From: Anaerolineae bacterium
GTDB taxonomy: Bacteria > Chloroflexota > Anaerolineae > S140-20
Assembly (NCBI GenBank): GCA_027021705.1
Contig: JALUTT010000027.1
Coordinates: forward strand, 1-63,459
Reading direction: 5' to 3'
Length of the DNA: 63,459 nt
Shown: piece after piece, positions 1 through 63,459 of the stretch
How the letters are laid out: every line of letters starts with the position of its first letter
Position numbering within the stretch: the stretch's first letter is position 1
The notes under the pieces: generated by a model
The model's database searches: none
Told to the model about the DNA's origin: nothing
What the model saw: only the letters and a program-made list of their open reading frames with translations
Made by a program: the position numbers and the translations under genes

Positions 1-27
1 ACATTGATGCACTTCTGGATTCGACAT
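1..27 (-). CDS. 5' end of a CDS running off the window (MSNPEVHQC...)
   Basis: On the minus strand a GGAGG RBS precedes ATG at 27; only 9 codons are visible. Confidence 0.3.
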
Positions 28-221
28 AGAACACCCTCCCGAAGCTGGCACAGAATTCATAGAACAAACGATACCATTGAATGACCATGACCGCAAGTCG
101 GGAAGTTATTTTTGGACAAACCCTTACGAAGCCCAGAGCCCATTTCGGCTACCTGTAGGTCCCCAACTCGATACGCTCGCGCAGGGAGGAATTTCGCCGG
201 TGGCAGGATGCAGGGGTGTTG

Positions 222-367
222 CGGTGATTACCCAGGGGTAGGGGGATAACCATCCACGAATAGGGCACGCATACACGAATTAGGAGCCGCCCCATTCGTG
301 CATCCGTGAGAAACCCGTGGGCAGCCTACCGCAGTCCATCCCCTCGCTCACTTATGGGTAATCACCA
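222..367. mobile_element. MITE-like element family A, diverged copy 1 (inverted relative to copies 2 and 3)
   Basis: TIRs cggtgattaccca...tgggtaatcacc; interior aligns by eye with the reverse complement of 33661-33815; ggggtgttg occurs on both flanks (213-221, 369-377). Confidence 0.8.
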
Positions 368-374
368 GGGGGTG

Positions 375-403
375 TTGACTTGCCGGCCAATTGGTGCTAC
401 ACT
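375..403 (+). promoter_or_regulatory. sigma70-type promoter TTGACT-17-TACACT
   Basis: Near-consensus boxes with 17-bp spacing, upstream of ATG 424. Confidence 0.55.
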
Positions 404-423
404 CTGGCTGGAGGTGTGTGGAG

Positions 424-882
424 ATGGTACGTTGGTTGAGTGCCTACATCTGGACGTTGTTTCACGAAGTGCTGGGCGCTGCCCTGAGCCTGGTGATGGG
501 GCTTCTCATCTGGGTCTTCGTCTACCAGATCATCACAGCCCGTGCCCAACTGACCTGGTTGGTCGGCATCGGAGTCGCCCTGACCGTCCTGTATCTCTGG
601 TGGCACTACGCCCGCCCCTACGTGGAGGAGAGGCCAGAGGCCGCCTTCTTCGACGCGCCCGAAGAGTACAACCCTCTCTGGCAAGCTCGCATCGCGGCCG
701 ACCTGACCACGGCCGCGCTGGGGTTCTCCATCAACCTCTTCTGCCTCCTGGCCGTGCTGACCGGCGGCCCTCCGGTACGCTGGTTGCTCCTGGCCATCCT
801 CAGTGGTGGTCCCTTCCTGCTGGTGGGCCTGGGAGCCGCCTGGCAGCGATGGCAGACGAAACGAAATTGGCAATCCTTCTGA
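424..882 (+). CDS. hypothetical integral membrane protein (about 4 TM)
   Basis: Hydrophobic segments, GC3-rich codons; ATG 424 chosen within ORF 391..882. Confidence 0.7.
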   Translation: MVRWLSAYIWTLFHEVLGAALSLVMGLLIWVFVYQIITARAQLTWLVGIGVALTVLYLWWHYARPYVEERPEAAFFDAPEEYNPLWQARIAADLTTAALGFSINLFCLLAVLTGGPPVRWLLLAILSGGPFLLVGLGAAWQRWQTKRNWQSF

Positions 883-938
883 ACCTGAGACCTTTTTCCC
901 CTTCCTTTTTCCCGCTTTCTATGCTATACTGTTGTACC

Positions 939-1165
939 TGACCGCTGACAACCGACCGCCGACCAGGGGAAGCGCCGAGGGATGAGGTGCTGAGAAGGGG
1001 CAAGGGGCAGGGGGCAAGGGGCGAGGACCGCATTCGACCGCCGACGGCCGACCGCCGACCGCCGATCACGCGGCCTGGCGATTGGCGGCTTGGCGGCGGA
1101 CTGAGGACTGCGGACTGTGGACCAAGTGACCAAGCAACCAAGCGACCACCTGACCACCTGACCAA
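939..1165. repeat. mixed heptamer/octamer simple repeats (accgccg, ggggcaa, ggactgc, gaccaagt) in the leader of the 1181 gene
   Basis: Visible tandem oligomers; extended -10 TGcTATACT at 922-930 upstream. Confidence 0.75.
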
Positions 1166-1180
1166 ACCGAGGGGGGGACG

Positions 1181-2914
1181 ATGGACTATAAGAACCGGCG
1201 GCTAGCCGCTCTCTTTCCGTCTGTCTTCATCGCGGGAGCCCTGCTCTTTCTCCTTTGGCCTCACTTACTGTCCTTGGCCGCTCCGGCTAACCAGGCCACC
1301 GGCACTGCAGTTCTGGTCAGCAACGAAGGGCAGGCCGGGCCCCAGGTGGATTACACCTGGCTCCAGGACTCCATTGCCGACCCCCAGCCAGGCTGGCGGG
1401 ACCGAGACTTCAACCCCAGTGCCTCCGGCTGGACGACCGCCTTCCCCGTCAAGCGGGCCACCGCCTGGACCGGCGGCGGAGCCATTGACCCGCTCCTGGC
1501 CTTGGGAGCCGACCACATCTGGGGAGGGACGCCGGGAGGCCCCCTGGAGGCCGACGCCGGCAACGGCACGACCTATCCCAACCGCTACAACGGCACCGAC
1601 TACGACAACGGCTATCCCCTGCCCACCGACCCGGCCCCCCAGTACCTCTTCATCCACCGCCCCTTCTGCTTGCCCATCAACGCCGCCACCCCCTTCGCCG
1701 ACGCTACCCTGAGCCTGCTCAACGCGACGACCATCGGGGCCGGCCTGGACGGCGAGGCCTCCGTCTGGCTCAACGGCGTCAACGTTGGCGTCGTGACCGG
1801 CGACGAAACGGGGAGCGTGACCACCTTGTCCCTTCCGGGTGGCTTCCTCCAGCGGGGAAAGAACGTCCTGGCCCTACGGGTGGGCGATGCCCGGGGCGAC
1901 GATATGGCCGCCATCCTCTACGGTGCCCAGCTTGCCTACACGGTGGACCCGGCAGCCCTCCAGCCCGCCGCCAGCCCCAGTGCCCCCATCGTCGGAGAGA
2001 CGGTTGCCTTCTCCGCCAGCACCGACGGGCTGAGCAACCGCCCGCCTTACGCCTACGCCTGGGACTTCGGCGACGGGACCAACGGGAGCGGGACCAACCC
2101 CACCCACGCTTACGCCGCGCCGGGCACCTACACCGTGACCCTGACCATCACCGACCGGGATAGTTGTACCGGCATCGCCACGCTGCCCCTCGTCGTTGCG
2201 GCCAACCCCCTGACGCTGACCAAGACGGCCGCACCGGACCCGGTGGCGGCCGGGGAGGTGCTCCAGTACTCCCTGACCCTCGTCAACGATGCCGCGGCCG
2301 GCCGCACCCTCACCAACCTGATCGTCACCGACACCGTGCCGGCCGGCACCACCTACCTGGCCTGTGGCGGAGGGCTCTCCTGTGCCGAGAGCGGCGGCGT
2401 GGTCACTTGGCAGGTGGGCGACCTGAACCCCGGCGAGAGCCGCTCCCTCCAGTTTCAGGTGCGGGTGGCCACCACCCAGACGGAAGCGGTGGTCAACGGC
2501 GATTACGGGGCCCGCAGCAACGAGACCGCCGTGCGGGGGCTACCCCTGACCACCCAGGTGCTGGTCGTCGGCACGCCCACGCCGACGCCCTCCCCTACGG
2601 CAACGTCCACGGCAACCCCCTCGCCGACCGTCCCTCCCTCGCCCACGGCAACGCCGACGATGCCGACGCCTACCGTCCTACCGCCCACGGCGACCCCGGT
2701 GACGCCGGCGCCCACCGCGCCGCCACCACCGCCGCCACCTCCTTCGCCAACACCGACACCGGCCCCCACCGCCACCGCACCGCCGATGCTCTTGCCCGTC
2801 TCAGGCGGAGACGGCGGTCCCACCGCCGGTGCGATCCTGCCCATCCCGGCGATCGCTCTCCTGGCTGCTTTGGGGATGGCTTTGTATCGGAGACGCGCAA
2901 CCCGTAAACCGTGA
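1181..2914 (+). CDS. cell-surface protein: signal peptide, PKD domain, DUF11 domain, Pro/Thr linker, LPxSG sortase-like anchor
   Basis: WDFGDG...HAYAAPGTYTVTLT (PKD); LTKTA...VTDTVPAGTTY (DUF11); LLPVSG followed by TM and RRRATRK tail. Confidence 0.85.
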   Translation: MDYKNRRLAALFPSVFIAGALLFLLWPHLLSLAAPANQATGTAVLVSNEGQAGPQVDYTWLQDSIADPQPGWRDRDFNPSASGWTTAFPVKRATAWTGGGAIDPLLALGADHIWGGTPGGPLEADAGNGTTYPNRYNGTDYDNGYPLPTDPAPQYLFIHRPFCLPINAATPFADATLSLLNATTIGAGLDGEASVWLNGVNVGVVTGDETGSVTTLSLPGGFLQRGKNVLALRVGDARGDDMAAILYGAQLAYTVDPAALQPAASPSAPIVGETVAFSASTDGLSNRPPYAYAWDFGDGTNGSGTNPTHAYAAPGTYTVTLTITDRDSCTGIATLPLVVAANPLTLTKTAAPDPVAAGEVLQYSLTLVNDAAAGRTLTNLIVTDTVPAGTTYLACGGGLSCAESGGVVTWQVGDLNPGESRSLQFQVRVATTQTEAVVNGDYGARSNETAVRGLPLTTQVLVVGTPTPTPSPTATSTATPSPTVPPSPTATPTMPTPTVLPPTATPVTPAPTAPPPPPPPPSPTPTPAPTATAPPMLLPVSGGDGGPTAGAILPIPAIALLAALGMALYRRRATRKP

Positions 2915-2957
2915 AACGTCATGCTCAAGGCGTGATGATGTCGTTGGAGGTTCACCG

Positions 2958-5900
2958 ATGAGACGGTATCTGCTGCTCCCGGTCGTTACCGGTATCGCGT
3001 TGCTCGGTCTGGTGCTGCTGATGACGACGATGGACGCCGGATCGGCCAAGGCCGCCCCGGCCTCGGCTCCCCTGGCCGCTCCCGCCCGTGCCCCTCGGTT
3101 CGCTCCCCTGGCCCAGCCCCTCAGCCCCACCTACCAGGTCAGCGATAGCAACCAATCGGGAGGTCCCAGCTTTCAATGGGTCGAAATCCGCGACAGCGGC
3201 ACCCCTATCCTCCAGGGGACGATGGATAACCGGGGCTCCGGCTCTCATGCCATCGGCTTCTACTTTCCTTTCTTCGACCAGGTCTACAGCCACCTGCGGG
3301 CCAGCAGCAACGGCTACATCTACTTTGGGGGCAGCGCCGCTGATGGAACCCAAGTGCCTATCCTCATCGGCAGCTCCAGCGGCATCAACAACTTTATCGC
3401 GCCCTTCGGCACCGATCTCTACTTGGTCCAGGGCGTCTCCGCCGTCTACCTGGAACGTCAGACGAGTCCAGAGCGCCGGACGATCATCGAGTTCGTGGAT
3501 GTCCAGTGGTGCTGTGGCCTCAACCTGCCCAACACCTTCGAGGTGATCCTCTACCCGGATGGGCGGATCCTCCTGCAGTACCTCCAGGTGCGCTACCTGA
3601 GCAATCCCCACGCCTGGGTGGTGGCCGGCATCGAGAACGCCGACGGCAGCCGGGGCATCGCCTACTACCAGGACTGGTTCGACGAGAACGACACCCTTCA
3701 GGATGGGCTGGCCGTCCTCTTCGACCCCGGCAACTCCGTCTTCGGCCACCTGCTGGCGGACCCCACGGCCCACGAGGCCTACGAGGACCCCGGCTGGGTC
3801 CTCACCTTCACCACCGACATCGTCAACCTGACGGGCATCACCGATACCTTCGACGTCACCTACAGCTTGAGCATCAGTTCCGCCGTCGTGCCCACCCCCG
3901 CCCTCTGGGCCGTCAATGTGCCTACCAGCGTCGGTCCCATCAGCAACACCTACGCCCGAGCCTTCGACGTCGTCGCCACCCTCCCCCTCTCCGCCGCCTG
4001 GGAAGACCTGGCCGTGATGGCTGTCACCGTCACCGCTCAGACCTCCCCCACCCTCTCGACCACGCTCCAGATCACCTACGGCGTCGCCCAGCGGGACCTG
4101 CGGGTGACCAAAGGGTTGGTGCCGGACACGCCCGCGCCGGGGCCTGGCGGCGCCTTCGGCTACCTGATCGAGGTGGGGAACGGCGATTATCCAGGGAGCA
4201 GCCGGGGGGCGACGGCCCGGGGCGTCCGGCTCACCGACACGCTTCCCTTCTCGGCCACCCTCGTGGGCTTCCTGGCCTCCCAGGGCACGGTGACCACGGC
4301 GACGGTGGGTAGCACCGTCCTCCTCACCTGGGAGGTGGGTACCCTGGAGCGCGGGATCACCGCCCAACTGGGCGTGGCGATGGAAGCCTCCTCTGCCCTC
4401 TCCATCGGTACGGTGCTCACCAACACCGCCGGAGCCACGATGACGGCCAGCCGGGAGCGCGGCCCCTTCGACAACAACCGGGTGGTCTACACCCTCACCA
4501 TCGCCCCGCCTTTCCTGGACTTCGACCTCTCCAAGGATGGTCCCGGTCAGATCGGTCCGGGTGAGGTGGCGACTTTCACCCTCTCCGTGATCAACCGGGG
4601 GAACGTTCCCATCACCGGGACGTTGGTCACCGATACGCTGCCCCCTGGCACCGCCTTCTACGCCACCACCTGGCCTACCTACAGTCTGCCGACCAGCCGG
4701 ACCGTCGTCTTCACCGTCGGCTTGGTCAACAACGCTCCTTGGAACGCCCTCAGCTTCCAGATCGGCATCAGCGTGCCGCCGACGACACCCGTGGGCACCT
4801 GGCTCACCAACACAGCGGAGGTGACCACAACTGCCTCCCTGAGCGGTTTCACCTCGGCCAACGGAGACACGGCCCAGGCCACGATGCAGGTGGTGGACCT
4901 GCGGGGTGATCCCTTCGTCTACAAGCGACTTCCCACCCAGAACGGCAGCCCCATCCCGCCGGAGCCCGGCGGCGACTACACCTTCTGGATCCAGTACGGC
5001 AACGCCGGGTACGTCACCGTCTACAGCGTCACGCTGACGGATACGCTGCCCCCCGCTTACGTGACGCTCCTGGAGGCGACGCCGGCGGGCGGCAACGTGC
5101 CCATCACCGCCACCCCCGGCCTGATCACCTGGACGCTGGACAGCCTGGTCCCCGGCCAGAGCGGATGGGTCCGGGTGCGGCTGCTGGTGGACGCCAACGC
5201 CCCCGCCGGCACCCAGCTGGTCAACCGGGCCGGTATCACCGTCACTTCGGGTGGGAACATCACCCTCACCAACGATCAGAGCACCGTCACCGCCACCCTC
5301 CAGGCTGCCGACGTCACCGTCCACAAGGTGGTCACGCCGGCCGGAACGCTCCAGGTGGGGGATCGCCTGACCTACACGCTCCACTTCACCAACACCGGCC
5401 CCCTCTCGGCCACCGGCGTCGTCTTGACCGACGTCCTCCCCGACGGGTTGACCGACGTGGCGTGGGTCACCGATGGTCACCCGATCACCCTCACCGCCGG
5501 CCCGCACCGGTTGGTCTGGGAGGCCACGGCACCGATGGGAACGGGCGACCACGGCACCATCACCGTCACGGCCCGGCTGGACCCCGCTGCCACCTGGCCG
5601 GCCCAGCCCATCCTGACCAACACGGCGACCATCGCCACGGTGCGGGGGGAGGAGCCGCCGCCCGATGACGATCCCAACACCGCCACCGTCACCAACACCG
5701 TCGCCCTGGCCTCCCCCTACGTGACCAAGGAGGGGCCCACGCTGGCCCTGCCCGGCGAGCTCATCACCTACACGCTGGGGTACGGGAACCCCGGCCTGCT
5801 CCCCGCCGACGGCGTCTGGTTGACCGATACGCTGCCGGTCGGCACCTTCTACGTCACCGACACCTCCGGCTACCCCCTCCATCAGGCCGGTGGAACGGTC

Positions 5901-8027
5901 GGTTGGTTCCTGGGCACCGTCCCCAGCCGGACGACGGGCATCACCTTCCACCTGGTCCTCAGCGCCCCGGCCACCCTCCCCGTCGGCACGGTCCTCCAGA
6001 ACCAGGTCGTCCTCACCACGACCTCCTACGACGGCGATCGGACCGACAACACCGCCATCTGGATGACGCCCGTGGGCTACGACCTGAGCGGCTCCTACAA
6101 GCGGGCCAACGGACAGCCCGGCCTATGGATCGCCCCCGGCCGCCGCCTCACCTACACTGTGGTTCTGACCAACCGGGGGCCCTACAGCGCCACGGCGGTT
6201 ACCCTGACCGACCCGCTGCCCCTCACCACCACCTTCGTGAGCGGTTCGCTGATGGCCACCGGCGGGCAGTACGGCTACGACCCGTCGGGCCGGACGGTTA
6301 CCTGGACGGGGACGGTGACGGGCTACACGGCAGTGACGGTCACCTTCCAGGTGACGGTGGCCCCCTCGGGCGCTCAGCCTCGGGGAACCGTCATCGTCAA
6401 CACCGCCTCCATCTCCGACGGGACCCAGTTGCTCCAAGCCTCCGTGCCCGTGACGCTGACGGGACCGAACCTGAGTGGGAGCTACAAGACGGTGGACAAC
6501 GCCGGTCCGCTGACAGGCCAGCGCATCACCTTCACCATCGTCCTCAGCAACAGCGGTGAGGTGACGGCGACGGCCCGTGTCACCGACCTCTTGCCCGTGG
6601 GCACCGTCTACGCCGGCGGTGGCGGGGCCAGCGGCGGGACGCTCCTGTTCGGCACGCCCGTGACCTGGACCGGCGTCGTCACCCCCGGCGGGCGGGTGAC
6701 GCTGACGTTGCCGGCAACGGTGACGGCCCTGCCCGGCAGCACGATGGAGAACGTGGCCTGGATTGACGATGGGGCCGGTGTGGTGCTCCGGCGCAGCCAG
6801 ACGGTGAGCGTCCTGGCCCCGGACCTGGACCACGCTGAGACCGTCAAGGTGGCGAGCACCGGCGCGGTGACCAGCGGTGGGCGGGTGACCTACACGCTGC
6901 GGCTGGTCAACCGGGGTACGGCTCCCACCACCGCCCGGCTGACCGATACACTCCCCACCGGCCTGGCCTACGCCGGCGGTGGGTCGGCCAGCGGCGGAAC
7001 CTTGGGCGACGGCGCAGCCCCGCTCATCACCTGGACGGGGACGCTGGCGGCCAACGGCGGCGCGGTCACCATCACCCTCCCCGCCGTCGTCACCGCCACG
7101 CCGGGCAGCGACCTCCTGAACGTCGCCTGGGTGGACGACGGCGCCGGTCGCGTCTTCAGCCGGACGGCCTCCCTCCACGTCTACACCGCCCCCGACCTCT
7201 CCGGCTCCACCAAGGAGGTCACACCGACGGTGGTCCGCCGGGGCGACCTGCTGACCTACACGCTGCGGGTGCGCAACGGCGGCGAGGCCGGCACCGCCTT
7301 CCGGGTCACGGATACCCTGGGCAGCGGCGTCACCTTCGAGGGCTTCCTGGGGGCCGACGCGGGGAGCTACGGTCAGGCCGGCGGGGTGATCACCTGGACG
7401 GGGACGGCAGCCGGCGGGGCGGAGATCGCCCTGCGCTACCGGGTCCTGGTGCAAGACGGCGCGGCCAGCCCCATCACCAACACGGCCCGCTTCGACGATG
7501 GGCAGGGCAACCGCTACGACCGGACGGCTCCGGTGACGCTGGCGGAGCCGGTGCCCGATGGGGTTAAGACGGCCACGCCGGCGGGGACGGTCTTCCCCAA
7601 CAGCACTATCACCTACACCATCGTCCTCAGCAACAGCGGCGGCGTGGCAGCCAGCCTCTGGCTGAGCGATCCCATCCCCAGCCATACCCTCTACGTGGCC
7701 GGCAGCTTGGGTATCGGTGCGACCGGGCTGGGCATCGAGCGGGTGCCGCCGGGGGCGATGGGTGTGAGCGACGCCGGGTACAACTACCCCATCTACCATC
7801 CCCTGAGTAGGACCATCACCTGGGAGGACGATCTGCTGCCGGGCAAGCGCGTCACCCTCGTCTTCGCCGTCTTCGTCGAGGGGGACGTGGCCGCCGGCAC
7901 CCGGATCACCAACACCGTCTGGGTCGAGGAGCAGCGCAACCCGACCCTGAGCTTCACCCGCTCGGTGGCCCACACCGTCACCTGGCGGGCCATCTACCTG
8001 CCGGTGGTGGTGCGCAACGGGCCGTGA
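2958..8027 (+). CDS. large secreted DUF11-repeat surface protein with C-terminal YLPVVVR motif
   Basis: GGAGG RBS before ATG 2958; signal peptide; about 9-10 repeats of K...G..lTYtl...N.G....lTDtLP; ends WRAIYLPVVVRNGP. Confidence 0.88.
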   Translation: MRRYLLLPVVTGIALLGLVLLMTTMDAGSAKAAPASAPLAAPARAPRFAPLAQPLSPTYQVSDSNQSGGPSFQWVEIRDSGTPILQGTMDNRGSGSHAIGFYFPFFDQVYSHLRASSNGYIYFGGSAADGTQVPILIGSSSGINNFIAPFGTDLYLVQGVSAVYLERQTSPERRTIIEFVDVQWCCGLNLPNTFEVILYPDGRILLQYLQVRYLSNPHAWVVAGIENADGSRGIAYYQDWFDENDTLQDGLAVLFDPGNSVFGHLLADPTAHEAYEDPGWVLTFTTDIVNLTGITDTFDVTYSLSISSAVVPTPALWAVNVPTSVGPISNTYARAFDVVATLPLSAAWEDLAVMAVTVTAQTSPTLSTTLQITYGVAQRDLRVTKGLVPDTPAPGPGGAFGYLIEVGNGDYPGSSRGATARGVRLTDTLPFSATLVGFLASQGTVTTATVGSTVLLTWEVGTLERGITAQLGVAMEASSALSIGTVLTNTAGATMTASRERGPFDNNRVVYTLTIAPPFLDFDLSKDGPGQIGPGEVATFTLSVINRGNVPITGTLVTDTLPPGTAFYATTWPTYSLPTSRTVVFTVGLVNNAPWNALSFQIGISVPPTTPVGTWLTNTAEVTTTASLSGFTSANGDTAQATMQVVDLRGDPFVYKRLPTQNGSPIPPEPGGDYTFWIQYGNAGYVTVYSVTLTDTLPPAYVTLLEATPAGGNVPITATPGLITWTLDSLVPGQSGWVRVRLLVDANAPAGTQLVNRAGITVTSGGNITLTNDQSTVTATLQAADVTVHKVVTPAGTLQVGDRLTYTLHFTNTGPLSATGVVLTDVLPDGLTDVAWVTDGHPITLTAGPHRLVWEATAPMGTGDHGTITVTARLDPAATWPAQPILTNTATIATVRGEEPPPDDDPNTATVTNTVALASPYVTKEGPTLALPGELITYTLGYGNPGLLPADGVWLTDTLPVGTFYVTDTSGYPLHQAGGTVGWFLGTVPSRTTGITFHLVLSAPATLPVGTVLQNQVVLTTTSYDGDRTDNTAIWMTPVGYDLSGSYKRANGQPGLWIAPGRRLTYTVVLTNRGPYSATAVTLTDPLPLTTTFVSGSLMATGGQYGYDPSGRTVTWTGTVTGYTAVTVTFQVTVAPSGAQPRGTVIVNTASISDGTQLLQASVPVTLTGPNLSGSYKTVDNAGPLTGQRITFTIVLSNSGEVTATARVTDLLPVGTVYAGGGGASGGTLLFGTPVTWTGVVTPGGRVTLTLPATVTALPGSTMENVAWIDDGAGVVLRRSQTVSVLAPDLDHAETVKVASTGAVTSGGRVTYTLRLVNRGTAPTTARLTDTLPTGLAYAGGGSASGGTLGDGAAPLITWTGTLAANGGAVTITLPAVVTATPGSDLLNVAWVDDGAGRVFSRTASLHVYTAPDLSGSTKEVTPTVVRRGDLLTYTLRVRNGGEAGTAFRVTDTLGSGVTFEGFLGADAGSYGQAGGVITWTGTAAGGAEIALRYRVLVQDGAASPITNTARFDDGQGNRYDRTAPVTLAEPVPDGVKTATPAGTVFPNSTITYTIVLSNSGGVAASLWLSDPIPSHTLYVAGSLGIGATGLGIERVPPGAMGVSDAGYNYPIYHPLSRTITWEDDLLPGKRVTLVFAVFVEGDVAAGTRITNTVWVEEQRNPTLSFTRSVAHTVTWRAIYLPVVVRNGP

Positions 8028-8043
8028 ATTTACTCCTTAACAA

Positions 8044-8574
8044 TTAGTGCCAGAAGCGAAACAGCTGTGATGGACTCATCACGTTCGGCAGACAAGCATA
8101 GCAATAGGGTTCTGGAAGCTGGGCTACCATAGCTTCTAGACGGCTTTGCAGTAGGTCGAACTGACCGTTGTAATGGTTGATGAGGGCAAGATCCAACGTC
8201 ACAATGGTATCTACTCCCAGAAAGCTCCCAACTTTATCGGTGCCGAAAGTGCCTAGGCTCAGTACCTTGGCGTCCTCACGGGTAAAGCTATGTTTCCGAA
8301 GCCGACGCGCCCAACGTTTGAAGTATCGGCCGGGTCGTATCACCTGGACTGCTTCCAGGATCAGGTCAACTTCAGGCGGACGGTCAGGGATATGCTGTAA
8401 TACGTGGAAGCTCTCAGGCGTCATAAAGAGCGAAGCACCAAACCGCCGTGCCTGGTAAACGAGCACGAGGGAATCCCTCTCCTCTGCGCTTATTGCGAGT
8501 TCAGCCCCGATCTTCACCAGTCCGCTGATGGCCTTGCGGATGACGTTCTTGTCGAGGAGGTAGAAAAGGCTCAT
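8044..8574 (-). CDS. PIN-domain-like hypothetical protein
   Basis: N-terminal YLLDKNV, internal REDA and VTLD acidic motifs; RBS GGAGG; lower GC than flanks. Confidence 0.55.
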   Translation of the reverse strand: MSLFYLLDKNVIRKAISGLVKIGAELAISAEERDSLVLVYQARRFGASLFMTPESFHVLQHIPDRPPEVDLILEAVQVIRPGRYFKRWARRLRKHSFTREDAKVLSLGTFGTDKVGSFLGVDTIVTLDLALINHYNGQFDLLQSRLEAMVAQLPEPYCYACLPNVMSPSQLFRFWH

Positions 8575-8597
8575 CTTTTTCCTCCAAAAGGATGGTG

Positions 8598-8795
8598 AAA
8601 GCCCCCCTTATAATCAGGGGGGCTTTTAGTCTCGGGGGAAATTTAAAACGTTAATTCAGAAAGATCAATCGTTAATTCACGTGAATCTTGTGTATTGGTT
8701 CTCCATGCTACCTTTCAGGGGGCTTTAATCTCGGGGGAATTCTTTGAAATGTTAATTCGGAAAAATCAATTGTGTAATTGGCTCTCTACGCCACC
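8598..8795. repeat. AT-rich degenerate tandem duplication (8614-8712 / 8715-8795) overlapping hairpin aaagcccccc...ggggggcttt (8598-8626)
   Basis: Both units share tcagggggcttt.a.tctcgggggaa...gttaattc.gaaa.atcaat...tgtgta.ttgg.tct. Confidence 0.7.
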
Positions 8796-8840
8796 TTCGT
8801 TGCGGCCTCGCCCTTATTATACCAGACTGGCCGCAAGATG

Positions 8841-9269
8841 TCAAGGTGCAAGCGCTCGATTGGAAGCAGGCTCCCATTTGGGGTTACCCCCCCGGCGAGT
8901 GGGCAGACGGGCATCGGGCCTGACGTCGGCTTCTTCCAATTCCTCTAAGTCCTTCAGCGACTCCTCGGCCTCTGCGAAGAGTCGCTCCCAGAGAGCATCT
9001 TCATCCTCAGGCGAGAGTGCCAGGTACTCCCTGTAGGTCAGTCCACCTAGAAAGGGCTCATCCAGTGCGAGAGGAGCTCCATCTCGCTTGTGGGTCAGCA
9101 CCTGTCTGAAGTGTTTAATCGCCTCTTCTTCTACCTTTGCAAAGCGCTGGGCTTCTTGGAGCTGAGGCACCAGGTTAACAAGCTGAGCCAGTTCCTCGGG
9201 AGTACAGGCTTTGAGGAGTGCTGCGATCCGTTGCACGCGCTTGGAGATCCTCTCCTTTTTCACAACCAT
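8841..9269 (-). CDS. hypothetical protein, possible antitoxin partner of the 8044 PIN-like gene
   Basis: 142-aa ORF with RBS and acidic C-terminal half, upstream and co-oriented with the PIN-like gene. Confidence 0.6.
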   Translation of the reverse strand: MVVKKERISKRVQRIAALLKACTPEELAQLVNLVPQLQEAQRFAKVEEEAIKHFRQVLTHKRDGAPLALDEPFLGGLTYREYLALSPEDEDALWERLFAEAEESLKDLEELEEADVRPDARLPTRRGGNPKWEPASNRALAP

Positions 9270-9357
9270 TCCCTCTTATCTCCTCCACAAGGGTGCAATC
9301 TGGTAAACCAAGTATAACACAGGTCGAGGCCAGAGGCAAATTGAAAATTGAAAGCCC

Positions 9358-9386
9358 TTGACGGCTGCTTCTTTCAATGGCATAAT
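9358..9386 (+). promoter_or_regulatory. sigma70-type promoter TTGACG-17-CATAAT
   Basis: Near-consensus boxes upstream of ATG 9448. Confidence 0.6.
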
Positions 9387-9447
9387 CTCCTCGCTCTTGG
9401 CAGGCTTATGGGGTAGCTCTATTCCTCATAGAAAGGATAATCGTGCG

Positions 9448-10416
9448 ATGAAGGTCCTGGTGACAGGCGCGGCAGGCTTCATCGGATCCCACGTGGTGCG
9501 GTCGCTGAATCGGCGCGGCATCCGCCCCCGTATCCTGGTCCGGCCTACCAGCAATCGGACCAACCTGTCCGACCTGGATGCGGAGGTCATCGAGGGAGAC
9601 CTGCTCGACCCTCCCTCCGTCCTCCGAGCGTTGGATGGATGCGAGCAACTCTACCATATCGCCGGCTTCGTCTCCCCCCGGCCCAGCCAACGGACGCTGC
9701 TCTTCCAGAACAACGTCCAGGCGACCATCAACGTGATGGATGCAGCTCGGCAGGTCGGCATCGCTCGCATCCTCTACCTGGGGAGCACCACCGCCATCGG
9801 AGCCTCCGACGGCCCCTATCCTATTGACGAGAACGCCCCCTACAACCTGGGGGGGACAGGGGTTGCCTACTTCGAGGCCAAGCGGGCGGCGGAGCTGGCG
9901 GTGCGCGAGCGCGTTGAGGATGGCCTCCCCGTCATCAGCGTCTACCCCGGCTTCTGCCTGGGGCCGGGCGACATCTACCTCTCGTCTTCCAAGATCATCG
10001 TCTCCTTTGCCAAGGGCCAGCTCTTCTTCACCACCCGGGGCGGGATCGCCTTTGTGGACGTGCGGGATGCGGCCGAGGCGGCGGTGCTGGGGATGGAGCG
10101 GGGGCGGATCGGTGAGCGCTACTTCGCCGGCGGCCACAACCTCACCTACCGGGAGTTCTTTCAGCGTCTGGCCTCGGTCCTAGGACGGCGTCCGCCCCGC
10201 CTGACGTTGCCCAATCCCGTCCTGCGCTTCCTCTGTGTGGTTGGTGAGCCCCTCACCGACGGGGCGGTCTTCAGCCGGCTCTTCTACCACATCTTCGCCC
10301 GCTACCACTGGTACGACAGCAGCAAGGCACAGCGCGAGTTGGGCTGGACGATGCGTCCCCTGGAGGAGACGCTCCGGGACGCCGTGGCCTGGCTCCGACA
10401 GGTCGGCTACCTTTGA
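9448..10416 (+). CDS. NAD-dependent epimerase/dehydratase (extended SDR, HpnA/dihydroflavonol-reductase-like)
   Basis: TGAAGFIGS Rossmann motif, YFEAK (YxxxK), VDVRD. Confidence 0.9.
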   Translation: MKVLVTGAAGFIGSHVVRSLNRRGIRPRILVRPTSNRTNLSDLDAEVIEGDLLDPPSVLRALDGCEQLYHIAGFVSPRPSQRTLLFQNNVQATINVMDAARQVGIARILYLGSTTAIGASDGPYPIDENAPYNLGGTGVAYFEAKRAAELAVRERVEDGLPVISVYPGFCLGPGDIYLSSSKIIVSFAKGQLFFTTRGGIAFVDVRDAAEAAVLGMERGRIGERYFAGGHNLTYREFFQRLASVLGRRPPRLTLPNPVLRFLCVVGEPLTDGAVFSRLFYHIFARYHWYDSSKAQRELGWTMRPLEETLRDAVAWLRQVGYL

Positions 10417-13400
10417 GCGATCCCGTGCGCCCCCCCAAGGTTCGTTTTCTCGCCCTCGCCTTCGGATTGCTGGCCGTGGCCGTGGCGGCAGCAGCCTTGG
10501 TCAGCGCCCACCGCCGGGCGACCCGGGGGATCCCCCCTGGTCTGCCGGAGCCGGTGGCGGCCAGCGGGGACCTGCCCCTCCTGGGCGTCAACGTGGCCCT
10601 GGAGCAGTACCCCGACGACGAAGCCCTTGACCAAGCCCTCCGGCTCATTGCCGACGGCGGCTTCGCCTGGGTCCGCCAGACCTTCCCCTGGGCGGCCATC
10701 GAGCCTGCGCCGGGCGAGGAGGTCTGGGAGCCCTGGGACCGAATCGTGGAGGCGGTGGCCCGGCACGACCTCCGCCTCATCGCCGTCCTGGACACCGCGC
10801 CGGTCTGGGCGACCCAGGTGCCCGGCCTCCCGCCGGAGGTCGTCGCCCCGCCCACCGATCCTGCCACCTTTGCCGTCTTCGCCCGCCGTTTCGCCGCCCG
10901 CTACGGCGACCGGGTGGCCGCCTACCAGGTCTGGGACGAGCCCAATCTCGCCAGCCACTGGGGGGGGCGGGACGTGGATCCGGCGGAGTACGCGGCGCTG
11001 CTGCGGGCCGCTGCCGAGGCGATCCGCCAGGCGGACCCGGAGGCGCTGGTCCTGCTGGCCGGCCTGGCCCCTACGGTGGAGCAGGGGCCGCGCAACCTCT
11101 CCGACGTCCGCTACCTGGAACGCCTCTACGCCCTGGGGGCAGCCGACGCCTTCGACGTGGTGGTCGGCAAGCCCTATGGCTTCTCCACCGGCCCCGACGA
11201 CCGACGGGTGGACGAGGGGGTGCTCAACTTCTCCCGCCTCATCCTCCTGCGCGAAGTAATGGAGGCCCACGGCGACGGGGGCAAGGCGGTCTGGGCCAGC
11301 CACTTCGGATGGAATGCCTTGCCGCCGGACTGGAGGGGGGCACCTTCCATCTGGGGGCAGGTGGACGAGGCAACCCAGGCCCGCTATACCGTCGGCGCCG
11401 TCGAGCGGGCCTGGCTGGAATGGCCCTGGCTGGGGGTGATGGTGCTGGAGCACTTCCAGCCCCCCTATCCGCCGGACGACCCCCACTGGGGCTTCGCTCT
11501 GGTCTGGCAGGACGGGCAGCCCCGCCCCGTCTACCGGGCGCTCCGCCGGATGAGCGAGGGGGATTCGCCCCTCGCGGCGGAGGTCAACCGGCCCGGCTTC
11601 CACCACGCCGCTCGGGGCATTGCCTCCTACGAGGGCCAATGGCGCTTCTCCGAGCTGGGGGCCGACGTGACGCGGGAGCGGGGGGAGCGGGTGACGATCC
11701 CCTTCTGGGGGACCGACTTCGGCCTGCGGGTCCGGCGGGGCGACTACCGGGCCTACTACTACGTGACGGTGGATGGCCGGCCGGCCAACCGGCTCCCCAC
11801 CGACGAGCGGGGCGCTTACCTGGTCCTCACCTCGGCCGATCGGCAGTACCGGGTGGAGACGGTGACGGTGGCCGCCGACCTATCTCCGGGCCCCCACGTG
11901 GCCGTCGTCGAAGCGGAGCGGGGGTGGGGGCAGTGGTCGCTGGTGGGCTGGTCGGTGGGCTGGCATCCGGGCGAGCGCCGCTACCGGTGGGCACTGCGGG
12001 GGCTGGGGCTGCTGGCCCTCCTGTTGGTCGGTGGGCTGGTCTGGGAACTGCGCCGCTACCCCTGGCGGGCCGTCGGCTCGGCGCCGGTCGCCGCCCTCCG
12101 CCGGCTGGGGGAGGGGAGACGGCTGGCGTTGGCCGCCCTGACGACGGCGCTCCTCTGGGCGGGGGCCTGGTCCAGTTGGGGGCAGGTTGCCCTGGCCGCG
12201 CCGGCCGGCAGCGGGCTGGCCGGCCTGCTGGGGATGGTCGTCGCGCTGGCGACCTATCAGCTCTCGCCGGCCCTGCTCCTCAGCCTCCTGGCCCTGGCCT
12301 TCCTGGCCCTCCTGATCATCCTGCAGCCCGAACTGGGCCTCTACCTTATCGCCTTCGCCGCCCCCTTCTACCTGCAATCCCGCCCGATGTTCGACAAGGC
12401 TTTCTCGATGGTGGAGATCGCCACGCTGCTGACCGTCGGGGCGGGCTTGGTTCGGGGGATGGGGCCGGTCCTCAGAGGCCGGTGGGCGGAGATCGGGGCG
12501 CGGTGGCACCGGGTACGGCGTGGGCTCACCGGGATGGACCGAGCGGTTCTCTTCTTCGTCCTCGTCGCCTTCGCTTCCCTCTTCGTCGCCGAGATCCCCG
12601 GCGTGGCGAAGCGGGAGTTCCGGGTCGTCGTCTTGGAGCCGGCCCTCTTCTACCTGTTGCTGCGGACGATGCCGCTGGACCGGGGGAGGCGCTGGCGGCT
12701 GGTGGACGCTTTCCTGCTGGGGGCGGTGGGGGTGGCCCTCGTCGGCCTCTATCAGTTCGGCTTCCGCACCGACCTGATCACCGCCGAGGGGGGCTTCCCC
12801 CGCATCAAGAGCGTCTACGGTTCGCCCAATAACGCGGCCCTCTACCTGGGCCGGGCGCTGCCCGTCGCCCTCGCCGTCGCCCTCCTGGGAGAGGAGCGGC
12901 GGCGTCGGCTGGCCTACGGGCTGGCAGTGCTCCCCCTGGGGTTGGCGATGGTGCTCACCTTCTCCAAGGGGGGGCTGGTGCTGGGGATGCCGGCCGCGCT
13001 GCTGACCATCGGGCTGCTGGCCGGCGGGCGCTGGCTCTGGGCCTCCCTGGCCGCCCTGGGGGCCGGGCTCCTCGCCCTGATCCCGTTGCTGCGCACTCCC
13101 CGCTTCGCCTCCCTGCTCAACCCGACCCGGGGGACCGGCTTCTTCCGGCTGCACCTCTGGATGAGCACGCTCCAGATGATCCGAGACCACCCCTGGCTGG
13201 GGGTGGGGCTGGACAACTTCCTGTACCAGTACCGGGGGAAGTACATCCGGCCGGCTGCCTGGCAGGAGCCGGACCTCTCCCATCCCCACAACTGGGTGCT
13301 GGACTACGCCAGCCGGCTGGGGCTGTTGGGGCTGGCGGCGGGGGTGTGGCTCCAGGTCGCTTTCTGGCGGCGGGCGCTCCCTCTCCGGTGGCTCCGGGAC

Positions 13401-13577
13401 CGGGATGATCGGGCGCTGGCCATCGGCCTGATGGCCTCGATGGCCGACTTCCTGGCCCACGGGCTGGTGGACAACAGCTTCTTCCTGGTGGACCTGGCCT
13501 TCGCCTTTTTCCTGACCCTGGGGCTGGTGGCACAGATTGCAAGTTGCAAATTGCAGATTGCAGGGGGCAAGGAGTGA
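10413..13577 (+). CDS. fusion of a clan GH-A-like TIM barrel and an O-antigen ligase-like (Wzy_C) membrane domain
   Basis: WVRQTFPWAAIEP and VWDEPN at the N-terminus; multi-TM region with SVYGSPNN, TFSKGG, R..LW, GVGLDNF, HPHN. Confidence 0.85.
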   Translation: MSDPVRPPKVRFLALAFGLLAVAVAAAALVSAHRRATRGIPPGLPEPVAASGDLPLLGVNVALEQYPDDEALDQALRLIADGGFAWVRQTFPWAAIEPAPGEEVWEPWDRIVEAVARHDLRLIAVLDTAPVWATQVPGLPPEVVAPPTDPATFAVFARRFAARYGDRVAAYQVWDEPNLASHWGGRDVDPAEYAALLRAAAEAIRQADPEALVLLAGLAPTVEQGPRNLSDVRYLERLYALGAADAFDVVVGKPYGFSTGPDDRRVDEGVLNFSRLILLREVMEAHGDGGKAVWASHFGWNALPPDWRGAPSIWGQVDEATQARYTVGAVERAWLEWPWLGVMVLEHFQPPYPPDDPHWGFALVWQDGQPRPVYRALRRMSEGDSPLAAEVNRPGFHHAARGIASYEGQWRFSELGADVTRERGERVTIPFWGTDFGLRVRRGDYRAYYYVTVDGRPANRLPTDERGAYLVLTSADRQYRVETVTVAADLSPGPHVAVVEAERGWGQWSLVGWSVGWHPGERRYRWALRGLGLLALLLVGGLVWELRRYPWRAVGSAPVAALRRLGEGRRLALAALTTALLWAGAWSSWGQVALAAPAGSGLAGLLGMVVALATYQLSPALLLSLLALAFLALLIILQPELGLYLIAFAAPFYLQSRPMFDKAFSMVEIATLLTVGAGLVRGMGPVLRGRWAEIGARWHRVRRGLTGMDRAVLFFVLVAFASLFVAEIPGVAKREFRVVVLEPALFYLLLRTMPLDRGRRWRLVDAFLLGAVGVALVGLYQFGFRTDLITAEGGFPRIKSVYGSPNNAALYLGRALPVALAVALLGEERRRRLAYGLAVLPLGLAMVLTFSKGGLVLGMPAALLTIGLLAGGRWLWASLAALGAGLLALIPLLRTPRFASLLNPTRGTGFFRLHLWMSTLQMIRDHPWLGVGLDNFLYQYRGKYIRPAAWQEPDLSHPHNWVLDYASRLGLLGLAAGVWLQVAFWRRALPLRWLRDRDDRALAIGLMASMADFLAHGLVDNSFFLVDLAFAFFLTLGLVAQIASCKLQIAGGKE

Positions 13578-14164
13578 TGGTTATGGAAGTTCAAATTGGC
13601 AACGCCCGGTTGGAGTTGATCCGGGGAGACATCACGGAGATGGACACCGAGGCGATTGTGAACGCGGCCAACAGCCGGCTGGCCCACGGCGGCGGGGTGG
13701 CCGGGGCCATTGTGCGCAAGGGGGGCCACGTCATCCAGGCGGAAAGCGATGCCTGGGTGCGCGAGCACGGGCCGGTGCCCACGGGAGGCGCGGCCATCAC
13801 CGGCGCGGGACGGCTCAAGGCCCGCTACGTCATCCACGCCGTGGGGCCGGTCTACGATGGGACCCCCCGCTGCGCGGAGCTGTTGGCCTCGGCCGTGCGC
13901 AGCAGCCTGGCCCTGGCCGACGAGCGGGGGATCAAAAGCATCGCGCTGCCGGCCATCAGCACCGGTATCTTCGGCTATCCGATGGACGAGGCTGCCGGGA
14001 TCATCCTGCGGACGGTGGTGGACTACCTGCGGGGGGAGACGGGCTTGGAGCGCGTGGTCCTCTGCCTATGGGACGAGCGGGCCTACCGCGCCTTTGAGCG
14101 GGCGTTGGGGGAGATTGATGCCCCGTTTGACTCTTTCACTCGAAACCGTCCCGACTCCCGTTAG
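13577..14164 (+). CDS. macro domain protein (O-acetyl-ADP-ribose deacetylase/YmdB-like)
   Basis: GDIT, IVNAAN, GGGVAGAI, VIHAVGP, PAISTGIFGYP. Confidence 0.93.
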   Translation: MVMEVQIGNARLELIRGDITEMDTEAIVNAANSRLAHGGGVAGAIVRKGGHVIQAESDAWVREHGPVPTGGAAITGAGRLKARYVIHAVGPVYDGTPRCAELLASAVRSSLALADERGIKSIALPAISTGIFGYPMDEAAGIILRTVVDYLRGETGLERVVLCLWDERAYRAFERALGEIDAPFDSFTRNRPDSR

Positions 14165-15752
14165 GGTGCACAACCCGCGGATGTGGTATTTCCACCTGAA
14201 GGAGCAGGCCACCATCGGCCTGGTTTTGTAGCCTCAAGCGCCCTCCCAACAGTGCTACTCGTTCGCTGATGCCCAGCAGACCGTAGTGCCCTTTAGCTGA
14301 AAGCGCTGAAAGGTCGAAGCCCTGGTCTAACCCCCACCCGTTGTCAGCGATGGATATCATCAGTGTGCGCGGCGATGTGTGCTTGAGGCAGATTTGCACG
14401 GCGGTGGCGTGGGCGTGTTTGCGCACGTTGCTCAGCCCTTCCTGCACAATGCGGAAGATCGAGAGCTCAATGGGTTCAGGCAAGCGTCCCAGATCGGGGT
14501 CCAAGTCGAGGGTCACGGAAATGCCTGTTCGCTCAGCCCAGTCGCGCGTGTAGGATTGGAGTGCCGCACCCAGACCCAGGCTGTCAATTGTCGGCGGACG
14601 CAAATCGCCACAGATGCGACGCAACTCGTCTACCAGCGCTCGTATGCTGTTCCGAACCTGCGTCAATTCGCGCTTGAGGTCCGGCCTGACATCCCCTTCC
14701 GCTTCAATCTCTTCCAACTGGTAGTTTACGCTCAACAGGTCTTGGATCACCTGGTCGTGAAGCTCACGGGCCAGGTGTTTACGCTCCTGCTCTCGTTCGG
14801 TGAGGAGACGGCGTTGAGCTGCCTGCAGGGCCTGGTTGGCGTTATCCAATGCATCAACCTGAGCAGCCAACTGGTCAATAAGCTGTCGCTTGATGGTATC
14901 CTGAGCGGCCAGGTCTCGCTCCAGCATCCGCTGTTGATGGCGCAGTTTCTCCGCCTGTTCTCGAGCACGGTAGTAGCTGTCCAGTGCCCAAATGGCCGGC
15001 GTGAGCTGCCGGCGGTCAGTGGTGCCCACTAACGCAGCCACGATCTCCTCACGGTTCGTCTCATCGGTGCGGTGCTCAGCTACCTTCCGTCCCGCCCGCA
15101 AGGCGATAATACGATCGGTCACCGCAAAGAGATGATCGAGGTTGTTGCTGCCGAAGAGGATGGCCGTTCCCTGCTGTTGCCACATTTGAATCAGCGACAG
15201 GAGTTTTTGCTGGTAGGAATAACTTAACAGCCCAGTTGGCTCATCAATGATGATCAGCCTGGCGGGGCGGGTCATCACTCGGGCGATGGCGATCATCTGA
15301 CGCTGTTCGCTTGATAGGTTGGACACTTTTTCACGAAGAGTGTTGAAATGCACGTCCAGTTGGAGCAAGATTCGGGCTGCTTCTTTGTTCATTTGCCGTC
15401 GATTGGGCACCTTCAGCCACCCACCTATGGCTGGCCAACCGGGCTCGCTTCCCAGAAATATGTTGCTGGCAATGTCCAGATGCTCAGCCAGATCTGGTTT
15501 TTGGTGAATGACCTCAATGCCCATCGCCCGTGCTCGGAAAGGCCACCGAAGCCGCCGTCCGGCGAAGTAGATTTCGCCTTCGCTCGGCGCATAGAGGCCG
15601 GCCAATAGCATAGCCAACACCGACTTGCCCGACCCGCTCTGACCGGCAAGCCCCACCACTTCACCTGAATAGACCTCAAAGCTCACACGCTGCACGGCCG
15701 GTAGGGTACCGAAACTTTTGGAAAGATTGCTAACTTTTAGTAATGGTTCCAT
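14136..15752 (-). CDS. ABC ATPase-like domain fused to HisKA_3/HATPase sensor histidine kinase
   Basis: Walker A GQSGSGKS, Walker B IIIDEP; coiled coil; H-box RELHD, N-box QEGLSNVRKHA, DNGWG, GHYGLLGISER. Confidence 0.9.
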   Translation of the reverse strand: MEPLLKVSNLSKSFGTLPAVQRVSFEVYSGEVVGLAGQSGSGKSVLAMLLAGLYAPSEGEIYFAGRRLRWPFRARAMGIEVIHQKPDLAEHLDIASNIFLGSEPGWPAIGGWLKVPNRRQMNKEAARILLQLDVHFNTLREKVSNLSSEQRQMIAIARVMTRPARLIIIDEPTGLLSYSYQQKLLSLIQMWQQQGTAILFGSNNLDHLFAVTDRIIALRAGRKVAEHRTDETNREEIVAALVGTTDRRQLTPAIWALDSYYRAREQAEKLRHQQRMLERDLAAQDTIKRQLIDQLAAQVDALDNANQALQAAQRRLLTEREQERKHLARELHDQVIQDLLSVNYQLEEIEAEGDVRPDLKRELTQVRNSIRALVDELRRICGDLRPPTIDSLGLGAALQSYTRDWAERTGISVTLDLDPDLGRLPEPIELSIFRIVQEGLSNVRKHAHATAVQICLKHTSPRTLMISIADNGWGLDQGFDLSALSAKGHYGLLGISERVALLGGRLRLQNQADGGLLLQVEIPHPRVVHPNGSRDGFE

Positions 15753-15753
15753 C

Positions 15754-16809
15754 TCATCTAAAGGGATCGGGGAAGAAGGGATCGGGCAAAGGCTGACTGA
15801 AATCGTTGGTCTTCCAGGCCCGGAGCATCGCCTCCACATTATTGTGTGTGACAATGTCCATGCCGGAGTTGATGAAAGGGGGAAACGACTTGCCTTCGAT
15901 CACGTGATCGTAAATGATTTGTATCGTGTCGTACCCCCATCCCCAGTATTTTTGACCTACCAATCCCGATAGATACCCGTCGCGCAGCAGCTCCAATTCG
16001 ACTGGCAGCGTATCAAAGGCGACCGTCTTCATACCCCGGTGCAGAGCGGCCTCTTCCCATAACGGCATGGAGCCGCGCTCGGCGAAAAGGGGCCACATAC
16101 CGACAAAGAACCAGCCATCCAGGTCTGGATGTGCCTGCATGGTCTCTTCTACGAGCTGCACTCCCAGGTTGATGTCGTCGTTGCTAGCAACCGTTGCAAC
16201 GATCTGAATGCCGGGGTAAGCGGCAATGCTGTCTTTGAAGCCGCGAATGCGCTCCTCCAGGTTAAACGCGCCCGGGACGCCGGTGAGGATGGCGACTTTT
16301 CCTCGGGGGCCCATTGCGCGTACCAGCAGGTCTGCTGCGGCCCGACCAGCCTGGTAGTTATCTACCCCTAGATAGGTAAAGCGCTGGCTCTCGGGTGAAT
16401 CGGAGTCCCACGTCATCACCGGGATGCCAGCAGCTACAGCCTTCTGGATCGGATCGATACAGGCCGTGGGATCGTTACACGAGATTGCAATGGCATCTAC
16501 CCCCCGCGCGATGACATCTTCCATCACCCGCACCTGCTCAGCCGCATCAGCCGCCACAGAGCCCACGTACAGCACTTCCACCTGCACTGGCCCGCTGGTT
16601 GTCAATTCAGTCGCCTTCTGAACGGCACCCTGACGGCCCAACTCAAAAACTGGATTGTCCAGGGCCTTGGGAATCCAGGCTATGGTGAGCGTTTCTCGGC
16701 TCAGGTCTGTGTCAGGGTTCAGTTTGCCGGCCGATTCAGCATAGACCTGGCAGCCAACAAGCCCGCCAGCCAGCAGGAGGATCAAACCCCACAGTAGCTG
16801 ATGTATCAT
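15754..16809 (-). CDS. sugar ABC substrate-binding lipoprotein (RbsB/CUT2 family)
   Basis: Lipobox [29 protein letters not shown]. Confidence 0.9.
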
Positions 16810-17828
16810 AGTGCAGCACTCATGCGTCGCCAGTAGTCCAGCAGGATGGCCACCAGAATCATCGCTCCGATGGCTGCGGCCTGCCAGTAGGCGGGAAACC
16901 CCAGGAGCACCAACCCATTGCGTAATACCTGCATAATGGCGGCTCCCAGCAACACCCCCAGAATGCTTCCCTCGCCGCCGAAGAGGCTGGTTCCCCCGAT
17001 GACCGCAGCCGCGATGATGTCAAGTTCATACCCGACCGCGGCAGTGGGTGCCGCGACGCCCAGGCGCGCGGTCATCAAGAGGCCGCCAACGGCCGTCAAC
17101 AGCCCGCACAGGGTGTAGACCAACACCCTGATTTGAGCAGTATTGACTCCGCAGACAAGCAATGCCCGTTCGCTGTTGCTCAGGGCATAGATGTAGCGGC
17201 CCAACACGGTCTGGCCCAGCAGCAGGCTAACCAGCGCTGCCAGACCCAGCATAACAAGGACTGGGAGAGGAAGGAACCAGGATCCCAGAGGCAGGTCGTA
17301 CTGGCCCAATAAGCGGAACCCCTGCGGCAAGTTGCGCACCGGCCACCCTCCGGTTAACCCAAAGGTGACCCCCCGCGCGATACTCATAGTCCCCAGGGTG
17401 ACGATGAAAGGGGGCAGCTTCACGCGACCAACCATCACACCGTTGACCCCGCCGACCAGTCCTCCTGTCAGTAGCCCGGCGGCGACAGCCACCAACACGG
17501 GCAGGCCGGCCTGTAGACAAAGCGCGCTGATGAGGCCGGCCAATGCCATCACAGCCCCCACCGACAAGTCAATTCCGCCGATGATGATGACCATACTCTC
17601 ACCAAAGGCAGCGATGGCGATCCACGAGAATGCACGCGCAACGTTGAACAGGTTCCTGCTGGTGAAGAAGGTATCCGTTCGCAGGCTCAAGAAGACACCA
17701 ATGACAAGCAGTAGGACGAGTACAACAAACTCCTGGCGGCCCAGCAGAATGCTCCAACTCCACGTCAGGGGTCTGGGTAGAGCTGGCTTTTCCCCAGCCC
17801 GTGATGGGACAACGATCTTCTCGTCCAT
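16806..17828 (-). CDS. sugar ABC permease (RbsC/CUT2 family)
   Basis: [37 protein letters not shown]. Confidence 0.93.
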
Positions 17829-17866
17829 AGCGTAGTGGTGTAGGTGGCAGACGACAGACGTCGCTA

Positions 17867-18925
17867 TTAACCCAATGCAATCACATCATCTATGATCTGA
17901 CACAGTGTGGCTGCATCCAGGTCTTTTTTGTCCAGGAAGGCTACAGCACCTGCCTCCAAGCCCCGCCTGTGGAACTCCCGGTCGGGGTAGGCGCTGATGA
18001 GGATGATACGCGACTGGGGCGATATGGCTTTGATCCGCCGCGTGCAATGGATGCCATTCTCTTCCCCCAGGATCACATCAACGAGCACCAATTGAGGCGC
18101 GACACGCCGGGCCAGATGCACCGCCTCTCCGATGTTCTCAGCTTCGTAAACTACGACCTCAGGGCGCACTCTGCCAATCACCCGATGCAATTGGCGGCGA
18201 TAGCGAGCGTTGTCGTCTACCAGTAACATTGTAACACGGCCTGAGGCGGGAGGTTTGGGAGCGGCAGGAATCACAGCCGCTGTCTGCCCTCCCGGAGCCA
18301 GGATTTCTGGGTGCTGCATTGCATAGTTGACAGCTTCCAGCCGACTCTGAACATTTAACCGCCGATAGAGGCTCGTGAGGTGATTCTCGACCGTTTTGAC
18401 ACTCAGGTTCAACTGCCGGGCAATCGTCTGGTTGTCCAATCCTTCGATCAGTAACCGTAGGATGTCACGCTGACGTGTGGTCAAGGGTGGTGTGGGGAGA
18501 GGCGCATCCATGTAGCGAACCAGCTTGTCAACCAGTGGGCTGCAGATCCATTTCTCGCCAGCCAGCACACGCTGGACCGCCAGTCGCAGGTCGCTGAGCG
18601 GTTGATCCTTCAGATGATAGCCATCAACACCGGCTCCCAGCAATCCCTGTACGTAGATGTCATCATCGTAGGCACTCACAACCAGGATTTTCATAGAAGG
18701 ATAGCGCCTGCGGATCTGGCGAATGGCAGTCACAGGCTCAAAATTGGGCATGGTCACGTCTATCAGCAAGCAGTCGGGCCGCACCTCGGCCAAGGCAGCA
18801 AACAAGGTCGGGCCGTCTCCCACCTCACCGACGATCTCCAGGTTAGGAAGTTCCTGCAATGCGTTGCGGATGCCGGCCCGCACAACGGCATGGTCATCTG
18901 CCAGCAGAATACGCACTTTCTCCAT
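17867..18925 (-). CDS. response regulator REC - LuxR HTH - REC
   Basis: LADDHAVVRAG; LTTRQRDIL...LSVKTVENH; second REC LLVDDN...LVDV...FLDK. Confidence 0.92.
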   Translation of the reverse strand: MEKVRILLADDHAVVRAGIRNALQELPNLEIVGEVGDGPTLFAALAEVRPDCLLIDVTMPNFEPVTAIRQIRRRYPSMKILVVSAYDDDIYVQGLLGAGVDGYHLKDQPLSDLRLAVQRVLAGEKWICSPLVDKLVRYMDAPLPTPPLTTRQRDILRLLIEGLDNQTIARQLNLSVKTVENHLTSLYRRLNVQSRLEAVNYAMQHPEILAPGGQTAAVIPAAPKPPASGRVTMLLVDDNARYRRQLHRVIGRVRPEVVVYEAENIGEAVHLARRVAPQLVLVDVILGEENGIHCTRRIKAISPQSRIILISAYPDREFHRRGLEAGAVAFLDKKDLDAATLCQIIDDVIALG

Positions 18926-18935
18926 AATTGGAGCT

Positions 18936-19076
18936 ATTATACCATCCCCCTACTTCATTGTCTACCTATCTTGGCAGACGAGGCATAGGGGAAATCCACC
19001 ATCTGAAACAGGGAGGAATCCACCATCCATCCCAGGGGGAAAGGGGGTTGAAAAGCACATTGTTCTTGGGTATACT
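18936..19076. promoter_or_regulatory. divergent promoters (minus TAGACA-17-TATAAT at 18964-18936; plus TTGAAA-17-TATACT at 19048-19076) with direct repeat aatccaccatc at 18993 and 19017
   Basis: Boxes and the 11-bp direct repeat were read directly. Confidence 0.6.
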
Positions 19077-19245
19077 CCGGGCAGATAACCTCGGCTCAAT
19101 AGACCATCCGAATGTTGCGCCGTGGCAGCAAGCGGCTACGAATCGAGAAAAGGAGGTGCATCTGCCCAACGAAATCTCGCACATCAGGTCCAATTCCTGA
19201 TCCCAAACCGCATAAGATTGCTCAACCAATAGGAGGGGAAGGGTA

Positions 19246-20589
19246 ATGCGTAAGAAAATCCTGGCTTTTCTAACATTGGCGCTCGTGGGCCTGATTGGTG
19301 TTGCCTGTGCTCGACAGACCACTGTCGTCAAGGAGGTTGTCGTCACGGCGACGCCGAAGCCGGAAGAGAGGAAACTGGAAATCTTCCATTGGTGGACCGC
19401 TCCTGGTGAGCGTGAAGCCGCTGATGCCATGTTCGCCGCGCTGAAGGCTGCCTACCCGGACATCGAGGTGGTTGAGAACCCGGTGGCCGGCGGCGGTGGC
19501 GTGAGCCACCGGGTGGTCTTGCAGGGTCGTATTGCCGCCGGCATCCCACCGGACACGTTCCAGACCTTGGGTGGCGCCGAACTGAAGCAGTATGTGGACG
19601 GTGGCGTCCTACAACCTCTGGATGATCTCTGGAAAGAGCTCAATTACTACGATGTTGTCCCCGGGCCATTGGCCAAAGCGGTCTCGGTGAACGGGCGCCC
19701 GTATGTCGTGCCGCTGAACATGCACATCCAGAATATCCTCTATTACAACAAGAAGCTGTTCGATGAGCTACAGATCGCACCGCCTACCACCTTCGAAGAG
19801 CTAATCGCTGCCTGCGACAAGATCAAGACCGCCGAGCCGGATATGATCTGCTTCGCGGTTGGCTCCAAGGAGAAATGGGAGGCTGCTTTCGTCTTCGATA
19901 GCATCTACCTGGAAGAGGCTGGACCTGAAAACTACGTCAAGCTCTACAAAGGCGAACTTGACGTGGTCAACGATTCAGCCTATCGGCGTTCCTTAGAGAA
20001 GCTTGAGCAACTGATCCCTTACATCAACACCGATCACGCCAGCCTGACCTGGGACCAGGCGGTCGGTCTGGTGGGCTCTGAGAAGGCCGCTATGACCTTG
20101 ATGGGCACCTGGGCGATCGGCGCCCTCACCAAAGGGTCTGGTTGGGAGCCAGGTGTTGACTTCGGTGCGGTCACCTTCCCCCAGAAGCCTGAGCGCATCT
20201 TGCTCTTCCATCCAGACGCGTATGGGCTCACGGTCGGCGCACCGCACCCATCAACCACCCTGGACTGGCTGAGGGTCGTTGCTTCGCCGGAACTGCAGAT
20301 CCCGACGGATGTCATCCAAGGCGGTCTGTTCGCACGCACGGACATCGATCCCACCGAGTTCCCCGACCCGATCCGCCAGGAGATGCAAACCTTCGTGCGA
20401 GACCACCCAGACAAGCTGATCCTGGATCAGCATGGGAGCATCCTACCCGGTGCTGCGACGCCGATCTACTGGGATATCCTCGCGTCCTTCCTGGCTCAGC
20501 CGGATGTGGATGGCACGATCCAGGCCGTTGCCAACATGATGACCACTTACGAAGTGAAGGAGGCCTCAGCTTGGTACCAGTGGCCATAA
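19246..20589 (+). CDS. carbohydrate ABC substrate-binding lipoprotein (CUT1; glucose/mannose-binding-like)
   Basis: Lipobox GVAC; EIFHWWT, GGGG, PPDTFQ. Confidence 0.9.
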   Translation: MRKKILAFLTLALVGLIGVACARQTTVVKEVVVTATPKPEERKLEIFHWWTAPGEREAADAMFAALKAAYPDIEVVENPVAGGGGVSHRVVLQGRIAAGIPPDTFQTLGGAELKQYVDGGVLQPLDDLWKELNYYDVVPGPLAKAVSVNGRPYVVPLNMHIQNILYYNKKLFDELQIAPPTTFEELIAACDKIKTAEPDMICFAVGSKEKWEAAFVFDSIYLEEAGPENYVKLYKGELDVVNDSAYRRSLEKLEQLIPYINTDHASLTWDQAVGLVGSEKAAMTLMGTWAIGALTKGSGWEPGVDFGAVTFPQKPERILLFHPDAYGLTVGAPHPSTTLDWLRVVASPELQIPTDVIQGGLFARTDIDPTEFPDPIRQEMQTFVRDHPDKLILDQHGSILPGAATPIYWDILASFLAQPDVDGTIQAVANMMTTYEVKEASAWYQWP

Positions 20590-20745
20590 GTGGCTCGTAA
20601 AAGCCGTCCGATCGCTATGCTGGTCCTCAAGCCTAGGCTTATGTGGGTGTCAGGTAGGGATGCCGGATGGAGCATCCCTACCTGATTTCTCGACCATAGG
20701 AATAGGCTCTCTATGCCGTGGGTCTTCAGAAGTGGATGGGGTGAT

Positions 20746-21648
20746 ATGACCACTGCGCGGAGAATTCGTGTAACACGGGAGAAAATTGTAGACAGGCTGG
20801 TCTTCCTGGTGCCTGTGGTCGTCTTCGTCACACTCTTGTACGGCACCTTGATGTGGACCCTGTACGTTTCATTTACCGACTGGAAAACGGTTGCCGCCAA
20901 CTATCACTTCACCGGACTCAAATGGTACAGGTTCCTGGTCGCCCAGCCGCGCTTCTGGGTGGATATCCAGAACAACCTCAAGTGGCTAATCCTGGGCGTA
21001 GTCCCGACGGTTATCCTAGCGATCCTGCTGGCTTATCTTCTGGAGCTATCGCCGTTTCGAGGGGTCGAGCCCTACGTCCGCACGCTGATCCTTTATCCGG
21101 TAGCGATGTCCTTCATCGTCACCGGGACGATCTGGTCATGGATGTATGAGCCGAATCGAGGAGTGTTTAACACCCTGTTGAGGTCAATCGGCATAGAATC
21201 GCCTCTGAGATTTGTGACCAACCCGAGCACGGCCACGTATTGGTTGATTGTGATCTTTATCTGGCAGTATCTTGGATTTGCGGTGATTATCATCCAATCC
21301 TCATTCCGAACCACCGAGTTACAGGAGATGATTGAGGCAGCAACCGTTGATGGTGCCTCGAGGCTCAGGATCCTGGTTTCAGTGCTCATCCCCAACATTC
21401 GGCCAGGAATTCTGATATTGGTATCGCTCTTGTTGATCTCGACATTAAAGGTCTTCGACATCGTTTACATCGTCACATTTGGTGGACCGGGCATTTCTAC
21501 CGATGTCCTGGCGCTGAACATGTGGATCACCTTCTTCCAGCAGCATCTGGTTTCGGCCGGTGCTGGTCTTGGCATCATCATCTTTGCTATGGCCTTCATC
21601 CTCATCATCCCTTACACTATTTATGCTCTGCAAAGGTGGTTTGAATGA
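20746..21648 (+). CDS. carbohydrate ABC permease (MalF-like)
   Basis: EAA loop EAATVDGAS; LKVFD, GGPG. Confidence 0.92.
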   Translation: MTTARRIRVTREKIVDRLVFLVPVVVFVTLLYGTLMWTLYVSFTDWKTVAANYHFTGLKWYRFLVAQPRFWVDIQNNLKWLILGVVPTVILAILLAYLLELSPFRGVEPYVRTLILYPVAMSFIVTGTIWSWMYEPNRGVFNTLLRSIGIESPLRFVTNPSTATYWLIVIFIWQYLGFAVIIIQSSFRTTELQEMIEAATVDGASRLRILVSVLIPNIRPGILILVSLLLISTLKVFDIVYIVTFGGPGISTDVLALNMWITFFQQHLVSAGAGLGIIIFAMAFILIIPYTIYALQRWFE

Positions 21649-22490
21649 AAAGTAGAGATACAACGCTTAAACTCGTTGTCGTGTTGACGCTCGTCCTGCT
21701 CTCGGTCGCGTATCTTCTTCCCATCTATGTGATGGTGATCACTTCTTTGAAATCTGTCGAGGAGATCAACCAGGGCAATTATCTGATACCCACGGGAAAT
21801 CCCCAGTTCAGCAATTATGCAGAAGTGTTGTTCGGAAGCGATCGCTTTCGGAGCAACATGATCCCCCGTCTGATGAACTCTGCGATCATCTCTGTGTCGT
21901 CCACCGCCCTATCTGTATTTTTCGGCGCCTTAGGGGGCTATTACCTGAGTCGAACGAAGACAACGTTTGCGAGGGTTCTGTTTGTGTTGGTGGGCATCGC
22001 TTTGTATCTGCCGTACCAGGCGGTCATTATCCCCCTGGTAATTATGATTGCCAGGCTCAAGCTGGCGCTCTCCTATTGGGGCATGATTTTAAGCTACTTG
22101 ATCTTGAACATGCCGTTGGCCGCCGTCTTAATGGGAACGTTTTTCCTTTCCATCCCCAGAGAACTGGAAGAGGCAGCGGAGGTGGACGGAGCCTCCAGAG
22201 TTCAAATCTTTTTCCGAATTATCACACCGATCTCATTGCCAGCCTACGCCTCGGTGGCCATTATTATCTTTACCCAGGTGTGGAATGAATTCTTTCTCGC
22301 CCTGACGCTTTCCAGCCCGAAAACCCAGACCGTCCAGGTCGTTATGGCGGAGGCTAAAGGCACGACACTTGTGCTCTACAATCTGCAAATGGCAGCTGCC
22401 TTGATCTCGGTGGCAGTGCCGCTGGTGCTCTTCTTGCTGTTGGGCCGATATTTCATCCGCGGCATTCTCGCAGGTGCACTGAAGAGCTAA
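21645..22490 (+). CDS. carbohydrate ABC permease (MalG-like)
   Basis: IPRELEEAAEVDGAS, WNEF; ATGA overlap with the upstream gene. Confidence 0.92.
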   Translation: MKSRDTTLKLVVVLTLVLLSVAYLLPIYVMVITSLKSVEEINQGNYLIPTGNPQFSNYAEVLFGSDRFRSNMIPRLMNSAIISVSSTALSVFFGALGGYYLSRTKTTFARVLFVLVGIALYLPYQAVIIPLVIMIARLKLALSYWGMILSYLILNMPLAAVLMGTFFLSIPRELEEAAEVDGASRVQIFFRIITPISLPAYASVAIIIFTQVWNEFFLALTLSSPKTQTVQVVMAEAKGTTLVLYNLQMAAALISVAVPLVLFLLLGRYFIRGILAGALKS

Positions 22491-22658
22491 AGCATCGCCA
22501 TCTCCAGGGCCGCCGCCGCGACGGCGAGCGAAAACGTCACCAGAAGATCAAACGCTCTACGGTTACCTTGGGTAATCCCTAAGGATGGGCCTGGCGTTAC
22601 CCGTACCGCGGGGGTGGGAAAGTGGGCTGTGGACTATGGGTGGACTGTGAATCGGGGG

Positions 22659-23360
22659 CTAGGCCGACTGCCGGGAGCCGTGCCCTGTGCGCCTGCCCTC
22701 CTGCATCCGGGCCTTCAGCCGGCGGGCTCGGGGTCCGACAACCCGCTCGGTGCCTGCCTTGAGGCGGGCGATGTTGGGGCGCAACGCCCAGAAGATGACG
22801 AGGGCCGTCATCGTCCCATAGAGGGCGTACTCCCAGGGGGCGTGGGCGACGAGGGCGCGGATGGCGAAGATAAGCGGGATCAGCAGCGCCACCGTCATCG
22901 AGGTCACCGAAGCATAGCCGGTCACCACCAGAACAAGGGGGACGACGGGGACCAGAACGAGGGCAACGGGGAGCCAGAGGCCGGCCGCAGCCCCCACGTT
23001 GGGTCCGGTCCCTGCCCCGCCATGGAAACTGAGGAAGATGGACCAGTTATGGCCGACGACGGCGGCCACACCGGCCAGCATCTGAGCCAGGGCCACCGAG
23101 TCCAGCCCAGCCTCTATCGCCAGCCAGCGGGCCATCAGGACGGCTCCGGCCCCCTTCAGGGCATCCCCCACCCCGGTCGCCACGCCGGCCCAGAGGCCGG
23201 CCGCCCGCAGGGCATTGGTCCCTCCGGTGCGCCCGCTCCCCACGTGCCGGATGTCCACCCCTCGGGCCACTTTGACCACCAGGTAGCCGACCGGGATAGA
23301 GCCAACCAGGTAGGCCAACACCGAGATCATACCGTACTGAAGCAACTGTCCGACGAGCAT
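22659..23360 (-). CDS. plsY: glycerol-3-phosphate acyltransferase PlsY
   Basis: YLVGSIP, DIRHVGSGRTGGTN, DALKG, GHNWS, NIARLKAGTE. Confidence 0.9.
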   Translation of the reverse strand: MLVGQLLQYGMISVLAYLVGSIPVGYLVVKVARGVDIRHVGSGRTGGTNALRAAGLWAGVATGVGDALKGAGAVLMARWLAIEAGLDSVALAQMLAGVAAVVGHNWSIFLSFHGGAGTGPNVGAAAGLWLPVALVLVPVVPLVLVVTGYASVTSMTVALLIPLIFAIRALVAHAPWEYALYGTMTALVIFWALRPNIARLKAGTERVVGPRARRLKARMQEGRRTGHGSRQSA

Positions 23361-23390
23361 CGTTCTCCCCCTTGCATATGAGATTCGCGG

Positions 23391-23792
23391 GTTCAACCTA
23401 CCTTCCCGCAGGTCCCCCCCCTTGGCAAGCCCGCCTACGGACGAGCGCAGGTAGGAGGCCCTTGCAGGCCGAGTCGGGCTTGGAAAGCCCTCCTACGGAA
23501 GCTCTCCTACGAGCCCTCCTCCTGTCCATCGGGATGTAGGAGGCCCTTGCAGGGCCGAGTCGGGCTTGGAAAGCCCTCCTACGGAAGCTCTCCTACGAGC
23601 CCTCCTCCTGTCCGTCGGGATGTAGGAGGCCCTTGCAGGCCGAGTCGGGCTTGGAAAGCCCTCCTACGGAAGCTCTCCTACGAGCCCTCCTCCTGTCCAT
23701 CGGGATGTAGGAGGCCCTTGCAGGGCCGAGTCGGGCTTGGAAAGCCCTCCTACAAAGGCAGGCGGGCACTCTGCGGCCTGCGGGAGGATAAC
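23391..23792. mobile_element. family B inverted-repeat ends enclosing a REP tandem array
   Basis: Left end gttcaacctaccttcccgcaggt (23391-23413) and right end cctgcgggagg (23777-23787) match family B termini. Confidence 0.6.
23451..23753. repeat. GTAG-type REP/BIME-like tandem array, 3.5 units of 85/86/85 bp
   Basis: Units start at 23451, 23536, 23622, 23707; each holds convergent GTAGGAGGCCCTTGCAGG(G)CCGA and GTAGGAGGGCTTTCCAAGCCCGAC (reverse complement). Confidence 0.88.
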
Positions 23793-23950
23793 GTCCAATG
23801 CACTATAAGTAACACAGATTGTCAGCGCAAGTTCCTCTGAGTTGGCGAGGGAGGATAGCCAGTGGGGACAGTATAGCGCATCAGGGCGAAGATGACAAGA
23901 GGGGGAAGCAAATAGGGGGATAGCAACGTGGTGGCACAGCAGATGGCAAC

Positions 23951-24493
23951 CTAGCGGCGCAGTGAGTGGCAGCTTAGTGGTGTGGCTGCGATTCCCCAGT
24001 CCTGGAGTTCTTGCACAGCGGCCTCGACCAGTGCGTCGAGCCGGGCAGCGACTATAGGGGAAAGGTCAAGGCCGGGATCCAGCGAGGCGGGTTCCATCCC
24101 CCATAGGACGATGCGGTCGGGGAGGTGGCCCTGGAAGCGGCTCACCGCCAACAGTTCCTGCAGGCCGATCTGGTGCATAGACATCTTGAGGGAGAGCGCC
24201 GCCGGGATCGCCTCGCCTTCCAGCCGTACCAGCGTGCCCGGCGGCTCTCCCGTCTGCACGGCGTCGAGGATGAGCAGGTCGGTGACCCCCTCGAGATAGG
24301 GCAGGAGGTCCAGGCCCATAACGCCACCGTCAATGGCCTGGACCTCCGCCGGCAGACGGTATCGAGCGGTCAGGCACTCCAGGGCCCGGACGCCCAACCC
24401 TTCATCCCGCAGCAGGATGTTGCCCAACCCCAGGATCAGAGTTCGCCGTTGTACGATGCCACGATCAGGCAGGGGACTCCTCCGCACCAGCAC
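23951..24493 (-). CDS. hydrogenase maturation endopeptidase (HyaD/HybD family); exact start uncertain
   Basis: ILGLGNILLRDEGLG, IDGG, LILDAV, SMHQ. Confidence 0.92.
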   Translation of the reverse strand: MLVRRSPLPDRGIVQRRTLILGLGNILLRDEGLGVRALECLTARYRLPAEVQAIDGGVMGLDLLPYLEGVTDLLILDAVQTGEPPGTLVRLEGEAIPAALSLKMSMHQIGLQELLAVSRFQGHLPDRIVLWGMEPASLDPGLDLSPIVAARLDALVEAAVQELQDWGIAATPLSCHSLRR

Positions 24494-25202
24494 TGGTCGG
24501 CGCTGCTTCCTTGACCCTCGACTTCCGCTCGATCCAGTCGGGCTTCTGCTCCAGCGAGATGAACTTGAAGCCGCTGAAGATGCTGGACATCAGCCCGTTG
24601 CCTTCCTCCATATCCACCAGCCAAGCACTGTAGACGTGGTGGATGGCGAAGGCGATGAGCAAGTACATGATCAGGTGGTGGACCAGGCGCACTGTCTGAA
24701 CGCTAACGAGGAGGAAGACCCAGCCAGTCAACGCGCGCCAGATGGAGACGGGATGCAGCCAGCCGTAGAGGGCGAAGCCGGTGAAGACCTGGATGAAGTA
24801 AAGGGTCACGATGATCATATAGGTCATCCCGGCCAGGGCGTTGTGGCCGGCCACCTCGGGGGGTCTCCGACGCAGGAAGAGGTAGTAGCGAATGGCCTCG
24901 ACCATGTTGCGCCGCCCCTCCGCCGTCAGGAAGGGGAAGAGACCCCGCCAACTCGCCCACTCGTTACCCACAAAGGCCCAGTAGGTACGCAGCATCAGAC
25001 TGGCGACGAAGACGAAGGCGACCACCAGGTGGATGTACCGCATCAGCCCCATAAAGTAGGCCCCGTAGGGCTCCCGTGGGCTAATGGCGATGTAGGGGTT
25101 GCTGATGTAGTAGCCTGTGAAGGAGAGAATGACGATGCTGGCCACGTTCACCCAGTGGGTGAGACGGACCGGCACTTCCCAGACGTAGATCCGTCGGCGC
25201 AT
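24465..25202 (-). CDS. Ni/Fe-hydrogenase b-type cytochrome subunit (HyaC/HupC family)
   Basis: YVWEVPVRLTHW, RYIH, GHNALA, RLVHH, IHHVY, SSIFSG. Confidence 0.93.
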   Translation of the reverse strand: MRRRIYVWEVPVRLTHWVNVASIVILSFTGYYISNPYIAISPREPYGAYFMGLMRYIHLVVAFVFVASLMLRTYWAFVGNEWASWRGLFPFLTAEGRRNMVEAIRYYLFLRRRPPEVAGHNALAGMTYMIIVTLYFIQVFTGFALYGWLHPVSIWRALTGWVFLLVSVQTVRLVHHLIMYLLIAFAIHHVYSAWLVDMEEGNGLMSSIFSGFKFISLEQKPDWIERKSRVKEAAPTSAGAEESPA

Positions 25203-25213
25203 ATCCCACCTCC

Positions 25214-26929
25214 TCAGGCTACTTTGACCCGCGTGATCTCGCGCCCATGGCGGTTCACGATGTGCACGGCACAGGCCATGCAGGGGTCAAAGGAGTGAAT
25301 GGTGCGCAGGATCTCCACGGGCCGCTCCGGGTCGGCGACGGGCGTGTCTATCAACGCTGCCTCGTAGGGACCGCGCTGCTCCCGCGCATCCCTGGGCGAT
25401 CCGTTCCAGGTGCTGGGCACTACGGCCTGGTAGTTGACGATCTTTCCACCCTTGATGCGCACCCAGTGACCCAACGCGCCTCGGGGAGCCTCCGTCGAAC
25501 CCCATCCCTCGGCCTCGGCGGGCCAGGTGCTGGGATGCCAGCGCTCTCCATTGTGGATGGCCAGGTCTCCTCGGGAGATGTTGGCGGCCAACTCGTCAAT
25601 CCAGACGCTCAACTGCTCGGCGACCACCAGGGTCTCGATGCCTCGCGCTGCCACCCGCCCCAGGGTCGAGAAGAGGGCTTCCGGCCCGACATCCAGGTGG
25701 TCAAGCACTTGGTGGACCAGCTCGCGCACCCGTTCGTGGCCCGAAGCATAGGCCACCAACATCCGCGCCAGTGGCCCTACCTCCATCGGGGTGTCTTGAT
25801 AGCGAGGAGCCTTGAGCCAGGAGTACTTCTCATCGGTGTTGAGGAACTCGTAGGGCGGCTTGGGGCCGGTGTAGTTGGGCCGGGTCTCCCCCTCCCAGGG
25901 ATGCTTAGCGGTTCCATCTCCCTCGGCATAGCTGTACCAGGAATGGGTGACGTATTCGCGGATCTCCCGGTGGTCCAGGGCCTGGGGCGGATTGCCGATC
26001 TGCTTGTCGAAGATGACGCCCCGGGGCAGCCAAAGGCTGGAGGGGTTCCCGCTGGTGTCCTGGGGATAATCGCCGTAAGCCAGGTAGTTGCCCACGCCGC
26101 CTCCCAGGCCGGCCCACTCCTTGTAGAAGGAGGCGACGGCCAGCAGGTCGGGGATGTAGACCTGGGCGACGAAATCGTGAGCCTGAGCTGCCCAGCGCTT
26201 CAGTTGAGCGATGCGGTGAGCGTTGATAGCGCTCTGGCTGTCGGGGTCTAGAGGCACCGCCATCCCCCCCACCAAGTAAGTCTGCAAGTGGGGGTTCTTG
26301 CCTCCCAGCAGGGCGTGGATCTTGATGATTTCCTTCTGCCAGTCCAGGGCTTCCAGGTAGTGGGCGACGGCCATCAGGTTGGCCGCCGGAGGAAGGGCGT
26401 AGGCTGGGTGGCCCCAGTAGGCGTTGGCGAAGAGGCCCAGCTGCCCCGTCTCGACGAAGGCTTTGAGGCGGTTCTGAACGCCGGCGAAGTAGTCGGCGCT
26501 CGATTTCGGCCAGTCGGAGATGGACTGAGCCAGGTCGGCAGTGTCAGCCGGGTCAGCTTCTAGGGCACTGACGATGTCCACCCAGTCTAGCGCGTGGAGG
26601 TGGTAGAAGTGGATGACGTGGTCCTGAACGTACTGGGCAGCCTCGATAATGTTGCGGATCAAGCGGGCGTTGTCGGGGATCTGAATCTGCAGGGCGTTCT
26701 CAACTGCTCGCACGGAGCAGACGGCATGCACCGTTGTTCAGACGCCTCATATGCGTTGGGCGAAGAGCCAGGCATCGCGGGGGTCACGTCCGCGCAACAC
26801 CAACTCCATCCCCCGGAACATCGTGCTGCTGCTCCAGGCATCCACGACGCGCCCATTCTCCACTTGGACCTCGATGCGTAGATGGCCCTCGATGCGCGTG
26901 ATGGGATCAATCGCGATCTTCTTCGCCAT
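25214..26929 (-). CDS. [NiFe]-hydrogenase large subunit (group-1 type), 571 aa, two in-frame UGA read as Sec61 and Sec64
   Basis: ORFs 26747..26965 and 25214..26731 share one frame. IDPITRIEGHLR...RGRDPRDAWLFAQRI-UGA-GV-UGA-TTVH matches RxCGxC. HFYHLHALDW; C-terminal DPCMACAVH plus 15-aa extension. Confidence 0.9.
26704..26734 (-). promoter_or_regulatory. candidate bacterial SECIS elements: hairpins ACGGU-GCAU-GCCGU (26734-26721) and CUGCUC-CGUGC-GAGCAG (26720-26704)
   Basis: Two adjacent stem-loops just 3' of the UGA codons at 26749-26747 and 26740-26738, each with G in the first two loop positions. Confidence 0.6.
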
Positions 26930-26978
26930 AGGGCTTCCTCCTCTTGCTACGAATTTGCGGATCACGGATCACAGCATC

Positions 26979-27093
26979 TTCAGCTTACCCTCCCGCAGGT
27001 CACCGGTCGAGGGTGCTTTCAGCCCCGATGGGCTATTTGAAGCACAGTTTCGCGTCGGAAACGCACCTAACCTACAGGAGGGTGAACAGTTAC
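26979..27093. mobile_element. MITE-like element family B between the hydrogenase small and large subunit genes
   Basis: Ends ttcagcttaccctcccgcaggt...acctacaggagggtgaacagttac; near-identical inverted copy at 34950-35066. Confidence 0.82.
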
Positions 27094-27099
27094 GGGCCC

Positions 27100-28224
27100 C
27101 TAGTCGCCGCCGTCGGTCTGGACCGGTGGGCCTTCTTCCTCGTGAGCGGCCAGAGGGTGGCGACGGGCTCGGAAGGCGCTCACCACGCCGTGGGCGGCGA
27201 AGGCGGCCGTGACGCCACCGACGATGCCCAGACCGACCCTGTTGGCCGAGACCTCGACACCAAAGCCCTCGACGTTGGGCAGGCGCTCGTAGAAGGGAGA
27301 CATCGTGTCCCAGAAGCGCGGGGCGAAGCAACCGATGCAACCGTGACCGGCACCGACGGGCCAGTTGGTCCCTTCGTTCCACTGAACGGAAGGGCAGTTG
27401 GAGTAGGTCTGAGGCCCCTTGCATCCCATCTTGTAGAGGCACCAGCCTAGGCGATGGCCTTCGTCTCCCCATTCTTCCACGAAACGGCCGGCGTCGAAAT
27501 GGCCCCGGCGGGGACAGTAGTTGTGGATGATGTGACCGTAGGCGAAGAGAGGACGTCCCATCGAGTCCGTGGCCGGCAGCTCCCCAAAGGTCAGGTAATG
27601 CACGATGACCGCCGTCAGGTTGGCAACGTTCATCGGGCAGCCGGGCATATTGATCAGGTTCTTCAGCCCAGGCACCGCGTCCTTGACGCCCACGGCCCCT
27701 GTGGGGTTCGGTGATGCCGCCGGCCAGCCACCGTCCCAGGCGCAAGCTCCCACAGCGATGGTGACCAAGGCATTGCGGCACACCTCGCGGACGATCTCGA
27801 TGGCGGTACGGCCCCCGATGGTGCAGTAGACCCCACCATCCTTGGTCGGGATCGCGCCCTCGACGATGGCAATGTACTGACCGGGAAACTGCTCTACGGT
27901 GTCCTGGAGCGACTTCTCAGCCATCTGGCCAGCAGGGGCCATAATCGTCTCATGGTAGTTGACCGAGAGCACCTCGAGGACGATGTCAACGACCGTGGGA
28001 TCCGTGGCCCGCAGGAAAGACTCGGTGTTGCCCGCGCAGTCCTGGAACTCCAACCAGACCAGCGGGATCCGGGGAGCGGTGCTCAGGGCTTCAGCGATGC
28101 GTGTGGTGTAACGGGCGGGCAGGGCGAGGGTGGCCGCCATCAGGCCACAGAACCTTAAAAACTGGCGGCGGGTGATGCCGCGTTGGGCCAGATGCCCTTC
28201 GAGACCGGGTGAGGAAGGATCCAT
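27100..28224 (-). CDS. [NiFe]-hydrogenase small subunit, Tat-exported, C-terminal membrane anchor
   Basis: TRRQFLR Tat motif; QDCAGNTES, GACA..GG, PGCP, HNYCPRR, CLYKMGCKGP, NCP...WPVGAGHGCIGC; C-terminal TM. Confidence 0.95.
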   Translation of the reverse strand: MDPSSPGLEGHLAQRGITRRQFLRFCGLMAATLALPARYTTRIAEALSTAPRIPLVWLEFQDCAGNTESFLRATDPTVVDIVLEVLSVNYHETIMAPAGQMAEKSLQDTVEQFPGQYIAIVEGAIPTKDGGVYCTIGGRTAIEIVREVCRNALVTIAVGACAWDGGWPAASPNPTGAVGVKDAVPGLKNLINMPGCPMNVANLTAVIVHYLTFGELPATDSMGRPLFAYGHIIHNYCPRRGHFDAGRFVEEWGDEGHRLGWCLYKMGCKGPQTYSNCPSVQWNEGTNWPVGAGHGCIGCFAPRFWDTMSPFYERLPNVEGFGVEVSANRVGLGIVGGVTAAFAAHGVVSAFRARRHPLAAHEEEGPPVQTDGGD

Positions 28225-28430
28225 AAGCCACCTCCTGTAGTGTAACGCCATGCTGGGAGAGACAAAGGTCCTTACTGCCGATGGAATTGGACAAACCGGG
28301 GGATCGGAAATGACAATGGGGGAAGAGTCACACGCACAACGTAGGATGGGCTTGGAGGCCCCATCTCCTCTCCTTGGCTCCCCCCCTTCCTCCTCTACCC
28401 GATTGGGGGTCGGGTTGTGAGGATAGGTTC

Positions 28431-28461
28431 ATTATACCCCCCTACCCTCACCCAACCCTCA
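28431..28461 (-). promoter_or_regulatory. putative hydrogenase operon promoter: TATAAT (28436-28431) preceded by TGAGGGT heptamers at 11-bp period
   Basis: accctca at 28444-28450 and 28455-28461 on the plus strand; no -35 at 17-bp spacing. Confidence 0.5.
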
Positions 28462-28479
28462 ACGCGGAATGGTGGGGGA

Positions 28480-29634
28480 CTAACGCTCCTGAAGGGCTAT
28501 CCGGTAGAGCCGTTGGGTCTCTCGGTCTGGCGGGACCTTGAGCTCCTGCCAGAGGGCATCGGCCAAGCGGCGGTAGTGGGCCACGGCGGTCGCCCGATCG
28601 CCCTGACGTATGGCCAGCCGCATCAGTCGTCGGCCTACCGTCTCCCGGCAGGGATCCATAGCCATCACCCTGAGGTAAAGGCTGATGGCCTCCTGGTCTT
28701 GCTGCTCCTGCTCACACAGACTCCCTAACTCCTCTAGCGCCATCAGGTAGAGCTCTCGCAGCCGTTCCCGCTCCACCCAGCACCAGCGGAGGTCATGGCC
28801 CAGGAGGTCTGCCAGAAAATCCCCCCGGTAGAGGACCAGGGCTTCTCGATAGAGAGCCATCGCTCGACGTGGATTGGACTCCCGCCGGGCCTGCCCCATC
28901 AGGGTCTCGAAGGCAGCCACATCCAACCAGTGACCGGGGCCGTCGTCCAGGTAGTAGCAGTCCCCTTCGTAGCGGATGTAGTGGGAATCGGCCCCTCGCC
29001 GGATAGAAGGCTCCAGGCTCCGGCGCAGGTTGTAGACGGTGGTGTTCAGGTTGCGAAGGGCAGCCGGGTAGTCCAGGTGGGGCCACAACGCCTCGATCAC
29101 CGCATCGCGGTGCACGAGCTGCCCCCGGTGGAGGACCAAAAAGGCCAGCAGTGCCCGTACTTTCGCCCGACGCCAGAGGGGACCATCCACGGTGGACCCG
29201 TCGGCCCGCTGCACTTCCGTCCGCCCTAGGAGACGGATGCGCAGCGAAGGGGGGCAGATCAGCCTCTCCTGAGCCGGTCGGAAGAGGTGCACCAGCGCGG
29301 ACATTTGGTGGCCGTCGGCCTTGGCGGGGACGGCGACGATGCTGACGCTGACCCGCCGGACCGCGCCCGTCCGGCTGTGGATCAGGAGGTCAAAGCAGCG
29401 CACCGGTTTCCGTTGCCGGGCCTGCCCCATGATCGCGCAGCCGACCTTGCAGAGGGGCTTCCCCTCCGAAGTGCGGCCTTTCAGGAGCTCGTGGCAGAGC
29501 TGTCCTACCGCTTCAGACGCGGTATATCCCAGCAGTTCCTCGGCCACCGAATTCCACAGCACGATGCGGTAGTCCGCATCCACGGCCCAGACACCATCCC
29601 CAGTGCATGCGAAGAGACGTGAGATCTCATCCAT
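28480..29634 (-). CDS. PAS + OmpR-type wHTH + BTAD (SARP/AfsR-like) transcriptional regulator
   Basis: PAS: GVWAVD...WNSVAEELLGY; LRIRLLG...ALLAFL...EALWP; LDVAAFE...LYRGDFL...ERERLRELY. Confidence 0.88.
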   Translation of the reverse strand: MDEISRLFACTGDGVWAVDADYRIVLWNSVAEELLGYTASEAVGQLCHELLKGRTSEGKPLCKVGCAIMGQARQRKPVRCFDLLIHSRTGAVRRVSVSIVAVPAKADGHQMSALVHLFRPAQERLICPPSLRIRLLGRTEVQRADGSTVDGPLWRRAKVRALLAFLVLHRGQLVHRDAVIEALWPHLDYPAALRNLNTTVYNLRRSLEPSIRRGADSHYIRYEGDCYYLDDGPGHWLDVAAFETLMGQARRESNPRRAMALYREALVLYRGDFLADLLGHDLRWCWVERERLRELYLMALEELGSLCEQEQQDQEAISLYLRVMAMDPCRETVGRRLMRLAIRQGDRATAVAHYRRLADALWQELKVPPDRETQRLYRIALQER

Positions 29635-29685
29635 AGCTGGCCTCCTGGAGCCCCCGGCCGGCCTCGCGCCGGGCGTGTCACAACG

Positions 29686-30162
29686 CTAGACCGGCACGAT
29701 CTGCACCGTGATCTCCCGCACTTGCCCTTCCACGATGCGGAAAGCACGGATGACCGGTCTCTCTCGCGCCACGTGGGAAACGATCAGGTAGATGGAATCG
29801 GGGTAGAAGGACTCGGCCACGTCGGTGGCCGAGGGGGTTTCAGGACCGTGAGGGTGCGAGTGGTAGATGCCTAGGGGGTCAGGCCCCCATCCCCGGGCCT
29901 CCATGTCCAACAGGGCTGCCAGTAGGTCTTCCTCGGCCACCCGATAGCGGACGGGGCTATTCAAGGCATTGCGGGTGGGGTAGACCCGCTCAACCCGACC
30001 GCCGCGCCCGCCCAGAAGCCCACAGGCTTCGTTGGGATACTCCGTCCGTGCCTGGGCAATGATCGCCTCCAGGTCGTCCCTTCTCAGGACGAGGACTTCG
30101 GGCTCAGGGGAAAGATCGGCTAATGTTGGATCAGTTGATGGAGAAGAAGAAACTCTCTTCAT
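29686..30162 (-). CDS. JAB/Mov34 (M67, Mec-like) metallopeptidase
   Basis: PNEACGLL, YHSHP...PSATD. Confidence 0.92.
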   Translation of the reverse strand: MKRVSSSPSTDPTLADLSPEPEVLVLRRDDLEAIIAQARTEYPNEACGLLGGRGGRVERVYPTRNALNSPVRYRVAEEDLLAALLDMEARGWGPDPLGIYHSHPHGPETPSATDVAESFYPDSIYLIVSHVARERPVIRAFRIVEGQVREITVQIVPV

Positions 30163-30802
30163 CCTCAGGGGGCGGGCCAGCGGCCACGAGGAATTGCAAC
30201 GCCTGGTTCTCTTCCTTCAATAGTTGCCGTTCGTACTCCAGCATCTGGCGGATGGTGGGTTGCTCCAGCAGACGCTGCTTCTCCCTGGGGTGCACCTGGA
30301 GTGTGATGGCGGTCAGCACAGCCAGAGTGGCCGGATGCAGAGGGATCTCGTCTAGGTAAAAGGCCTCGCCTGTGAGACGGGAGAGAAGGGTCAGGTACTG
30401 CTCCAAGGCCGACTGCACAGCCAGCAGCAAAGAGGGGGCCGGCGGGCTCAGATCTCCCCAAGGCCAGAGCATCAGATCGCCCACCAGGTAGGGTTCCTGG
30501 GTCTCGTCGTAACGGTGGAGGTGGAAACGATGCTCCCCCACAGCGGTGATATTCATCCGACCGCCGGACAAGGGCTCAACGTCGGTGATGCGGGCCAGGG
30601 TGCCCACGGTGTAAGGAATGGCCGAACCGCCGACCTCAACACCTTCCTGGATCAGGACCACGCCAAAGGGGATCTCTTCCGCCAGGCAGCGGTGAACCAT
30701 AAGCTGGTAGCGGGGCTCGAAGATGTGCAGCGGCAGCGTCTGGCCGGGGAAGAGCACCGTATGCAGGGGGAAGAGGGGTAACCGGTAGACTTCGTCCATC
30801 AT
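30131..30802 (-). CDS. LON peptidase substrate-binding (N-terminal) domain protein
   Basis: LPLFPLHTVLFPG..LPLHIFEPRY, FGVVLI, EKQRLLE. Confidence 0.92.
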   Translation of the reverse strand: MMDEVYRLPLFPLHTVLFPGQTLPLHIFEPRYQLMVHRCLAEEIPFGVVLIQEGVEVGGSAIPYTVGTLARITDVEPLSGGRMNITAVGEHRFHLHRYDETQEPYLVGDLMLWPWGDLSPPAPSLLLAVQSALEQYLTLLSRLTGEAFYLDEIPLHPATLAVLTAITLQVHPREKQRLLEQPTIRQMLEYERQLLKEENQALQFLVAAGPPPEDEESFFFSIN

Positions 30803-30942
30803 CTGTCCTCAATAGCCATCATATTCCATCCGGCTTGTCAGAGCTTTCGCAAGCTCCAAGAATTCTCTCCTTTTCAAATTCAAAAGCCATCTACGCAAAC
30901 TCCGGTTCCCGGAAATCCGTGCTGAGCCGGGGCTATGCCTCC

Positions 30943-31587
30943 TCAAACCGTTGAATCCTTAACGTTAAGGGCCGGGTCAGGAGATGATCTCGTATCGGGC
31001 CTCTCGGCGCCGAGCGCTTTCACCAGGAAGGTGACGGTTTCTTCGACGGTCGGGGAGAGGTGGAGAAGGGCCAGGTCCTCCGGTCGCACGTAGGAGGCGG
31101 CCCGGAAGGCTTCCAGGAACGCCGACCATCCTTCTCCCAACAACACCAGGGGTTTGGGGGGGATCTCACCTACTTGGAGCATCGCCCAGGCCATCGCGAC
31201 TTCGCTCAGCGTGCCAATGCTCCCTCGACAGGCGACGATGCCATCCCCCAGGGCCAGCATGTAGCGCATGCGTTCCTGAAGGGTAGCGAACCGGACTTCC
31301 TCGGCCACCCAGCGGTTGGGTGTCACCTCCGGCCGCCACGCCTCGATGGCCTGACAGGTGACACCGATCACGTGTCCGCCGGCCTCCGAAGCTCCCCGGC
31401 TGACCGCCTCCATCACGCCGATGTACCCTCCGCTGGCCACAGCAAAGCCGGCCCGTGCCAGGGCCTGACCCAGGTATCGGGCCTCCTCGTAGACCGGATC
31501 GCCCGCCATAGGGGCGCTGCCCCCAAAGACGACGATCACCGGTCGGCCATCCTGCTGCTCCCTTGTCTTACGGGGCCGTTGACTCAT
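30943..31587 (-). CDS. LOG/SLOG family nucleotide-binding protein
   Basis: VFGGS, SGGYIGVMEAVSRGA, GSIGTLSE. Confidence 0.88.
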   Translation of the reverse strand: MSQRPRKTREQQDGRPVIVVFGGSAPMAGDPVYEEARYLGQALARAGFAVASGGYIGVMEAVSRGASEAGGHVIGVTCQAIEAWRPEVTPNRWVAEEVRFATLQERMRYMLALGDGIVACRGSIGTLSEVAMAWAMLQVGEIPPKPLVLLGEGWSAFLEAFRAASYVRPEDLALLHLSPTVEETVTFLVKALGAERPDTRSSPDPALNVKDSTV

Positions 31588-32527
31588 CCGAGACTCCCCC
31601 GTCGGCTTCCCGTGCGGTCTCCTTGACCAGGTCCCCCACCAGGTGTTGAACTCGGTGCAAAGCCCGCCGAAGGGGCTTGGCCGTGTAGTGGGCAGCGAAG
31701 TGATCAGCCGCCTCTTTGGCGCTTACCTCCTGCCCAAACTGTTCCCGCAGGAAGTGCAAGTGGTCCATAATCCACAGGTAGAGATCCGCTTCCGTCCTGC
31801 CAGGGAAGGCGTCCAGGATCTTCTCCTGGCGGATGAGGGCCACGAGAGGCGCGTAGACGTGGTCATACCAATGGGCCACGGCCTCTTCATCAGAGATCTC
31901 CCGCTGCTGCTCCAGGCCCATAAAGTACTTGTGGACGGCGATGTGCTCCAGCAGGCGCCGGTAGCCTCCGGCGATGGTGAATTCGATCTGCTGCTCGGGG
32001 CGAATCTGGTCCAGCCGGGTGCGCTCCAGGAACTCGGCGTATTCCCCCTTGATCTCTAGGTCTTCGGCCCGCAGAGGCTTCGCCGAGAGGGGCACGCGGA
32101 CCTGGCACTCGGTCACCTCGGCGTCAATGAACTCAACCCCCATCTCCCGAGCCACGGAGACGCGGTGGTTTCCATCGTAGACGAAGTAGGCATCGCCGAT
32201 CTTGTAGAGCTTGACCGGGGGCAGCGCGACATCTTTGTAGAAAGCTCGGCTGATGCTCTTCCAGCGATCCGCCGTGTGATCCTGGGTTGGCAGAAAGACC
32301 CGGTCGAAATCCTGGTAGCGGTCCACACTGCCCACGATCTTCTCTACAGGCACCGTCTGGAGGCCCCGGTAGATGAGCCCACCCACACGGAGCTTTCGGC
32401 GAACCTCATCGAAGGCGAGCAAGGTGTTGGGCTGGCCCCGTAGTTGGGCCATGACCTTGCGCAGGAAAGCTTTGAAGCGGGCTCGGCTAAACGCTGCTTC
32501 CGCTTTCTGAGAGGCTTGCTCCTCCAA
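31568..32527 (-). CDS. ParB-like/DUF4032-type protein
   Basis: IVGSVDRY.DFDR.FLP, YFVYDGNHRVSVA, HKYFM, WYDHVY.P, RTEADLYLW. Confidence 0.75.
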   Translation of the reverse strand: MEEQASQKAEAAFSRARFKAFLRKVMAQLRGQPNTLLAFDEVRRKLRVGGLIYRGLQTVPVEKIVGSVDRYQDFDRVFLPTQDHTADRWKSISRAFYKDVALPPVKLYKIGDAYFVYDGNHRVSVAREMGVEFIDAEVTECQVRVPLSAKPLRAEDLEIKGEYAEFLERTRLDQIRPEQQIEFTIAGGYRRLLEHIAVHKYFMGLEQQREISDEEAVAHWYDHVYAPLVALIRQEKILDAFPGRTEADLYLWIMDHLHFLREQFGQEVSAKEAADHFAAHYTAKPLRRALHRVQHLVGDLVKETAREADGGVSDESTAP

Positions 32528-32531
32528 ATCG

Positions 32532-33230
32532 TCACTCCTCCTTCGCGGATGGAGGTCCTTGGCGCACCGCCAGGCGACCGGCCGGAGGCCCTTTCGTCCT
32601 GCCCGTCTGGACCTCGATCAACCGGTAAGGATAGACGTTGAGCACCCAGGTCCGATGGTATCGGCTCTTGGTTACCTCCCTTCCGTAAACGTGGCGATGG
32701 CCGTGCAGGAGATAGCGTGGGCGAAACCGTGCCATCAGCCAGAGGAAGGCCTCGAAGCCCGTGTGGGCGTAATCGGGGCCATCGTGGATGCCGTAGGGAG
32801 GGGAATGGGTGATCAGGATGTCCAAGTAGCGCCCGTGGACAAGGCGGTTGATCAAAAGGCGGGAGGCCAGCCGAAGTGCCTTGCGGTGCATCTCCGCCTG
32901 GGTGTACTGGTGAAGCCCCCGGGGGCGGTAGCGGATGCTCCCCTCCAGACCGGCCAGCAACAGCCCTTTGACCCGGACACTCCGCTCATCCAGATTAACC
33001 CAGCCCGGCGGGTGGATGGCAACAGGCCCTTGCTCGGTGTAGCGCAGGTTGTGGTCGTGATTCCCATAGACATAGAAGGCGGGTGCGTCTAGCATCGAGA
33101 CCAGGAACTCCAGGTAGTAGAAGGGCAGGTCCCCACAAGCCAGCAACAGGTCCACAAGGCCCACGTTGTCACGGATGGCAGGGGTGTAGAGGGTTTCCAC
33201 AACCTTGTCGCTGACCGCCAGAATTCGCAC
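32532..33230 (-). CDS. metallophosphoesterase
   Basis: LAVSD, CGDL, GNHD, THSPP, HGHRH; GTG start. Confidence 0.9.
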   Translation of the reverse strand: MRILAVSDKVVETLYTPAIRDNVGLVDLLLACGDLPFYYLEFLVSMLDAPAFYVYGNHDHNLRYTEQGPVAIHPPGWVNLDERSVRVKGLLLAGLEGSIRYRPRGLHQYTQAEMHRKALRLASRLLINRLVHGRYLDILITHSPPYGIHDGPDYAHTGFEAFLWLMARFRPRYLLHGHRHVYGREVTKSRYHRTWVLNVYPYRLIEVQTGRTKGPPAGRLAVRQGPPSAKEE

Positions 33231-33234
33231 CGAT

Positions 33235-33537
33235 CTACCTTTCCGGCCACTGGCGCGCTTCATTCAGGGCCAGCTTGCGTAGTATCGCCTCTTCCAGGTC
33301 AATACCCATCAGGCTGGCCAGTTGGAAGAGGTAGAGGGCCACGTCGGCCAGCTCATCGGCCAGCGCGTCGGGGTCGGCTTCTTCCCGCCACTGAAACTGT
33401 TCCAGCACTTCCGCCGCTTCGATGGCCAGGGAGCAGGCGATGTTCTTGGGGGTCTGCGGGCGAGGCGAGTCAGGAGCGTACCAGCCTTTGCCGGCCACGA
33501 AACGGTGCATTGCCTCGGTCAGTTCGTTCAGGTCCAT
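33235..33537 (-). CDS. MazG-like nucleotide pyrophosphohydrolase
   Basis: PKNIACSLAIEAAEVLEQFQW, ELADV. Confidence 0.9.
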   Translation of the reverse strand: MDLNELTEAMHRFVAGKGWYAPDSPRPQTPKNIACSLAIEAAEVLEQFQWREEADPDALADELADVALYLFQLASLMGIDLEEAILRKLALNEARQWPER

Positions 33538-33620
33538 ACTCCGACAGGGGCATCATCAACGCGGCTTGGGCGATAACTGCCCTGAGCGCCGGTGGGGATC
33601 ATCCAGGCGTGTCTGAGCCG

Positions 33621-33649
33621 ATTATACCTGCCAAGGTGGGGGCTGTCAA
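33621..33649 (-). promoter_or_regulatory. perfect sigma70 consensus promoter TTGACA-17-TATAAT driving the MazG-like gene cluster
   Basis: Plus strand attata 33621-33626 and tgtcaa 33644-33649. Confidence 0.8.
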
Positions 33650-33660
33650 GCCACGACGCG

Positions 33661-33815
33661 CGGTGATTACCCACAAGGGAGCGAGAGAGTGGTCCGTAGC
33701 AGGCCGTCCACGAATTTCTCACCAGTGCACGAATGAGGCGGTCCTTCATTCGTGTATTCGTGCCCCATTCGTGGACGGCTCGTCTCCCTATCGCCAAAGA
33801 TATGGGTAATCACCG
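33661..33815. mobile_element. MITE-like element family A, copy 2 (155 bp)
   Basis: 13-bp TIR cggtgattaccca/tgggtaatcaccg; flanks acgacgcg/acgacgcc; few mismatches versus 40141-40295. Confidence 0.88.
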
Positions 33816-33839
33816 ACGACGCCCCTTCCGTAAAACAAG

Positions 33840-33867
33840 CGCCGTGGCGGGAGGCCCCACCACGGCG
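33840..33867 (-). terminator. hairpin downstream of selC
   Basis: cgccgtgg...ccacggcg stem followed on the minus strand by cttgttt. Confidence 0.5.
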
Positions 33868-33875
33868 TCCTGAGG

Positions 33876-33971
33876 CGGGAGTGGATGGGAGTCGAACCCA
33901 CCGTGGCTCGCTCGGTGCGACCCACCAGCGGTTTTGAAGACCGTGGAGCCCACCGGGACTCAACCACTCCC
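33876..33971 (-). tRNA. selC: tRNA-Sec (anticodon UCA)
   Basis: 8-bp acceptor GGGAGTGG/CCACTCCC, 6-bp D-stem with 4-nt loop, CT-TCA-AA loop, long variable arm, 5-bp T-stem with TTCGACT, G discriminator; CCA not encoded. Confidence 0.93.
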
Positions 33972-33982
33972 GCGCTGCTATG

Positions 33983-34011
33983 AGGATACCTCGATTTGCC
34001 CGGTTCGTCAA
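33983..34011 (-). promoter_or_regulatory. selC promoter TTGACG-17-TATCCT
   Basis: Directly upstream of the tRNA 5' end; -35 overlaps the stop codon of the upstream gene. Confidence 0.65.
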
Positions 34012-34934
34012 GGAGTTGCGTCTTGCGTCAGCGTCTCCCAGGTCATCGCTCGCGGGGCTACTCGTTCGCCGTCGGGAGAGAGCACGCCTATACCCTCCTC
34101 CTCCGCCGCTTGATCCACGACGGCGTAGATCCGCAACCCAAAGAGGTAAAAGAGCAACGGCGGGGTCACGCCCGCTTGCTCCAGCCGTCGGAGGAAGCCT
34201 TTTGATCGCAGCCGCTGCGCCCAACGGCGTAATTCCTTGAGGCGGACGCGCTTTTTGGCCTCCAGCACCACCCACGCCCGCACACCTTCAGGCGTTTCCA
34301 CAGGCACAACCAGGTCCACCTCGCCGTTGATGTCCAGGCTGTAGGGGGCCGCCAGCAGCCGGTAGCCTTTCCGTTCCAGCACGTAGGTGAGGATTTCCTC
34401 GGCGTCCCCCTCGGCATCCAGACCCAGGATGTTGCTGATGGTGCTGAACTGCTTATCTAGGTCGTCCAGCCGCTCCTCAGTGCGCCGTTGGGCCTCGGCC
34501 AGGCGGGCCAGCGCTTCTTCCGTGCGCCGCTGTGCCTCGGCCAACTGGTTCAGCCGCTCCTCCGTCCGCCGCTGCGCTTCGGCCAGCGCTTGCACCGTCG
34601 CCTCCAGCCGGCTCAGCCGGTCCTCAACTTTGCCCAGCCGGTCCTCCACCTTGCTCAGCCGCTCTTCCGCCCGCCGTTGGGCTTCGGCCAGCGCCTGCAC
34701 CGTCGCCTCCAGCCGGCTCAGCCGCTCTTCCGCCCGCCGTTGGGCTTCGGTAAGCGCCTGGATAGCGGTCCATACCTGTCGGAACTGTTCCTCAAAGGTA
34801 TGCCGCAGGCGACCGATCTCACCCTCTGCAATTTCGCGCCAGAGGGCGTCCCGCTGCTCCTGGAAGACCTGGAGCGCGACTTCCCGCATCTGCTGAAGCG
34901 GATCACGGGTCTCTGTCTTGGGAAGAGGGGTCAT
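34008..34934 (-). CDS. coiled-coil repeat protein (AEAQRRTEERL) with C-terminal PD-(D/E)XK-like domain
   Basis: Repeated AEAQRR(A/T)EERL; GEVDLV...VLEAK. Confidence 0.75.
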   Translation of the reverse strand: MTPLPKTETRDPLQQMREVALQVFQEQRDALWREIAEGEIGRLRHTFEEQFRQVWTAIQALTEAQRRAEERLSRLEATVQALAEAQRRAEERLSKVEDRLGKVEDRLSRLEATVQALAEAQRRTEERLNQLAEAQRRTEEALARLAEAQRRTEERLDDLDKQFSTISNILGLDAEGDAEEILTYVLERKGYRLLAAPYSLDINGEVDLVVPVETPEGVRAWVVLEAKKRVRLKELRRWAQRLRSKGFLRRLEQAGVTPPLLFYLFGLRIYAVVDQAAEEEGIGVLSPDGERVAPRAMTWETLTQDATP

Positions 34935-34949
34935 CGGACTTCTCCAACA

Positions 34950-35066
34950 TGTTCACCCTCCCGCAGGTTAGGCATGTTTCCGACGCGAAACCGTGCTTCA
35001 AATAGCCCATCGGGGCTGAAAGCGCCCTCGACCGGTGACCTGCGGGAGGGTAGGCTGAATAGATAC
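34950..35066. mobile_element. MITE-like element family B, inverted copy of 26979-27093
   Basis: tgttcaccctcccgcaggt...acctgcgggagggtaggctgaatagatac. Confidence 0.82.
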
Positions 35067-35174
35067 TCTCCAGCCAAGGTAGGTAGGCCCTGAGTTACGA
35101 GAGCCCAAAATCGGCCATCGAACTGGCCGAATTATACACGATTTCCCCAGAAGGACAACTCCGACAAGCCCCTT

Positions 35175-35768
35175 TCAGGCCTCGGTGACGAGGATCTCTT
35201 TCTCGCTGAACTCCTCGACCTGGTAGGTGTAAACCTGGATCCCCGGTTTCTGCCAGGCATCGGGAGGGAGGCCCGCCTTTGTACAGAGGTGAGCGAGGAA
35301 GGTAGGCGGATCGGGAAGCTTCTCCCAGACCTGAGGCAGAAAGGTCGCCCGGGTGAAGCCCTTCTGCAGGATCACCCCATCCACACCGGGACGCAGCTTG
35401 CGCACCAACTCCTCCGGAGAGGAGAACTCCAAGGGCTGCGGCGGGGTGAGCACGGAGATCTCGATCTCTACCTGGTCCAACTCCTCAGGGGTCAAAGGGT
35501 AAAAGCGGGGGTCATGAAAGGCTGCACGTACCGCGTTCTCGGCCACATCCACAGCCAGGGGGAGGTAGGCCTCGACGGTGCCGATGCAACCCCGCAGTTG
35601 GCCCTGGATGGTTAGCGTGACGAAGGAGGCGCCTTCCTCTCGCAAGGGCTCTGAAAGCCGGTCCAGGTCCACAGGAGGGGACGGCTGGTTGTACACCGCC
35701 CTGGTGATCGCTTCCCTGGCCAACTTCAGAAGAAACCGCTTGTCCTCCAAGGACAGTCGCTCGTCCAT
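35175..35768 (-). CDS. AmmeMemoRadiSam system protein A (AMMECR1 domain)
   Basis: ASFVTL...LRGCIG, DPRF, EISVL, ATFLPQVW. Confidence 0.92.
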   Translation of the reverse strand: MDERLSLEDKRFLLKLAREAITRAVYNQPSPPVDLDRLSEPLREEGASFVTLTIQGQLRGCIGTVEAYLPLAVDVAENAVRAAFHDPRFYPLTPEELDQVEIEISVLTPPQPLEFSSPEELVRKLRPGVDGVILQKGFTRATFLPQVWEKLPDPPTFLAHLCTKAGLPPDAWQKPGIQVYTYQVEEFSEKEILVTEA

Positions 35769-35786
35769 CGCTACCCCCTCCTTGAC

Positions 35787-37760
35787 TCATCCTCCGTCCT
35801 GACGGGCTCCCGTGGGGAGGCCCTGGAGGTCTTCGTACCCCTCATTGTGGGCCTCGCTGGTCAGCGCTTCGCGCTCCATCGCCGCGATGTTGCGAGCAAC
35901 CTCTTCGATAGCTACCCGTTGCTTGCGGTAGAGGTCCGATTCGCTCATCGCCAGCCGGCGGGCCACATCCCGCACCCGGCGACCCTGGAGGAACTTCATC
36001 TCTAGGATGTTGTAGAGGAGCCATTCGGCCCGCGTCATCTCCCGCTCTCCTTCGGGGCGCAACCGTTCAATGGCCTGCAGGAGAACGGCCCGGAGCGCCT
36101 TCACCGGATCGCCATCGTGGTCGGGCAACGCGCCCTGGACCACCCGAAGCTGCAAGAGTGGACTCCGGCTCAACTTCGGGCCTCCCCAGTAGTGACTCAG
36201 TGCATCCTTGACCCAGCGGGGAAAGTCGGGGGAAGTGGTCAAGTCCTCTTCAGGCTCTGCTACTGCCGGCACACCTGCATACCGAACCCGTCCCCGCTGG
36301 CGTTGAATCGCCTCAATCTCAGGGATCAACTGGTCCAAGGCAGCGAAGACGGCATGCTGGAGGTGCCAGTCCTCCAGCGCAACCTCGGCCTGAGCGATGA
36401 GGGTCTCCAGATCGGCCTGCTCCTCGGGGGTGAAGTCGGGACGGGGAGCCCGGGCCGAGAGCCCCAGCACACCGGTGACCACATCTCCCGCTTTGCTGCG
36501 CAATGGGCGCAGCCAGAAGCCGTCCCACAGGAAGAAGTCTCCCATCGGGATGAGGTGGTGGGTCCCGTTGTCCCGACCGGTCTCCAGGGTGACCAGCGCA
36601 TCCCATTCCTCATCGGTCCAGCGCACGTGCTCCGGCTCCAGCGGCCCGCAGACGACCTCCAGGCGTGGACCGTCTCGGGTGAGGACGGCGATGAAGCCGG
36701 TGGGTGTCCGCAGCAAGTCGCACAGCCCTGTCAGCACGTTCTCCAGGAACTGCCGGAGATCGGTGCTGGTCAGCAGCCGTTCGTCGAGGGCTTGCAGTCG
36801 GGCGACCTCCTCCCGATCTTCCCGGTAGACCAGCCGATCTATGAGGGGCATCAGGCGGCTGATGAGGACCTGGAGGGTCAGGATGACGGTGGCAACGGCG
36901 AAGAGGGTGAAGAGGTCGCCAGGAATTCCAATGACCTCTTCCATCTGTCGCCCAATGACGATGACGGTCAGCACCGCCGAGGCGACCATAGGTCCTCGGA
37001 GCAGGTAGAGGATCATCCGCCGCTTGACTACCCGGTCGGGGGTAAGGACGCCGAAGTAGGCGACGCTGTAGGCCAGGAGAATGAGCATCAGGAGGACAGC
37101 CACGTTGCCGGCCACCAACAGGAACCAGAAGGTGATCTGGGGCAGGAAGCCGGGCCAACTGGCGATGAGCAGATAGGGGAAGATGCCGACACCGGGCGCG
37201 ACGAAGGAGAGCGCCATGTAGGTCATCCGCCGCCGGGACGTGGAGGTCAGACAGCGCTGGCGAGCCCGGTTGATGTTGACCGCCCCCCAGACCACGGTGA
37301 AGAAGTAGTAGAGGGCAAAGACCCCAAAGAGGGGGCCTGCCTTCAAGTGGGGAGCGCCCGGTGTCGCCACGCCGTCGCGGACGATCAGATCGGTCGTGGC
37401 AACGCCGATTAACCACAACAGCCCCAACAGATACCCCCCCGCCACAGCCCACCGTCGCCAGCGGGAGGCCGCGTTGGTCGTCTGCAACAGGGCATCGGAG
37501 AAGTGAAGGTAGGCAGCCGGCGCAAAGGCGATGCCTACCCACTGCAGACGCAACCAGGGCAAGATGGCCTCCAACGAGGTCAGCGGGAAGACGATCAGGT
37601 CCACCAGGTAGACGAAGGTGACGCAGAGCAACAGCGTGATGAAGGAACGGGCCACCATGTTGCGCCGGTTGTAGGTCAGAATGTAAAGGATGAGCGCAAC
37701 GGTAACGATGACGATGACCGAGGTCAAAAGCCGGTTGGCTTGGGCGAAGAGCAATTCCAT
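35787..37760 (-). CDS. membrane sensor: N-terminal multi-TM (HisKA_7TM-like) region, GAF-like region, C-terminal HTH; no kinase domain
   Basis: About 8-9 TM segments; C-terminal VRDVARRLAMSESDLYRKQRVA. Confidence 0.75.
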   Translation of the reverse strand: MELLFAQANRLLTSVIVIVTVALILYILTYNRRNMVARSFITLLLCVTFVYLVDLIVFPLTSLEAILPWLRLQWVGIAFAPAAYLHFSDALLQTTNAASRWRRWAVAGGYLLGLLWLIGVATTDLIVRDGVATPGAPHLKAGPLFGVFALYYFFTVVWGAVNINRARQRCLTSTSRRRMTYMALSFVAPGVGIFPYLLIASWPGFLPQITFWFLLVAGNVAVLLMLILLAYSVAYFGVLTPDRVVKRRMILYLLRGPMVASAVLTVIVIGRQMEEVIGIPGDLFTLFAVATVILTLQVLISRLMPLIDRLVYREDREEVARLQALDERLLTSTDLRQFLENVLTGLCDLLRTPTGFIAVLTRDGPRLEVVCGPLEPEHVRWTDEEWDALVTLETGRDNGTHHLIPMGDFFLWDGFWLRPLRSKAGDVVTGVLGLSARAPRPDFTPEEQADLETLIAQAEVALEDWHLQHAVFAALDQLIPEIEAIQRQRGRVRYAGVPAVAEPEEDLTTSPDFPRWVKDALSHYWGGPKLSRSPLLQLRVVQGALPDHDGDPVKALRAVLLQAIERLRPEGEREMTRAEWLLYNILEMKFLQGRRVRDVARRLAMSESDLYRKQRVAIEEVARNIAAMEREALTSEAHNEGYEDLQGLPTGARQDGG

Positions 37761-37896
37761 AGCGAGAAACCACGGGTTGCACGGATCTCTACAGATGGCT
37801 TGCCACGGACCGTGAGCCTCCCCCTGCGCTCCGGCAAGGGCTGGATAGGAAAACGCTTTGGACCCCTTCTAGAGGGAGGAGCGCCTGGAAAGCCCT

Positions 37897-38472
37897 TTAG
37901 CGCAGGCTGAGCTCGAAGAAAAGCGCGATGTCCCGATCGGCGTAGTAACGATCGTGGAAGCCACAGAAGACAAACCCCCGGTGTTGAGCGAAAGAGATGG
38001 CCGGATGGTTCCGAGGCTGAACCTCCAGGATCAGCCGGCCCAACCCTTCCTGCTGAGCCCACCCCACAGCGGCCTGGAGCAGCGCCGTGCCCACACCCTG
38101 CCGACGGTGCTCCGGCGCAACCACCAGGTCCCCGATCCAGGCCGCATCGTGCCAGGGCTGGGCGCTCAGCGTAACGTAGCCCAGAATGGGAGGTGGTTCC
38201 TCCAGGTCAGCCCTCTCCTCTTCGGCAACGAGGAAGCCATCTCGGTGGTACCAGTCGGCCCGACGGGCTTCCAGGCTGCGCGGGTAGGGGACATGCATCG
38301 GACGCGGCAGTTGGACCGATCGAAACGTAAAGGTCATCGCACTCTCCCCCTCCCCCACGAGGGGAAAGGTCAGGGGACGGGCTTCCATCTGCCAGACCCG
38401 ATCGGTGACGTAAGAGGGATCAATGGCTAGACAGGTTTCGAGGTCTTCCCAACGGGCCGGGCGAATGTGCAT
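37897..38472 (-). CDS. GNAT N-acetyltransferase
   Basis: LVVAPEHRRQGVGTALL, N.PAISF...GF. Confidence 0.88.
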   Translation of the reverse strand: MHIRPARWEDLETCLAIDPSYVTDRVWQMEARPLTFPLVGEGESAMTFTFRSVQLPRPMHVPYPRSLEARRADWYHRDGFLVAEEERADLEEPPPILGYVTLSAQPWHDAAWIGDLVVAPEHRRQGVGTALLQAAVGWAQQEGLGRLILEVQPRNHPAISFAQHRGFVFCGFHDRYYADRDIALFFELSLR

Positions 38473-38629
38473 TGGGTCGTCTAGTCGGGTGGTCGGGTGG
38501 TCACATCGTCGCGTAGTCGCCGTTGAATTCATTCTACCACCAGGGAGAGGAATTCGCAAGCTCCTTGACTGACTCGCCAACCTGGGGCATAATCCCCCGC
38601 ACGAACCTCCGTTATCCCACGAGCCACCT

Positions 38630-39763
38630 ATGCACGTCGTCATCAACGGCTGGTTTTGGAACCGCCCAGCGACAGGGAGCGGGCAGTACACCCGCCAACT
38701 CGTCCTCCACCTGGCCGAGGTCGAGCCGGCGCTGCGGATCACCGTGGTGATCCCCGGTTCCGCAGGCCCGCCCCTCCCCTGGCAGCCGCCCAACGTCGTC
38801 CTCTTGCCTGGAGGCCGCCCCCGAGGCAACCTGGGGAAGGTCTGGTTCGAGCAGATCACGTTCCCCCGGCTGGCCCGCCGGCTGGGTGCCGACCTGGCCC
38901 ACGTCCCCTACTGGGCCCCGCCCCTCCAGCCCACCCTGCCCACCGTCGTCACCATCCACGACCTGATCCCGCTCCTCCTGCCCGAGTACCGGGGTGGGGC
39001 GCTGGTCCGGCTCTACACCGCCCTGGTGCAGACGGCGACGGCCAACGCGGCGCTGGTGCTGACCGACTCCCAGGCCTCCCGGCGGGACATCGTGACCCAC
39101 CTGCAGGTGCCACCGGAACGGGTGCGGGCCATTCCCCTGGCGGCCGGCCCCGCCTTTCGCCCCCAGCCCGGCCCCGACGACGAGGCGATCCGTCGGAAGT
39201 ACGGCCTGCCGGAGGAGTACGTCCTCTACCTGGGCGGGTTCGATGTGCGCAAGAACGTGGTCACCCTGTTGCAGGCGTGGACCTTTGCCGAGGAGGCAAT
39301 GGGGTGGCTGATGCCTCTGGTGCTGGCCGGCCGGCTCCCCAAGGCCCACACCCCTTTCACCCCCGATCCTCGCCGCATCCGGGCGGCCCTGGAGATCAAC
39401 CCGGAGACGGTTCGCTTTCCCGGCCCCATCGCCGAGGCGGACAAGCCGGCCGTCTACCGGGGGGCACTCTGCTTCCTCTTCCCCTCCCGCTACGAGGGGT
39501 TTGGGCTGCCCCCATTGGAAGCCCTCGCCTGCGGGGTGCCGGTGGTGGGGAGCAACGCCGCGTCGCTGCCGGAGGTGGTGGGGGATGCCGGCATCCTGGT
39601 GGACCCGGACGATGCCCGCTCGATGGCCGGGGGGCTGATCGCCCTGGTGCACGACGCCCGGCTCCACGAGACGCTGCGCCGACGGGCCTTGGTCCAGGCC
39701 GCCCGCTTCTCCTGGGAGCGGACCGCCCGAGAGACCCTGGAGGCCTATACGAATCGGACCTGA
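38630..39763 (+). CDS. glycosyltransferase family 4
   Basis: [32 protein letters not shown]. Confidence 0.93.
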
Positions 39764-39790
39764 CGGCCTCCTCAGGTCCGTCAGGTCCGA
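39754..39790. terminator. 13-bp inverted repeat between convergent genes
   Basis: tcggacctgacgg / ccgtcaggtccga. Confidence 0.5.
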
Positions 39791-39810
39791 AAGCCCTGTT
39801 ATGGCAGTCG

Positions 39811-40068
39811 TCACGGTGTCATCCTACTCGTTTCTTCGCTCAGGTACTTATCGTGGTTCATCCCAAGATCGCCAACACCGGAGTTCCCTAGCCCAATGAT
39901 TCTCCAGGCAGGATCTTCTTCCGCCAGCACTTGGGAAAGCAAAAGGTCTACACCGCGACGGATCAACTCGGAGAGAGAGACTCCCTCCTCAGATGCCAGC
40001 CTCCTCAAGGCTTGCTCCTGCCTCTCCTCCAGGCGAACTTGAATGGGACGCTTGGTCAACGTAGCCAT
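39811..40068 (-). CDS. CopG/ribbon-helix-helix protein (antitoxin-like)
   Basis: IQVRL...LASEEGVSLSELIRRGV, IIGLG.SG..DL..NHDKYL; promoter TTGACC-16-TATAAT at 40130-40103. Confidence 0.8.
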   Translation of the reverse strand: MATLTKRPIQVRLEERQEQALRRLASEEGVSLSELIRRGVDLLLSQVLAEEDPAWRIIGLGNSGVGDLGMNHDKYLSEETSRMTP

Positions 40069-40140
40069 CGAACCGCCCCTCAATCCAATGATGTGCCCTT
40101 GAATTATACCCCTGTCGGTTCGCAGGTCAAATGATGGAAG

Positions 40141-40295
40141 CGGTGATTACCCACAAGTGAGCGAGAGAGTGGTCCGTAGCAGGCCGTCCACGAATTTCTC
40201 ACCAATGCACGAATGAGGCGGTCCTTCATTCGTGTATTCGTGCCCCATTCGTGGACGGCTAGTCCCCCTATCTCCAAAGATATGGGTAATCACCG
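40141..40295. mobile_element. MITE-like element family A, copy 3 (155 bp)
   Basis: Same TIRs; near-identical to 33661-33815; flanks tgatggaag/ggatggagg. Confidence 0.88.
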
Positions 40296-40369
40296 GGATG
40301 GAGGGAGATGGAAAGTTCCCCGACCCCGGAAGATGACCAACAAATGCCAAGGAAAGGAGGAGTCCAGGT

Positions 40370-41305
40370 TTGCGCCTCATCGTGGACACCGATACGGCCG
40401 GCGATGACGTCACAGCGCTGTTGATGGCCCTGCGGCGGCCCGGCGTCGTCGTCGAGGCCATCACCATCGTGGCTGGCAACGTGGACTTCGACCAGCAGGT
40501 GGAGAACGCCTTGTACACCGTTCAGATGGCCGGTCAAGGCGGGGAGGTGCCCGTCTACCCCGGCTGCCGCAGGCCCCTGTTGCGCCCACCCCATCCCATC
40601 CCCGAAATCCAGGGGAAGGATGGCATGGGCAACGCCTTCTTCCCCCAGGCGGTCCAACGCCCAGAGCCCCGCCACGCCGTGGGGTTCCTCATCGAGGCCA
40701 TCACCGCCGCGCCGGACGAGATCACCCTGGTGAGCCTGGGACCGCTGACGAACCTGGCCGTCGCCCTGACCCAGGCCCCTCACATCGCGTCGCTGGTGCG
40801 CGACCTCTACGTGATGGGCGGAGCCATCTGGGGCCAGGGCAACGTGACCCCGGCCGCCGAGTACAACGTGTGGGCCGACCCGGAGGCGGCCCGGATCGTC
40901 TTCCGCGCCGGCCTCCCCCTGACTTTGGTCTCCTGGGAGGTGGCCCTGCGGTACAGCTACCTCGATCCCGAGGGCGAAGCGGCAATCCGGGCCTGCGACA
41001 CCCCTCTGGCCCGCTTCTTCCTCCAGGTCAACCGGATGGCCCGCGCTTTCGACCGGGAGCACTGGGGCGCGCCCGCCAGCTTGCACCCCGACGCCCTCAC
41101 CATGGCCATCGCCCTGGAACCCGCCCTCATCACCGAGGCACGCCACCTCTACGTGGACGTGGAGACGACGGGAGAGCTGACGCGCGGTATGACGGTGGTA
41201 GATCACGCCGGATTGCTCGGCCGGCCGGCCAACGTGCGCGTCGTCTACGCCGCCGACCGGAGCCGGTTTCAGGAAAGATTGCTGGCAACTTTGTGCGGAA
41301 TGTAA
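40370..41305 (+). CDS. inosine-uridine preferring nucleoside hydrolase
   Basis: DTDTAGDD, LGPLTNLA, AEYNVWADPEAA, HPD. Confidence 0.93.
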   Translation: MRLIVDTDTAGDDVTALLMALRRPGVVVEAITIVAGNVDFDQQVENALYTVQMAGQGGEVPVYPGCRRPLLRPPHPIPEIQGKDGMGNAFFPQAVQRPEPRHAVGFLIEAITAAPDEITLVSLGPLTNLAVALTQAPHIASLVRDLYVMGGAIWGQGNVTPAAEYNVWADPEAARIVFRAGLPLTLVSWEVALRYSYLDPEGEAAIRACDTPLARFFLQVNRMARAFDREHWGAPASLHPDALTMAIALEPALITEARHLYVDVETTGELTRGMTVVDHAGLLGRPANVRVVYAADRSRFQERLLATLCGM

Positions 41306-41398
41306 CTTGCCCCCCGCTCTAGGCCGTGGTAAACTGGGGACCCTCACATCGTGTGTAGTCTGACCCAATCGCTCCCTACCACTCCAACAGGAGGGCCT

Positions 41399-43408
41399 AT
41401 GCTCACGCTACCGGAGAAAGTGCTGTTCGCGCTCGCGGCCCTGGCGACCCTGGTGGCGGCCTGGCGAGCTGTCCAGCGCCTGAGCCGCATCATCGGTCGG
41501 GGCCAAGGCCAGGTGGACTGGAACCTGGCCTGGAGACGGTTGGGCATCGCCCTGACCAAGACCGTCGGTATGGAGCCGGTTTTCCGCTTCCGTTTCTGGC
41601 CCAGCCTCTTCCACGCCTTCGTGGCCTGGGGCTTTATGTACTACGTGCTGATCAACACCGGAGACGTGCTCCAGGCCTACCTGCCCGGCTTCCACTTCCT
41701 GGGCACCGGCCCGTTGGGCAACCTCTACCGGCTGGGTGGGGACCTGCTCAGCGTGGCCGTGCTGGTGGGGATGGTGGCCCTGACCATCCGCCGCTTCCTC
41801 TTCCGACCGGCCGCTCTCTCCACCCGCGAGACCACACTGCTGCACCCCAAGGCCCGCTTCGGCATCCAGCGGGACTCGGCCATCGTCGCCGGCTTCATCA
41901 TCCTCCACGTCGGCTCCCGCTTCCTGGGCGAATCCTTCGCCATCGCCGCCGAGAGCGCCGACGCCTGGCAGCCCTTCGCCTCGGCCGTCGCCACCTGGTG
42001 GCAGGGCTGGCCGTCCTCCTCCCTCACCCTGGCCCGCCACGTCACCTTCTGGCTGGCCCTGGGCTCCATCCTGGCCTTCATCCCCTACTTCCCCTACTCC
42101 AAGCACATCCATCTCTTCTTCGCGCCTCTCAACTTCCTCCTCAAGCCGGAGCACCGCTCCATCGGGGAGCTGGACAAGCTGGACTTCGAGGATGAGAGCA
42201 TCGAGCAGTTTGGGGCCACCCGGCTGGAGGACCTGGCCTGGTACCAGATCCAAGATGCCTACGCCTGCATTATGTGCTTCCGCTGCCAGGAAGTCTGCCC
42301 GGCCTACAACACCGGCAAGGTGCTCTCCCCCGCTGCCCTGGAGATCAACAAGCGCTACTTCCTGAACTACGAAGGGGACCGCCTGGCCCGAGGGGAGGCC
42401 AGCGAGAAGACGCTGCTGGAGTTCGCCATCACCGAAGAGGCCGTCTGGGCCTGCACCGCCTGCGGAGCCTGCGTGGAGGTCTGCCCGGTGGGGAACGACC
42501 CGATGCGCGACATCCTGGAGATCCGCCGGGGGCTGGTCCTGATGGAAGGGCAGTTCCCCGACCTGCTGCAGACCGCCTTCCGGGGGATGGAGCGCACCTT
42601 CAACCCGTGGAACGTGCCCCCTGCCCAACGGATGGAGTGGGCCGAGGGGCTGGAGGTCCCCACCATCGAGGAGAACCCCACGCCAGACCTGCTCTGGTGG
42701 GTGGGGTGTGCCCCGGCGACCGACGTCCGCGCCCGCAAGGTGGCTCGGGCCTTCGCCAAAATCCTCAACGCCGCCGGCGTCAACTACGCCGTCCTGGGCC
42801 GACAGGAGCAGTGCACCGGCGACTCGGCCCGGCGGGCGGGCAACGAGTACCTCTTCTACGAGCTGGCGATGGCCAACGTGGAGCTCCTCAACGAGGTGAA
42901 CCCGCCCCGCATCGTCACCCTCTGCCCCCACTGCCTACACACCCTCAAGAACGAGTACCCGGCCTTCGGCGGCCACTACGAAGTCATCCACCACACCCAG
43001 TTGATCCAAGAGTTGATCGCCGCCGGCCGCCTTCCGCTGGCGGAGGGGGAAGGCGACGTCGGGACGGTCACCTTCCACGATCCCTGCTACCTGGGCCGCC
43101 ACAACCTCGTCTTCGCCGCCCCCCGCGAGGTGCTGGACCGGAGCCAGGTCCGGCGGGTGGAGATGCCCCACCACAGCGCTTTCTCCTTCTGCTGCGGCGC
43201 CGGCGGAGCCCAGATGTGGAAGGAAGAGGAGGCCGGCGATGAACGGATCAGCATCCGCCGGATGCGCGAGGCCAAGGCCACCGGGGCCGAGACGGTGGCC
43301 GTGGGCTGCCCCTTCTGTATGATTATGCTGGAGGACGCGGCAACCCAGATGGAAGGTGCACCGCAGGTCCTGGACGTGGCGGAGATCGTGGCCGCCCTCC
43401 TGCGGTGA
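41399..43408 (+). CDS. membrane-bound Fe-S oxidoreductase (FadF/HdrD-like: TM region, 2x[4Fe-4S], CCG domains)
   Basis: CIMCFRCQEVCP, CTACGACVEVCP, HDPCYLGR, CCGAGG, CPFC. Confidence 0.9.
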   Translation: MLTLPEKVLFALAALATLVAAWRAVQRLSRIIGRGQGQVDWNLAWRRLGIALTKTVGMEPVFRFRFWPSLFHAFVAWGFMYYVLINTGDVLQAYLPGFHFLGTGPLGNLYRLGGDLLSVAVLVGMVALTIRRFLFRPAALSTRETTLLHPKARFGIQRDSAIVAGFIILHVGSRFLGESFAIAAESADAWQPFASAVATWWQGWPSSSLTLARHVTFWLALGSILAFIPYFPYSKHIHLFFAPLNFLLKPEHRSIGELDKLDFEDESIEQFGATRLEDLAWYQIQDAYACIMCFRCQEVCPAYNTGKVLSPAALEINKRYFLNYEGDRLARGEASEKTLLEFAITEEAVWACTACGACVEVCPVGNDPMRDILEIRRGLVLMEGQFPDLLQTAFRGMERTFNPWNVPPAQRMEWAEGLEVPTIEENPTPDLLWWVGCAPATDVRARKVARAFAKILNAAGVNYAVLGRQEQCTGDSARRAGNEYLFYELAMANVELLNEVNPPRIVTLCPHCLHTLKNEYPAFGGHYEVIHHTQLIQELIAAGRLPLAEGEGDVGTVTFHDPCYLGRHNLVFAAPREVLDRSQVRRVEMPHHSAFSFCCGAGGAQMWKEEEAGDERISIRRMREAKATGAETVAVGCPFCMIMLEDAATQMEGAPQVLDVAEIVAALLR

Positions 43409-43423
43409 GGGGCGAGGAGGGCC

Positions 43424-44200
43424 GTGGCGATCATCTCTTTCCTCTTGCTCTTGGGAGGAGCGGGGCTCCTTTGGGCCGGCATCCAGGCCAGGCGCGTCTG
43501 GGTGGACGCGACCCGACGGGGGTTCGCCCCCGGCGAGCGGCTGCGCCTGGCCCTGAAAGCGGTCCTGCGCCCCGACAGTTACCGGTGGGATGCCCGCCTG
43601 CGGGCGATGTCCGCCGACGAGCGGGCCGCCCTGCTGGAGGCCGGCCTGGCCCGCCTGGGGCTGAGGACCCCGGGCGGGCTTCGTTGCCCCCTGTGCGGAC
43701 AGGCCGAGATCGAGGATGCTTGGCGGCTGGAGGCCTCCAACCGGCTGGCGGTCCGGCGGGAGGCCACCTGCCCCGCCTGCGACTTCCGGCTGGATGCCTG
43801 CCGCCACTGCCGACACTTCCGCAGCGAGGGAGACCAGCCCTGGGGCGTGGCCCGGCTCGTCTACCGCAGCGACGACCTGGTCTCCGGGCAGTGCAGCGCC
43901 TACAAGCGTTGGCAGCCGGTGCGCGACGTCCTGCCCCCCGACGTCGCCGGCCCGATGGAGCGGCGGGGCCTCACGATGGTGCGGGCACCCACCCCCATCC
44001 CCGACTCCTACCTGCCCCTGGAGCAGTGCCGCGCCTTCGCCCTCAGCGAGAAGCGCCTGAAGGCGAACCAGGTTCCCCGGCCCGGCAAAGCCCAGCGCCG
44101 GCTGATGCGGCTGGCCGCCCTGATGCAGGAGGAAGCCCAAGCAGAAGGGCCAAGGGCCAAAGCCCCCGACCATCCTGACGAAGCGATGTGGCTGTGGTGA
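43424..44200 (+). CDS. membrane-anchored Cys-rich (zinc-ribbon-like) hypothetical protein
   Basis: N-terminal TM; CPLC, CPAC, CRHC pairs. Confidence 0.7.
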   Translation: MAIISFLLLLGGAGLLWAGIQARRVWVDATRRGFAPGERLRLALKAVLRPDSYRWDARLRAMSADERAALLEAGLARLGLRTPGGLRCPLCGQAEIEDAWRLEASNRLAVRREATCPACDFRLDACRHCRHFRSEGDQPWGVARLVYRSDDLVSGQCSAYKRWQPVRDVLPPDVAGPMERRGLTMVRAPTPIPDSYLPLEQCRAFALSEKRLKANQVPRPGKAQRRLMRLAALMQEEAQAEGPRAKAPDHPDEAMWLW

Positions 44201-44428
44201 GTCGTGTCCGGTCAAAAGAGGCAGGACATCCCGTGACCGATACTGCTCCTACCCCTCCTCCTGCGTTCGTAGTATAATACTGGCACGCCCTGCTCCCCGC
44301 TCCCCATACCCACCGCATCCGTGATCCAGGAAGCGCCGGATAGAGGATTCGGGAGCAGGACGCTTTCCCAACAGCCCCCCAGAGCGTGCCTAAAAAACCG
44401 GTTTCAAGCCTCCTATCGGACGCAGGCG

Positions 44429-45277
44429 ATGTCCATCACCATCCGACCGATCCAGACCCACCAAGAGTACCGGGCCGTCGAAGCGCTCCAGCAGGAAGTC
44501 TGGGGGCTGGACCCGGTGGAGATCGTACCCGACCACCTGCTCCTCACTGCCCAGAAGAACGGAGGGCTGGTGCTAGGCGCTTTCGACACCTCAACAGCCG
44601 GGGAGGTGGACCGGCTCATCGGCTTCATCTTCGGCTTCCCCGGCCTGACACCCGATGGCCGGCTGAAACATTGTTCCCATATGGCCGGCGTGGCCCCCGC
44701 TTACCAGAATCGGCGGGTCGGTTACCGCCTGAAGCTGGCTCAACGGGAGCACGTCCTCGCCCAGGGCATCGAACTAATCACCTGGACCTTCGACCCGCTG
44801 GAGAGTCGCAATGCCCGCCTCAACTTCCACAAGCTGGGGGCTATCTGCCGTACCTACCTGCGGGACCTCTACGGCTCGATGCGCGACGCCCTCAACGTCG
44901 GCGTGCCTAGCGACCGCTTCCAGGTGGAGTGGTGGATCGCCAGCCCTCGCGTCGTGGACCGGCTCCGGGGCACCGGGCCCGACCTCTCCCCCACCGCCCT
45001 GCAGGCCGAGGGCGTTCCCCTGCTGAACCCCGTCCCCCCTGGCGATCCCCCCCGTCCGCCGGAGCAAACCCGTCCCATCGCAGGGGACCGGCTGCTGATC
45101 CAGATCCCCGCCCACTTCCAGGCCATCAAGGCCGCCGACATGGCCCTGGCCCGGGCCTGGCGACTGCATACCCGCGCCCTCTTCGAGGCCGCCTTCGCCC
45201 AGGGGTACACCGTCGTAGACCTACTCTTCGAAGAAGGGCAGAGCTTCTACTTGCTGCGACGAGGAGATCCCCTATGA
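44429..45277 (+). CDS. GNAT-fold acetyltransferase
   Basis: HCSHMAGV, KLAQRE, WTFDPLESRNA..N..KLG, SDRF. Confidence 0.85.
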   Translation: MSITIRPIQTHQEYRAVEALQQEVWGLDPVEIVPDHLLLTAQKNGGLVLGAFDTSTAGEVDRLIGFIFGFPGLTPDGRLKHCSHMAGVAPAYQNRRVGYRLKLAQREHVLAQGIELITWTFDPLESRNARLNFHKLGAICRTYLRDLYGSMRDALNVGVPSDRFQVEWWIASPRVVDRLRGTGPDLSPTALQAEGVPLLNPVPPGDPPRPPEQTRPIAGDRLLIQIPAHFQAIKAADMALARAWRLHTRALFEAAFAQGYTVVDLLFEEGQSFYLLRRGDPL

Positions 45278-47067
45278 CCATCCCCCACCTGAGCGAATCC
45301 ACCATCCGGCAGCACGCCAGCGACCAATCCTTCCATCGCGGCCAGGACTATTACCGGAGCGGAGCCGTCGTCTCCATCACCCGACGGGGCAATCGCATCC
45401 AAGCCGAAGTAGAGGGAAGCCAGTACCTCCCCTACCAGGTGGAGATCACCTTCGACGAAAACGGCCTCACCGGTGCCTACTGCTCCTGCCCTTACGACTG
45501 GGGCGGCTGGTGCAAGCACATCATCGCCGTCCTGCTCACCTGCCTCTACGAGCCGGACCAGATCGAGGAACGCCCCTCGGTGGAAACATTGCTGAGCGAC
45601 CTGAGTCGGGATCAGCTCCTGGCCCTGCTCCTGAAGCTGACCGAGGGGGCCCCCGACCTGGCCGACCGCATCGAGCACGAGATCTCTCTGATGCAGACCG
45701 CTCCTGCCGAGGCCGCCGAGGCGGCCGAGGGGGCCCCGCGCCAACGGCGGACGCCCGTAGACCCCGCCACCTTCCGGCGTCAAGTCCGCTACCTCTTGCA
45801 CAGCCTGGACCGGATGCCCCCCTCCGAGGCCTACTGGGAGATCGCCGGGGTGGTGGATGAAGTACGCCAACTGCTCAACCGGGCCTGGGACTTCATCGAG
45901 GCCGGAGATGGGCGCAACGCCCTGACCATCCTCGAGGCCATCACCGATGAGTACATCGCCGGCTGGGTCTACCTCGACGACTCCAACGGCGACGTGAGCG
46001 GCTTCTTCGACGACCTGGCCCCGGCCTGGGCCGAGGCGATCCTCAGCGCCGACCTCTCGCCCCAAGAACGCCGAACCTGGGAGCAAAAGCTGGCCCAGTG
46101 GCAGTACGAGCTGGACGAGTACGGCCTGGATGATGTCTTCGAGGTCGCCCGCGAGGCCGCCCGACAGGGATGGGACTACCCCCCGCTGCTGCGGGTGCTC
46201 CAGGGCGAGATCACTGAGAAGGGAGTCTGGGAAGATGAAGCCCCCTGGTACGCCGATGCACTTGCCGTCGCCCGGCTCAACGTCCTGGAACGCCAGGGCC
46301 GCTACCAGGAGTATCTCTACCTGGCCGAGGCCGAGGGGCAGACCAAGCACTACTTGCAGATGCTGGTGCGGCTGGGGCGCGTGCAGGAGGCCGTGGCTTA
46401 CGGGCTGCGCCACACCGCCTCCGCCGAGGAAGCGCTGGCCCTGGCCAAGACCCTGCAGGAGCACGGGGCGGTCGAAGAGGCCCTTCGCATCGCCGAGCAC
46501 GGCCTCACTTTGAAAGGGATGCGAAAACCCCTCGCCCGCTGGCTGAGCGAGACAGCCCAGAGCATAGGTCGCGAGGAGATGGCCCTGGAAGCCGCCGTCG
46601 TCGCCTTCCGAGAGGGCCCCGACCTGACCTCCTACCTGCGTGTGCAGGAGCTGGCCGGCCCACGCTGGCCCGAGATCAAGCCCCGGCTCCTGGAGCACGT
46701 GGAGCGGCTTGCCGATGCCGAAGCGGCCGTTGAGATCTACTTGCACGAAGGGCTGGTGGACCGGGCAGTCCAGGCCGTGGACCGCGTCGCCTATGTCTCC
46801 TACGACACCCTGGAGCGCGTCGTGGACGCCGCCATCGAAAGCCATCCCGACTGGGTGATCCGGCAATGCCAGCAGCAGGCCGAGAGGATCATGGATGCCG
46901 GGCAGTCCCGGTACTACCACCACGCCATCCGCTGGCTGGAGAAAGCCCGGGCTGCCTACCTGGCGGCCGGCCGCGGAGCCGCTTGGGATGTCTACCTGGA
47001 CGGCCTCCTCACCCGCCACCGGCGCAAGTACAAGTTGGTCCCTATGCTGGAAACGCTTCGGAGATAG
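45274..47067 (+). CDS. SWIM zinc finger protein
   Basis: RGQDYY, VEGS, CSCP....WCKH; ATGA overlap with the upstream gene. Confidence 0.88.
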   Translation: MTIPHLSESTIRQHASDQSFHRGQDYYRSGAVVSITRRGNRIQAEVEGSQYLPYQVEITFDENGLTGAYCSCPYDWGGWCKHIIAVLLTCLYEPDQIEERPSVETLLSDLSRDQLLALLLKLTEGAPDLADRIEHEISLMQTAPAEAAEAAEGAPRQRRTPVDPATFRRQVRYLLHSLDRMPPSEAYWEIAGVVDEVRQLLNRAWDFIEAGDGRNALTILEAITDEYIAGWVYLDDSNGDVSGFFDDLAPAWAEAILSADLSPQERRTWEQKLAQWQYELDEYGLDDVFEVAREAARQGWDYPPLLRVLQGEITEKGVWEDEAPWYADALAVARLNVLERQGRYQEYLYLAEAEGQTKHYLQMLVRLGRVQEAVAYGLRHTASAEEALALAKTLQEHGAVEEALRIAEHGLTLKGMRKPLARWLSETAQSIGREEMALEAAVVAFREGPDLTSYLRVQELAGPRWPEIKPRLLEHVERLADAEAAVEIYLHEGLVDRAVQAVDRVAYVSYDTLERVVDAAIESHPDWVIRQCQQQAERIMDAGQSRYYHHAIRWLEKARAAYLAAGRGAAWDVYLDGLLTRHRRKYKLVPMLETLRR

Positions 47068-47070
47068 CCT

Positions 47071-48486
47071 ATGAGCAACCAGGAGAAACCCATTACCCTG
47101 AGCGAGGCAATGGCCCAGGTCACCGCCCGGCTGGATGGCCCTACCCCGCTGGACGAATTCATCCGGCAGGTCCTGGAACTCTGGCCCTCCAAGGCCAAGA
47201 ACCCCGCTGCCTCCATCCGCCAGCGCCTGCGCGACAGAGATGTCCCCATCATCACCCTCCCCGATGGCAAAACGGTGCTCCCCATCGCCCTCTCCCTGAA
47301 GGGGGCTCGCTTTCGCATTCCCCTATCGCGTCGGGAAGCCCGCAGGGGCTTTCTCCTCGTCTCCCCCAACTTCGACGGCTTTCTGAACCGACAACTCTCC
47401 CTCGAAGAAGTCCAGATGTTCGACGAACGAGGACGCCCCCTTCCCACGCGGGTGATCCAGGTCCGGCAAGGCTACCTGGGACCCTCGATCCCCTACCGGG
47501 TGCCTGCCTTCCGGCTGACAAGCTGGTTCCACAAACAGGGGGTTCGGCGGGAGGACAGCATCCTGGTGACCGTCGAGGACTGGCAGCGGGGTCATTTCCG
47601 GCTGAAGCACGAGCCAGCCCGCGAGCGCCGTCAGCATCAAGAGGAGATCGCCCAAAAGAACCGGGAAATGGCCGATCTCTTCTTTGAGGTCCTGGAGGCT
47701 GCTTACAACGAGCAAATCCTTCCCTGGCAGGCCATCCCCACCATCTACACCCTGATGACGGACCCCCGAGGCTACCCGGGAGACCACTGGACCCAGGTCG
47801 TGGAGCAGGACCCCCGGATGCGGTGGACAGGACACGCGGTCACCTACAGCGACCGCTTCTCCCTTTTGGAGCAGATGCTCCTCGGCAAGACTTCCATCCC
47901 TCAAGAGAGGAGCTGCCCACCGGAGCTGGCCCGGAAGGTCTACCGTTTCAAGGCGGCCTTTCGTCGTCGCCGCGGCCTCTGGCGGCGCATCGAGATTCAA
48001 GGGGAACAGACCCTGGCCGACCTCGACGCAATCCTCCGCGATGCTTTTGAGCATGATCACTGGGACCACCTCAGCGGCTTCTGGAGGCAGCTTCGGCGGG
48101 GGAAGAGCAAACGCTTCCGCCAGGTGAAACTGGCGACCGTTGACCCCTTCGGCGAGGGAGAGGGCGCCGACCTCCCCATCGGCGGGCTGGGGTTGCAGCC
48201 AGGGGATCAACTGGAGTACGTCTACGACTTTGGCGATTGGGTTGAGCATGTCCTCACCCTGGAGGAGATCATCGAGTCCGAGCCCGGCGCCGACTACCCC
48301 CGGGTCGTGGGGCGCAACCGTCCCCGCTACCGCTACTGCGAGTCCTGCAAGGCCGAAGGGAGCAAGACCGTCGCCACCTGGATCTGCGTGGAGTGCTCCA
48401 ACGCCGAGCAGCGGGAGGTGTTGGTCTGCGAGGACTGCCTAACGGATTATCACGAGGAGCATTACGCCGATCCTATCCTCTACTGA
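47071..48486 (+). CDS. pRiA4b ORF-3-like domain protein with C-terminal Cys/His zinc-binding region
   Basis: WRRIEI....TL.DL, HLSGF, YVYDFGD; CESC, CVEC, CEDC...H...H. Confidence 0.75.
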   Translation: MSNQEKPITLSEAMAQVTARLDGPTPLDEFIRQVLELWPSKAKNPAASIRQRLRDRDVPIITLPDGKTVLPIALSLKGARFRIPLSRREARRGFLLVSPNFDGFLNRQLSLEEVQMFDERGRPLPTRVIQVRQGYLGPSIPYRVPAFRLTSWFHKQGVRREDSILVTVEDWQRGHFRLKHEPARERRQHQEEIAQKNREMADLFFEVLEAAYNEQILPWQAIPTIYTLMTDPRGYPGDHWTQVVEQDPRMRWTGHAVTYSDRFSLLEQMLLGKTSIPQERSCPPELARKVYRFKAAFRRRRGLWRRIEIQGEQTLADLDAILRDAFEHDHWDHLSGFWRQLRRGKSKRFRQVKLATVDPFGEGEGADLPIGGLGLQPGDQLEYVYDFGDWVEHVLTLEEIIESEPGADYPRVVGRNRPRYRYCESCKAEGSKTVATWICVECSNAEQREVLVCEDCLTDYHEEHYADPILY

Positions 48487-48493
48487 CCCCCCT

Positions 48494-48590
48494 CCCCTCC
48501 TGTAGGCCCCATCCACGGCCTGAAGCACACCGCAGGCGGTCTCCGACAAGCCCCTGGCCCTCCGGACCTCGCAGGGCCTGCAGGAGGGTG
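48494..48590. repeat. family B-like inverted-repeat element with unrelated interior
   Basis: ccctcctgtaggccc...gggcctgcaggagggtg. Confidence 0.5.
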
Positions 48591-48601
48591 CCATTCCCCC
48601 C

Positions 48602-48630
48602 TTGTGCTCTGCTCCCCTCTGGGGTATAAT
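48602..48630 (+). promoter_or_regulatory. smc promoter TTGTGC-17-TATAAT, near-leaderless
   Basis: -10 ends 9 bp before ATG 48640; no RBS. Confidence 0.55.
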
Positions 48631-48639
48631 GTCCTCGCT

Positions 48640-51600
48640 ATGCGGCTCAAACACCTCACCCTGCAAGGCTACAAAACCTTCGCCACCCGAACCGAATTCG
48701 AGTTCCCCACGGGCATCACGGCCATCGTCGGCCCCAACGGCTCCGGCAAGAGCAACATCGCCGACGCGATCCGCTGGGCCCTGGGCGAGCAGAGCTACCG
48801 CACGCTGCGCGGCCGGCGCACCGAGGATATGATCTTCCACGGCAGCGACGCCCGCCCTCGGGCCGGCATGGCCGAGGTCCTCCTCACCCTGGACAACGAG
48901 GACGGCACCCTGCCCATCGAGTTCAGCGAGGTCACCATCGGCCGCCGGGCCTACCGGGACGGCAGCAACGAGTACCTCCTCAACGGGCAGCGGGTCCGGC
49001 TCCAGACCATCGTCGAGCTCCTGAGCAAGAGCGGCCTGGGCCGACGCACCTACACCGTCATCGGCCAAGGGTTGGTGGACACGGCCCTCTCCCTGCGCCC
49101 TGAAGAGCGTCGCACCATCTTCGAGGAAGCGGCCGGCATCACCCTCTACCGCCAGAAGCGGGAGGAGAGCCTGCGCCGGCTGGCGGAGACGGAGCGCAAC
49201 CTGGACCGCGTGCGCGACATCCTGGCCGAGATCACCCCCCGGCTCCAACGGCTGGCCCGCGAGGCGGAGCGGGCCAACCGCCACCAGGCCCTCTCCGCCC
49301 AACTGGACCAGCTCCTGCGCACCTGGTACGGCTACCGCTGGCATCAGGCCCAGAAAGCCCTCCGCCAGGCCCAACAAGGGGTCCGGGTCCTGGAGGAACA
49401 GTTGGTCCAGGCCCAGGAGGAGGTCCGGAGACAGGAGCAAGTTCTGGCAGCGGTGCAGGCCCAGCAACGCCTCCTACGCGAAGATCTCCGCCGCTGGCAC
49501 CAGGAAAGTGCCCGCCTCCACCGACAGGCCGAAGCCCATCAGCGCGACCTGGCCGTCCAGAACGAGCGGCTCCGCCTCCTCACCGCCCAGCGGGAGGAGC
49601 GGCTCAGCGAGCTAGCCCCCTTGCAGGCCCAACAGCAGGTCCAGCAACAGCAGATCGCCGAGGCCGAGGCCAGGCTGGAGGCGCTGGCCGAGGAGCTGAG
49701 CCGCCACCAGGAGGCCATCGAGGCAGCCCGGACCGCCTTGGCCCGGCGTCAACAAGAGCGTAACGCCCTCCTCACCGCCCGCACGACCGCCCAGGACCGG
49801 CTCCTCCGGCTACGCGCCCAGCAAGACGACCGTCGTCACCGCCGGGAGGAGGCCCTACAACGGCGTCAGGCCCTCCTGGCCCAGGCCGAGGCCGCCCGGG
49901 CGCACCTCCGCCAGCAGCAAGAGGCCCTGGCCCAGGCCCAAGCCCGCCTGGCCGAACAGGAAGCGGCTCACCAGACCCTCCTGACCCAACAGGAAGCCCT
50001 GGCTCAGCAGCAGGCCGCCCAGGAGGCCACGCTGGCCGCCCTCCAGGAGCGGATCGCCGACCTAGAGGAGAGGCTGGCCCGGCTGCGGGCCGACGAAGCG
50101 GCCCTCCAGGCCCGCCGGGAGGCACTGGAACGGCTGCGCCGGGAGATGGCCGGCTACGGCCCCGGCGTCCGGGCGCTCCTGGAGGCCGGCATCCCCGGCC
50201 TGCGCGGTCCCATCGCCACCCTCATCCGTCTCCCCACCCGCTGGGAGCGGGCCGTCGAGCAGGCCCTGCGGCCCGAACTGGAGACCCTCGTCGCCGCCGA
50301 CTGGGAAGCAGCCCGGCAGGCCCTGGCCCACCTGCAGGACCAACCCGTCGGCCCCGTCACCCTCTTCGTCCTGGAGGACGAGGCCGCCTCCGTCCCCGGC
50401 GGCCCTGAAGGAGGCCGGCGGGGCCATCAGCGGCTGACCGACCTCATCGAGAGCGACGATCTGCCCCGCTCGGCCCTGGAGGCCCTCTTCGGACGGATCC
50501 ACCTGGTCGCCAACCTGGAGGAGGCCCTGGCCCTCCGGCCTTGGCTCTTGCCCAACGACCGCTGCCTGATGCCCGACGGCACGCTGTTGCGGGGCGACGG
50601 CCTCCTCGTCGCCGGGCAGGTGAGGGGGACGACGGGGCTCCTAGCCCGAGAGCGGGAGTGGCGGGAGCTGCCCGACCGCCAGGCAGATCTCCAACGCCGT
50701 CGCCAGGCCCTGGAGCGGGAGTTGGCCGAGGAGCAGCAGCGCCGACGAGAGGCCCAGGAGGCCCTGACTCACCTGGCCCACCAACGTCGGGAGTTACGCC
50801 AGGTCCTGGCCGCCAGCGAGAAGGCCCTGACCGCCGCCCAGCGAGAGGCCGACCGGCTGGCCCGCGAGGTCGAGTGGCAGGAGGAGCGGCTGACTACAGT
50901 CCAGGCCGAGGCCGCCCACCTGGCCGACCAGGCGACCGCCCTGGAGCAGGAGGCCGCCCGGCTCGATGAGGAGATAGAGGCTGCCCAGGCCGAGGTGGAC
51001 CAGCTGGAGGAGGCTCTGGAAGCCCTCCCGCTGGACGAGCTGGCCCAGGCCCTGACCCAGGCCCAAACGGCGGCCGCCGTCGCCGAGCAGGCCTACCGGG
51101 GTCAACAAGCCGTCCTGCGCAGCCTGCGCAAGGCCCTAACCCGCACCCAGGAGCAGCTCGCCGCCCAGGAACGGCGGATCGCCCGGCTGGGGGAGGAGAT
51201 CGGAGCACTGCAGGAGCAGATCGTCCGTTCCCGAAGTCGCCAGACGGAACTGCGGGAGGCGCTGGAGTCGCTGAGCGGAAAGATCGGGCCGGCCGAGGCC
51301 CAACTGGCCGACCTGGAAGCCCAACAGGCCGAACTGGAGGCGGTCCTGCGCCGTCGGCGGACTCACCAGCACGAAACGGAGAGCCAACTGAGCAGCGCCC
51401 GGGTCGAACTGGCCCGACGCCAGGATGGGCTGAAGCGGCTCCGGACCCGCATTGAGGAGGAACTGGGGCTGGTGGAACTGCCTCCCCTGGAGGCGGAGAA
51501 CCAGCACACCATCCCCCTCCAGACCCCTCTGCCCATCCCCGCCATCGTCTCTCCCCTTCCCCGCGTGGAGTCGCTGCCCGAGGGGCTGGAGGAGGAGATC

Positions 51601-52269
51601 CGGCGGCTGAGGGTGCAGATCCGTCGGCTGGAGCCCGTCAACCCCAACGCCCCTCAGGAGCACGCCGACTTGCAGGCACGCCACGACTTCCTGACGGAGC
51701 AGTCGGCCGACCTGGAGAAGGCCGCCGGGGATCTGCGCCAGGTAATCGCCGAGCTGGACGGCGAGATGAAGAGCGCCTTCCGCCGCACCTTCCAGGCCGT
51801 GGCTCAGGAGTTCGAGACCACCTTCACCACCCTCTTCGGCGGCGGCAAGGCCCGCCTCACCCTCACCAACCCGGACGACCCCCTGACCAGCGGCGTGGAG
51901 ATCGTCGCCCGCCCGCCGGGCAAGCGCCAGCAGAGCCTGGCCCTCCTCTCCGGTGGGGAGCGGGCGCTGACCGCCGCCGCCCTGATCTTCGCCCTCCTCA
52001 AGGTCAGCCCCACCCCCTTTTGCGTCCTGGACGAGGTGGACGCCGCGCTGGACGAGGCCAACGTGGGCCGCTTCCGCCAGATGCTTCAGGAATTGGCCCA
52101 GACGACCCAGTTCATCATCATCACCCACAACCGGGGGACCATCGAGGCCGCCGACACCGTCTACGGGGTCTCGATGGGGCCGGACAGCGTCTCCCGAGTC
52201 CTCTCCCTACGGTTGGACGGGCGGGAAGCAGAACCTCGGAGACCCTACCAAGCCGTAACGGAGCCGTAA
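48640..52269 (+). CDS. smc: chromosome segregation protein SMC
   Basis: [16 protein letters not shown], coiled coils with hinge, [18 protein letters not shown]. Confidence 0.95.
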
Positions 52270-52359
52270 CCAGCCTGTAATGCCCAGTCAGAGAGCCTCC
52301 TGCTAAGATGGGGCATGCAACACCGCTGGACTTTGGACAAGCGGAAGGGATGAACGCCT

Positions 52360-53931
52360 ATGGAACCAACACGTCTGCCGGTGCCCGATACCCCTGCGCC
52401 GGCCCGGGTGCTGGTCATTGACGACAGCGAGGAGAGCCGAGAGTTCCTGGCCGAATACATCCTTGCCCCCAACGGCTACGAACCCATCCTGGCCCGAGAT
52501 GGAGCCGAGGGGCTCCGCAAAGCCCTCACCGACGCCCCCGATGTCATCCTGCTGGACCTAGAAATGCCTCGAATGAACGGAATCGAGGTGCTAGAGGCAC
52601 TGCGCCAGCGGCAGATCGAGATCCCGGTCATCCTGATGACCGGCCACGGCTCCGAGGAGGCTGCCGTCGAAGTCTTCCGACTGGGCGTGCGCGACTACGT
52701 CATCAAGCCCTTCAAGCTGGAGGAGATGCTGACGGCTATCAAGCGGGCCTTGGTGGAAGCCCGCCTGCGCCAGGAGCGGGACGAACTGCTGAACCGGCTG
52801 ATGCAGGCCAACCAGCAACTGGAGCGCCGCCTGCAGGAGCTCAACACCCTCTACGGGATCGGCAAATCGGTCACCGCCCTGCTGGACCAAGAGAAGCTCC
52901 TGACCCGCATCGTGGACGCCGCCGTCTTCATCACCGGAGCCGACGAGGGGACGCTGATGCTGGCCGACCCGGTGACCGGCAAGCTAATCCACCAGGCGGT
53001 CCGGCGCAAGGCTGAGGAGATCCAACTCATCCCGGCCAAGCTGGAGAAGATGGCCATCCAGGTGATCGAGACGCGCCGTCCGGCAGCCACCCAGGCCACC
53101 CTCTACGTTCCCCTGTTGCTGGGAGGCCGAACCCTGGGGGCGCTGGGAGTCAACAATGTCAAGACCAGCCGTCCCTTCACCTCCCACGACCGTCGGCTCC
53201 TCCAGATGCTGGCCGACTACGCCGCCATCGCTCTGGAGAACGCTCGCCTCTTCCGCGAGTTGGAGGCTCAGAAAGAAGAGGAGAAGGCCCAGATCCGCCG
53301 CCTCTTCGAGCGCTACGTCGCCCCCGCCGTCGTGGAACGGATCATGGCCAACCCCGATGAGGTCAGCCTGGGGGGCGTCCGCCAAACCGTCACCATCCTC
53401 TTCGCCGACATCCGAGAGTTCACCACCATCAGCCACCGTCTCCCTCCCGAGGTCCTGGTGGACGTGCTCAACCGCCACATCTCCGTCGTAGCCAAAGCGA
53501 TCCTGCGGGAGGAAGGGACGCTGGACAAGTTTATGGGGGATGCGGTAATGGCCTTCTTCAACGCCCCCCTGCCCCAGCCCGACCACGCGCTACGGGCTGT
53601 GCGGGCCGCTGTAGCCCTCCAGAAGGCCCTGAATGCCCTCCACCAGCGGCTGCCGGAACCCTACCGCCTCCAGTTCGGTGTGGGCCTCAGCACCGGTGAG
53701 GCCGTCGTCGGCCACATCGGCACCCTCCAGCAGATGAACTACACCGTCATCGGCGATTGCGTGAACCTGGCCCAGCGGCTCCAGGCCAAGGCCAAGGGCG
53801 GCCAAGTCTTCCTGTGCCAGCGGACCTACGCCGCCGTTCGAGACCACGTCCGGGTCCAGCCGATGGGGCCAATGCCCATCAAGGGGTACAGTCAGCCAGA
53901 GCCGGTCTTTCAACTCCTGGGGTTGAAGTAA
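52360..53931 (+). CDS. REC-GAF-class III adenylate/guanylate cyclase
   Basis: VLVIDD...LLDLEMP; LFADIREFT, DKFMGDAVMA, YTVIGDCVNLAQRLQ. Confidence 0.92.
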   Translation: MEPTRLPVPDTPAPARVLVIDDSEESREFLAEYILAPNGYEPILARDGAEGLRKALTDAPDVILLDLEMPRMNGIEVLEALRQRQIEIPVILMTGHGSEEAAVEVFRLGVRDYVIKPFKLEEMLTAIKRALVEARLRQERDELLNRLMQANQQLERRLQELNTLYGIGKSVTALLDQEKLLTRIVDAAVFITGADEGTLMLADPVTGKLIHQAVRRKAEEIQLIPAKLEKMAIQVIETRRPAATQATLYVPLLLGGRTLGALGVNNVKTSRPFTSHDRRLLQMLADYAAIALENARLFRELEAQKEEEKAQIRRLFERYVAPAVVERIMANPDEVSLGGVRQTVTILFADIREFTTISHRLPPEVLVDVLNRHISVVAKAILREEGTLDKFMGDAVMAFFNAPLPQPDHALRAVRAAVALQKALNALHQRLPEPYRLQFGVGLSTGEAVVGHIGTLQQMNYTVIGDCVNLAQRLQAKAKGGQVFLCQRTYAAVRDHVRVQPMGPMPIKGYSQPEPVFQLLGLK

Positions 53932-54045
53932 CCTCTCCTGCCCTCCGCCCACGCTCTGTCCAGAAGAGAAAGCAGTAGCTCCACCGTCGGGCATAGGTTG
54001 CCCGGTCCTGACGGCAGTCGGCCTATTCCAACCACTCCCACGAGG

Positions 54046-54079
54046 AAAAGCCCGGCACCATCGGGAGTCGTGCCGGGCT
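54046..54079 (-). terminator. intrinsic terminator after the cytochrome c gene
   Basis: agcccggcac/gtgccgggct stem followed by TTTT on the minus strand. Confidence 0.65.
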
Positions 54080-54124
54080 CTGGGTGTTGGCTGTTGACCA
54101 GGAACGCTCGTCAGGGATCTCAAC

Positions 54125-54565
54125 TCACTTGAGAGTCAGCATAAAGGCCACCAGGTCGGCGATCTCCTGCTCGCTCAGGTCCTTGCCATAGTTCTGATAC
54201 ATCACCCCGGGTGGGAACCCCTTTGCGATGAAGGCGTCGGGGGTAACAATGGACTCGCGCAGGTACTCCTCGGCGCTCTTGCCCGAGACGGCGGTCTCGG
54301 CCCGACCGGCAACGCCGGCGAGGGACGGCCCCACCAGCGTCTTGCCGGGCTCCAGTGAGTGGCAGGTGATGCAGCCCGGAGCCGACTTGGACCCAATCAC
54401 CGCCTTGTTGAAGAGTTCCTTGCCCCGGTTGGCATCCCCCGTCACCGGGCCACCGCTCCCGGCCGGAGCCTTCTCTCCACCGCCACCACCGCCACCGCCA
54501 CAAGCGGCCAAAACTAGGCTGAGGATCACCAACAGCAACAGGGGAAACCGAAGTTTGGAAATCAT
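54125..54565 (-). CDS. monoheme cytochrome c lipoprotein
   Basis: Lipobox LAAC, Gly linker, CITCH, VGPSL, YLRESI..P, distal Met. Confidence 0.92.
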   Translation of the reverse strand: MISKLRFPLLLLVILSLVLAACGGGGGGGGEKAPAGSGGPVTGDANRGKELFNKAVIGSKSAPGCITCHSLEPGKTLVGPSLAGVAGRAETAVSGKSAEEYLRESIVTPDAFIAKGFPPGVMYQNYGKDLSEQEIADLVAFMLTLK

Positions 54566-54848
54566 CTGAAGCCTCCTTTGCCTATAGGTGAACAACCCGT
54601 TGCTCTCAGCGAGAAGCAGGACGCATTATAACATCCCGGAGGGCGATCTTCAAGTCTCTCAACCGTGGTGATAGCCCACACCTTGGGAGAGGCGCAGGTG
54701 GTGCTGACCAGGTGCCACCCATACCTCCTCGAACAGGGGTGCAATCCGTGTGGGAAAAGGGGCGGCCGCTCGAAAGGAGGAGAACACCTATCCCGACCAA
54801 CCTGTGGGGCTCCGGCGGAAATTGGGGCCGGTGAAGCCGAGCGATCCG

Positions 54849-55397
54849 CTATGGTTGACGCACTTCGACCTCCAGTGTCATCGTGCCGCTCTTCTCGAAC
54901 TCCAGGACCAGGGAGAAGCGGTCTCCGACCTCCAGGTCCTGTCGCAGGTTGATGAGCATAATGTGATAGCCACCTGGCTTGAAGACCACCTCTCCTTGGG
55001 CCGGCACTTCCACCCCTCCGGTGACCGGCTGCATCCGCACCACATCGCCCTCCATCTTCGTCTCGTGGATCTCCGCCGCCTCGGCAACGTCGGTCTGGAC
55101 ACCGACCAGGCGGTCGGCCTCACGCCCGGTGTTCACCAGCGTTATGTAGACGGCACCGGTGCCCTTCATCCCTGTGCCCATACCCATCCCCTCCTCGCCG
55201 GCACCGCCCGATTTGTCCATCTCCATCCCGCCGGCTCCACCGGTCGCCACCGCCGGCCGGGCCCAGACGTTCTCGGCACGAAGCTGAGGGCCGACCGGTG
55301 CCGACGATCCGCAGGCCACCATCCCCCCCATCAGCAATGCCAACAGGGTGATAACTATCCCCGTCCCGACAATGCGCCTTGTGTTCGCTGCGGCCAT
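54849..55397 (-). CDS. copper chaperone PCu(A)C lipoprotein
   Basis: WARP, AVY, EIHET...M...PGGYHIML. Confidence 0.92.
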   Translation of the reverse strand: MAAANTRRIVGTGIVITLLALLMGGMVACGSSAPVGPQLRAENVWARPAVATGGAGGMEMDKSGGAGEEGMGMGTGMKGTGAVYITLVNTGREADRLVGVQTDVAEAAEIHETKMEGDVVRMQPVTGGVEVPAQGEVVFKPGGYHIMLINLRQDLEVGDRFSLVLEFEKSGTMTLEVEVRQP

Positions 55398-55680
55398 AGC
55401 AGAACTCCTTTCCAAGACTTGCTTGAAGTGCCAAATAAGTCCGTCACACTGAGGGGAGCTATGGGGACATGCTGTTCAGGACTTTCTCGCGGATGTTGGT
55501 GAGAAATTCTCCTAATCGAGGCGACAGTGCAACCATCATCCCACCTCCTCCGGGTGAGTCCCGGCGCAGCCCCTATTGGGACAGATTATACTGTCAGGAA
55601 GGCGAGAAGGCAAATGGGCGGGGATCGCCCTAGGGCTTTTCAATGCACAAACGATCCCCAGACCCCGAGGGCTCCGGGAG

Positions 55681-55796
55681 ATTCCCCCTCCCGCAGGTCA
55701 CAAGATGCCCGGCGATGGCAACGGCTTACCGGCAGCGGCCTACAACGCGCTTTAGGCCGTGGGAAGAACCTGCGGGAGGGTAGGCTGAATAGATAC
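55681..55796. mobile_element. family B element with a different interior
   Basis: ccctcccgcaggt...acctgcgggagggtaggctgaatagatac; right end identical to that of 34950-35066. Confidence 0.75.
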
Positions 55797-55895
55797 ACCT
55801 TGGGAATCTCCAGGAAGCGCTTGACAAAAGCCCGATAAGGTGGTAGAAGGGGAAAAGGCCGTTGACCGGCCCCACGCCGATTCGTCAGGAGCCGC

Positions 55896-57128
55896 TTGAT
55901 GAACCCACCCCCTCCGCCAGGACGCAGCCCCAAGGGGTCCGCTATCCGTCGCCCACCCCGGAACCGAACGCAGCCCCGGCTCATCCTGTTGGTTCTCCTC
56001 GGCCTCCTGGGGCTCGCCCTCCCCGCCTGCAGCGAACTGGCGCGCACCCGCCCCGTGCTCAAGATCGGCCTGGTCGCCCCCTTCGAGGGTCATTACCGCT
56101 ACGTGGGCTACGATGCCATCTACGCGGCCCGGCTGGCGGTGCGAGAGGCCAACGCAGCGGGCGGCGTCGCCGGCTACACCGTCGAGTTGGTCGCCTACGA
56201 CGACGGCGGAGACCCGGCCACCGCCCGAAAGGTGGCCCAGGCCCTGGCCCTCGACGACGCGGTGGTGGCCGTCATCGGCCACTGGCTGGATGAGACGACG
56301 CTGGCCGCCGCGCCGGTCTACGCCGAAGCGGGGTTGCCCCTCCTCGCGCCCAGTTCCCACCCCCTCCTCCGGCCCACTTCCATCAATGCCCCCGAGGGAG
56401 GCCGCCGGCTGCGGCTGGCCCCGCCGGAAGAGGCACTGGCCACCCAGGCCACCCGCCTGCTGGCCGCGCAGTTCTCGGCCCGTCGGGTCCTGCTCTGGGT
56501 ACAGCCCCCCGACGACACCGCCCGGCTCCAGGTCTGGCAACAGGCTCTCACCGGCGCGGGGATCGAGGCCATGGTGCGCACCGACCTCCCCCCCACCGCC
56601 CCCCTCCCCCCGGCGGACGCCCTGATCTGCCTGTGCGATCCCCTGACCGGGGGGGAGTTCCTGCGGGCTGTGCGGGAGGCCGGCTTCACCGGCCCCGTCG
56701 TCGGCCTCGGCCTGTGGGCCGACCCGCCCCTGGAGGCCATCGCGGGCGAGCGCCAGGGCCCGATCGTCACCGTCGGCGGCCTGCCCGACCTCGTCGGCCT
56801 CTTCCTGGGGGACTTCCCCCAGCGCTACCGGGCTGTCGGCCCCCACGTCCCCCCGCCCGGTCCCCGCGCCGTGCTGACCTACGATGCAGTCCGGCTGGTG
56901 ATGCGGGCCATCGAGGACGACCACCGTTTCCACGGCCAAGCGACCCGCCGAGGCGTCGGCTTCAGCCTCTACACGACGGCTCTGGACGGCCTGACCGGTC
57001 ACCTGAGCTTCGACGAGAACGGCCAGTGGAGGAGCGCGCCGGTGGTGGTGGGGGAGAGGGGGGATGAAGGGATGAGGCAACGGGGGAGGAGAGGGGAGGC
57101 AACGGGGGGTGAGGGAATAAGGCGATGA
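55896..57128 (+). CDS. branched-chain amino acid ABC substrate-binding lipoprotein (LivJ-like); start uncertain
   Basis: LPAC lipobox, KIGLVAPFEG, EANAAGGV.G..VEL..YDD, YDAV, GLTGHLSFDENG; upstream TTGACA-17-TAGAAG at 55821. Confidence 0.85.
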   Translation: MMNPPPPPGRSPKGSAIRRPPRNRTQPRLILLVLLGLLGLALPACSELARTRPVLKIGLVAPFEGHYRYVGYDAIYAARLAVREANAAGGVAGYTVELVAYDDGGDPATARKVAQALALDDAVVAVIGHWLDETTLAAAPVYAEAGLPLLAPSSHPLLRPTSINAPEGGRRLRLAPPEEALATQATRLLAAQFSARRVLLWVQPPDDTARLQVWQQALTGAGIEAMVRTDLPPTAPLPPADALICLCDPLTGGEFLRAVREAGFTGPVVGLGLWADPPLEAIAGERQGPIVTVGGLPDLVGLFLGDFPQRYRAVGPHVPPPGPRAVLTYDAVRLVMRAIEDDHRFHGQATRRGVGFSLYTTALDGLTGHLSFDENGQWRSAPVVVGERGDEGMRQRGRRGEATGGEGIRR

Positions 57129-57221
57129 GGGGGGAGGGGAGAGATGATGAGGGATGAGGCAATGAGGCAACGGGGGAGAAGGAGGGAGGGGAGGAGGGAG
57201 GAGGCAATGAGGGAGGGGAAG
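57052..57221. repeat. purine-rich low-complexity tract (gatgaggc/gggggaga-like units)
   Basis: Directly visible; spans the end of the SBP gene and the intergenic region. Confidence 0.75.
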
Positions 57222-57731
57222 ATGAGCGAACCGCTTTTCTGCGTCAACCATCCCAACGTGGAGACCACCCTGCGCTGCAACCGGTGCGGCGATCCCATCT
57301 GCGTCCGGTGTGCCATCCGCACGCCCGTTGGCTACCGCTGTCCCCGGTGCGTGCGGGAGCAGCAGGCGGCCTTCTACACCGGCACCGCCTTCGACTACCC
57401 CATCGCCGCGCTCATCGCGCTGCCGTTGGCGGCCGCCGGCGCCTACTTCATCAGCTTTGTCGGCTTCTTCTTCGCCTTCTTCCTCAGCCCGGTGGCCGGG
57501 GCCATCGTCAGCGAGGCGGTCTGGTACGGCGTGCGCCGCCGCCGCACCCGCTACCTCTGGCTGGTGGTGGGCGTCAGCATCATCGTCGCTACCCTCCTGG
57601 TGGCCCTCTACCAGGCCGGCCTCTTCGCCGGATACCCGCTGGTCCTGGGCCGCCTCCTCCGCCTGGACCTGGGCATCTACGGGGTGATGGCCACAAGCAC
57701 CGCTGCGGCCCGCCTGCGCATCGGGCGGTGA
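57222..57731 (+). CDS. B-box-like zinc finger membrane protein
   Basis: CVNHP....LRCNRC..PICVRC....VGYRCPRC followed by TM segments. Confidence 0.82.
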   Translation: MSEPLFCVNHPNVETTLRCNRCGDPICVRCAIRTPVGYRCPRCVREQQAAFYTGTAFDYPIAALIALPLAAAGAYFISFVGFFFAFFLSPVAGAIVSEAVWYGVRRRRTRYLWLVVGVSIIVATLLVALYQAGLFAGYPLVLGRLLRLDLGIYGVMATSTAAARLRIGR

Positions 57732-57748
57732 AGCACCACCGGGGAGGA

Positions 57749-58588
57749 TCAGGGGCGTCGGGCGATCAAGAGAAGGTCCCCGCCTCCCTCCTCGGGCGCG
57801 GGGTCCTGCTCGTAGAGGGGACGCCAACGCCGAGCGAGCCAGGCCGGGAGCCAGCGCCGCAGGAGCCGTTGGTAGCCCAGGGGACGCAGTCGGGGCGAGG
57901 CCAGCAGCCGGAAAAGGGAGAAGCCCCCGTCGGTGCCGAAGAGCCGGTTGGCCCGGTCCCAGGTGGCCACCGCCTGGGGCGAGACGAGGTAGCGGACCTC
58001 CTCCAGGCGTAGGCCGGCCCCCTCCAGCATTTGCCGCCACACCTCTGGGGGATGGTAATGGTGGTGCCGGAAATGGGCGTTGACCCGGGCCAGGTAGCGG
58101 GCTGCGCCGGCCTCATCCCCCCGACGACGACGGCGCCGAACGCCCTCCAGCAGGTGGGGGAACCGGTCGCTGGGGACGACGAGGATCAGCCGGCCGCCGG
58201 GGCGGAGAAGCCGGGCCAGCTCCCGCACCACCGGTGCGGGGTCGGGGATGTGCTCCAGGACCGAGTTGCTGAGCACCGTGGCGAAGGCGGCCCCGGTGTA
58301 GGGGAGGCGGTGACCGTCGGCCACCTGGACCGACCGGTAGACGCCCAGCCGGCGGGCCGTCTGGAGCTGGTGGAAGAGGAGGTCGCAGCCGGCCGTCACC
58401 TCCCCGGCGGTGCCGAAGAGGCCGGCGGCGAAGAGGCCGTGTCCGCAGCCGAAGTCGAGCAGCGGCGGGGAGAAGGTCAGCCGGGCCAGCGCCCGGGCCT
58501 CGATGGCCCGCCAGAGGGCGGCCGGCGGCGCGAACCAGTAGACCTCCAGGTAGTGGCGCAGGTAGTCACGGGGTGGTAAATGCAGCAT
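57749..58588 (-). CDS. class I SAM-dependent methyltransferase
   Basis: LLDFGCGHG, ADGHRLPY, SNSVLEHIPD, LRPGG. Confidence 0.88.
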   Translation of the reverse strand: MLHLPPRDYLRHYLEVYWFAPPAALWRAIEARALARLTFSPPLLDFGCGHGLFAAGLFGTAGEVTAGCDLLFHQLQTARRLGVYRSVQVADGHRLPYTGAAFATVLSNSVLEHIPDPAPVVRELARLLRPGGRLILVVPSDRFPHLLEGVRRRRRRGDEAGAARYLARVNAHFRHHHYHPPEVWRQMLEGAGLRLEEVRYLVSPQAVATWDRANRLFGTDGGFSLFRLLASPRLRPLGYQRLLRRWLPAWLARRWRPLYEQDPAPEEGGGDLLLIARRP

Positions 58589-59295
58589 CACCCTTTCCGC
58601 TCGTTGAGCAGCGCCTGCACCCAAGCCAAGGTCCGGGCCGTGTCCGTGAACTGCACCGCTTTGATCCCCAGCGCCTGGGCGGCCCGCACGTTCTCCGGCA
58701 TATCGTCCACGAAGACCATCTCCTCCGGTCGCACCCCCAGCCGCCGGAGCGCGATCTGGTAGATGCGGGGATCGGGCTTGGCCACCCCCTCCTCGGCCGA
58801 GATGACCATCAGGTCCACCGCGTCGTCCAGCCCGAAGAGCTGCCCGAAGACGTAGCGGGCATTGGGCCATGCGTTGCTGAGGATGGCCGTCTTGTAGCGG
58901 GGGCGCAGGCTGCGCAGGAAGCGGACCAGCTCCTCGTCCAGGCGGTCGCCGGACCAGAAATCGCGCTGGAACCGGCGGATCTCGTCGGCATCCAGCCCGA
59001 AGGTGGTCGCCACGTGTTCCCAGACCGCCTCCTCGGGAGCCTTCCCCACCATCGCCCGGCGGGAGGCTTCCGACTCGAAGACCACCTTGTCCAGCGTCCC
59101 CGCCGGAAGGCCCAGCCGAGCTTCCCATCGCCGTCGCCCGCTGCGATCCTCCGTGCGCAGCAACACCCCCCCAAAGTCGAAGACCACCGCTCGAATCGGC
59201 CCGGTCGGTCGGGTGGTCGGGTGGTCGGATGGTCGGGTAGTCAGGTGGTCAAGTGGTTGGGTGGTCGGATGGTTGGATGGTCGTTCGTGTCCCAT
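58588..59295 (-). CDS. HAD family phosphatase; start uncertain
   Basis: VVFDFGGVL, ILSN, KPDPRIY, FVDD...NV. Confidence 0.88.
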   Translation of the reverse strand: MGHERPSNHPTTQPLDHLTTRPSDHPTTRPTGPIRAVVFDFGGVLLRTEDRSGRRRWEARLGLPAGTLDKVVFESEASRRAMVGKAPEEAVWEHVATTFGLDADEIRRFQRDFWSGDRLDEELVRFLRSLRPRYKTAILSNAWPNARYVFGQLFGLDDAVDLMVISAEEGVAKPDPRIYQIALRRLGVRPEEMVFVDDMPENVRAAQALGIKAVQFTDTARTLAWVQALLNERKG

Positions 59296-59394
59296 TCTCC
59301 GGTATCGCTCCTTACAATCTGCAGTTCGCAATTTGCAATTCGCACCAAAAACAAAAGCCCGCCTTCTTCCCACCAGGCGAGCCTTCCCACGCTG

Positions 59395-59467
59395 TGGCCC
59401 ATAGGGGATTCGAACCCCTGTTTCCGGCTTGAGAGGCCGGCGTCCTGGGCCTCTAGACGAATGGGCC
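59395..59467 (-). tRNA. tRNA-Glu (CUC)
   Basis: GGCCCAT/ATGGGCC acceptor, CT-CTC-AA loop, GGTTCGAATCC; CCA not encoded. Confidence 0.95.
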
Positions 59468-59479
59468 GTAAGCATTGGG

Positions 59480-59508
59480 ATTGTACCAAGGAAGGGGCGA
59501 ATTGTCAA
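59480..59508 (-). promoter_or_regulatory. tRNA-Glu promoter TTGACA-17-TACAAT
   Basis: Near-consensus boxes just upstream of the tRNA. Confidence 0.75.
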
Positions 59509-59606
59509 GCTTGTCATCCCGCTTCCCCTGTGTTAGAATCTAGGCACATCCCGGTCACCTAGCAGAAGGTCGTATCCCCCCTTGAACTGGTGAAGGAGGT
59601 CGAGGG

Positions 59607-59828
59607 ATGACGGTGGAGATAAAACCGTTGGTGGAAATCAACCGGCGGGCCTTGCGCGTGCTGTATCAGGAATTGGGGGTTGTGGATGCGGTGCGATTTC
59701 TGCGACAGTTTACGGTGGGTTTTGGTGATTACACAAAAGAGCGACGTGAGATCTTTGCGGGAAAAACCCTGAATGAGATTGTCGAAGAGATTGAGCGGCA
59801 AGAGAGAGAGGCGCGCGTCGGCACGTAG
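59607..59828 (+). CDS. small hypothetical protein (GDYTKER motif, antitoxin-like)
   Basis: AAGGAGG RBS; LG..DA.RFL.QF..G.GDYT.ER pattern. Confidence 0.7.
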   Translation: MTVEIKPLVEINRRALRVLYQELGVVDAVRFLRQFTVGFGDYTKERREIFAGKTLNEIVEEIERQEREARVGT

Positions 59829-59896
59829 CTGCGGGCCGTCTCTTCCAACTCCGAGCGGCTGAGGGAAGCCGCCCTACATCCTGCGGGCTGTGGACT

Positions 59897-60880
59897 ATGG
59901 ACCGTGGACTACGGACCATCCGAGTCGTTTTTATGGGCACCCCTGAATTCGCCCTACCCACTCTGAAGGCCCTGGCCGAAGCCTACCGGGTCGTCGGGGT
60001 GGTCACCCAGCCCGACCGGCCCGCCGGGCGAGGCCGCCGCCTGACGCCCCCACCGGTCAAGCGGCTGGCCCTGGAGCTGGGGCTCCCCGTCTTCCAGCCC
60101 CGCACCCTGCGCACCGCCGAGGCCCTGGACCGCCTGCGGGACTGGTCGCCCGACGTGATCGTCGTCGCCGCCACCGGCCACATCCTGCCGCCGGCCATCC
60201 TCCACCTCCCGCCCCACGGCTGCCTCAACGTCCACGCCTCGCTGCTCCCCCGCTGGCGGGGGGCCGCTCCCATCCAAGCCGCCATCCTGGCCGGCGACCG
60301 GGAGACGGGGGTCACGATCATGCAGATGGACGAGGGAATTGACACCGGCCCCATCCTGGCCCAGCGGGCCACCTCCATCGGCCCCCGGGAGACGGCGGCC
60401 GAGCTGCACGACCGCCTGGCCGAGATGGGCGCGGCGCTCCTCTTGGAAGTGCTGCCCGACTGGCTGGACGGTCGGATCACCCCCCGGCCCCAGGATGAGG
60501 CCGGCGCCACCTACGCGCCGATGATCCGCAAAGAGCAAGGAGAGGTGGACTGGCAGCAGCCGGCCCTCCAGATAGACCGCCAGGTCCGAGCCTACACCCC
60601 CTGGCCGGGAGCCTACACCTTCTGGCGGGGGAAGCGGCTGCGGCTCTGGCGGGTCACGCCCCTGCCGGAGGCCACCTTCGACGCGCTGCCGGGCCGGGTG
60701 GTCGAGGTCGAGGGCTGGCCCGTCGTGGTCACCGGCCAGGGCGGGCTGCGGCTGGAGCGGCTCCAACTGGCCGGACGGAAGCCCCTGGAGGCCCCCGACT
60801 TCCTGCGGGGCCACCCCCGTTTCCTGGGCGCATCATTGGGATCGTCCAATGGGGAGTCCGACGCCGAAGCACCAGCTTGA
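59897..60880 (+). CDS. fmt: methionyl-tRNA formyltransferase
   Basis: VFMGTPEFA, VTQPDRPAGRG, NVHASLLPRWRGAAPI, MDEGIDTG. Confidence 0.96.
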   Translation: MDRGLRTIRVVFMGTPEFALPTLKALAEAYRVVGVVTQPDRPAGRGRRLTPPPVKRLALELGLPVFQPRTLRTAEALDRLRDWSPDVIVVAATGHILPPAILHLPPHGCLNVHASLLPRWRGAAPIQAAILAGDRETGVTIMQMDEGIDTGPILAQRATSIGPRETAAELHDRLAEMGAALLLEVLPDWLDGRITPRPQDEAGATYAPMIRKEQGEVDWQQPALQIDRQVRAYTPWPGAYTFWRGKRLRLWRVTPLPEATFDALPGRVVEVEGWPVVVTGQGGLRLERLQLAGRKPLEAPDFLRGHPRFLGASLGSSNGESDAEAPA

Positions 60881-60898
60881 AACCTGACAAGGGGGAAG

Positions 60899-62923
60899 AT
60901 GATGCAACCCCTGGCCTATCCGCTGGACAGCCGGGTGCTCTACGCTGCCTGGGAGCAGTTCATCACCACACGGCAGTTGGACGACGAGGTCCTGCAGATC
61001 ATGGACCCGGTGATCCTCCGCTCCTGGCAGCGGTGCGCCCCCCGCCTCGATGCCCGCTCCACCCCCCGCCTCACTGTGCTCGACCGGGAGGGCCTGGAGC
61101 GGGTCCTGATGAACCACTTCGACCTTATCGCCGTCGCCCGGCCCGTGATGGAGGACATCCACCAGTTCGTCGAGGGGTCGGGCTTCGTCGTCACCCTGGC
61201 CGACAGCAGCGGCTGCGTCCTGGACCTGCTGGGGGACCCCTGGATCGTGGAGGAGGTCGCCCGGCTGGGGCTGACGCCGGGGGCCTACTGGGACGAGGGA
61301 CGGATGGGCACCAACGGCCTGGCCCTGGCCCTGCTGGAGGCGATGCCCGTCCAGGTCGTCGGACCTGAGCATTACTTCATCGCCCATCATCCCTACACCT
61401 GCTCCGCCGCCCCCATCCACGACGTCAGCGGGCGGATCGTCGGCGTGCTGGGGATGTCGGGACGGGAGGAGGCCAGCCACCCCCACACGCTAGGGATCGT
61501 GATGGCCGCCGCCCGGGCCATCGAGAACCAGCTTCAGACGGACCTCTACGTCCGGGAGGCCAACCGCCGCCTGGCCGAACTGAAGAGCATCGTCGGCGCC
61601 GTCTCCGACGGCCTCCTGGCCTGGAACCAGGAGGGGCGGATCACCCACCTGAACGCCCAGGCCGGCACCATCCTGGGCCTCAACCCCTGGACCGCCGTGG
61701 GACGTTCCCTCACGGAGGTGCTGAACCCCCCTCGGCAGATCCTAGAGGCGACGGAGCAGGGGAAGAGCCTACGGGACGTCGAGTGTCGTTTCACCGTCGA
61801 GGGCCGACCCATCGAGTGCCTGGTCAGCATGCAGCCGATCCGGGAGGGCTCCCAGAGGACGGTGGGCTACATCGCCACCCTGCGGCGCATCGAGCAGGTC
61901 CGCCGGCTGGTCCACCGACTGGTGGGCGCCCAGGCAACCCTGACCCTGGACGACCTGCCCGGCGAGACGCCGAAGATGCGCCAGGTCCGCCGCCAGGCCC
62001 GCATCGCCGCCCGGGGGACCGCGCCCGTCCTCCTGCGGGGCGAGGACGGAACGGGGAAGAACCCGCTGGCCCGAGCCATCCACAACGAGAGCGACCGGGC
62101 CGATGGCCCCTTCATCGCCATCAACTGCCTCTCCATCCCCCACGAGCTGATGGCCAGCGAGTTCCTGGGCTACGAGGGAGGGGCTTTCAGCGGAGCGCTG
62201 GCGGAGGGACGCCCCAGCAAGTTTGAGCTAGCCGACGGCGGGACCCTCTTCCTCGACGAGATCGAGAGCCTGACGCTGGAAGTCCAGGCGGCGCTGCTCC
62301 AGGTGATCGAGACAGGCCACGTGATGCGGCTGGGGGGCACCCATCCCATCCCCGTGGACGTGCGGATCATCGCCGCCACCAGCGCTGACCTGGGCCGGCT
62401 GGTCTCCGAGGGCAGCTTCCGGGCCGACCTCTACTACCGTTTCGGCGCGTTCATCATTGAGATCCCCCCGCTGCGGGAGCGGGTGGAGGACATCCCGCTG
62501 CTGGCCTCCCGCCTGCTGACCCGAATCGGCCGGCAATTGGGGCGGAAGGTCACCCTTTCCAAGGAAGCCCTGGCCGCTCTGATGCGCTACCCCTGGCCGG
62601 GGAACATCCGGGAGATGGAGAACGCCCTGGAGCGAGCGGTGGCGATGAGCGAGGGGGAGGTCATCCGCCTGAGCGACCTGCCGGTGACGGTGCGGGGGCG
62701 GTACGTCCTGCTGCCGGGGGCGGCGCGGGCCGAGCCCGTCCTGACGATGGAGGAAGCGGAGCGGGAGGCGATCATCCGGGCCGGCTGGGCCTGCCGGGGG
62801 CAGGTCACCCAGATGGCCGTCCAGTTGGGGATCAGCCGGACCACCTTGTGGCGCAAGATGAAGCGCTTCGGTCTGCACCCCGAGGACTTCAAGAACGGTC
62901 AGCAGCCCCGCAGCAGAAAGTAG
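60899..62923 (+). CDS. GAF-PAS-AAA+-Fis HTH transcriptional regulator (AcoR/DhaR-like)
   Basis: SWQRC, GTNG, GEDGTGK, GAFSGA, FLDEI, WPGNIRE, LGISRTTLWRK. Confidence 0.92.
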   Translation: MMQPLAYPLDSRVLYAAWEQFITTRQLDDEVLQIMDPVILRSWQRCAPRLDARSTPRLTVLDREGLERVLMNHFDLIAVARPVMEDIHQFVEGSGFVVTLADSSGCVLDLLGDPWIVEEVARLGLTPGAYWDEGRMGTNGLALALLEAMPVQVVGPEHYFIAHHPYTCSAAPIHDVSGRIVGVLGMSGREEASHPHTLGIVMAAARAIENQLQTDLYVREANRRLAELKSIVGAVSDGLLAWNQEGRITHLNAQAGTILGLNPWTAVGRSLTEVLNPPRQILEATEQGKSLRDVECRFTVEGRPIECLVSMQPIREGSQRTVGYIATLRRIEQVRRLVHRLVGAQATLTLDDLPGETPKMRQVRRQARIAARGTAPVLLRGEDGTGKNPLARAIHNESDRADGPFIAINCLSIPHELMASEFLGYEGGAFSGALAEGRPSKFELADGGTLFLDEIESLTLEVQAALLQVIETGHVMRLGGTHPIPVDVRIIAATSADLGRLVSEGSFRADLYYRFGAFIIEIPPLRERVEDIPLLASRLLTRIGRQLGRKVTLSKEALAALMRYPWPGNIREMENALERAVAMSEGEVIRLSDLPVTVRGRYVLLPGAARAEPVLTMEEAEREAIIRAGWACRGQVTQMAVQLGISRTTLWRKMKRFGLHPEDFKNGQQPRSRK

Positions 62924-62976
62924 GGGTGCGATTCGATTGCGCCCTGGCAGTAGGGACGCAATTCGATCGCGCCCCC
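62920..62976 (+). repeat. two tandem GTAG-type REP palindromes
   Basis: gtaggggtgcgattcgattgcgccc (62920) and gtagggacgcaattcgatcgcgccc (62950). Confidence 0.65.
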
Positions 62977-63104
62977 TGAGGGGTTGTGCGCCCCCTCCCC
63001 GCCGTCAGGTCACGGCCTTGCCGACGACCTGGGCCGCACTGCCCAAGGCTCAGTGTCTTCACCTCCCCCAGCGCTTCAGTGATTCTGGGGGCTTGGTTGG
63101 CGGA

Positions 63105-63332
63105 CGGACGAGCTGTCAACGAATTGGGGAACGGATAGCTGTCAACGGATTGGGAACGGATTGAACGGATTTGGAACGGATGGGGGGTTGGTGCTCCCAA
63201 GAGGGCTTGTCCAGACCTTCGCACCGCTTCGTGCTCTTTGAGCTCTTGGTGCCCTTCGTGTCTCCCGCCGTGGCCGGAGCGGACGAGCTGTCAACGAATT
63301 GGGGAACGGATAGCTGTCAACGGATTGGGAAC
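63105..63332. repeat. 53-bp exact direct repeat (63105-63157 and 63280-63332) with aacggat sub-repeats
   Basis: cggacgagctgtcaacgaattggggaacggatagctgtcaacggattgggaac occurs twice. Confidence 0.85.
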
Positions 63333-63407
63333 TTGGACTTTTGACAAAGCTGCTCCCATCCTTGGGAGGACTTGACAATCAGGCCGGAACCGGGCAAAGT
63401 TGGGAGT

Positions 63408-63459
63408 ATGAGCGAATCCCAACTTCGCCGGTTCCGAGACCTGCTATATCAGCACCTTA
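63408..63459 (+). CDS. 5' end of a CDS running off the window (MSESQLRRFRDLLYQHL)
   Basis: ATG after GGGAG, open to the window end; TTGACA at 63372. Confidence 0.5.
   Translation, partial: MSESQLRRFRDLLYQHL

Follow-up and report, generated by a model that had tools for sequence, protein, structure and literature searches.

Predicted selenocysteine at both N-terminal nickel ligands of a Group 1 [NiFe] hydrogenase from an Anaerolineae bacterium

In the classical periplasmic [NiFeSe] hydrogenases (HysAB), selenocysteine (Sec) is placed by UGA recoding at the first Cys of the C-terminal motif (L2). These enzymes, known from Desulfomicrobium and Desulfovibrio (for example PDB entries 1CC1 and 2WPN), contain to our knowledge one Se only and none that is bridging, and we know of no [NiFeSe] hydrogenase biochemistry that does not rest on Sec at this terminal C-terminal ligand. 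The Cys pair of the N-terminal motif (L1, RxCGxC) provides a terminal Ni ligand with its first member and the Ni–Fe bridge with its second, as established [NiFe] structures show. The same roles are given in the Discussion of an in silico study (Takano, Inoue, Aono, Ochi and Mihara, Front Microbiol, September 2026; PMC13582414), which describes CXXU, UXXC and UXXU forms of Group 4 hydrogenases. These variants share with the gene presented here the Sec codons at the N-terminal CXXC cysteines (UXXU included), a downstream stem-loop whose loop has G as its first or second base, co-occurrence with Sec genes and a mosaic of Sec and Cys types; their authors suggest one SECIS for both UGAs, as we do, and the evidence is in silico in both cases (PMC13582414). 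According to the same source, UXXC and UXXU had escaped recognition until 2026, and an N-terminal CXXU had been noted in two Group 1 sequences and one Group 3 sequence (Baltazar et al., Eur J Inorg Chem 2011). Sec has also been engineered by UAG suppression at the same two ligand positions of a membrane-bound Group 1 enzyme, Escherichia coli Hyd-1; the passages of that paper on these variants describe single changes, C76U and C79U, and no double variant (Evans et al., PNAS 2021, PMC8020662). Both variants were active, at 3% (C76U) and 13% (C79U) of the native level and with a lowered apparent KM for H2, and both were almost inactive at 10% O2 (PMC8020662). For Chloroflexi, the relevant passages of three papers (PMC3971608, PMC5736913 and PMC4959059) mention selenocysteine for formate dehydrogenases only.

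The window, the whole stretch of DNA analysed here, comprises 63,459 nucleotides of Anaerolineae bacterium GCA_027021705.1 (contig JALUTT010000027.1, positions 1–63,459, forward strand). It carries a [NiFe]-hydrogenase large-subunit gene whose 571-codon frame, running from the ATG at 26929 to the stop at 25216–25214, has TGA61 and TGA64 as its only internal stops (Table 1). At L1 the minus strand reads CAA CGC ATA TGA GGC GTC TGA ACA ACG GTG CAT, translating to RIUGVU, in which UGA takes the place of both RxCGxC cysteines; codons 61 and 64 align with the Cys pair of RICGVC in chain B of 3MYR, the nearest solved structure, and both L1 and L2 are in register with this chain. The original prediction of two TGAs confined to the L1 cysteines, combined with an ordinary L2, is thus borne out. 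The Pfam family PF00374 matches residues 39–556 over its full length (E 1.3e-235, profile positions 1–508 of 508), and a ribosome-binding site, GAGGAGG, lies at 26943–26937. After DPCMAC come AVH and a 15-residue C-terminal extension; the alignments of mature solved chains stop at His556, and the extension beyond it would be removed by the maturation protease. From the sequence evidence set out below we estimate a probability of roughly 80% that this is a functional operon for a membrane-bound Group 1 uptake hydrogenase facing the periplasm, in which both N-terminal Ni ligands are UGA-encoded and inserted as selenocysteine.

Table 1. Positions in the window of the hydrogenase operon, the two UGA codons, the RNA hairpins and the tRNA.
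Feature	Position	Strand	Details
[NiFe]-hydrogenase large subunit, two-UGA read-through	25214..26929	minus	571 codons; PF00374, 3MYR_B alignment
UGA codon 61	26747..26749	minus	first Cys of RxCGxC; predicted Sec, terminal Ni ligand
UGA codon 64	26738..26740	minus	second Cys of RxCGxC; predicted Sec, Ni–Fe bridging ligand
L2 motif DPCMAC, Cys550 and Cys553	25271..25288	minus	ordinary codons TGC, TGT
Small hairpin ACGGU-GCAU-GCCGU	26721..26734	minus	between UGA pair and SECIS; role putative
SECIS-type hairpin	26704..26720	minus	stem CUGCUC/GAGCAG (26720–26715 with 26709–26704), loop CGUGC (26714–26710)
[NiFe]-hydrogenase small subunit	27100..28251	minus	PF14720, PF01058; TIGR00391 432 bits
Ni/Fe-hydrogenase b-type cytochrome subunit	24465..25202	minus	PF01292 E 8.8e-25; TIGR02125 151 bits (cut-off 121.5)
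Hydrogenase maturation endopeptidase, HycI/HyaD family	23951..24493	minus	PF01750 E 7.1e-31
tRNA-Sec, anticodon UCA	33874..33971	minus	ARAGORN; Rfam RF01852 72.5 bits at 33877–33971

The flanking small-subunit, b-type cytochrome and maturation-protease genes are all whole by their profile matches, as first noted. Both a twin-arginine signal, RRQFLRF (TIGR01409 Tat, E 7e-4), and a hydrophobic C-terminal anchor are found in the small subunit, which aligns with solved Group 1 small subunits; the b-type cytochrome is the predicted quinone-reducing membrane partner, of HyaC type. The top solved matches of the large subunit are all Group 1. Tat signal, cytochrome b and closest similarity together identify the predicted product as a Group 1 membrane-bound respiratory uptake [NiFe] hydrogenase, in agreement with the original prediction. 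The nearest relative of solved structure is the membrane-bound [NiFe] hydrogenase of Allochromatium vinosum, 3MYR, with which residues 1–556 align at 745.6 bits; that enzyme has four Cys ligands, whereas in the present gene two of the four Ni-binding positions are UGA, and its operon presumably encodes Isp-type partners where ours encodes the HyaC-type cytochrome b. Classical HysAB shares with the present enzyme its Group 1 membership and an Se ligand to Ni (here predicted) derived from UGA recoding, but is distant in sequence (~315–329 bits) and has its Sec at a C-terminal position that is TGC here. Membership of the classical HysA family (group 1a) was rejected on this first L2 Cys and on the score of NF045518 (416.7 bits, cut-off 780). 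The NCBIfam equivalog models for Hyd-2 (636.7 against a cut-off of 969), Hyd-1 (634.6 against 1101) and NiFeSe_hydrog (552.4 against 600) likewise score below their cut-offs. Membership of Group 4 (energy-converting, NuoD-like) was also rejected, given the Group 1 best matches and the Tat signal of the small subunit; the NuoD and FpoD models match weakly, over ~95 residues only (E 5e-7 to 1e-5).

Relatives were counted by hand in a sample of 400 genomes of the class, in which the ortholog clade at ≥65% identity contains 34 genes with two TGAs, 16 with one and 18 with none. In the loci that were fetched, the TGAs lie at the L1 positions (22/22 two-TGA and 5/5 one-TGA loci), and among orthologs of 65–87% identity TGA faces TGC or TGT at exactly these two positions. 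A pattern scan of species genomes from several phyla gave at least 57 UGVU and at least 60 CGVU genes (117 true among the 120 matches listed); Cys-type genes were sampled within one class only. One CGVU gene comes from a record that carries no MAG label, Desulforudis sp. Tu-874, whereas no UU carrier in culture was identified. Chance is excluded because the same two codons are TGA in 22/22 loci and at least 57 species genomes, and the initial argument that a coincidental double nonsense mutation is implausible stands. An active site unfamiliar from characterized enzymes had also been proposed. The two-UGA gene is real, but it is no rarity, being common in uncultured bacteria and forming the majority state in the ortholog clade of the class sample. 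By comparison, Sec types make up ~0.2% of Group 4 (47 sequences, 4 of them UXXC), whereas in our ortholog clade they form the majority and UXXC occurs in 0/401 class genomes and on one metagenome contig; the Group 4 enzymes are cytoplasmic-side multisubunit complexes, whereas the present enzyme is Tat-exported, belongs to Group 1 and has a b-type cytochrome (PMC13582414 for Group 4). The Group 1 CXXU sequences of 2011 have Sec at the bridging Cys, equivalent to the CU state here (60 of the 117 true matches among those listed), and carry only one Sec (via PMC13582414). The claim of novelty therefore survives in part, UXXU being known from Group 4 (2026) and CXXU from Group 1 (2011), while our literature search found no description of UXXU for Group 1 hydrogenases.

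The genome encodes selA, selB and a Sec-type selD, together with one canonical tRNA-Sec located in the same window, 7 kb from the hydrogenase gene; this tRNA has discriminator G, an acceptor stem of 8 bp and a long variable arm. Of the hyp genes only hypD was looked for, and it is present. A single in-frame TGA is also present in each of four further genes (fdhA, an FDH-like gene, selD itself and a flpD-like gene); these TGAs sit at known Sec positions only, and all four genes are followed by a downstream hairpin, the loop of which starts at nt 27 in fdhA and the flpD-like gene and at nt 22 in the FDH-like gene. SelA is found in 44/46 class genomes carrying a TGA-type gene, the remaining two having SelB and tRNA-Sec. 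We discarded this co-occurrence as a discriminator: it says little, because SelA is widespread in the class (349/401 genomes), and merely fails to refute the Sec reading.

Direct support for the Sec reading at the level of sequence comes from a co-varying SECIS-type hairpin that was absent from the original prediction. It has a 6-bp stem, begins 17 nt past the second TGA and carries G at loop position 2 (section 18 of PMC13582414 looks for G within the first two loop positions). In an alignment of 102 distinct sequences the paired cells amount to 86.9%, versus 30–58% with the partners slid; five of the six stem pairs are altered on both sides, the covariation score was reached by 0/500 shuffles, and RNAalifold recovers the identical helix. 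Keeping the stem costs changes in the protein, where residues 71 and 75 vary together (C/A, A/G, S/A and A/S). Among class orthologs the complete hairpin is present in 21/21 two-UGA (UU) and 5/5 CGVU (CU) genes, that is in 26/26 of the Sec type, and in 0/10 two-Cys (CC) genes; in nine phylogenetically independent Sec/Cys pairs it accompanies Sec in 6–7 and runs counter to Sec in none (median p 0.016). It is absent from 3/54 UU and 13/33 CU tree rows when two registers are scored, and other lineages have other structures in its place. Counted from the U of UGA64 the loop begins at 27 nt, and from UGA61 at 36 nt. The former spacing is within the canonical SECIS range and equals that of fdhA and the flpD-like gene in the same genome; because the loop is 9 nt farther from UGA61 than in any of the four other selenoprotein genes of the genome examined, we only infer that this hairpin also decodes UGA61.

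In the proposed mechanism, SelB and Sec-tRNA(Sec) would bind this single hairpin, which would decode UGA61 and UGA64 in turn. Hyp-dependent metal insertion and then C-terminal cleavage would follow, leaving Sec61 terminal on Ni, Sec64 as the Ni–Fe bridge and Cys550 and Cys553 unchanged, a predicted Ni(Se)(mu-Se)(S)(mu-S)Fe centre. Every sequence test named in the original prediction came out in favour of two Sec residues; that the product contains Se is what we infer from them.

An unlikely variant, although the best placed of the alternatives, is that a separate RNA element acts on each UGA: codon 61 would be served by the small hairpin that precedes the SECIS, and codon 64 by the main hairpin. 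Among class orthologs, 17/21 UU genes carry the complete small hairpin, against 0/5 CU and 0/10 CC genes; its loop GCAU begins with G and starts 21 nt from UGA61, close to the spacing in the FDH-like gene. However, no pair of the small stem shows a compensatory change, all five pairs are found in just 16/56 distinct UGVU sequences of the wider set and also in 10/57 CGVU sequences, eight independent UU/CU contrasts give no significant association (median p 0.5), and the loop reads UCAC, without G, in many UU sequences. Despite its class-level association with UU, the small hairpin was thus rejected as the element for the first UGA and kept as a minor rival. A Nitrospirota-type hairpin at nt 10–23 had the same outcome.

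Considerably less probable is the reading of one or both UGAs as Cys, by a tRNA-ReC-type tRNA or by near-cognate reading, which would yield a four-Cys or mono-Se enzyme. This caveat has been raised for the Group 4 UXXU genes, with more tRNA-ReC in such genomes (PMC13582414), and the unusually long distance of UGA61 from the hairpin would suit it. Against it, presence of a SelB-type hairpin goes with the UGA state, and the single UCA-anticodon tRNA found has the shape and discriminator of tRNA-Sec. ARAGORN and RF01852 gave no second one, the remaining RF01852 matches being tRNA-Ser or tRNA-Leu, in a genome that is 95% complete; the absence of a second UGA-reading tRNA is for that reason not proven.

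Two internal stops ordinarily mean decay, and the database products of the gene are truncated, yet a decaying pseudogene or a sequencing or assembly error has a negligible probability here. The same two TGAs recur in dozens of species of several phyla, and Logan contigs (assembled) of runs from two further studies span both codons and show no difference there, which excludes an assembly error and confirms the TGAs in independent assemblies. Strain differences within the gene are synonymous third-position changes in 9/9 cases, one of them upstream of the TGAs; the large-subunit gene is under purifying selection either side of these codons, and the relaxed selection that was named at the outset as counter-evidence did not appear. 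No damage is seen in the 60 codons ahead of the TGAs, in the ribosome-binding site or anywhere else in the operon. Genome-wide reading of TGA as sense (an alternative genetic code) is equally negligible, resting on the two hydrogenase codons themselves and nothing else, whereas TGA is the commonest ordinary stop, closing 1547/2951 frames of ≥400 codons, more than TAG or TAA, it terminates the hydrogenase gene itself immediately 5' of the next gene's ribosome-binding site, and other in-frame TGAs are found at known Sec positions only.

With both UGAs read as Sec, an enzyme with natural Se at both N-terminal ligands, the bridging one included, would give a new comparison point and would show the effect of the chalcogen on H2 affinity, catalytic bias and O2 sensitivity, for which so far there are only single engineered Sec substitutions at these positions (PMC8020662). 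The combination of one conserved hairpin and two UGAs at a distance of three codons would also make the gene a test case for the mechanics of SelB and SECIS. Gene callers shorten the gene, as had been anticipated, and databases store its products of 505 or 499 aa (499–505 aa), which lack the N-terminal metal site. Counts of hydrogenases and reconstructed metabolisms for Anaerolineae, Nitrospirota and other groups may for this reason pass over these genes or score them wrongly, and leave a need for selenium unnoticed. Should the broader picture given below, of a prevailing two-Se form, be right, much of the oxidation of H2 in hydrothermal, subsurface and sediment habitats would be selenium-dependent, and the enzymes responsible would be ones that current annotation truncates and that hydrogenase surveys misclassify.

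A double Se site is not obviously advantageous, because the engineered C76U and C79U variants of Hyd-1 lost most of their activity and became very O2-sensitive (PMC8020662); the natural enzymes may hold changes that compensate for Se. The states found among the relatives sampled are CC, CU and UU, and almost never UC. This suggests that the bridging position became fixed as Sec before the terminal one did. With Cys types drawn from one class, the tree gives at least 18 transitions between Cys and Sec. We lean towards a broader picture in which a two-Se Group 1 centre, terminal and bridging, is the prevailing clade form in anaerobic Chloroflexota (Anaerolineae) and Nitrospirota, reached in the order Cys-Cys, Cys-Sec, Sec-Sec, with one SECIS for two UGAs 9 nt apart at the 27-nt and 36-nt spacings. 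In the tree, one UU row (L102) and one CC row (L165) are sisters.

The large-subunit gene occupies the second place in a run of four genes on one strand (see table), and its reading frame is interrupted by two stop codons, both TGA, at codons 61 and 64 (CAA CGC ATA TGA GGC GTC TGA ACA ACG GTG CAT). PF00374 covers the read-through product from end to end (Pfam profile search, E = 1.3e-235). The nearest solved large subunit is 3MYR_B of the Allochromatium vinosum membrane-bound hydrogenase (residues 1–556 aligned, 745.6 bits), and both UGAs align with the Cys pair of its RICGVC motif. Translation and this alignment confirm the original prediction that the only stops of the frame fall on the two Cys positions of the N-terminal RxCGxC motif (L1). 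The C-terminal motif also reads as predicted, an ordinary DPCMAC with its normal Cys, after which come AVH and an extension of 15 residues; a GAGGAGG ribosome-binding site lies 5′ of the ATG. Small-subunit, cytochrome b and protease genes, expected beside the large subunit, all have profile matches, and the four-gene layout is that of a predicted periplasm-facing, quinone-reducing Group 1 uptake hydrogenase. The large subunit reaches none of the NCBIfam equivalog cut-offs (416.7 for the HysA model NF045518, cut-off 780), and its matches to classical [NiFeSe] enzymes are distant, scoring about 315–329 bits.

Features of the hydrogenase region and further TGA-containing genes of the same genome (G000)
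Feature	Position	Strand	Details
Maturation endopeptidase	23951–24493	minus	PF01750
HyaC-type b cytochrome	24465–25202	minus	TIGR02125 above cut-off
[NiFe]-hydrogenase large subunit	25214–26929	minus	571 codons; ATG at 26929, stop at 25216–25214
Second UGA	26740–26738	minus	codon 64
First UGA	26749–26747	minus	codon 61
SECIS-type hairpin	26720–26704	minus	CUGCUC (nt 30–35) pairs with GAGCAG (nt 41–46), loop CGUGC; nt counted from U of first UGA
Tat-signal small subunit	27100–28251	minus	TIGR00391, 432 bits; RRQFLRF
Small-subunit CxGC site	28027–28038	minus	residues 72–75, CAGN
PAS, winged-helix and BTAD/TPR gene	28480–29634	minus	
tRNA-Sec, anticodon UCA	33874–33971	minus	8-bp acceptor stem, long variable arm, discriminator G
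fdhA	contig C56		locus L188
FDH-like gene	contig C5		locus L189
selD	contig C41		locus L003
flpD/mvhD-like gene	contig C92		locus L197

The assembly (5.19 Mb, 94.9% complete) was searched for selenocysteine (Sec) genes, and selA, selB and selD were all found. The tRNA-Sec, 7 kb from the hydrogenase on the same strand, is the sole UCA-anticodon tRNA found. As the remaining Rfam tRNA-Sec matches are tRNA-Ser or tRNA-Leu, no second UGA reader of the tRNA-ReC kind was found in this 94.9%-complete assembly. Four further genes (fdhA, the FDH-like gene, selD itself and the flpD/mvhD-like gene) each carry one in-frame TGA at a known Sec position with a downstream hairpin; judged by its genes, this organism makes broad use of Sec. 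A genome-wide code change was rejected, TGA being the commonest normal stop (1547 of 2951 frames of at least 400 codons).

Among relatives, TGA recurs at exactly these two codons, and orthologues with Cys at both exist (states at codons 61 and 64 are written UU, CU, UC or CC, where U is Sec and C is Cys). In 400 genomes of the same class plus the window's own, a large-subunit match at E 1e-150 or better was present in 86 besides the latter (87/401 including it); titles of the closest named records point to Anaerolineae/Chloroflexota for this class, with a Caldilineales MAG nearest at 87%. By hand count, the 70 rows of the clade at ≥65% identity comprise 34 with two TGAs, 16 with one (one also with TAG), 18 with none (one with TAG) and 2 in which L1 is uncovered, and the 26 rows of a paralogous clade (56–60% identity) have no TGA. 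In-frame TAG beside or replacing TGA was seen in two orthologues (G167:C705, locus L167, and G150:C48), which may be broken copies or reflect alignment overrun. All 22 fetched two-TGA loci, the window's own and one paralogue type at 46% identity among them, have TGA at both L1 codons, and all five fetched one-TGA loci have it at the second. The reverse state, UGVC, occurs in 0 of the 401 class genomes; its only match in the metagenome collection, on contig L201 (301–333, minus strand; QRIUGVC, TGA then TGC, with the same downstream hairpin), may have reverted recently from UU or may be erroneous. A TGA-type gene is present in 46 genomes of the class, of which 44 have SelA and the other two SelB and tRNA-Sec; this is a weak test because SelA occurs in 349 of 401. 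Two unpublished genomes, G345 and G388, are counted in these class tallies; both have a SelA match, and neither has a large-subunit or UGVC match.

Scanning one genome per prokaryotic species gave at least 120 matches, three of them chance matches in Acinetobacter. The true matches, at least 117, comprise at least 57 UGVU and at least 60 CGVU among those listed. According to record titles, again among the matches listed, UU occurs in Chloroflexota, Nitrospirota, Methylomirabilota and one record labelled Deltaproteobacteria, and CU additionally in Thermodesulfobacteriota, Bacillota (two loci of Desulforudis sp. Tu-874, a record without a MAG label), Nitrospinota, Rokubacteria, Coriobacteriia and Myxococcales. 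At the level of sequence, the double-UGA form is widespread. N-terminal Sec codons also appear in far lineages (loci L022, L122, L155, L071/L119, L083, L086, L053, L087 and L070): UU was seen at identities of 46% and 31%, and CU in Desulforudis-like Bacillota (about 40%), in one record of Coriobacteriia and, in a different motif context, in one of Myxococcales. Because these lineages carry other downstream hairpins, the comparison suggests that N-terminal Sec in hydrogenases arose several times independently. On a quick maximum-likelihood phylogeny built from 100 large subunits, with sampling biased in that Cys types came from the class sample only, the states UU, CU and CC must have changed at least 18 times, and one UU row and one CC row (L102 and L165) pair as sisters with support.

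The hairpin 3′ of the UGA pair was analysed in an alignment that joins the window to 105 TTVH/TSVH-clade L1 regions (102 distinct rows), drawn from the 117 true matches after excluding 11 from other subgroups and one that was too short. The stem pairs in 86.9% of cells across the distinct rows, against 30–58% when the 3′ partners are slid, and both sides change in five of the six stem pairs (U-A, A-U, G-C; G-C, C-G; C-G, U-A; U-A, G-C). None of 500 shuffles reached the covariation score, and RNAalifold independently gives the same helix; most rows that do not fit this register have a shifted hairpin with loop GGU at that position. Of the class orthologues compared, all 21 UU and all 5 CU have every stem pair, and none of the 10 CC does. 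Nine phylogenetically independent contrasts between Sec and Cys forms gave 6–7 in which the hairpin accompanies Sec, none in the opposite direction and 2–3 without change (median sign-test p = 0.016). Residues 71 and 75 co-vary because their codons make up the stem, which coupled changes (Cys/Ala, Ala/Gly, Ser/Ala and Ala/Ser) preserve; amino-acid choice here is dictated by RNA structure. Between the U of the second UGA and the start of the loop the distance is 27 nt, as it is for fdhA and the flpD-like gene in the same genome; for the first UGA it is 36 nt.

Both TGAs also stand in independent sequence. We compared the gene with Logan contigs (assembled contigs, not raw reads) of four runs from three studies; one of the runs may be the source, and contigs from the two other studies cover both UGAs with zero differences there. 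The strain they represent differs at nine positions of the gene, all synonymous third positions, one of them (codon 48) 5′ of the UGAs; a tenth difference, F362Y, occurs in a single short low-depth contig only. The read-through frame is under purifying selection. As anticipated, annotation pipelines break the gene: the closest proteins in a collection of 5.8 billion are 505 or 499 residues long and cover 87–88% of the query (for example, 505 residues at 95% identity, and another at 87%), whereas full-length matches of 569–571 residues have 82% identity or less. These shorter products start 3′ of the second TGA, and gene callers therefore truncate these genes.

The gene thus carries two conserved UGAs at ligand positions, with complete Sec machinery in the genome and a co-varying hairpin specific to UGA forms. 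Together with the selection on the frame, these features uphold, as a prediction, a membrane-bound enzyme with two Se ligands, one bridging: very probably a Group 1 uptake hydrogenase with selenocysteine at both positions. SelB bound to the hairpin would deliver Sec at both codons. Since known [NiFe] structures place them so, Sec61 would be the terminal Ni ligand and Sec64 the Ni–Fe bridge; PMC13582414 assigns Group 4 roles in the same way. Because the UC state is nearly absent, Sec may have entered the bridging position, which has the canonical SECIS spacing, before the terminal one.

The novelty of this motif holds in part. According to PMC13582414, N-terminal CXXU was reported earlier in three sequences, two of Group 1 and one of Group 3 (Baltazar et al. 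2011), and UXXC and UXXU, the latter now published for Group 4, were previously unrecognised. Our literature searches found no published description of UXXU in a Group 1 enzyme; this would be the new element, UXXU in Group 4 and CXXU in Group 1 being already described. A May 2026 review (PMC13188914) restricts [NiFeSe] hydrogenases to sulfate reducers and methanogens. For single variants of Escherichia coli Hyd-1, PMC8020662 gives a remaining activity of 3% for C76U and 13% for C79U, and a lower apparent KM for H2 with near inactivity at 10% O2 for both. If the natural enzyme behaved in this way, it would fit an anaerobic, high-affinity uptake role.

Two neighbouring features were also observed. 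In alignment with the D. vulgaris and R. eutropha small subunits, the proximal Fe–S cluster motif CxGC reads CAGN, Asn replacing the second Cys ligand. Across 48 loci this site is CAGC in 24, CAGN in 9, CTGD in 5, CTGC in 4, CAGD in 3, CTAD in 2 and CTGN in 1, a choice not tied to Sec state. Immediately 5′ of the operon, on the same strand, lies the PAS, winged-helix and BTAD/TPR gene, possibly the operon regulator.

Follow-up and report, generated by a model that had tools for sequence, protein, structure and literature searches.

The hydrogenase gene described here carries two in-frame UGA codons nine nucleotides apart, which most likely encode selenocysteine (Sec) in place of two nickel-binding cysteines, and the mRNA behind them can fold into two adjacent hairpins. 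Judged by comparison with related genes, the second hairpin is a genuine bacterial SECIS with putative SelB binding. We lean slightly towards the view that this one SelB-binding hairpin is used twice and that the first hairpin is a helper and not a second SECIS. Bacterial SECIS elements must stand close behind their UGA, which raises the question of how two Sec codons at a distance of nine nucleotides are served. For the UXXU hydrogenases of Group 4 it was posed explicitly in September 2026 (PMC13582414).

A Group 1 hydrogenase gene with two in-frame UGA codons

The gene is located on the minus strand of the window, the whole stretch of 63,459 nucleotides that was analysed. The relevant features are:

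23951..24493, minus strand: HycI-type maturation endopeptidase (PF01750)
24465..25202, minus strand: b-type cytochrome subunit of the hydrogenase (PF01292)
25214..26929, minus strand: large subunit of a membrane-bound [NiFe] hydrogenase of Group 1 (translation; PF00374, 1.3e-235; 3myr_B)
26704..26720, minus strand: hairpin 2, CUGCUC[CGUGC]GAGCAG, 6 bp, apical G26713 and U26712 (fold and covariation)
26721..26734, minus strand: hairpin 1, ACGGU[GCAU]GCCGU, 5 bp (fold and UxxU-specific conservation)
26738..26740, minus strand: UGA2, residue 64, second Cys place of the N-terminal CxxC (sequence and homology)
26747..26749, minus strand: UGA1, residue 61, first Cys place of the N-terminal CxxC (sequence and homology)
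26750..26752, minus strand: AUA codon of Ile60, directly 5' of UGA1 (near-invariant in UxxU genes)
27100..28251, minus strand: hydrogenase small subunit with twin-arginine-type leader (PF14720 and PF01058; translation)
33874..33971, minus strand: tRNA-Sec, anticodon UCA (ARAGORN; RF01852, 72.5 bits)

With TGA taken as U, the large subunit has 571 residues and matches PF00374 over 508/508 profile positions (783 bits, 1.3e-235). Its best solved relative is 3myr_B (3.8e-223), followed by Hyd-1-type large subunits. The best solved relatives 3myr, 4c3o and 3uqy are membrane-bound or periplasmic uptake enzymes. The protein belongs to the NiFeSe_Hases family and contains the N-terminal RxCGxCxxxH motif as RIUGVUTTVH, with U61 and U64 at both cysteine places, and the C-terminal DPCxxCxxH motif as DPCMACAVH (Cys), which is followed by a 15-residue tail. 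The gene context is also of the Group 1 kind, with an exported small subunit whose twin-arginine leader is of the RRxF type, a cytochrome b partner and nearest relatives from Group 1. By profile, motifs, operon partners and solved relatives, the large subunit is classified as a Group 1 [NiFe] hydrogenase. By homology, the residue at UGA1 would be a terminal nickel ligand and that at UGA2 a Ni-Fe bridging ligand, following the roles given in the Discussion of PMC13582414.

The N-terminal motif was read in 76 related genes of the class, of which 37 are UxxU, 16 CxxU and 23 CxxC; UxxC occurs in none of the 76. The three forms are interleaved on one tree. Among 79 named genomes there are 16 UxxU and 3 CxxU forms, and metagenomes contribute at least 70 further UxxU stretches. 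The reading frames of the UGA-bearing relatives are open apart from the UGAs and are intact in more than 100 of them. Since the UGAs recur in relatives with otherwise open frames, they are not to be regarded as errors. The C-terminal motif is of the Cys type, without U, in every gene where it is readable.

The tRNA-Sec gene is located about 7 kb from the hydrogenase gene. Because the genome encodes SelA, SelB and SelD in addition to this tRNA, Sec decoding is possible; its selD gene itself contains an in-frame TGA. ARAGORN predicted 56 tRNAs in the whole genome, among them only one with a UCA anticodon and one ordinary 72-nt tRNA-Cys. The remaining RF01852 matches in the genome are ordinary tRNA-Ser and tRNA-Leu genes.

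Two adjacent hairpins behind the UGA codons

The first-pass annotation had described two back-to-back SECIS-like hairpins, and both are present on the minus strand with all the distances that it gave. Hairpin 1 begins 12 nt past UGA1 and 3 nt past UGA2, its loop 17 nt and 8 nt past them, respectively. The loop of hairpin 2 begins 23 nt past UGA2 and 32 nt past UGA1. When positions 26760-26680 of the minus strand were folded with RNAfold, both hairpins appeared within the MFE structure (-24.7 kcal/mol), as the annotation had proposed to check. Compared with 200 shuffles, of which 45 fold equally well or better (z = -0.68), the energy of this stretch is unremarkable, and thermodynamics alone was discarded as evidence, the 81-nt fold being no better than the shuffles. 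A search of positions 26500-26950 against Rfam matched no family at E <= 10. The case against chance is a comparative one; for hairpin 2 it is very strong, for hairpin 1 moderate and confined to the lineage.

For the comparison, close genes of the class were used, namely 36 UxxU, 16 CxxU and 18 CxxC genes, so that 52 carry at least one UGA. According to the bSECIS model, an element has a loop of 3-9 nt on an upper stem of 4-16 bp, a G as one of the two leading loop nucleotides, mostly with G or U next to it on the 3' side, a distance of 16-37 nt between UGA and loop and an MFE of at most -7.5 kcal/mol (PMC13188914, Fig. 2 legend). Hairpin 2 agrees with all four points, for UGA1 and UGA2 alike. 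It has a 5-nt loop on a 6-bp stem and is paired in 52/52 close UGA-bearing genes. The energy, calculated for the 17-nt hairpin folded alone, is borderline: it is -7.5 kcal/mol in the window, reaches this value or lower in 27/36 UxxU genes (range -6.6 to -9.0) and does so in all 16 CxxU genes.

All hairpin 2 cells are paired in the 36 UxxU and 16 CxxU genes, compared with 54.6% in the 18 CxxC genes. Compensatory changes occur at three pairs (GC 19, UA 15 and AU 2; CG 19 and GC 17; CG 29 and UA 7), and the pair swaps come about through coupled amino-acid changes (C..A, A..G, S..A, A..S). The loop is CGUGC in 50 of the 52 UGA-bearing genes and CGUGA in the other two, and the apical G-U is also kept in the shifted register of Nitrospirota-type genes. 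Fixation of the codons of S72, V73 and R74 is confined to genes with UGA. Hairpin 2 tracks the presence of UGA in 7/7 independent tree contrasts (p = 0.016). The proposal that it is a SECIS is thus borne out by pairing, compensatory changes, the invariant loop and decay in CxxC genes; the suggested comparison of UGA with Cys homologues gave the pattern expected of such an element, kept with UGA and decayed in CxxC.

Hairpin 1 behaves differently from hairpin 2 in several respects. Its cells are paired to 96.1% in UxxU, 68.8% in CxxU and 66.7% in CxxC genes. The pair G26732-C26723 is G-C in 36/36 UxxU genes, with pairing in 8/16 CxxU and 6/18 CxxC genes, and pair 23-34 is formed in 31/36, 3/16 and 5/18 genes, respectively; likewise, Val70 (GUC) is found in 31/36 UxxU and 3/16 CxxU genes. 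The third positions of T66 and A69, which pair with each other, are invariant in 36/36 and 35/36 UxxU genes. Codon entropy averages 1.18 bits over the gene, and the same two codons are free to vary in CxxU (1.43 and 1.80 bits) and CxxC genes (1.57 and 1.62 bits). Of 175 conserved columns with four- or sixfold degenerate codons across the gene, only four use a single codon in UxxU genes, i.e., T66 (ACG), A69 (GCC), S72 and V73. From these sequences, selection on hairpin 1 is judged to act only within the UxxU genes of this class. Phylogenetically independent contrasts for this hairpin were not significant, neither for UxxU against the rest (8 pairs, about 4.5 in the same direction, 0 opposite, 3.5 ties; median p 0.06) nor for UxxU against CxxU (7 pairs; median p 0.125). 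Two CxxU genes retain the full hairpin, one of them (L082) via a compensatory C-G pair.

Folded alone, hairpin 1 has an energy of -4.6 kcal/mol in the window and of -4.1 kcal/mol on average in the orthologues (range -1.4 to -5.2); none of the 36 genes reaches -7.5 kcal/mol. The annotation had noted a G among the two leading nucleotides of each loop, which holds for both loops of the window; in hairpin 1 the G is present in only 16/36 close UxxU orthologues, and the other 20 carry UCAC, UCAU, ACAC or ACAU. The synonymous loop positions vary (V67 1.25 bits, H68 0.99 bits), whereas the loop of hairpin 2 is fixed. The distance to UGA1 lies within the range of the model and that to UGA2 does not, so only UGA1 could be served, which agrees with the earlier statement that hairpin 1 stands too close to UGA2 (3 nt).

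Outside this class, many UxxU genes from other phyla have another hairpin in the place of hairpin 1, or none. The proposed check of synonymous sites was answered in two parts: the constraint is specific to class genes with UGA1, and it does not extend to those phyla. A pooled set of 114 distinct UxxU sequences was examined, and in 22 of these, from elsewhere, another hairpin of 5 bp, CGGUU[CAYGC]AACCG, occupies this place, with GTT in 19/22. In 36/114 sequences, at most a 3-bp core is found at this site (GCCACC 10, TCCACC 8, GCCCTC 7, GCCATC 5, GCCAAC 3, GCACAG 3). The stretch between UGA2 and hairpin 2 folds at <= -3 kcal/mol in 89% of the genes of this class, in 54% of 70 UxxU sequences from metagenomes and 50% of 16 from named genomes, and in 25% of CxxU (16) and 28% of 60 named CxxC genes. 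The third-position G of T66 is present in 108/114 UxxU sequences, even where its pairing partner is lost, and must therefore have a further role beyond pairing.

Proposed decoding of two selenocysteine codons nine nucleotides apart

The selD mRNAs of the same class resemble the hydrogenase mRNA in that the UGA is followed by a pair of adjoining hairpins. Of these, the proximal one begins 11-12 nt past the UGA, with a loop that is not G-first, and the distal one occupies the same alignment columns as hairpin 2 (36-52), with the apical G-U at columns 43 and 44 in both alignments. They differ from it in having a single UGA and in a distal stem of 7 bp with the 3-nt loop GUN. In the selD gene of the same genome, a small hairpin begins 11 nt past the UGA, and behind it comes GGCGCAG[GUU]CUGCGCC, with the loop 33 nt past the UGA. 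Among 27 selD genes of the class, double changes occur at 10/13 pairs, and the covariation score is 0.220 compared with 0.112 for shuffles, none of 500 shuffles reaching 0.220. In the fdhA gene of the same genome, the SECIS loop is located 23 nt after the UGA.

The ribosome occludes about 11 nt of mRNA (PMC4513850). With UGA1 in the A site, hairpin 1, 12 nt downstream, would stand just outside the mRNA channel, folded and abutting hairpin 2. In this state the apical G-U of hairpin 2 would be 34-35 nt from UGA1, as in the selD mRNAs of the class. Three translocations later, hairpin 1 would have been melted by the ribosome, and the apical G-U would be 25-26 nt from UGA2, which is the distance used by the fdhA SECIS of the same genome and by CxxU orthologues without hairpin 1. 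Hairpin 1 would then be a spacer and/or a pause element that gives UGA1 the selD-type geometry. As layout and distance are shared with selD for UGA1, and the distance with fdhA for UGA2, we favour, by a small degree, hairpin 1 as a helper over hairpin 1 as a second SECIS. SelB would bind to hairpin 2 only, hairpin 1 would act via geometry or timing, and Sec would probably be inserted at both UGAs, making the protein a candidate double-Sec product. A more far-reaching form of this reading, to which we give somewhat less than an even chance, is a bipartite two-register SECIS, in which the same hairpin is read at about 34 nt with the proximal hairpin folded (UGA1) and at about 25 nt once it is melted (UGA2). 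In Chloroflexota, Nitrospirota and Methylomirabilota, the product would be a Group 1 hydrogenase of a widespread kind as yet undescribed, with selenium at the terminal and bridging Ni-Fe positions.

The first-pass annotation had put forward a tandem arrangement with one SECIS per UGA, and alternatively the use of hairpin 2 for both. In the tandem arrangement, each hairpin would bind its own SelB-GTP-Sec-tRNA complex, hairpin 1 on behalf of UGA1 and hairpin 2 on behalf of UGA2. Parts of this proposal stand, as the UGAs are of the Sec type, hairpin 2 is a SECIS and hairpin 1 is conserved specifically where UGA1 is present; the latter, which shows constraint in no other genes, also starts close to the end of the occluded stretch, has its loop at a distance covered by the 16-37 nt range and begins its loop with G in the window. 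However, hairpin 1 departs from the bSECIS model in two of four points, loop G and energy, and the variable synonymous loop positions as well as the UxxU genes of other phyla, which have other hairpins without a G-first loop or none, argue against it. Moreover, selD has a proximal hairpin although its UGA is single, so that two hairpins need not mean two UGAs. We consider the tandem arrangement quite improbable. The alternative of hairpin 2 for both UGAs fits better, and we add hairpin 1 to it as a proximal helper. That hairpin 1 has no recoding role and is kept for mRNA folding or stability, for codon context after two slow codons or for a preference at residue 70 appears unlikely, although less so than the tandem arrangement. 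Both distances of the hairpin 2 loop lie within the range of the model, about a third or more of the UxxU genes elsewhere have no comparable hairpin, and ACG66 is conserved even where pairing is impossible. A single SECIS for both UGAs was also suggested for Group 4b UXXU hydrogenases in the Discussion of PMC13582414. Against the absence of a recoding role stand the two mutually pairing synonymous sites, frozen among the 175 columns only in class UxxU genes, the distribution of Val70, the second lineage with a differently registered hairpin at the same place, and the same proximal hairpin, with covariation, in selD.

It is very improbable that one or both UGAs are not read as Sec, be it by insertion of Cys via a tRNA-ReC-like tRNA, by near-cognate suppression or because the gene is terminated or defunct. 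Genes for tRNA-ReC-like tRNAs are enriched together with Group 4 UXXU hydrogenases, where UGA may be read as Cys (PMC13582414), and two odd tRNA-like ARAGORN calls exist in the genome (C92 and C99). However, these two are G+C-rich with abnormal anticodon loops (cgaa, gc), no tRNA-ReC-like tRNA was recognised among the 56 calls, and the sole tRNA with a UCA anticodon has the form of tRNA-Sec. More than 100 relatives have intact frames, with the UGA-dependent SECIS conserved alongside, and the operon includes the small subunit, cytochrome b and the protease. SelB is present in 46/49 genomes of the class with UGA forms, and the other three are 87-88% complete; as a discriminator this co-occurrence is uninformative, SelB being found in 352/401 genomes of the class regardless.

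Relation to known selenocysteine systems

The archetype of the bacterial SECIS is that of E. coli fdhF. Hairpin 2 resembles bacterial SECIS elements in its coding-sequence location just 3' of the UGA, its 6-bp upper stem and 5-nt loop, the G-U at loop positions 2-3 and its loss where UGA is changed to UGC. It differs from them in that one element apparently serves two UGAs nine nucleotides apart, and a separate small hairpin stands ahead of it instead of the usual continuous lower stem. In classical [NiFeSe] hydrogenases (Group 1a), like those of Desulfomicrobium baculatum and Desulfovibrio vulgaris Hildenborough, Sec is located at the first Cys of the C-terminal motif. They share with the present protein a Group 1 Ni-Fe enzyme with selenium on the nickel, which is predicted here; in contrast, DPUxxC is replaced here by the Cys motif. 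Solved NiFeSe large subunits are distant, with partial matches at E-values of about 1e-97 compared with 1e-223 for 3myr. To our knowledge, the C-terminal UxxC type is the only one listed in recent reviews, which assign [NiFeSe] enzymes to sulfate reducers and methanogens. We came across no published account of a Group 1 hydrogenase with UxxU.

The Group 4 UXXU hydrogenases are similar to the present enzyme in that their Sec codons are located in the N-terminal nickel motif and not in the C-terminal one, in the interleaving of CXXU and UXXU with Cys types and in a downstream SECIS with apical G (PMC13582414). The enzyme described here is of Group 1, the periplasmic or membrane-bound uptake type, and its mRNA has a proximal hairpin, whereas the Discussion-level text of that study does not mention a helper hairpin. 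In the same study, Sec in Groups 1 and 3 is described as C-terminal, except for CXXU in two Group 1 sequences and one Group 3 sequence (PMC13582414).

The locus and its approximately 100 relatives provide a natural experiment with UxxU, CxxU and CxxC forms in a single tree. The answer to which their comparison points, one SelB site with a meltable helper hairpin, can be tested, and the two-register SECIS, if true, would account for the bacterial decoding of two Sec codons at a spacing of three codons. Judged from sequence, N-terminal Sec ligation of the Ni-Fe site, including the bridging position, would be common in Group 1 uptake hydrogenases of several phyla. The UGA-bearing Group 1 genes are probably mis-annotated on a large scale because gene callers split them at the UGAs. 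Sec was engineered at each of the four E. coli Hyd-1 Cys positions with retention of activity (Evans 2021, 2024, as cited in PMC13582414), and a natural double-selenium enzyme would therefore be of direct interest for oxygen tolerance and catalysis.

Two further structures were considered for this region and rejected. In the MFE structure, a lower stem GGCGU/ACGCC encloses both hairpins in a Y shape; the third position of Gly62 varies (C/G/T) without compensation. A hairpin UGAAC[NACG]GUUCA with UGA2 in its stem, as a signal for UGA1, is mostly forced by the coding of U-T-T-V-H; its sole free position is U in 18/36 genes, and its 5' arm would be inside the ribosome during decoding of UGA1. Upstream of both UGAs, the codon of Ile60 is ATA in 35/36 close UxxU genes, with an entropy of 0.18 bits compared with 1.06 bits in CxxU and 0.99 bits in CxxC genes, and in 95 of the 114 pooled UxxU sequences.

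Hydrogenase operon and selenocysteine machinery

The two in-frame stop codons (UGA1 and UGA2) and the hairpins behind them are located in the large-subunit gene of a hydrogenase operon, and a tRNA-Sec gene lies within the same window.

28251-27100, minus strand: hydrogenase small subunit, first gene of the operon, before the large subunit
26929-25214, minus strand: [NiFe] hydrogenase large subunit, one frame of 571 residues with TGA read through
26749-26747 and 26740-26738, minus strand: UGA1 and UGA2
26734-26721, minus strand: hairpin 1, ACGGU[GCAU]GCCGU
26720-26704, minus strand: hairpin 2, CUGCUC[CGUGC]GAGCAG
25202-24465, minus strand: cytochrome b, after the large subunit
24493-23951, minus strand: HycI-type protease, after cytochrome b
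33874-33971: tRNA-Sec gene

The large subunit matches PF00374 (nickel-dependent hydrogenase large-subunit family) over its full length (1.3e-235). Among solved structures it is closest to Group 1 uptake enzymes of the membrane-bound or periplasmic kind, with 3myr_B at the top (3.8e-223), followed by Hyd-1-type large subunits. In contrast, classical NiFeSe large subunits match it only partially (~1e-97). The TGAs at residues 61 and 64 stand where the N-terminal nickel motif would have its two cysteines (RI-U-GV-U-TTVH); according to the available text of PMC13582414, position 2 of this motif bridges Ni and Fe and position 1 contacts Ni only. The C-terminal motif is DPCMACAVH. Directly upstream of the operon, on the same strand, a PAS/winged-helix/BTAD gene (28480-29634, minus strand) is a candidate regulator of it.

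UxxC (U, Sec; C, Cys) is the sole type given for hydrogenases in the accessible parts of the reviews PMC13188914 and PMC9312934, and the word "hydrogenase" is absent from the main text of BSepDB (PMC13326102). The available text of PMC13582414, which treats UXXU in Group 4 hydrogenases and is the only hydrogenase paper with the term UXXU in the literature searched, places Sec C-terminally in Groups 1 and 3, except for CXXU in three sequences, two of Group 1 and one of Group 3 (citing Baltazar 2011). No account of a Group 1 UxxU enzyme or of a two-hairpin bacterial SECIS was found in the openly accessible main texts searched.

The source genome encodes SelB, SelA and a SelD whose gene has its own in-frame TGA. 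Whole-genome ARAGORN analysis revealed 56 tRNAs with a single UCA anticodon, and a tRNA-ReC-like gene, the caveat raised for UXXU genomes in the available part of PMC13582414, was not seen among them. Two of the calls are odd, being rich in G+C and having an anticodon loop of abnormal form. The 98-nt G+C-rich "tRNA-?" at G000:C92:88682-88779 (minus strand; G000, the source genome) combines an 8-bp acceptor stem and an 8-nt anticodon loop with a long extra arm; though sized like a tRNA-Sec-like molecule, it is probably a false call. Three tRNA-Trp(CCA) genes are present among the 56, and the estimated contamination of the assembly is 4.5%.

Conservation of the two hairpins

The first-pass annotation had described both hairpins with loop distances of 17, 23 and 32 nt, and all sequences, coordinates and distances proved correct on re-reading. 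Hairpin 1 starts 12 nt past UGA1 and 3 nt past UGA2, and hairpin 2 adjoins it with zero nt between. Both are present in the predicted minimum-energy structure, whose energy is unremarkable compared to shuffled sequence (z = -0.68), so that only a comparison with relatives could show whether they mean anything. Relatives were sought in 61 and then in 401 genomes of the bacterial class of the source organism, with stop codons read through, and extra stretches were fetched; the genome tallies (401-genome search and SelB tally) are samples of the class, and the SelB tally counts one genome marked as unpublished (G345), which no particular claim depends on. Close orthologues were aligned as 36 UxxU (A1), 16 CxxU (A2) and 18 CxxC genes (A3), after six rows at or below 58% identity had been removed.

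All cells of hairpin 2 (100%) are paired in UxxU and in CxxU genes, as against 54.6% in CxxC genes. Three of its six pairs vary on both sides in UxxU (GC19/UA15/AU2, CG19/GC17, CG29/UA7), brought about by codons 71 and 75 changing together (TGC..GCA, GCC..GGC, AGC..GCT, GCT..AGC). Of the 52 UGA-bearing genes, 50 have the loop CGUGC and 2 have CGUGA; in CxxC the loop takes seven forms. Synonymous diversity has its gene-wide minimum at residues 66-75 in UxxU and 68-76 in CxxU, and elsewhere in CxxC. A fully paired hairpin 2 accompanies UGA in all of seven phylogenetically independent contrasts (p = 0.016). Hairpin 2 agrees with the four bacterial SECIS criteria taken from the Fig. 2 legend of PMC13188914 for UGA1 as well as for UGA2, the energy criterion only barely (-7.5 kcal/mol). 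Judged by this comparison of sequences, hairpin 2 is a SECIS, to which SelB would bind. Five Nitrospirota UxxU loci (L123, L125, L126, L132, L134) carry the SECIS in a shifted register with a bulged A, CCGCCUC[GGU]GAG(A)GCGG, its apex still being the same G-U.

Hairpin 1 cells are paired in 96.1% (UxxU), 68.8% (CxxU) and 66.7% (CxxC) of cases (A1-A3). The third-position pair T66-A69 is G-C in 36/36 UxxU genes and paired in 8/16 CxxU and 6/18 CxxC genes; the adjoining pair is formed in 31/36, 3/16 and 5/18, respectively. Only 4 of 175 conserved four- or six-fold degenerate columns use a single codon in UxxU (T66 ACG, A69 GCC, S72 TCC, V73 GTG), compared to three in CxxU (S72, V73, R74) and zero in CxxC, with similar mean codon entropy (1.18, 1.12 and 1.23 bits for UxxU, CxxU and CxxC). 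Synonymous-site constraint on hairpin 1 within the class was thus found, but independent contrasts, with zero opposing cases and many ties (median p 0.06; 0.125 against CxxU alone), are only suggestive, and two CxxU genes retain the full hairpin. With energies of -1.4 to -5.2 kcal/mol, the hairpin is weak. The loop follows the pattern N-C-A-Y, G being its first base in only 16/36 UxxU genes, and varies at its free positions. Hairpin 1 therefore appears to be selected within the class, yet not to be a SECIS.

Beyond the class the picture of hairpin 1 is mixed. Of the 114 distinct UxxU sequences pooled, 41 carry a hairpin of the window's type and 22 a 5-bp hairpin in another register at this position (CGGUU[CAYGC]AACCG, with GTT in 19/22); a few have other small hairpins, and 36 have a 3-bp core at most. 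Since about one third of UxxU genes elsewhere are without such a hairpin, hairpin 1 would be an aid and not a requirement.

Share of sequences in which the stretch from UGA2 to hairpin 2 folds at <= -3 kcal/mol
UxxU, this class (n = 36): 89%
UxxU, named genomes (n = 16): 50%
UxxU, metagenomes (n = 70): 54%
CxxU, this class (n = 16): 25%
CxxC, this class (n = 18): 11%
CxxC, named genomes (n = 60): 28%

The rare codon AUA stands directly 5' of UGA1 (codon 60; window 26750-26752, minus strand) in 35/36 UxxU genes of the class and 95/114 pooled, whereas codon 60 is ordinary, mostly AUC, in CxxU and CxxC; AUA may act as a context signal when the first UGA is recoded. The third-position G of T66 is retained in 108/114 UxxU sequences, even without a pairing partner. 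The codon before UGA2, GUC, is under tighter constraint in UxxU, with 0.41 bits against 1.20 bits in CxxU, and T65 is ACG in 13/16 CxxU genes.

Other selenoprotein genes and probable decoding of the two UGAs

In the source genome, fdhA has a long stem with a GGC loop 23 nt past UGA, and in a second Fdh-like gene the hairpin is GUCGCC[GGUCU]GGCGAC, its loop at 18 nt. The selD gene (G000:C41:5467-6513) has two adjoining hairpins behind UGA: a small proximal one starting at 11 nt (GGCC[CCCGA]GGCC) and a distal one with its loop at 33 nt (GGCGCAG[GUU]CUGCGCC). This layout is conserved in 27 selD genes from 27 genomes of the class (30 loci minus three with the motif found elsewhere; three extra motif hits were also excluded), with double-sided changes at 10/13 pairs and a covariation score of 0.220 versus 0.112 for shuffled data, reached by 0/500 shuffles. 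The proximal helix is paired in 67.9% in one register, some rows using a neighbouring register, and the distal helix in 90.5%. Across the class (L313-L341) the covarying proximal hairpin is followed by distal GCGCAG[GUN]CUGCGC. Counted from UGA and UGA1, respectively, the selD distal hairpin and hairpin 2 occupy the same columns 36-52, with the apical G-U at 43-44. No description of such a two-hairpin layout was found in the literature searched.

The first-pass annotation had favoured one SECIS per UGA, a reading that is supported in part. The selection on hairpin 1 in UxxU genes of the class is consistent with a role for it, but its weak stem and inconstant loop G argue against hairpin 1 itself being a SECIS. 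The alternative offered there, hairpin 2 serving both UGAs, fared better: one SECIS used twice, together with a helper hairpin, is the best reading and in our view a somewhat probable one. About 11 nt of mRNA lie inside the ribosome (PMC4513850, available part). With UGA1 in the A site, hairpin 1 would be positioned where the mRNA enters the channel, with hairpin 2 right behind it, exactly the arrangement of selD. Three codons on, hairpin 1 would be drawn in and melted, so that hairpin 2 would begin 17 nt past UGA2 and its loop would lie at 23 nt. This is the loop distance of fdhA, and CxxU genes that lack hairpin 1 have the same arrangement. One SelB site would therefore be used at two distances. 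Both codons presumably specify Sec. Hairpin 1 could make the first distance effectively shorter, or hold the ribosome back long enough for another SelB complex to load.

Distribution of the UxxU state

The N-terminal motif is readable in 76 genes of the class (37 UxxU, 16 CxxU, 23 CxxC and 0 UxxC), and the C-terminal motif is Cys-type in every readable gene. This count excludes 14 loci retrieved for different reasons and 5 duplicates; a further 12 loci that lack the motif, a C-terminal fragment and 11 hydrogenases belonging to other groups, are also outside it. UxxU, CxxU and CxxC are interleaved on a quick maximum-likelihood tree of 71 rows (five short fragments excluded, motif and hairpin columns 55-85 removed), and its well-supported branches require the UxxU state to have changed at least 9 times. 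In named genomes, the motif is readable in 79 of the best 80 of 633 relatives (60 CxxC, 16 UxxU, 3 CxxU), the UxxU taxa being Chloroflexota (Anaerolineae, Thermoflexus), 11 Nitrospirota records and one Methylomirabilia record. A metagenome pattern scan gave at least 80 stretches, 73 distinct and about 70 hydrogenase-like.

A distant hydrogenase subgroup (L030, G022:C1; large subunit ~46% identical) is also UxxU (RIUGVUPTCH); the one such gene seen has a single hairpin, GCGCUG[AGUU]CAGCGC, from 12 nt past UGA2 and none between. Some genomes carry two or three paralogues of the window's hydrogenase differing in state (G134: L070/L081/L092; G129: L058/L085; G262: L052/L088; G365: L053/L090), G134 having two UxxU copies and one CxxC copy. 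Such mixed states within genomes suggest selenium-dependent isoenzymes.
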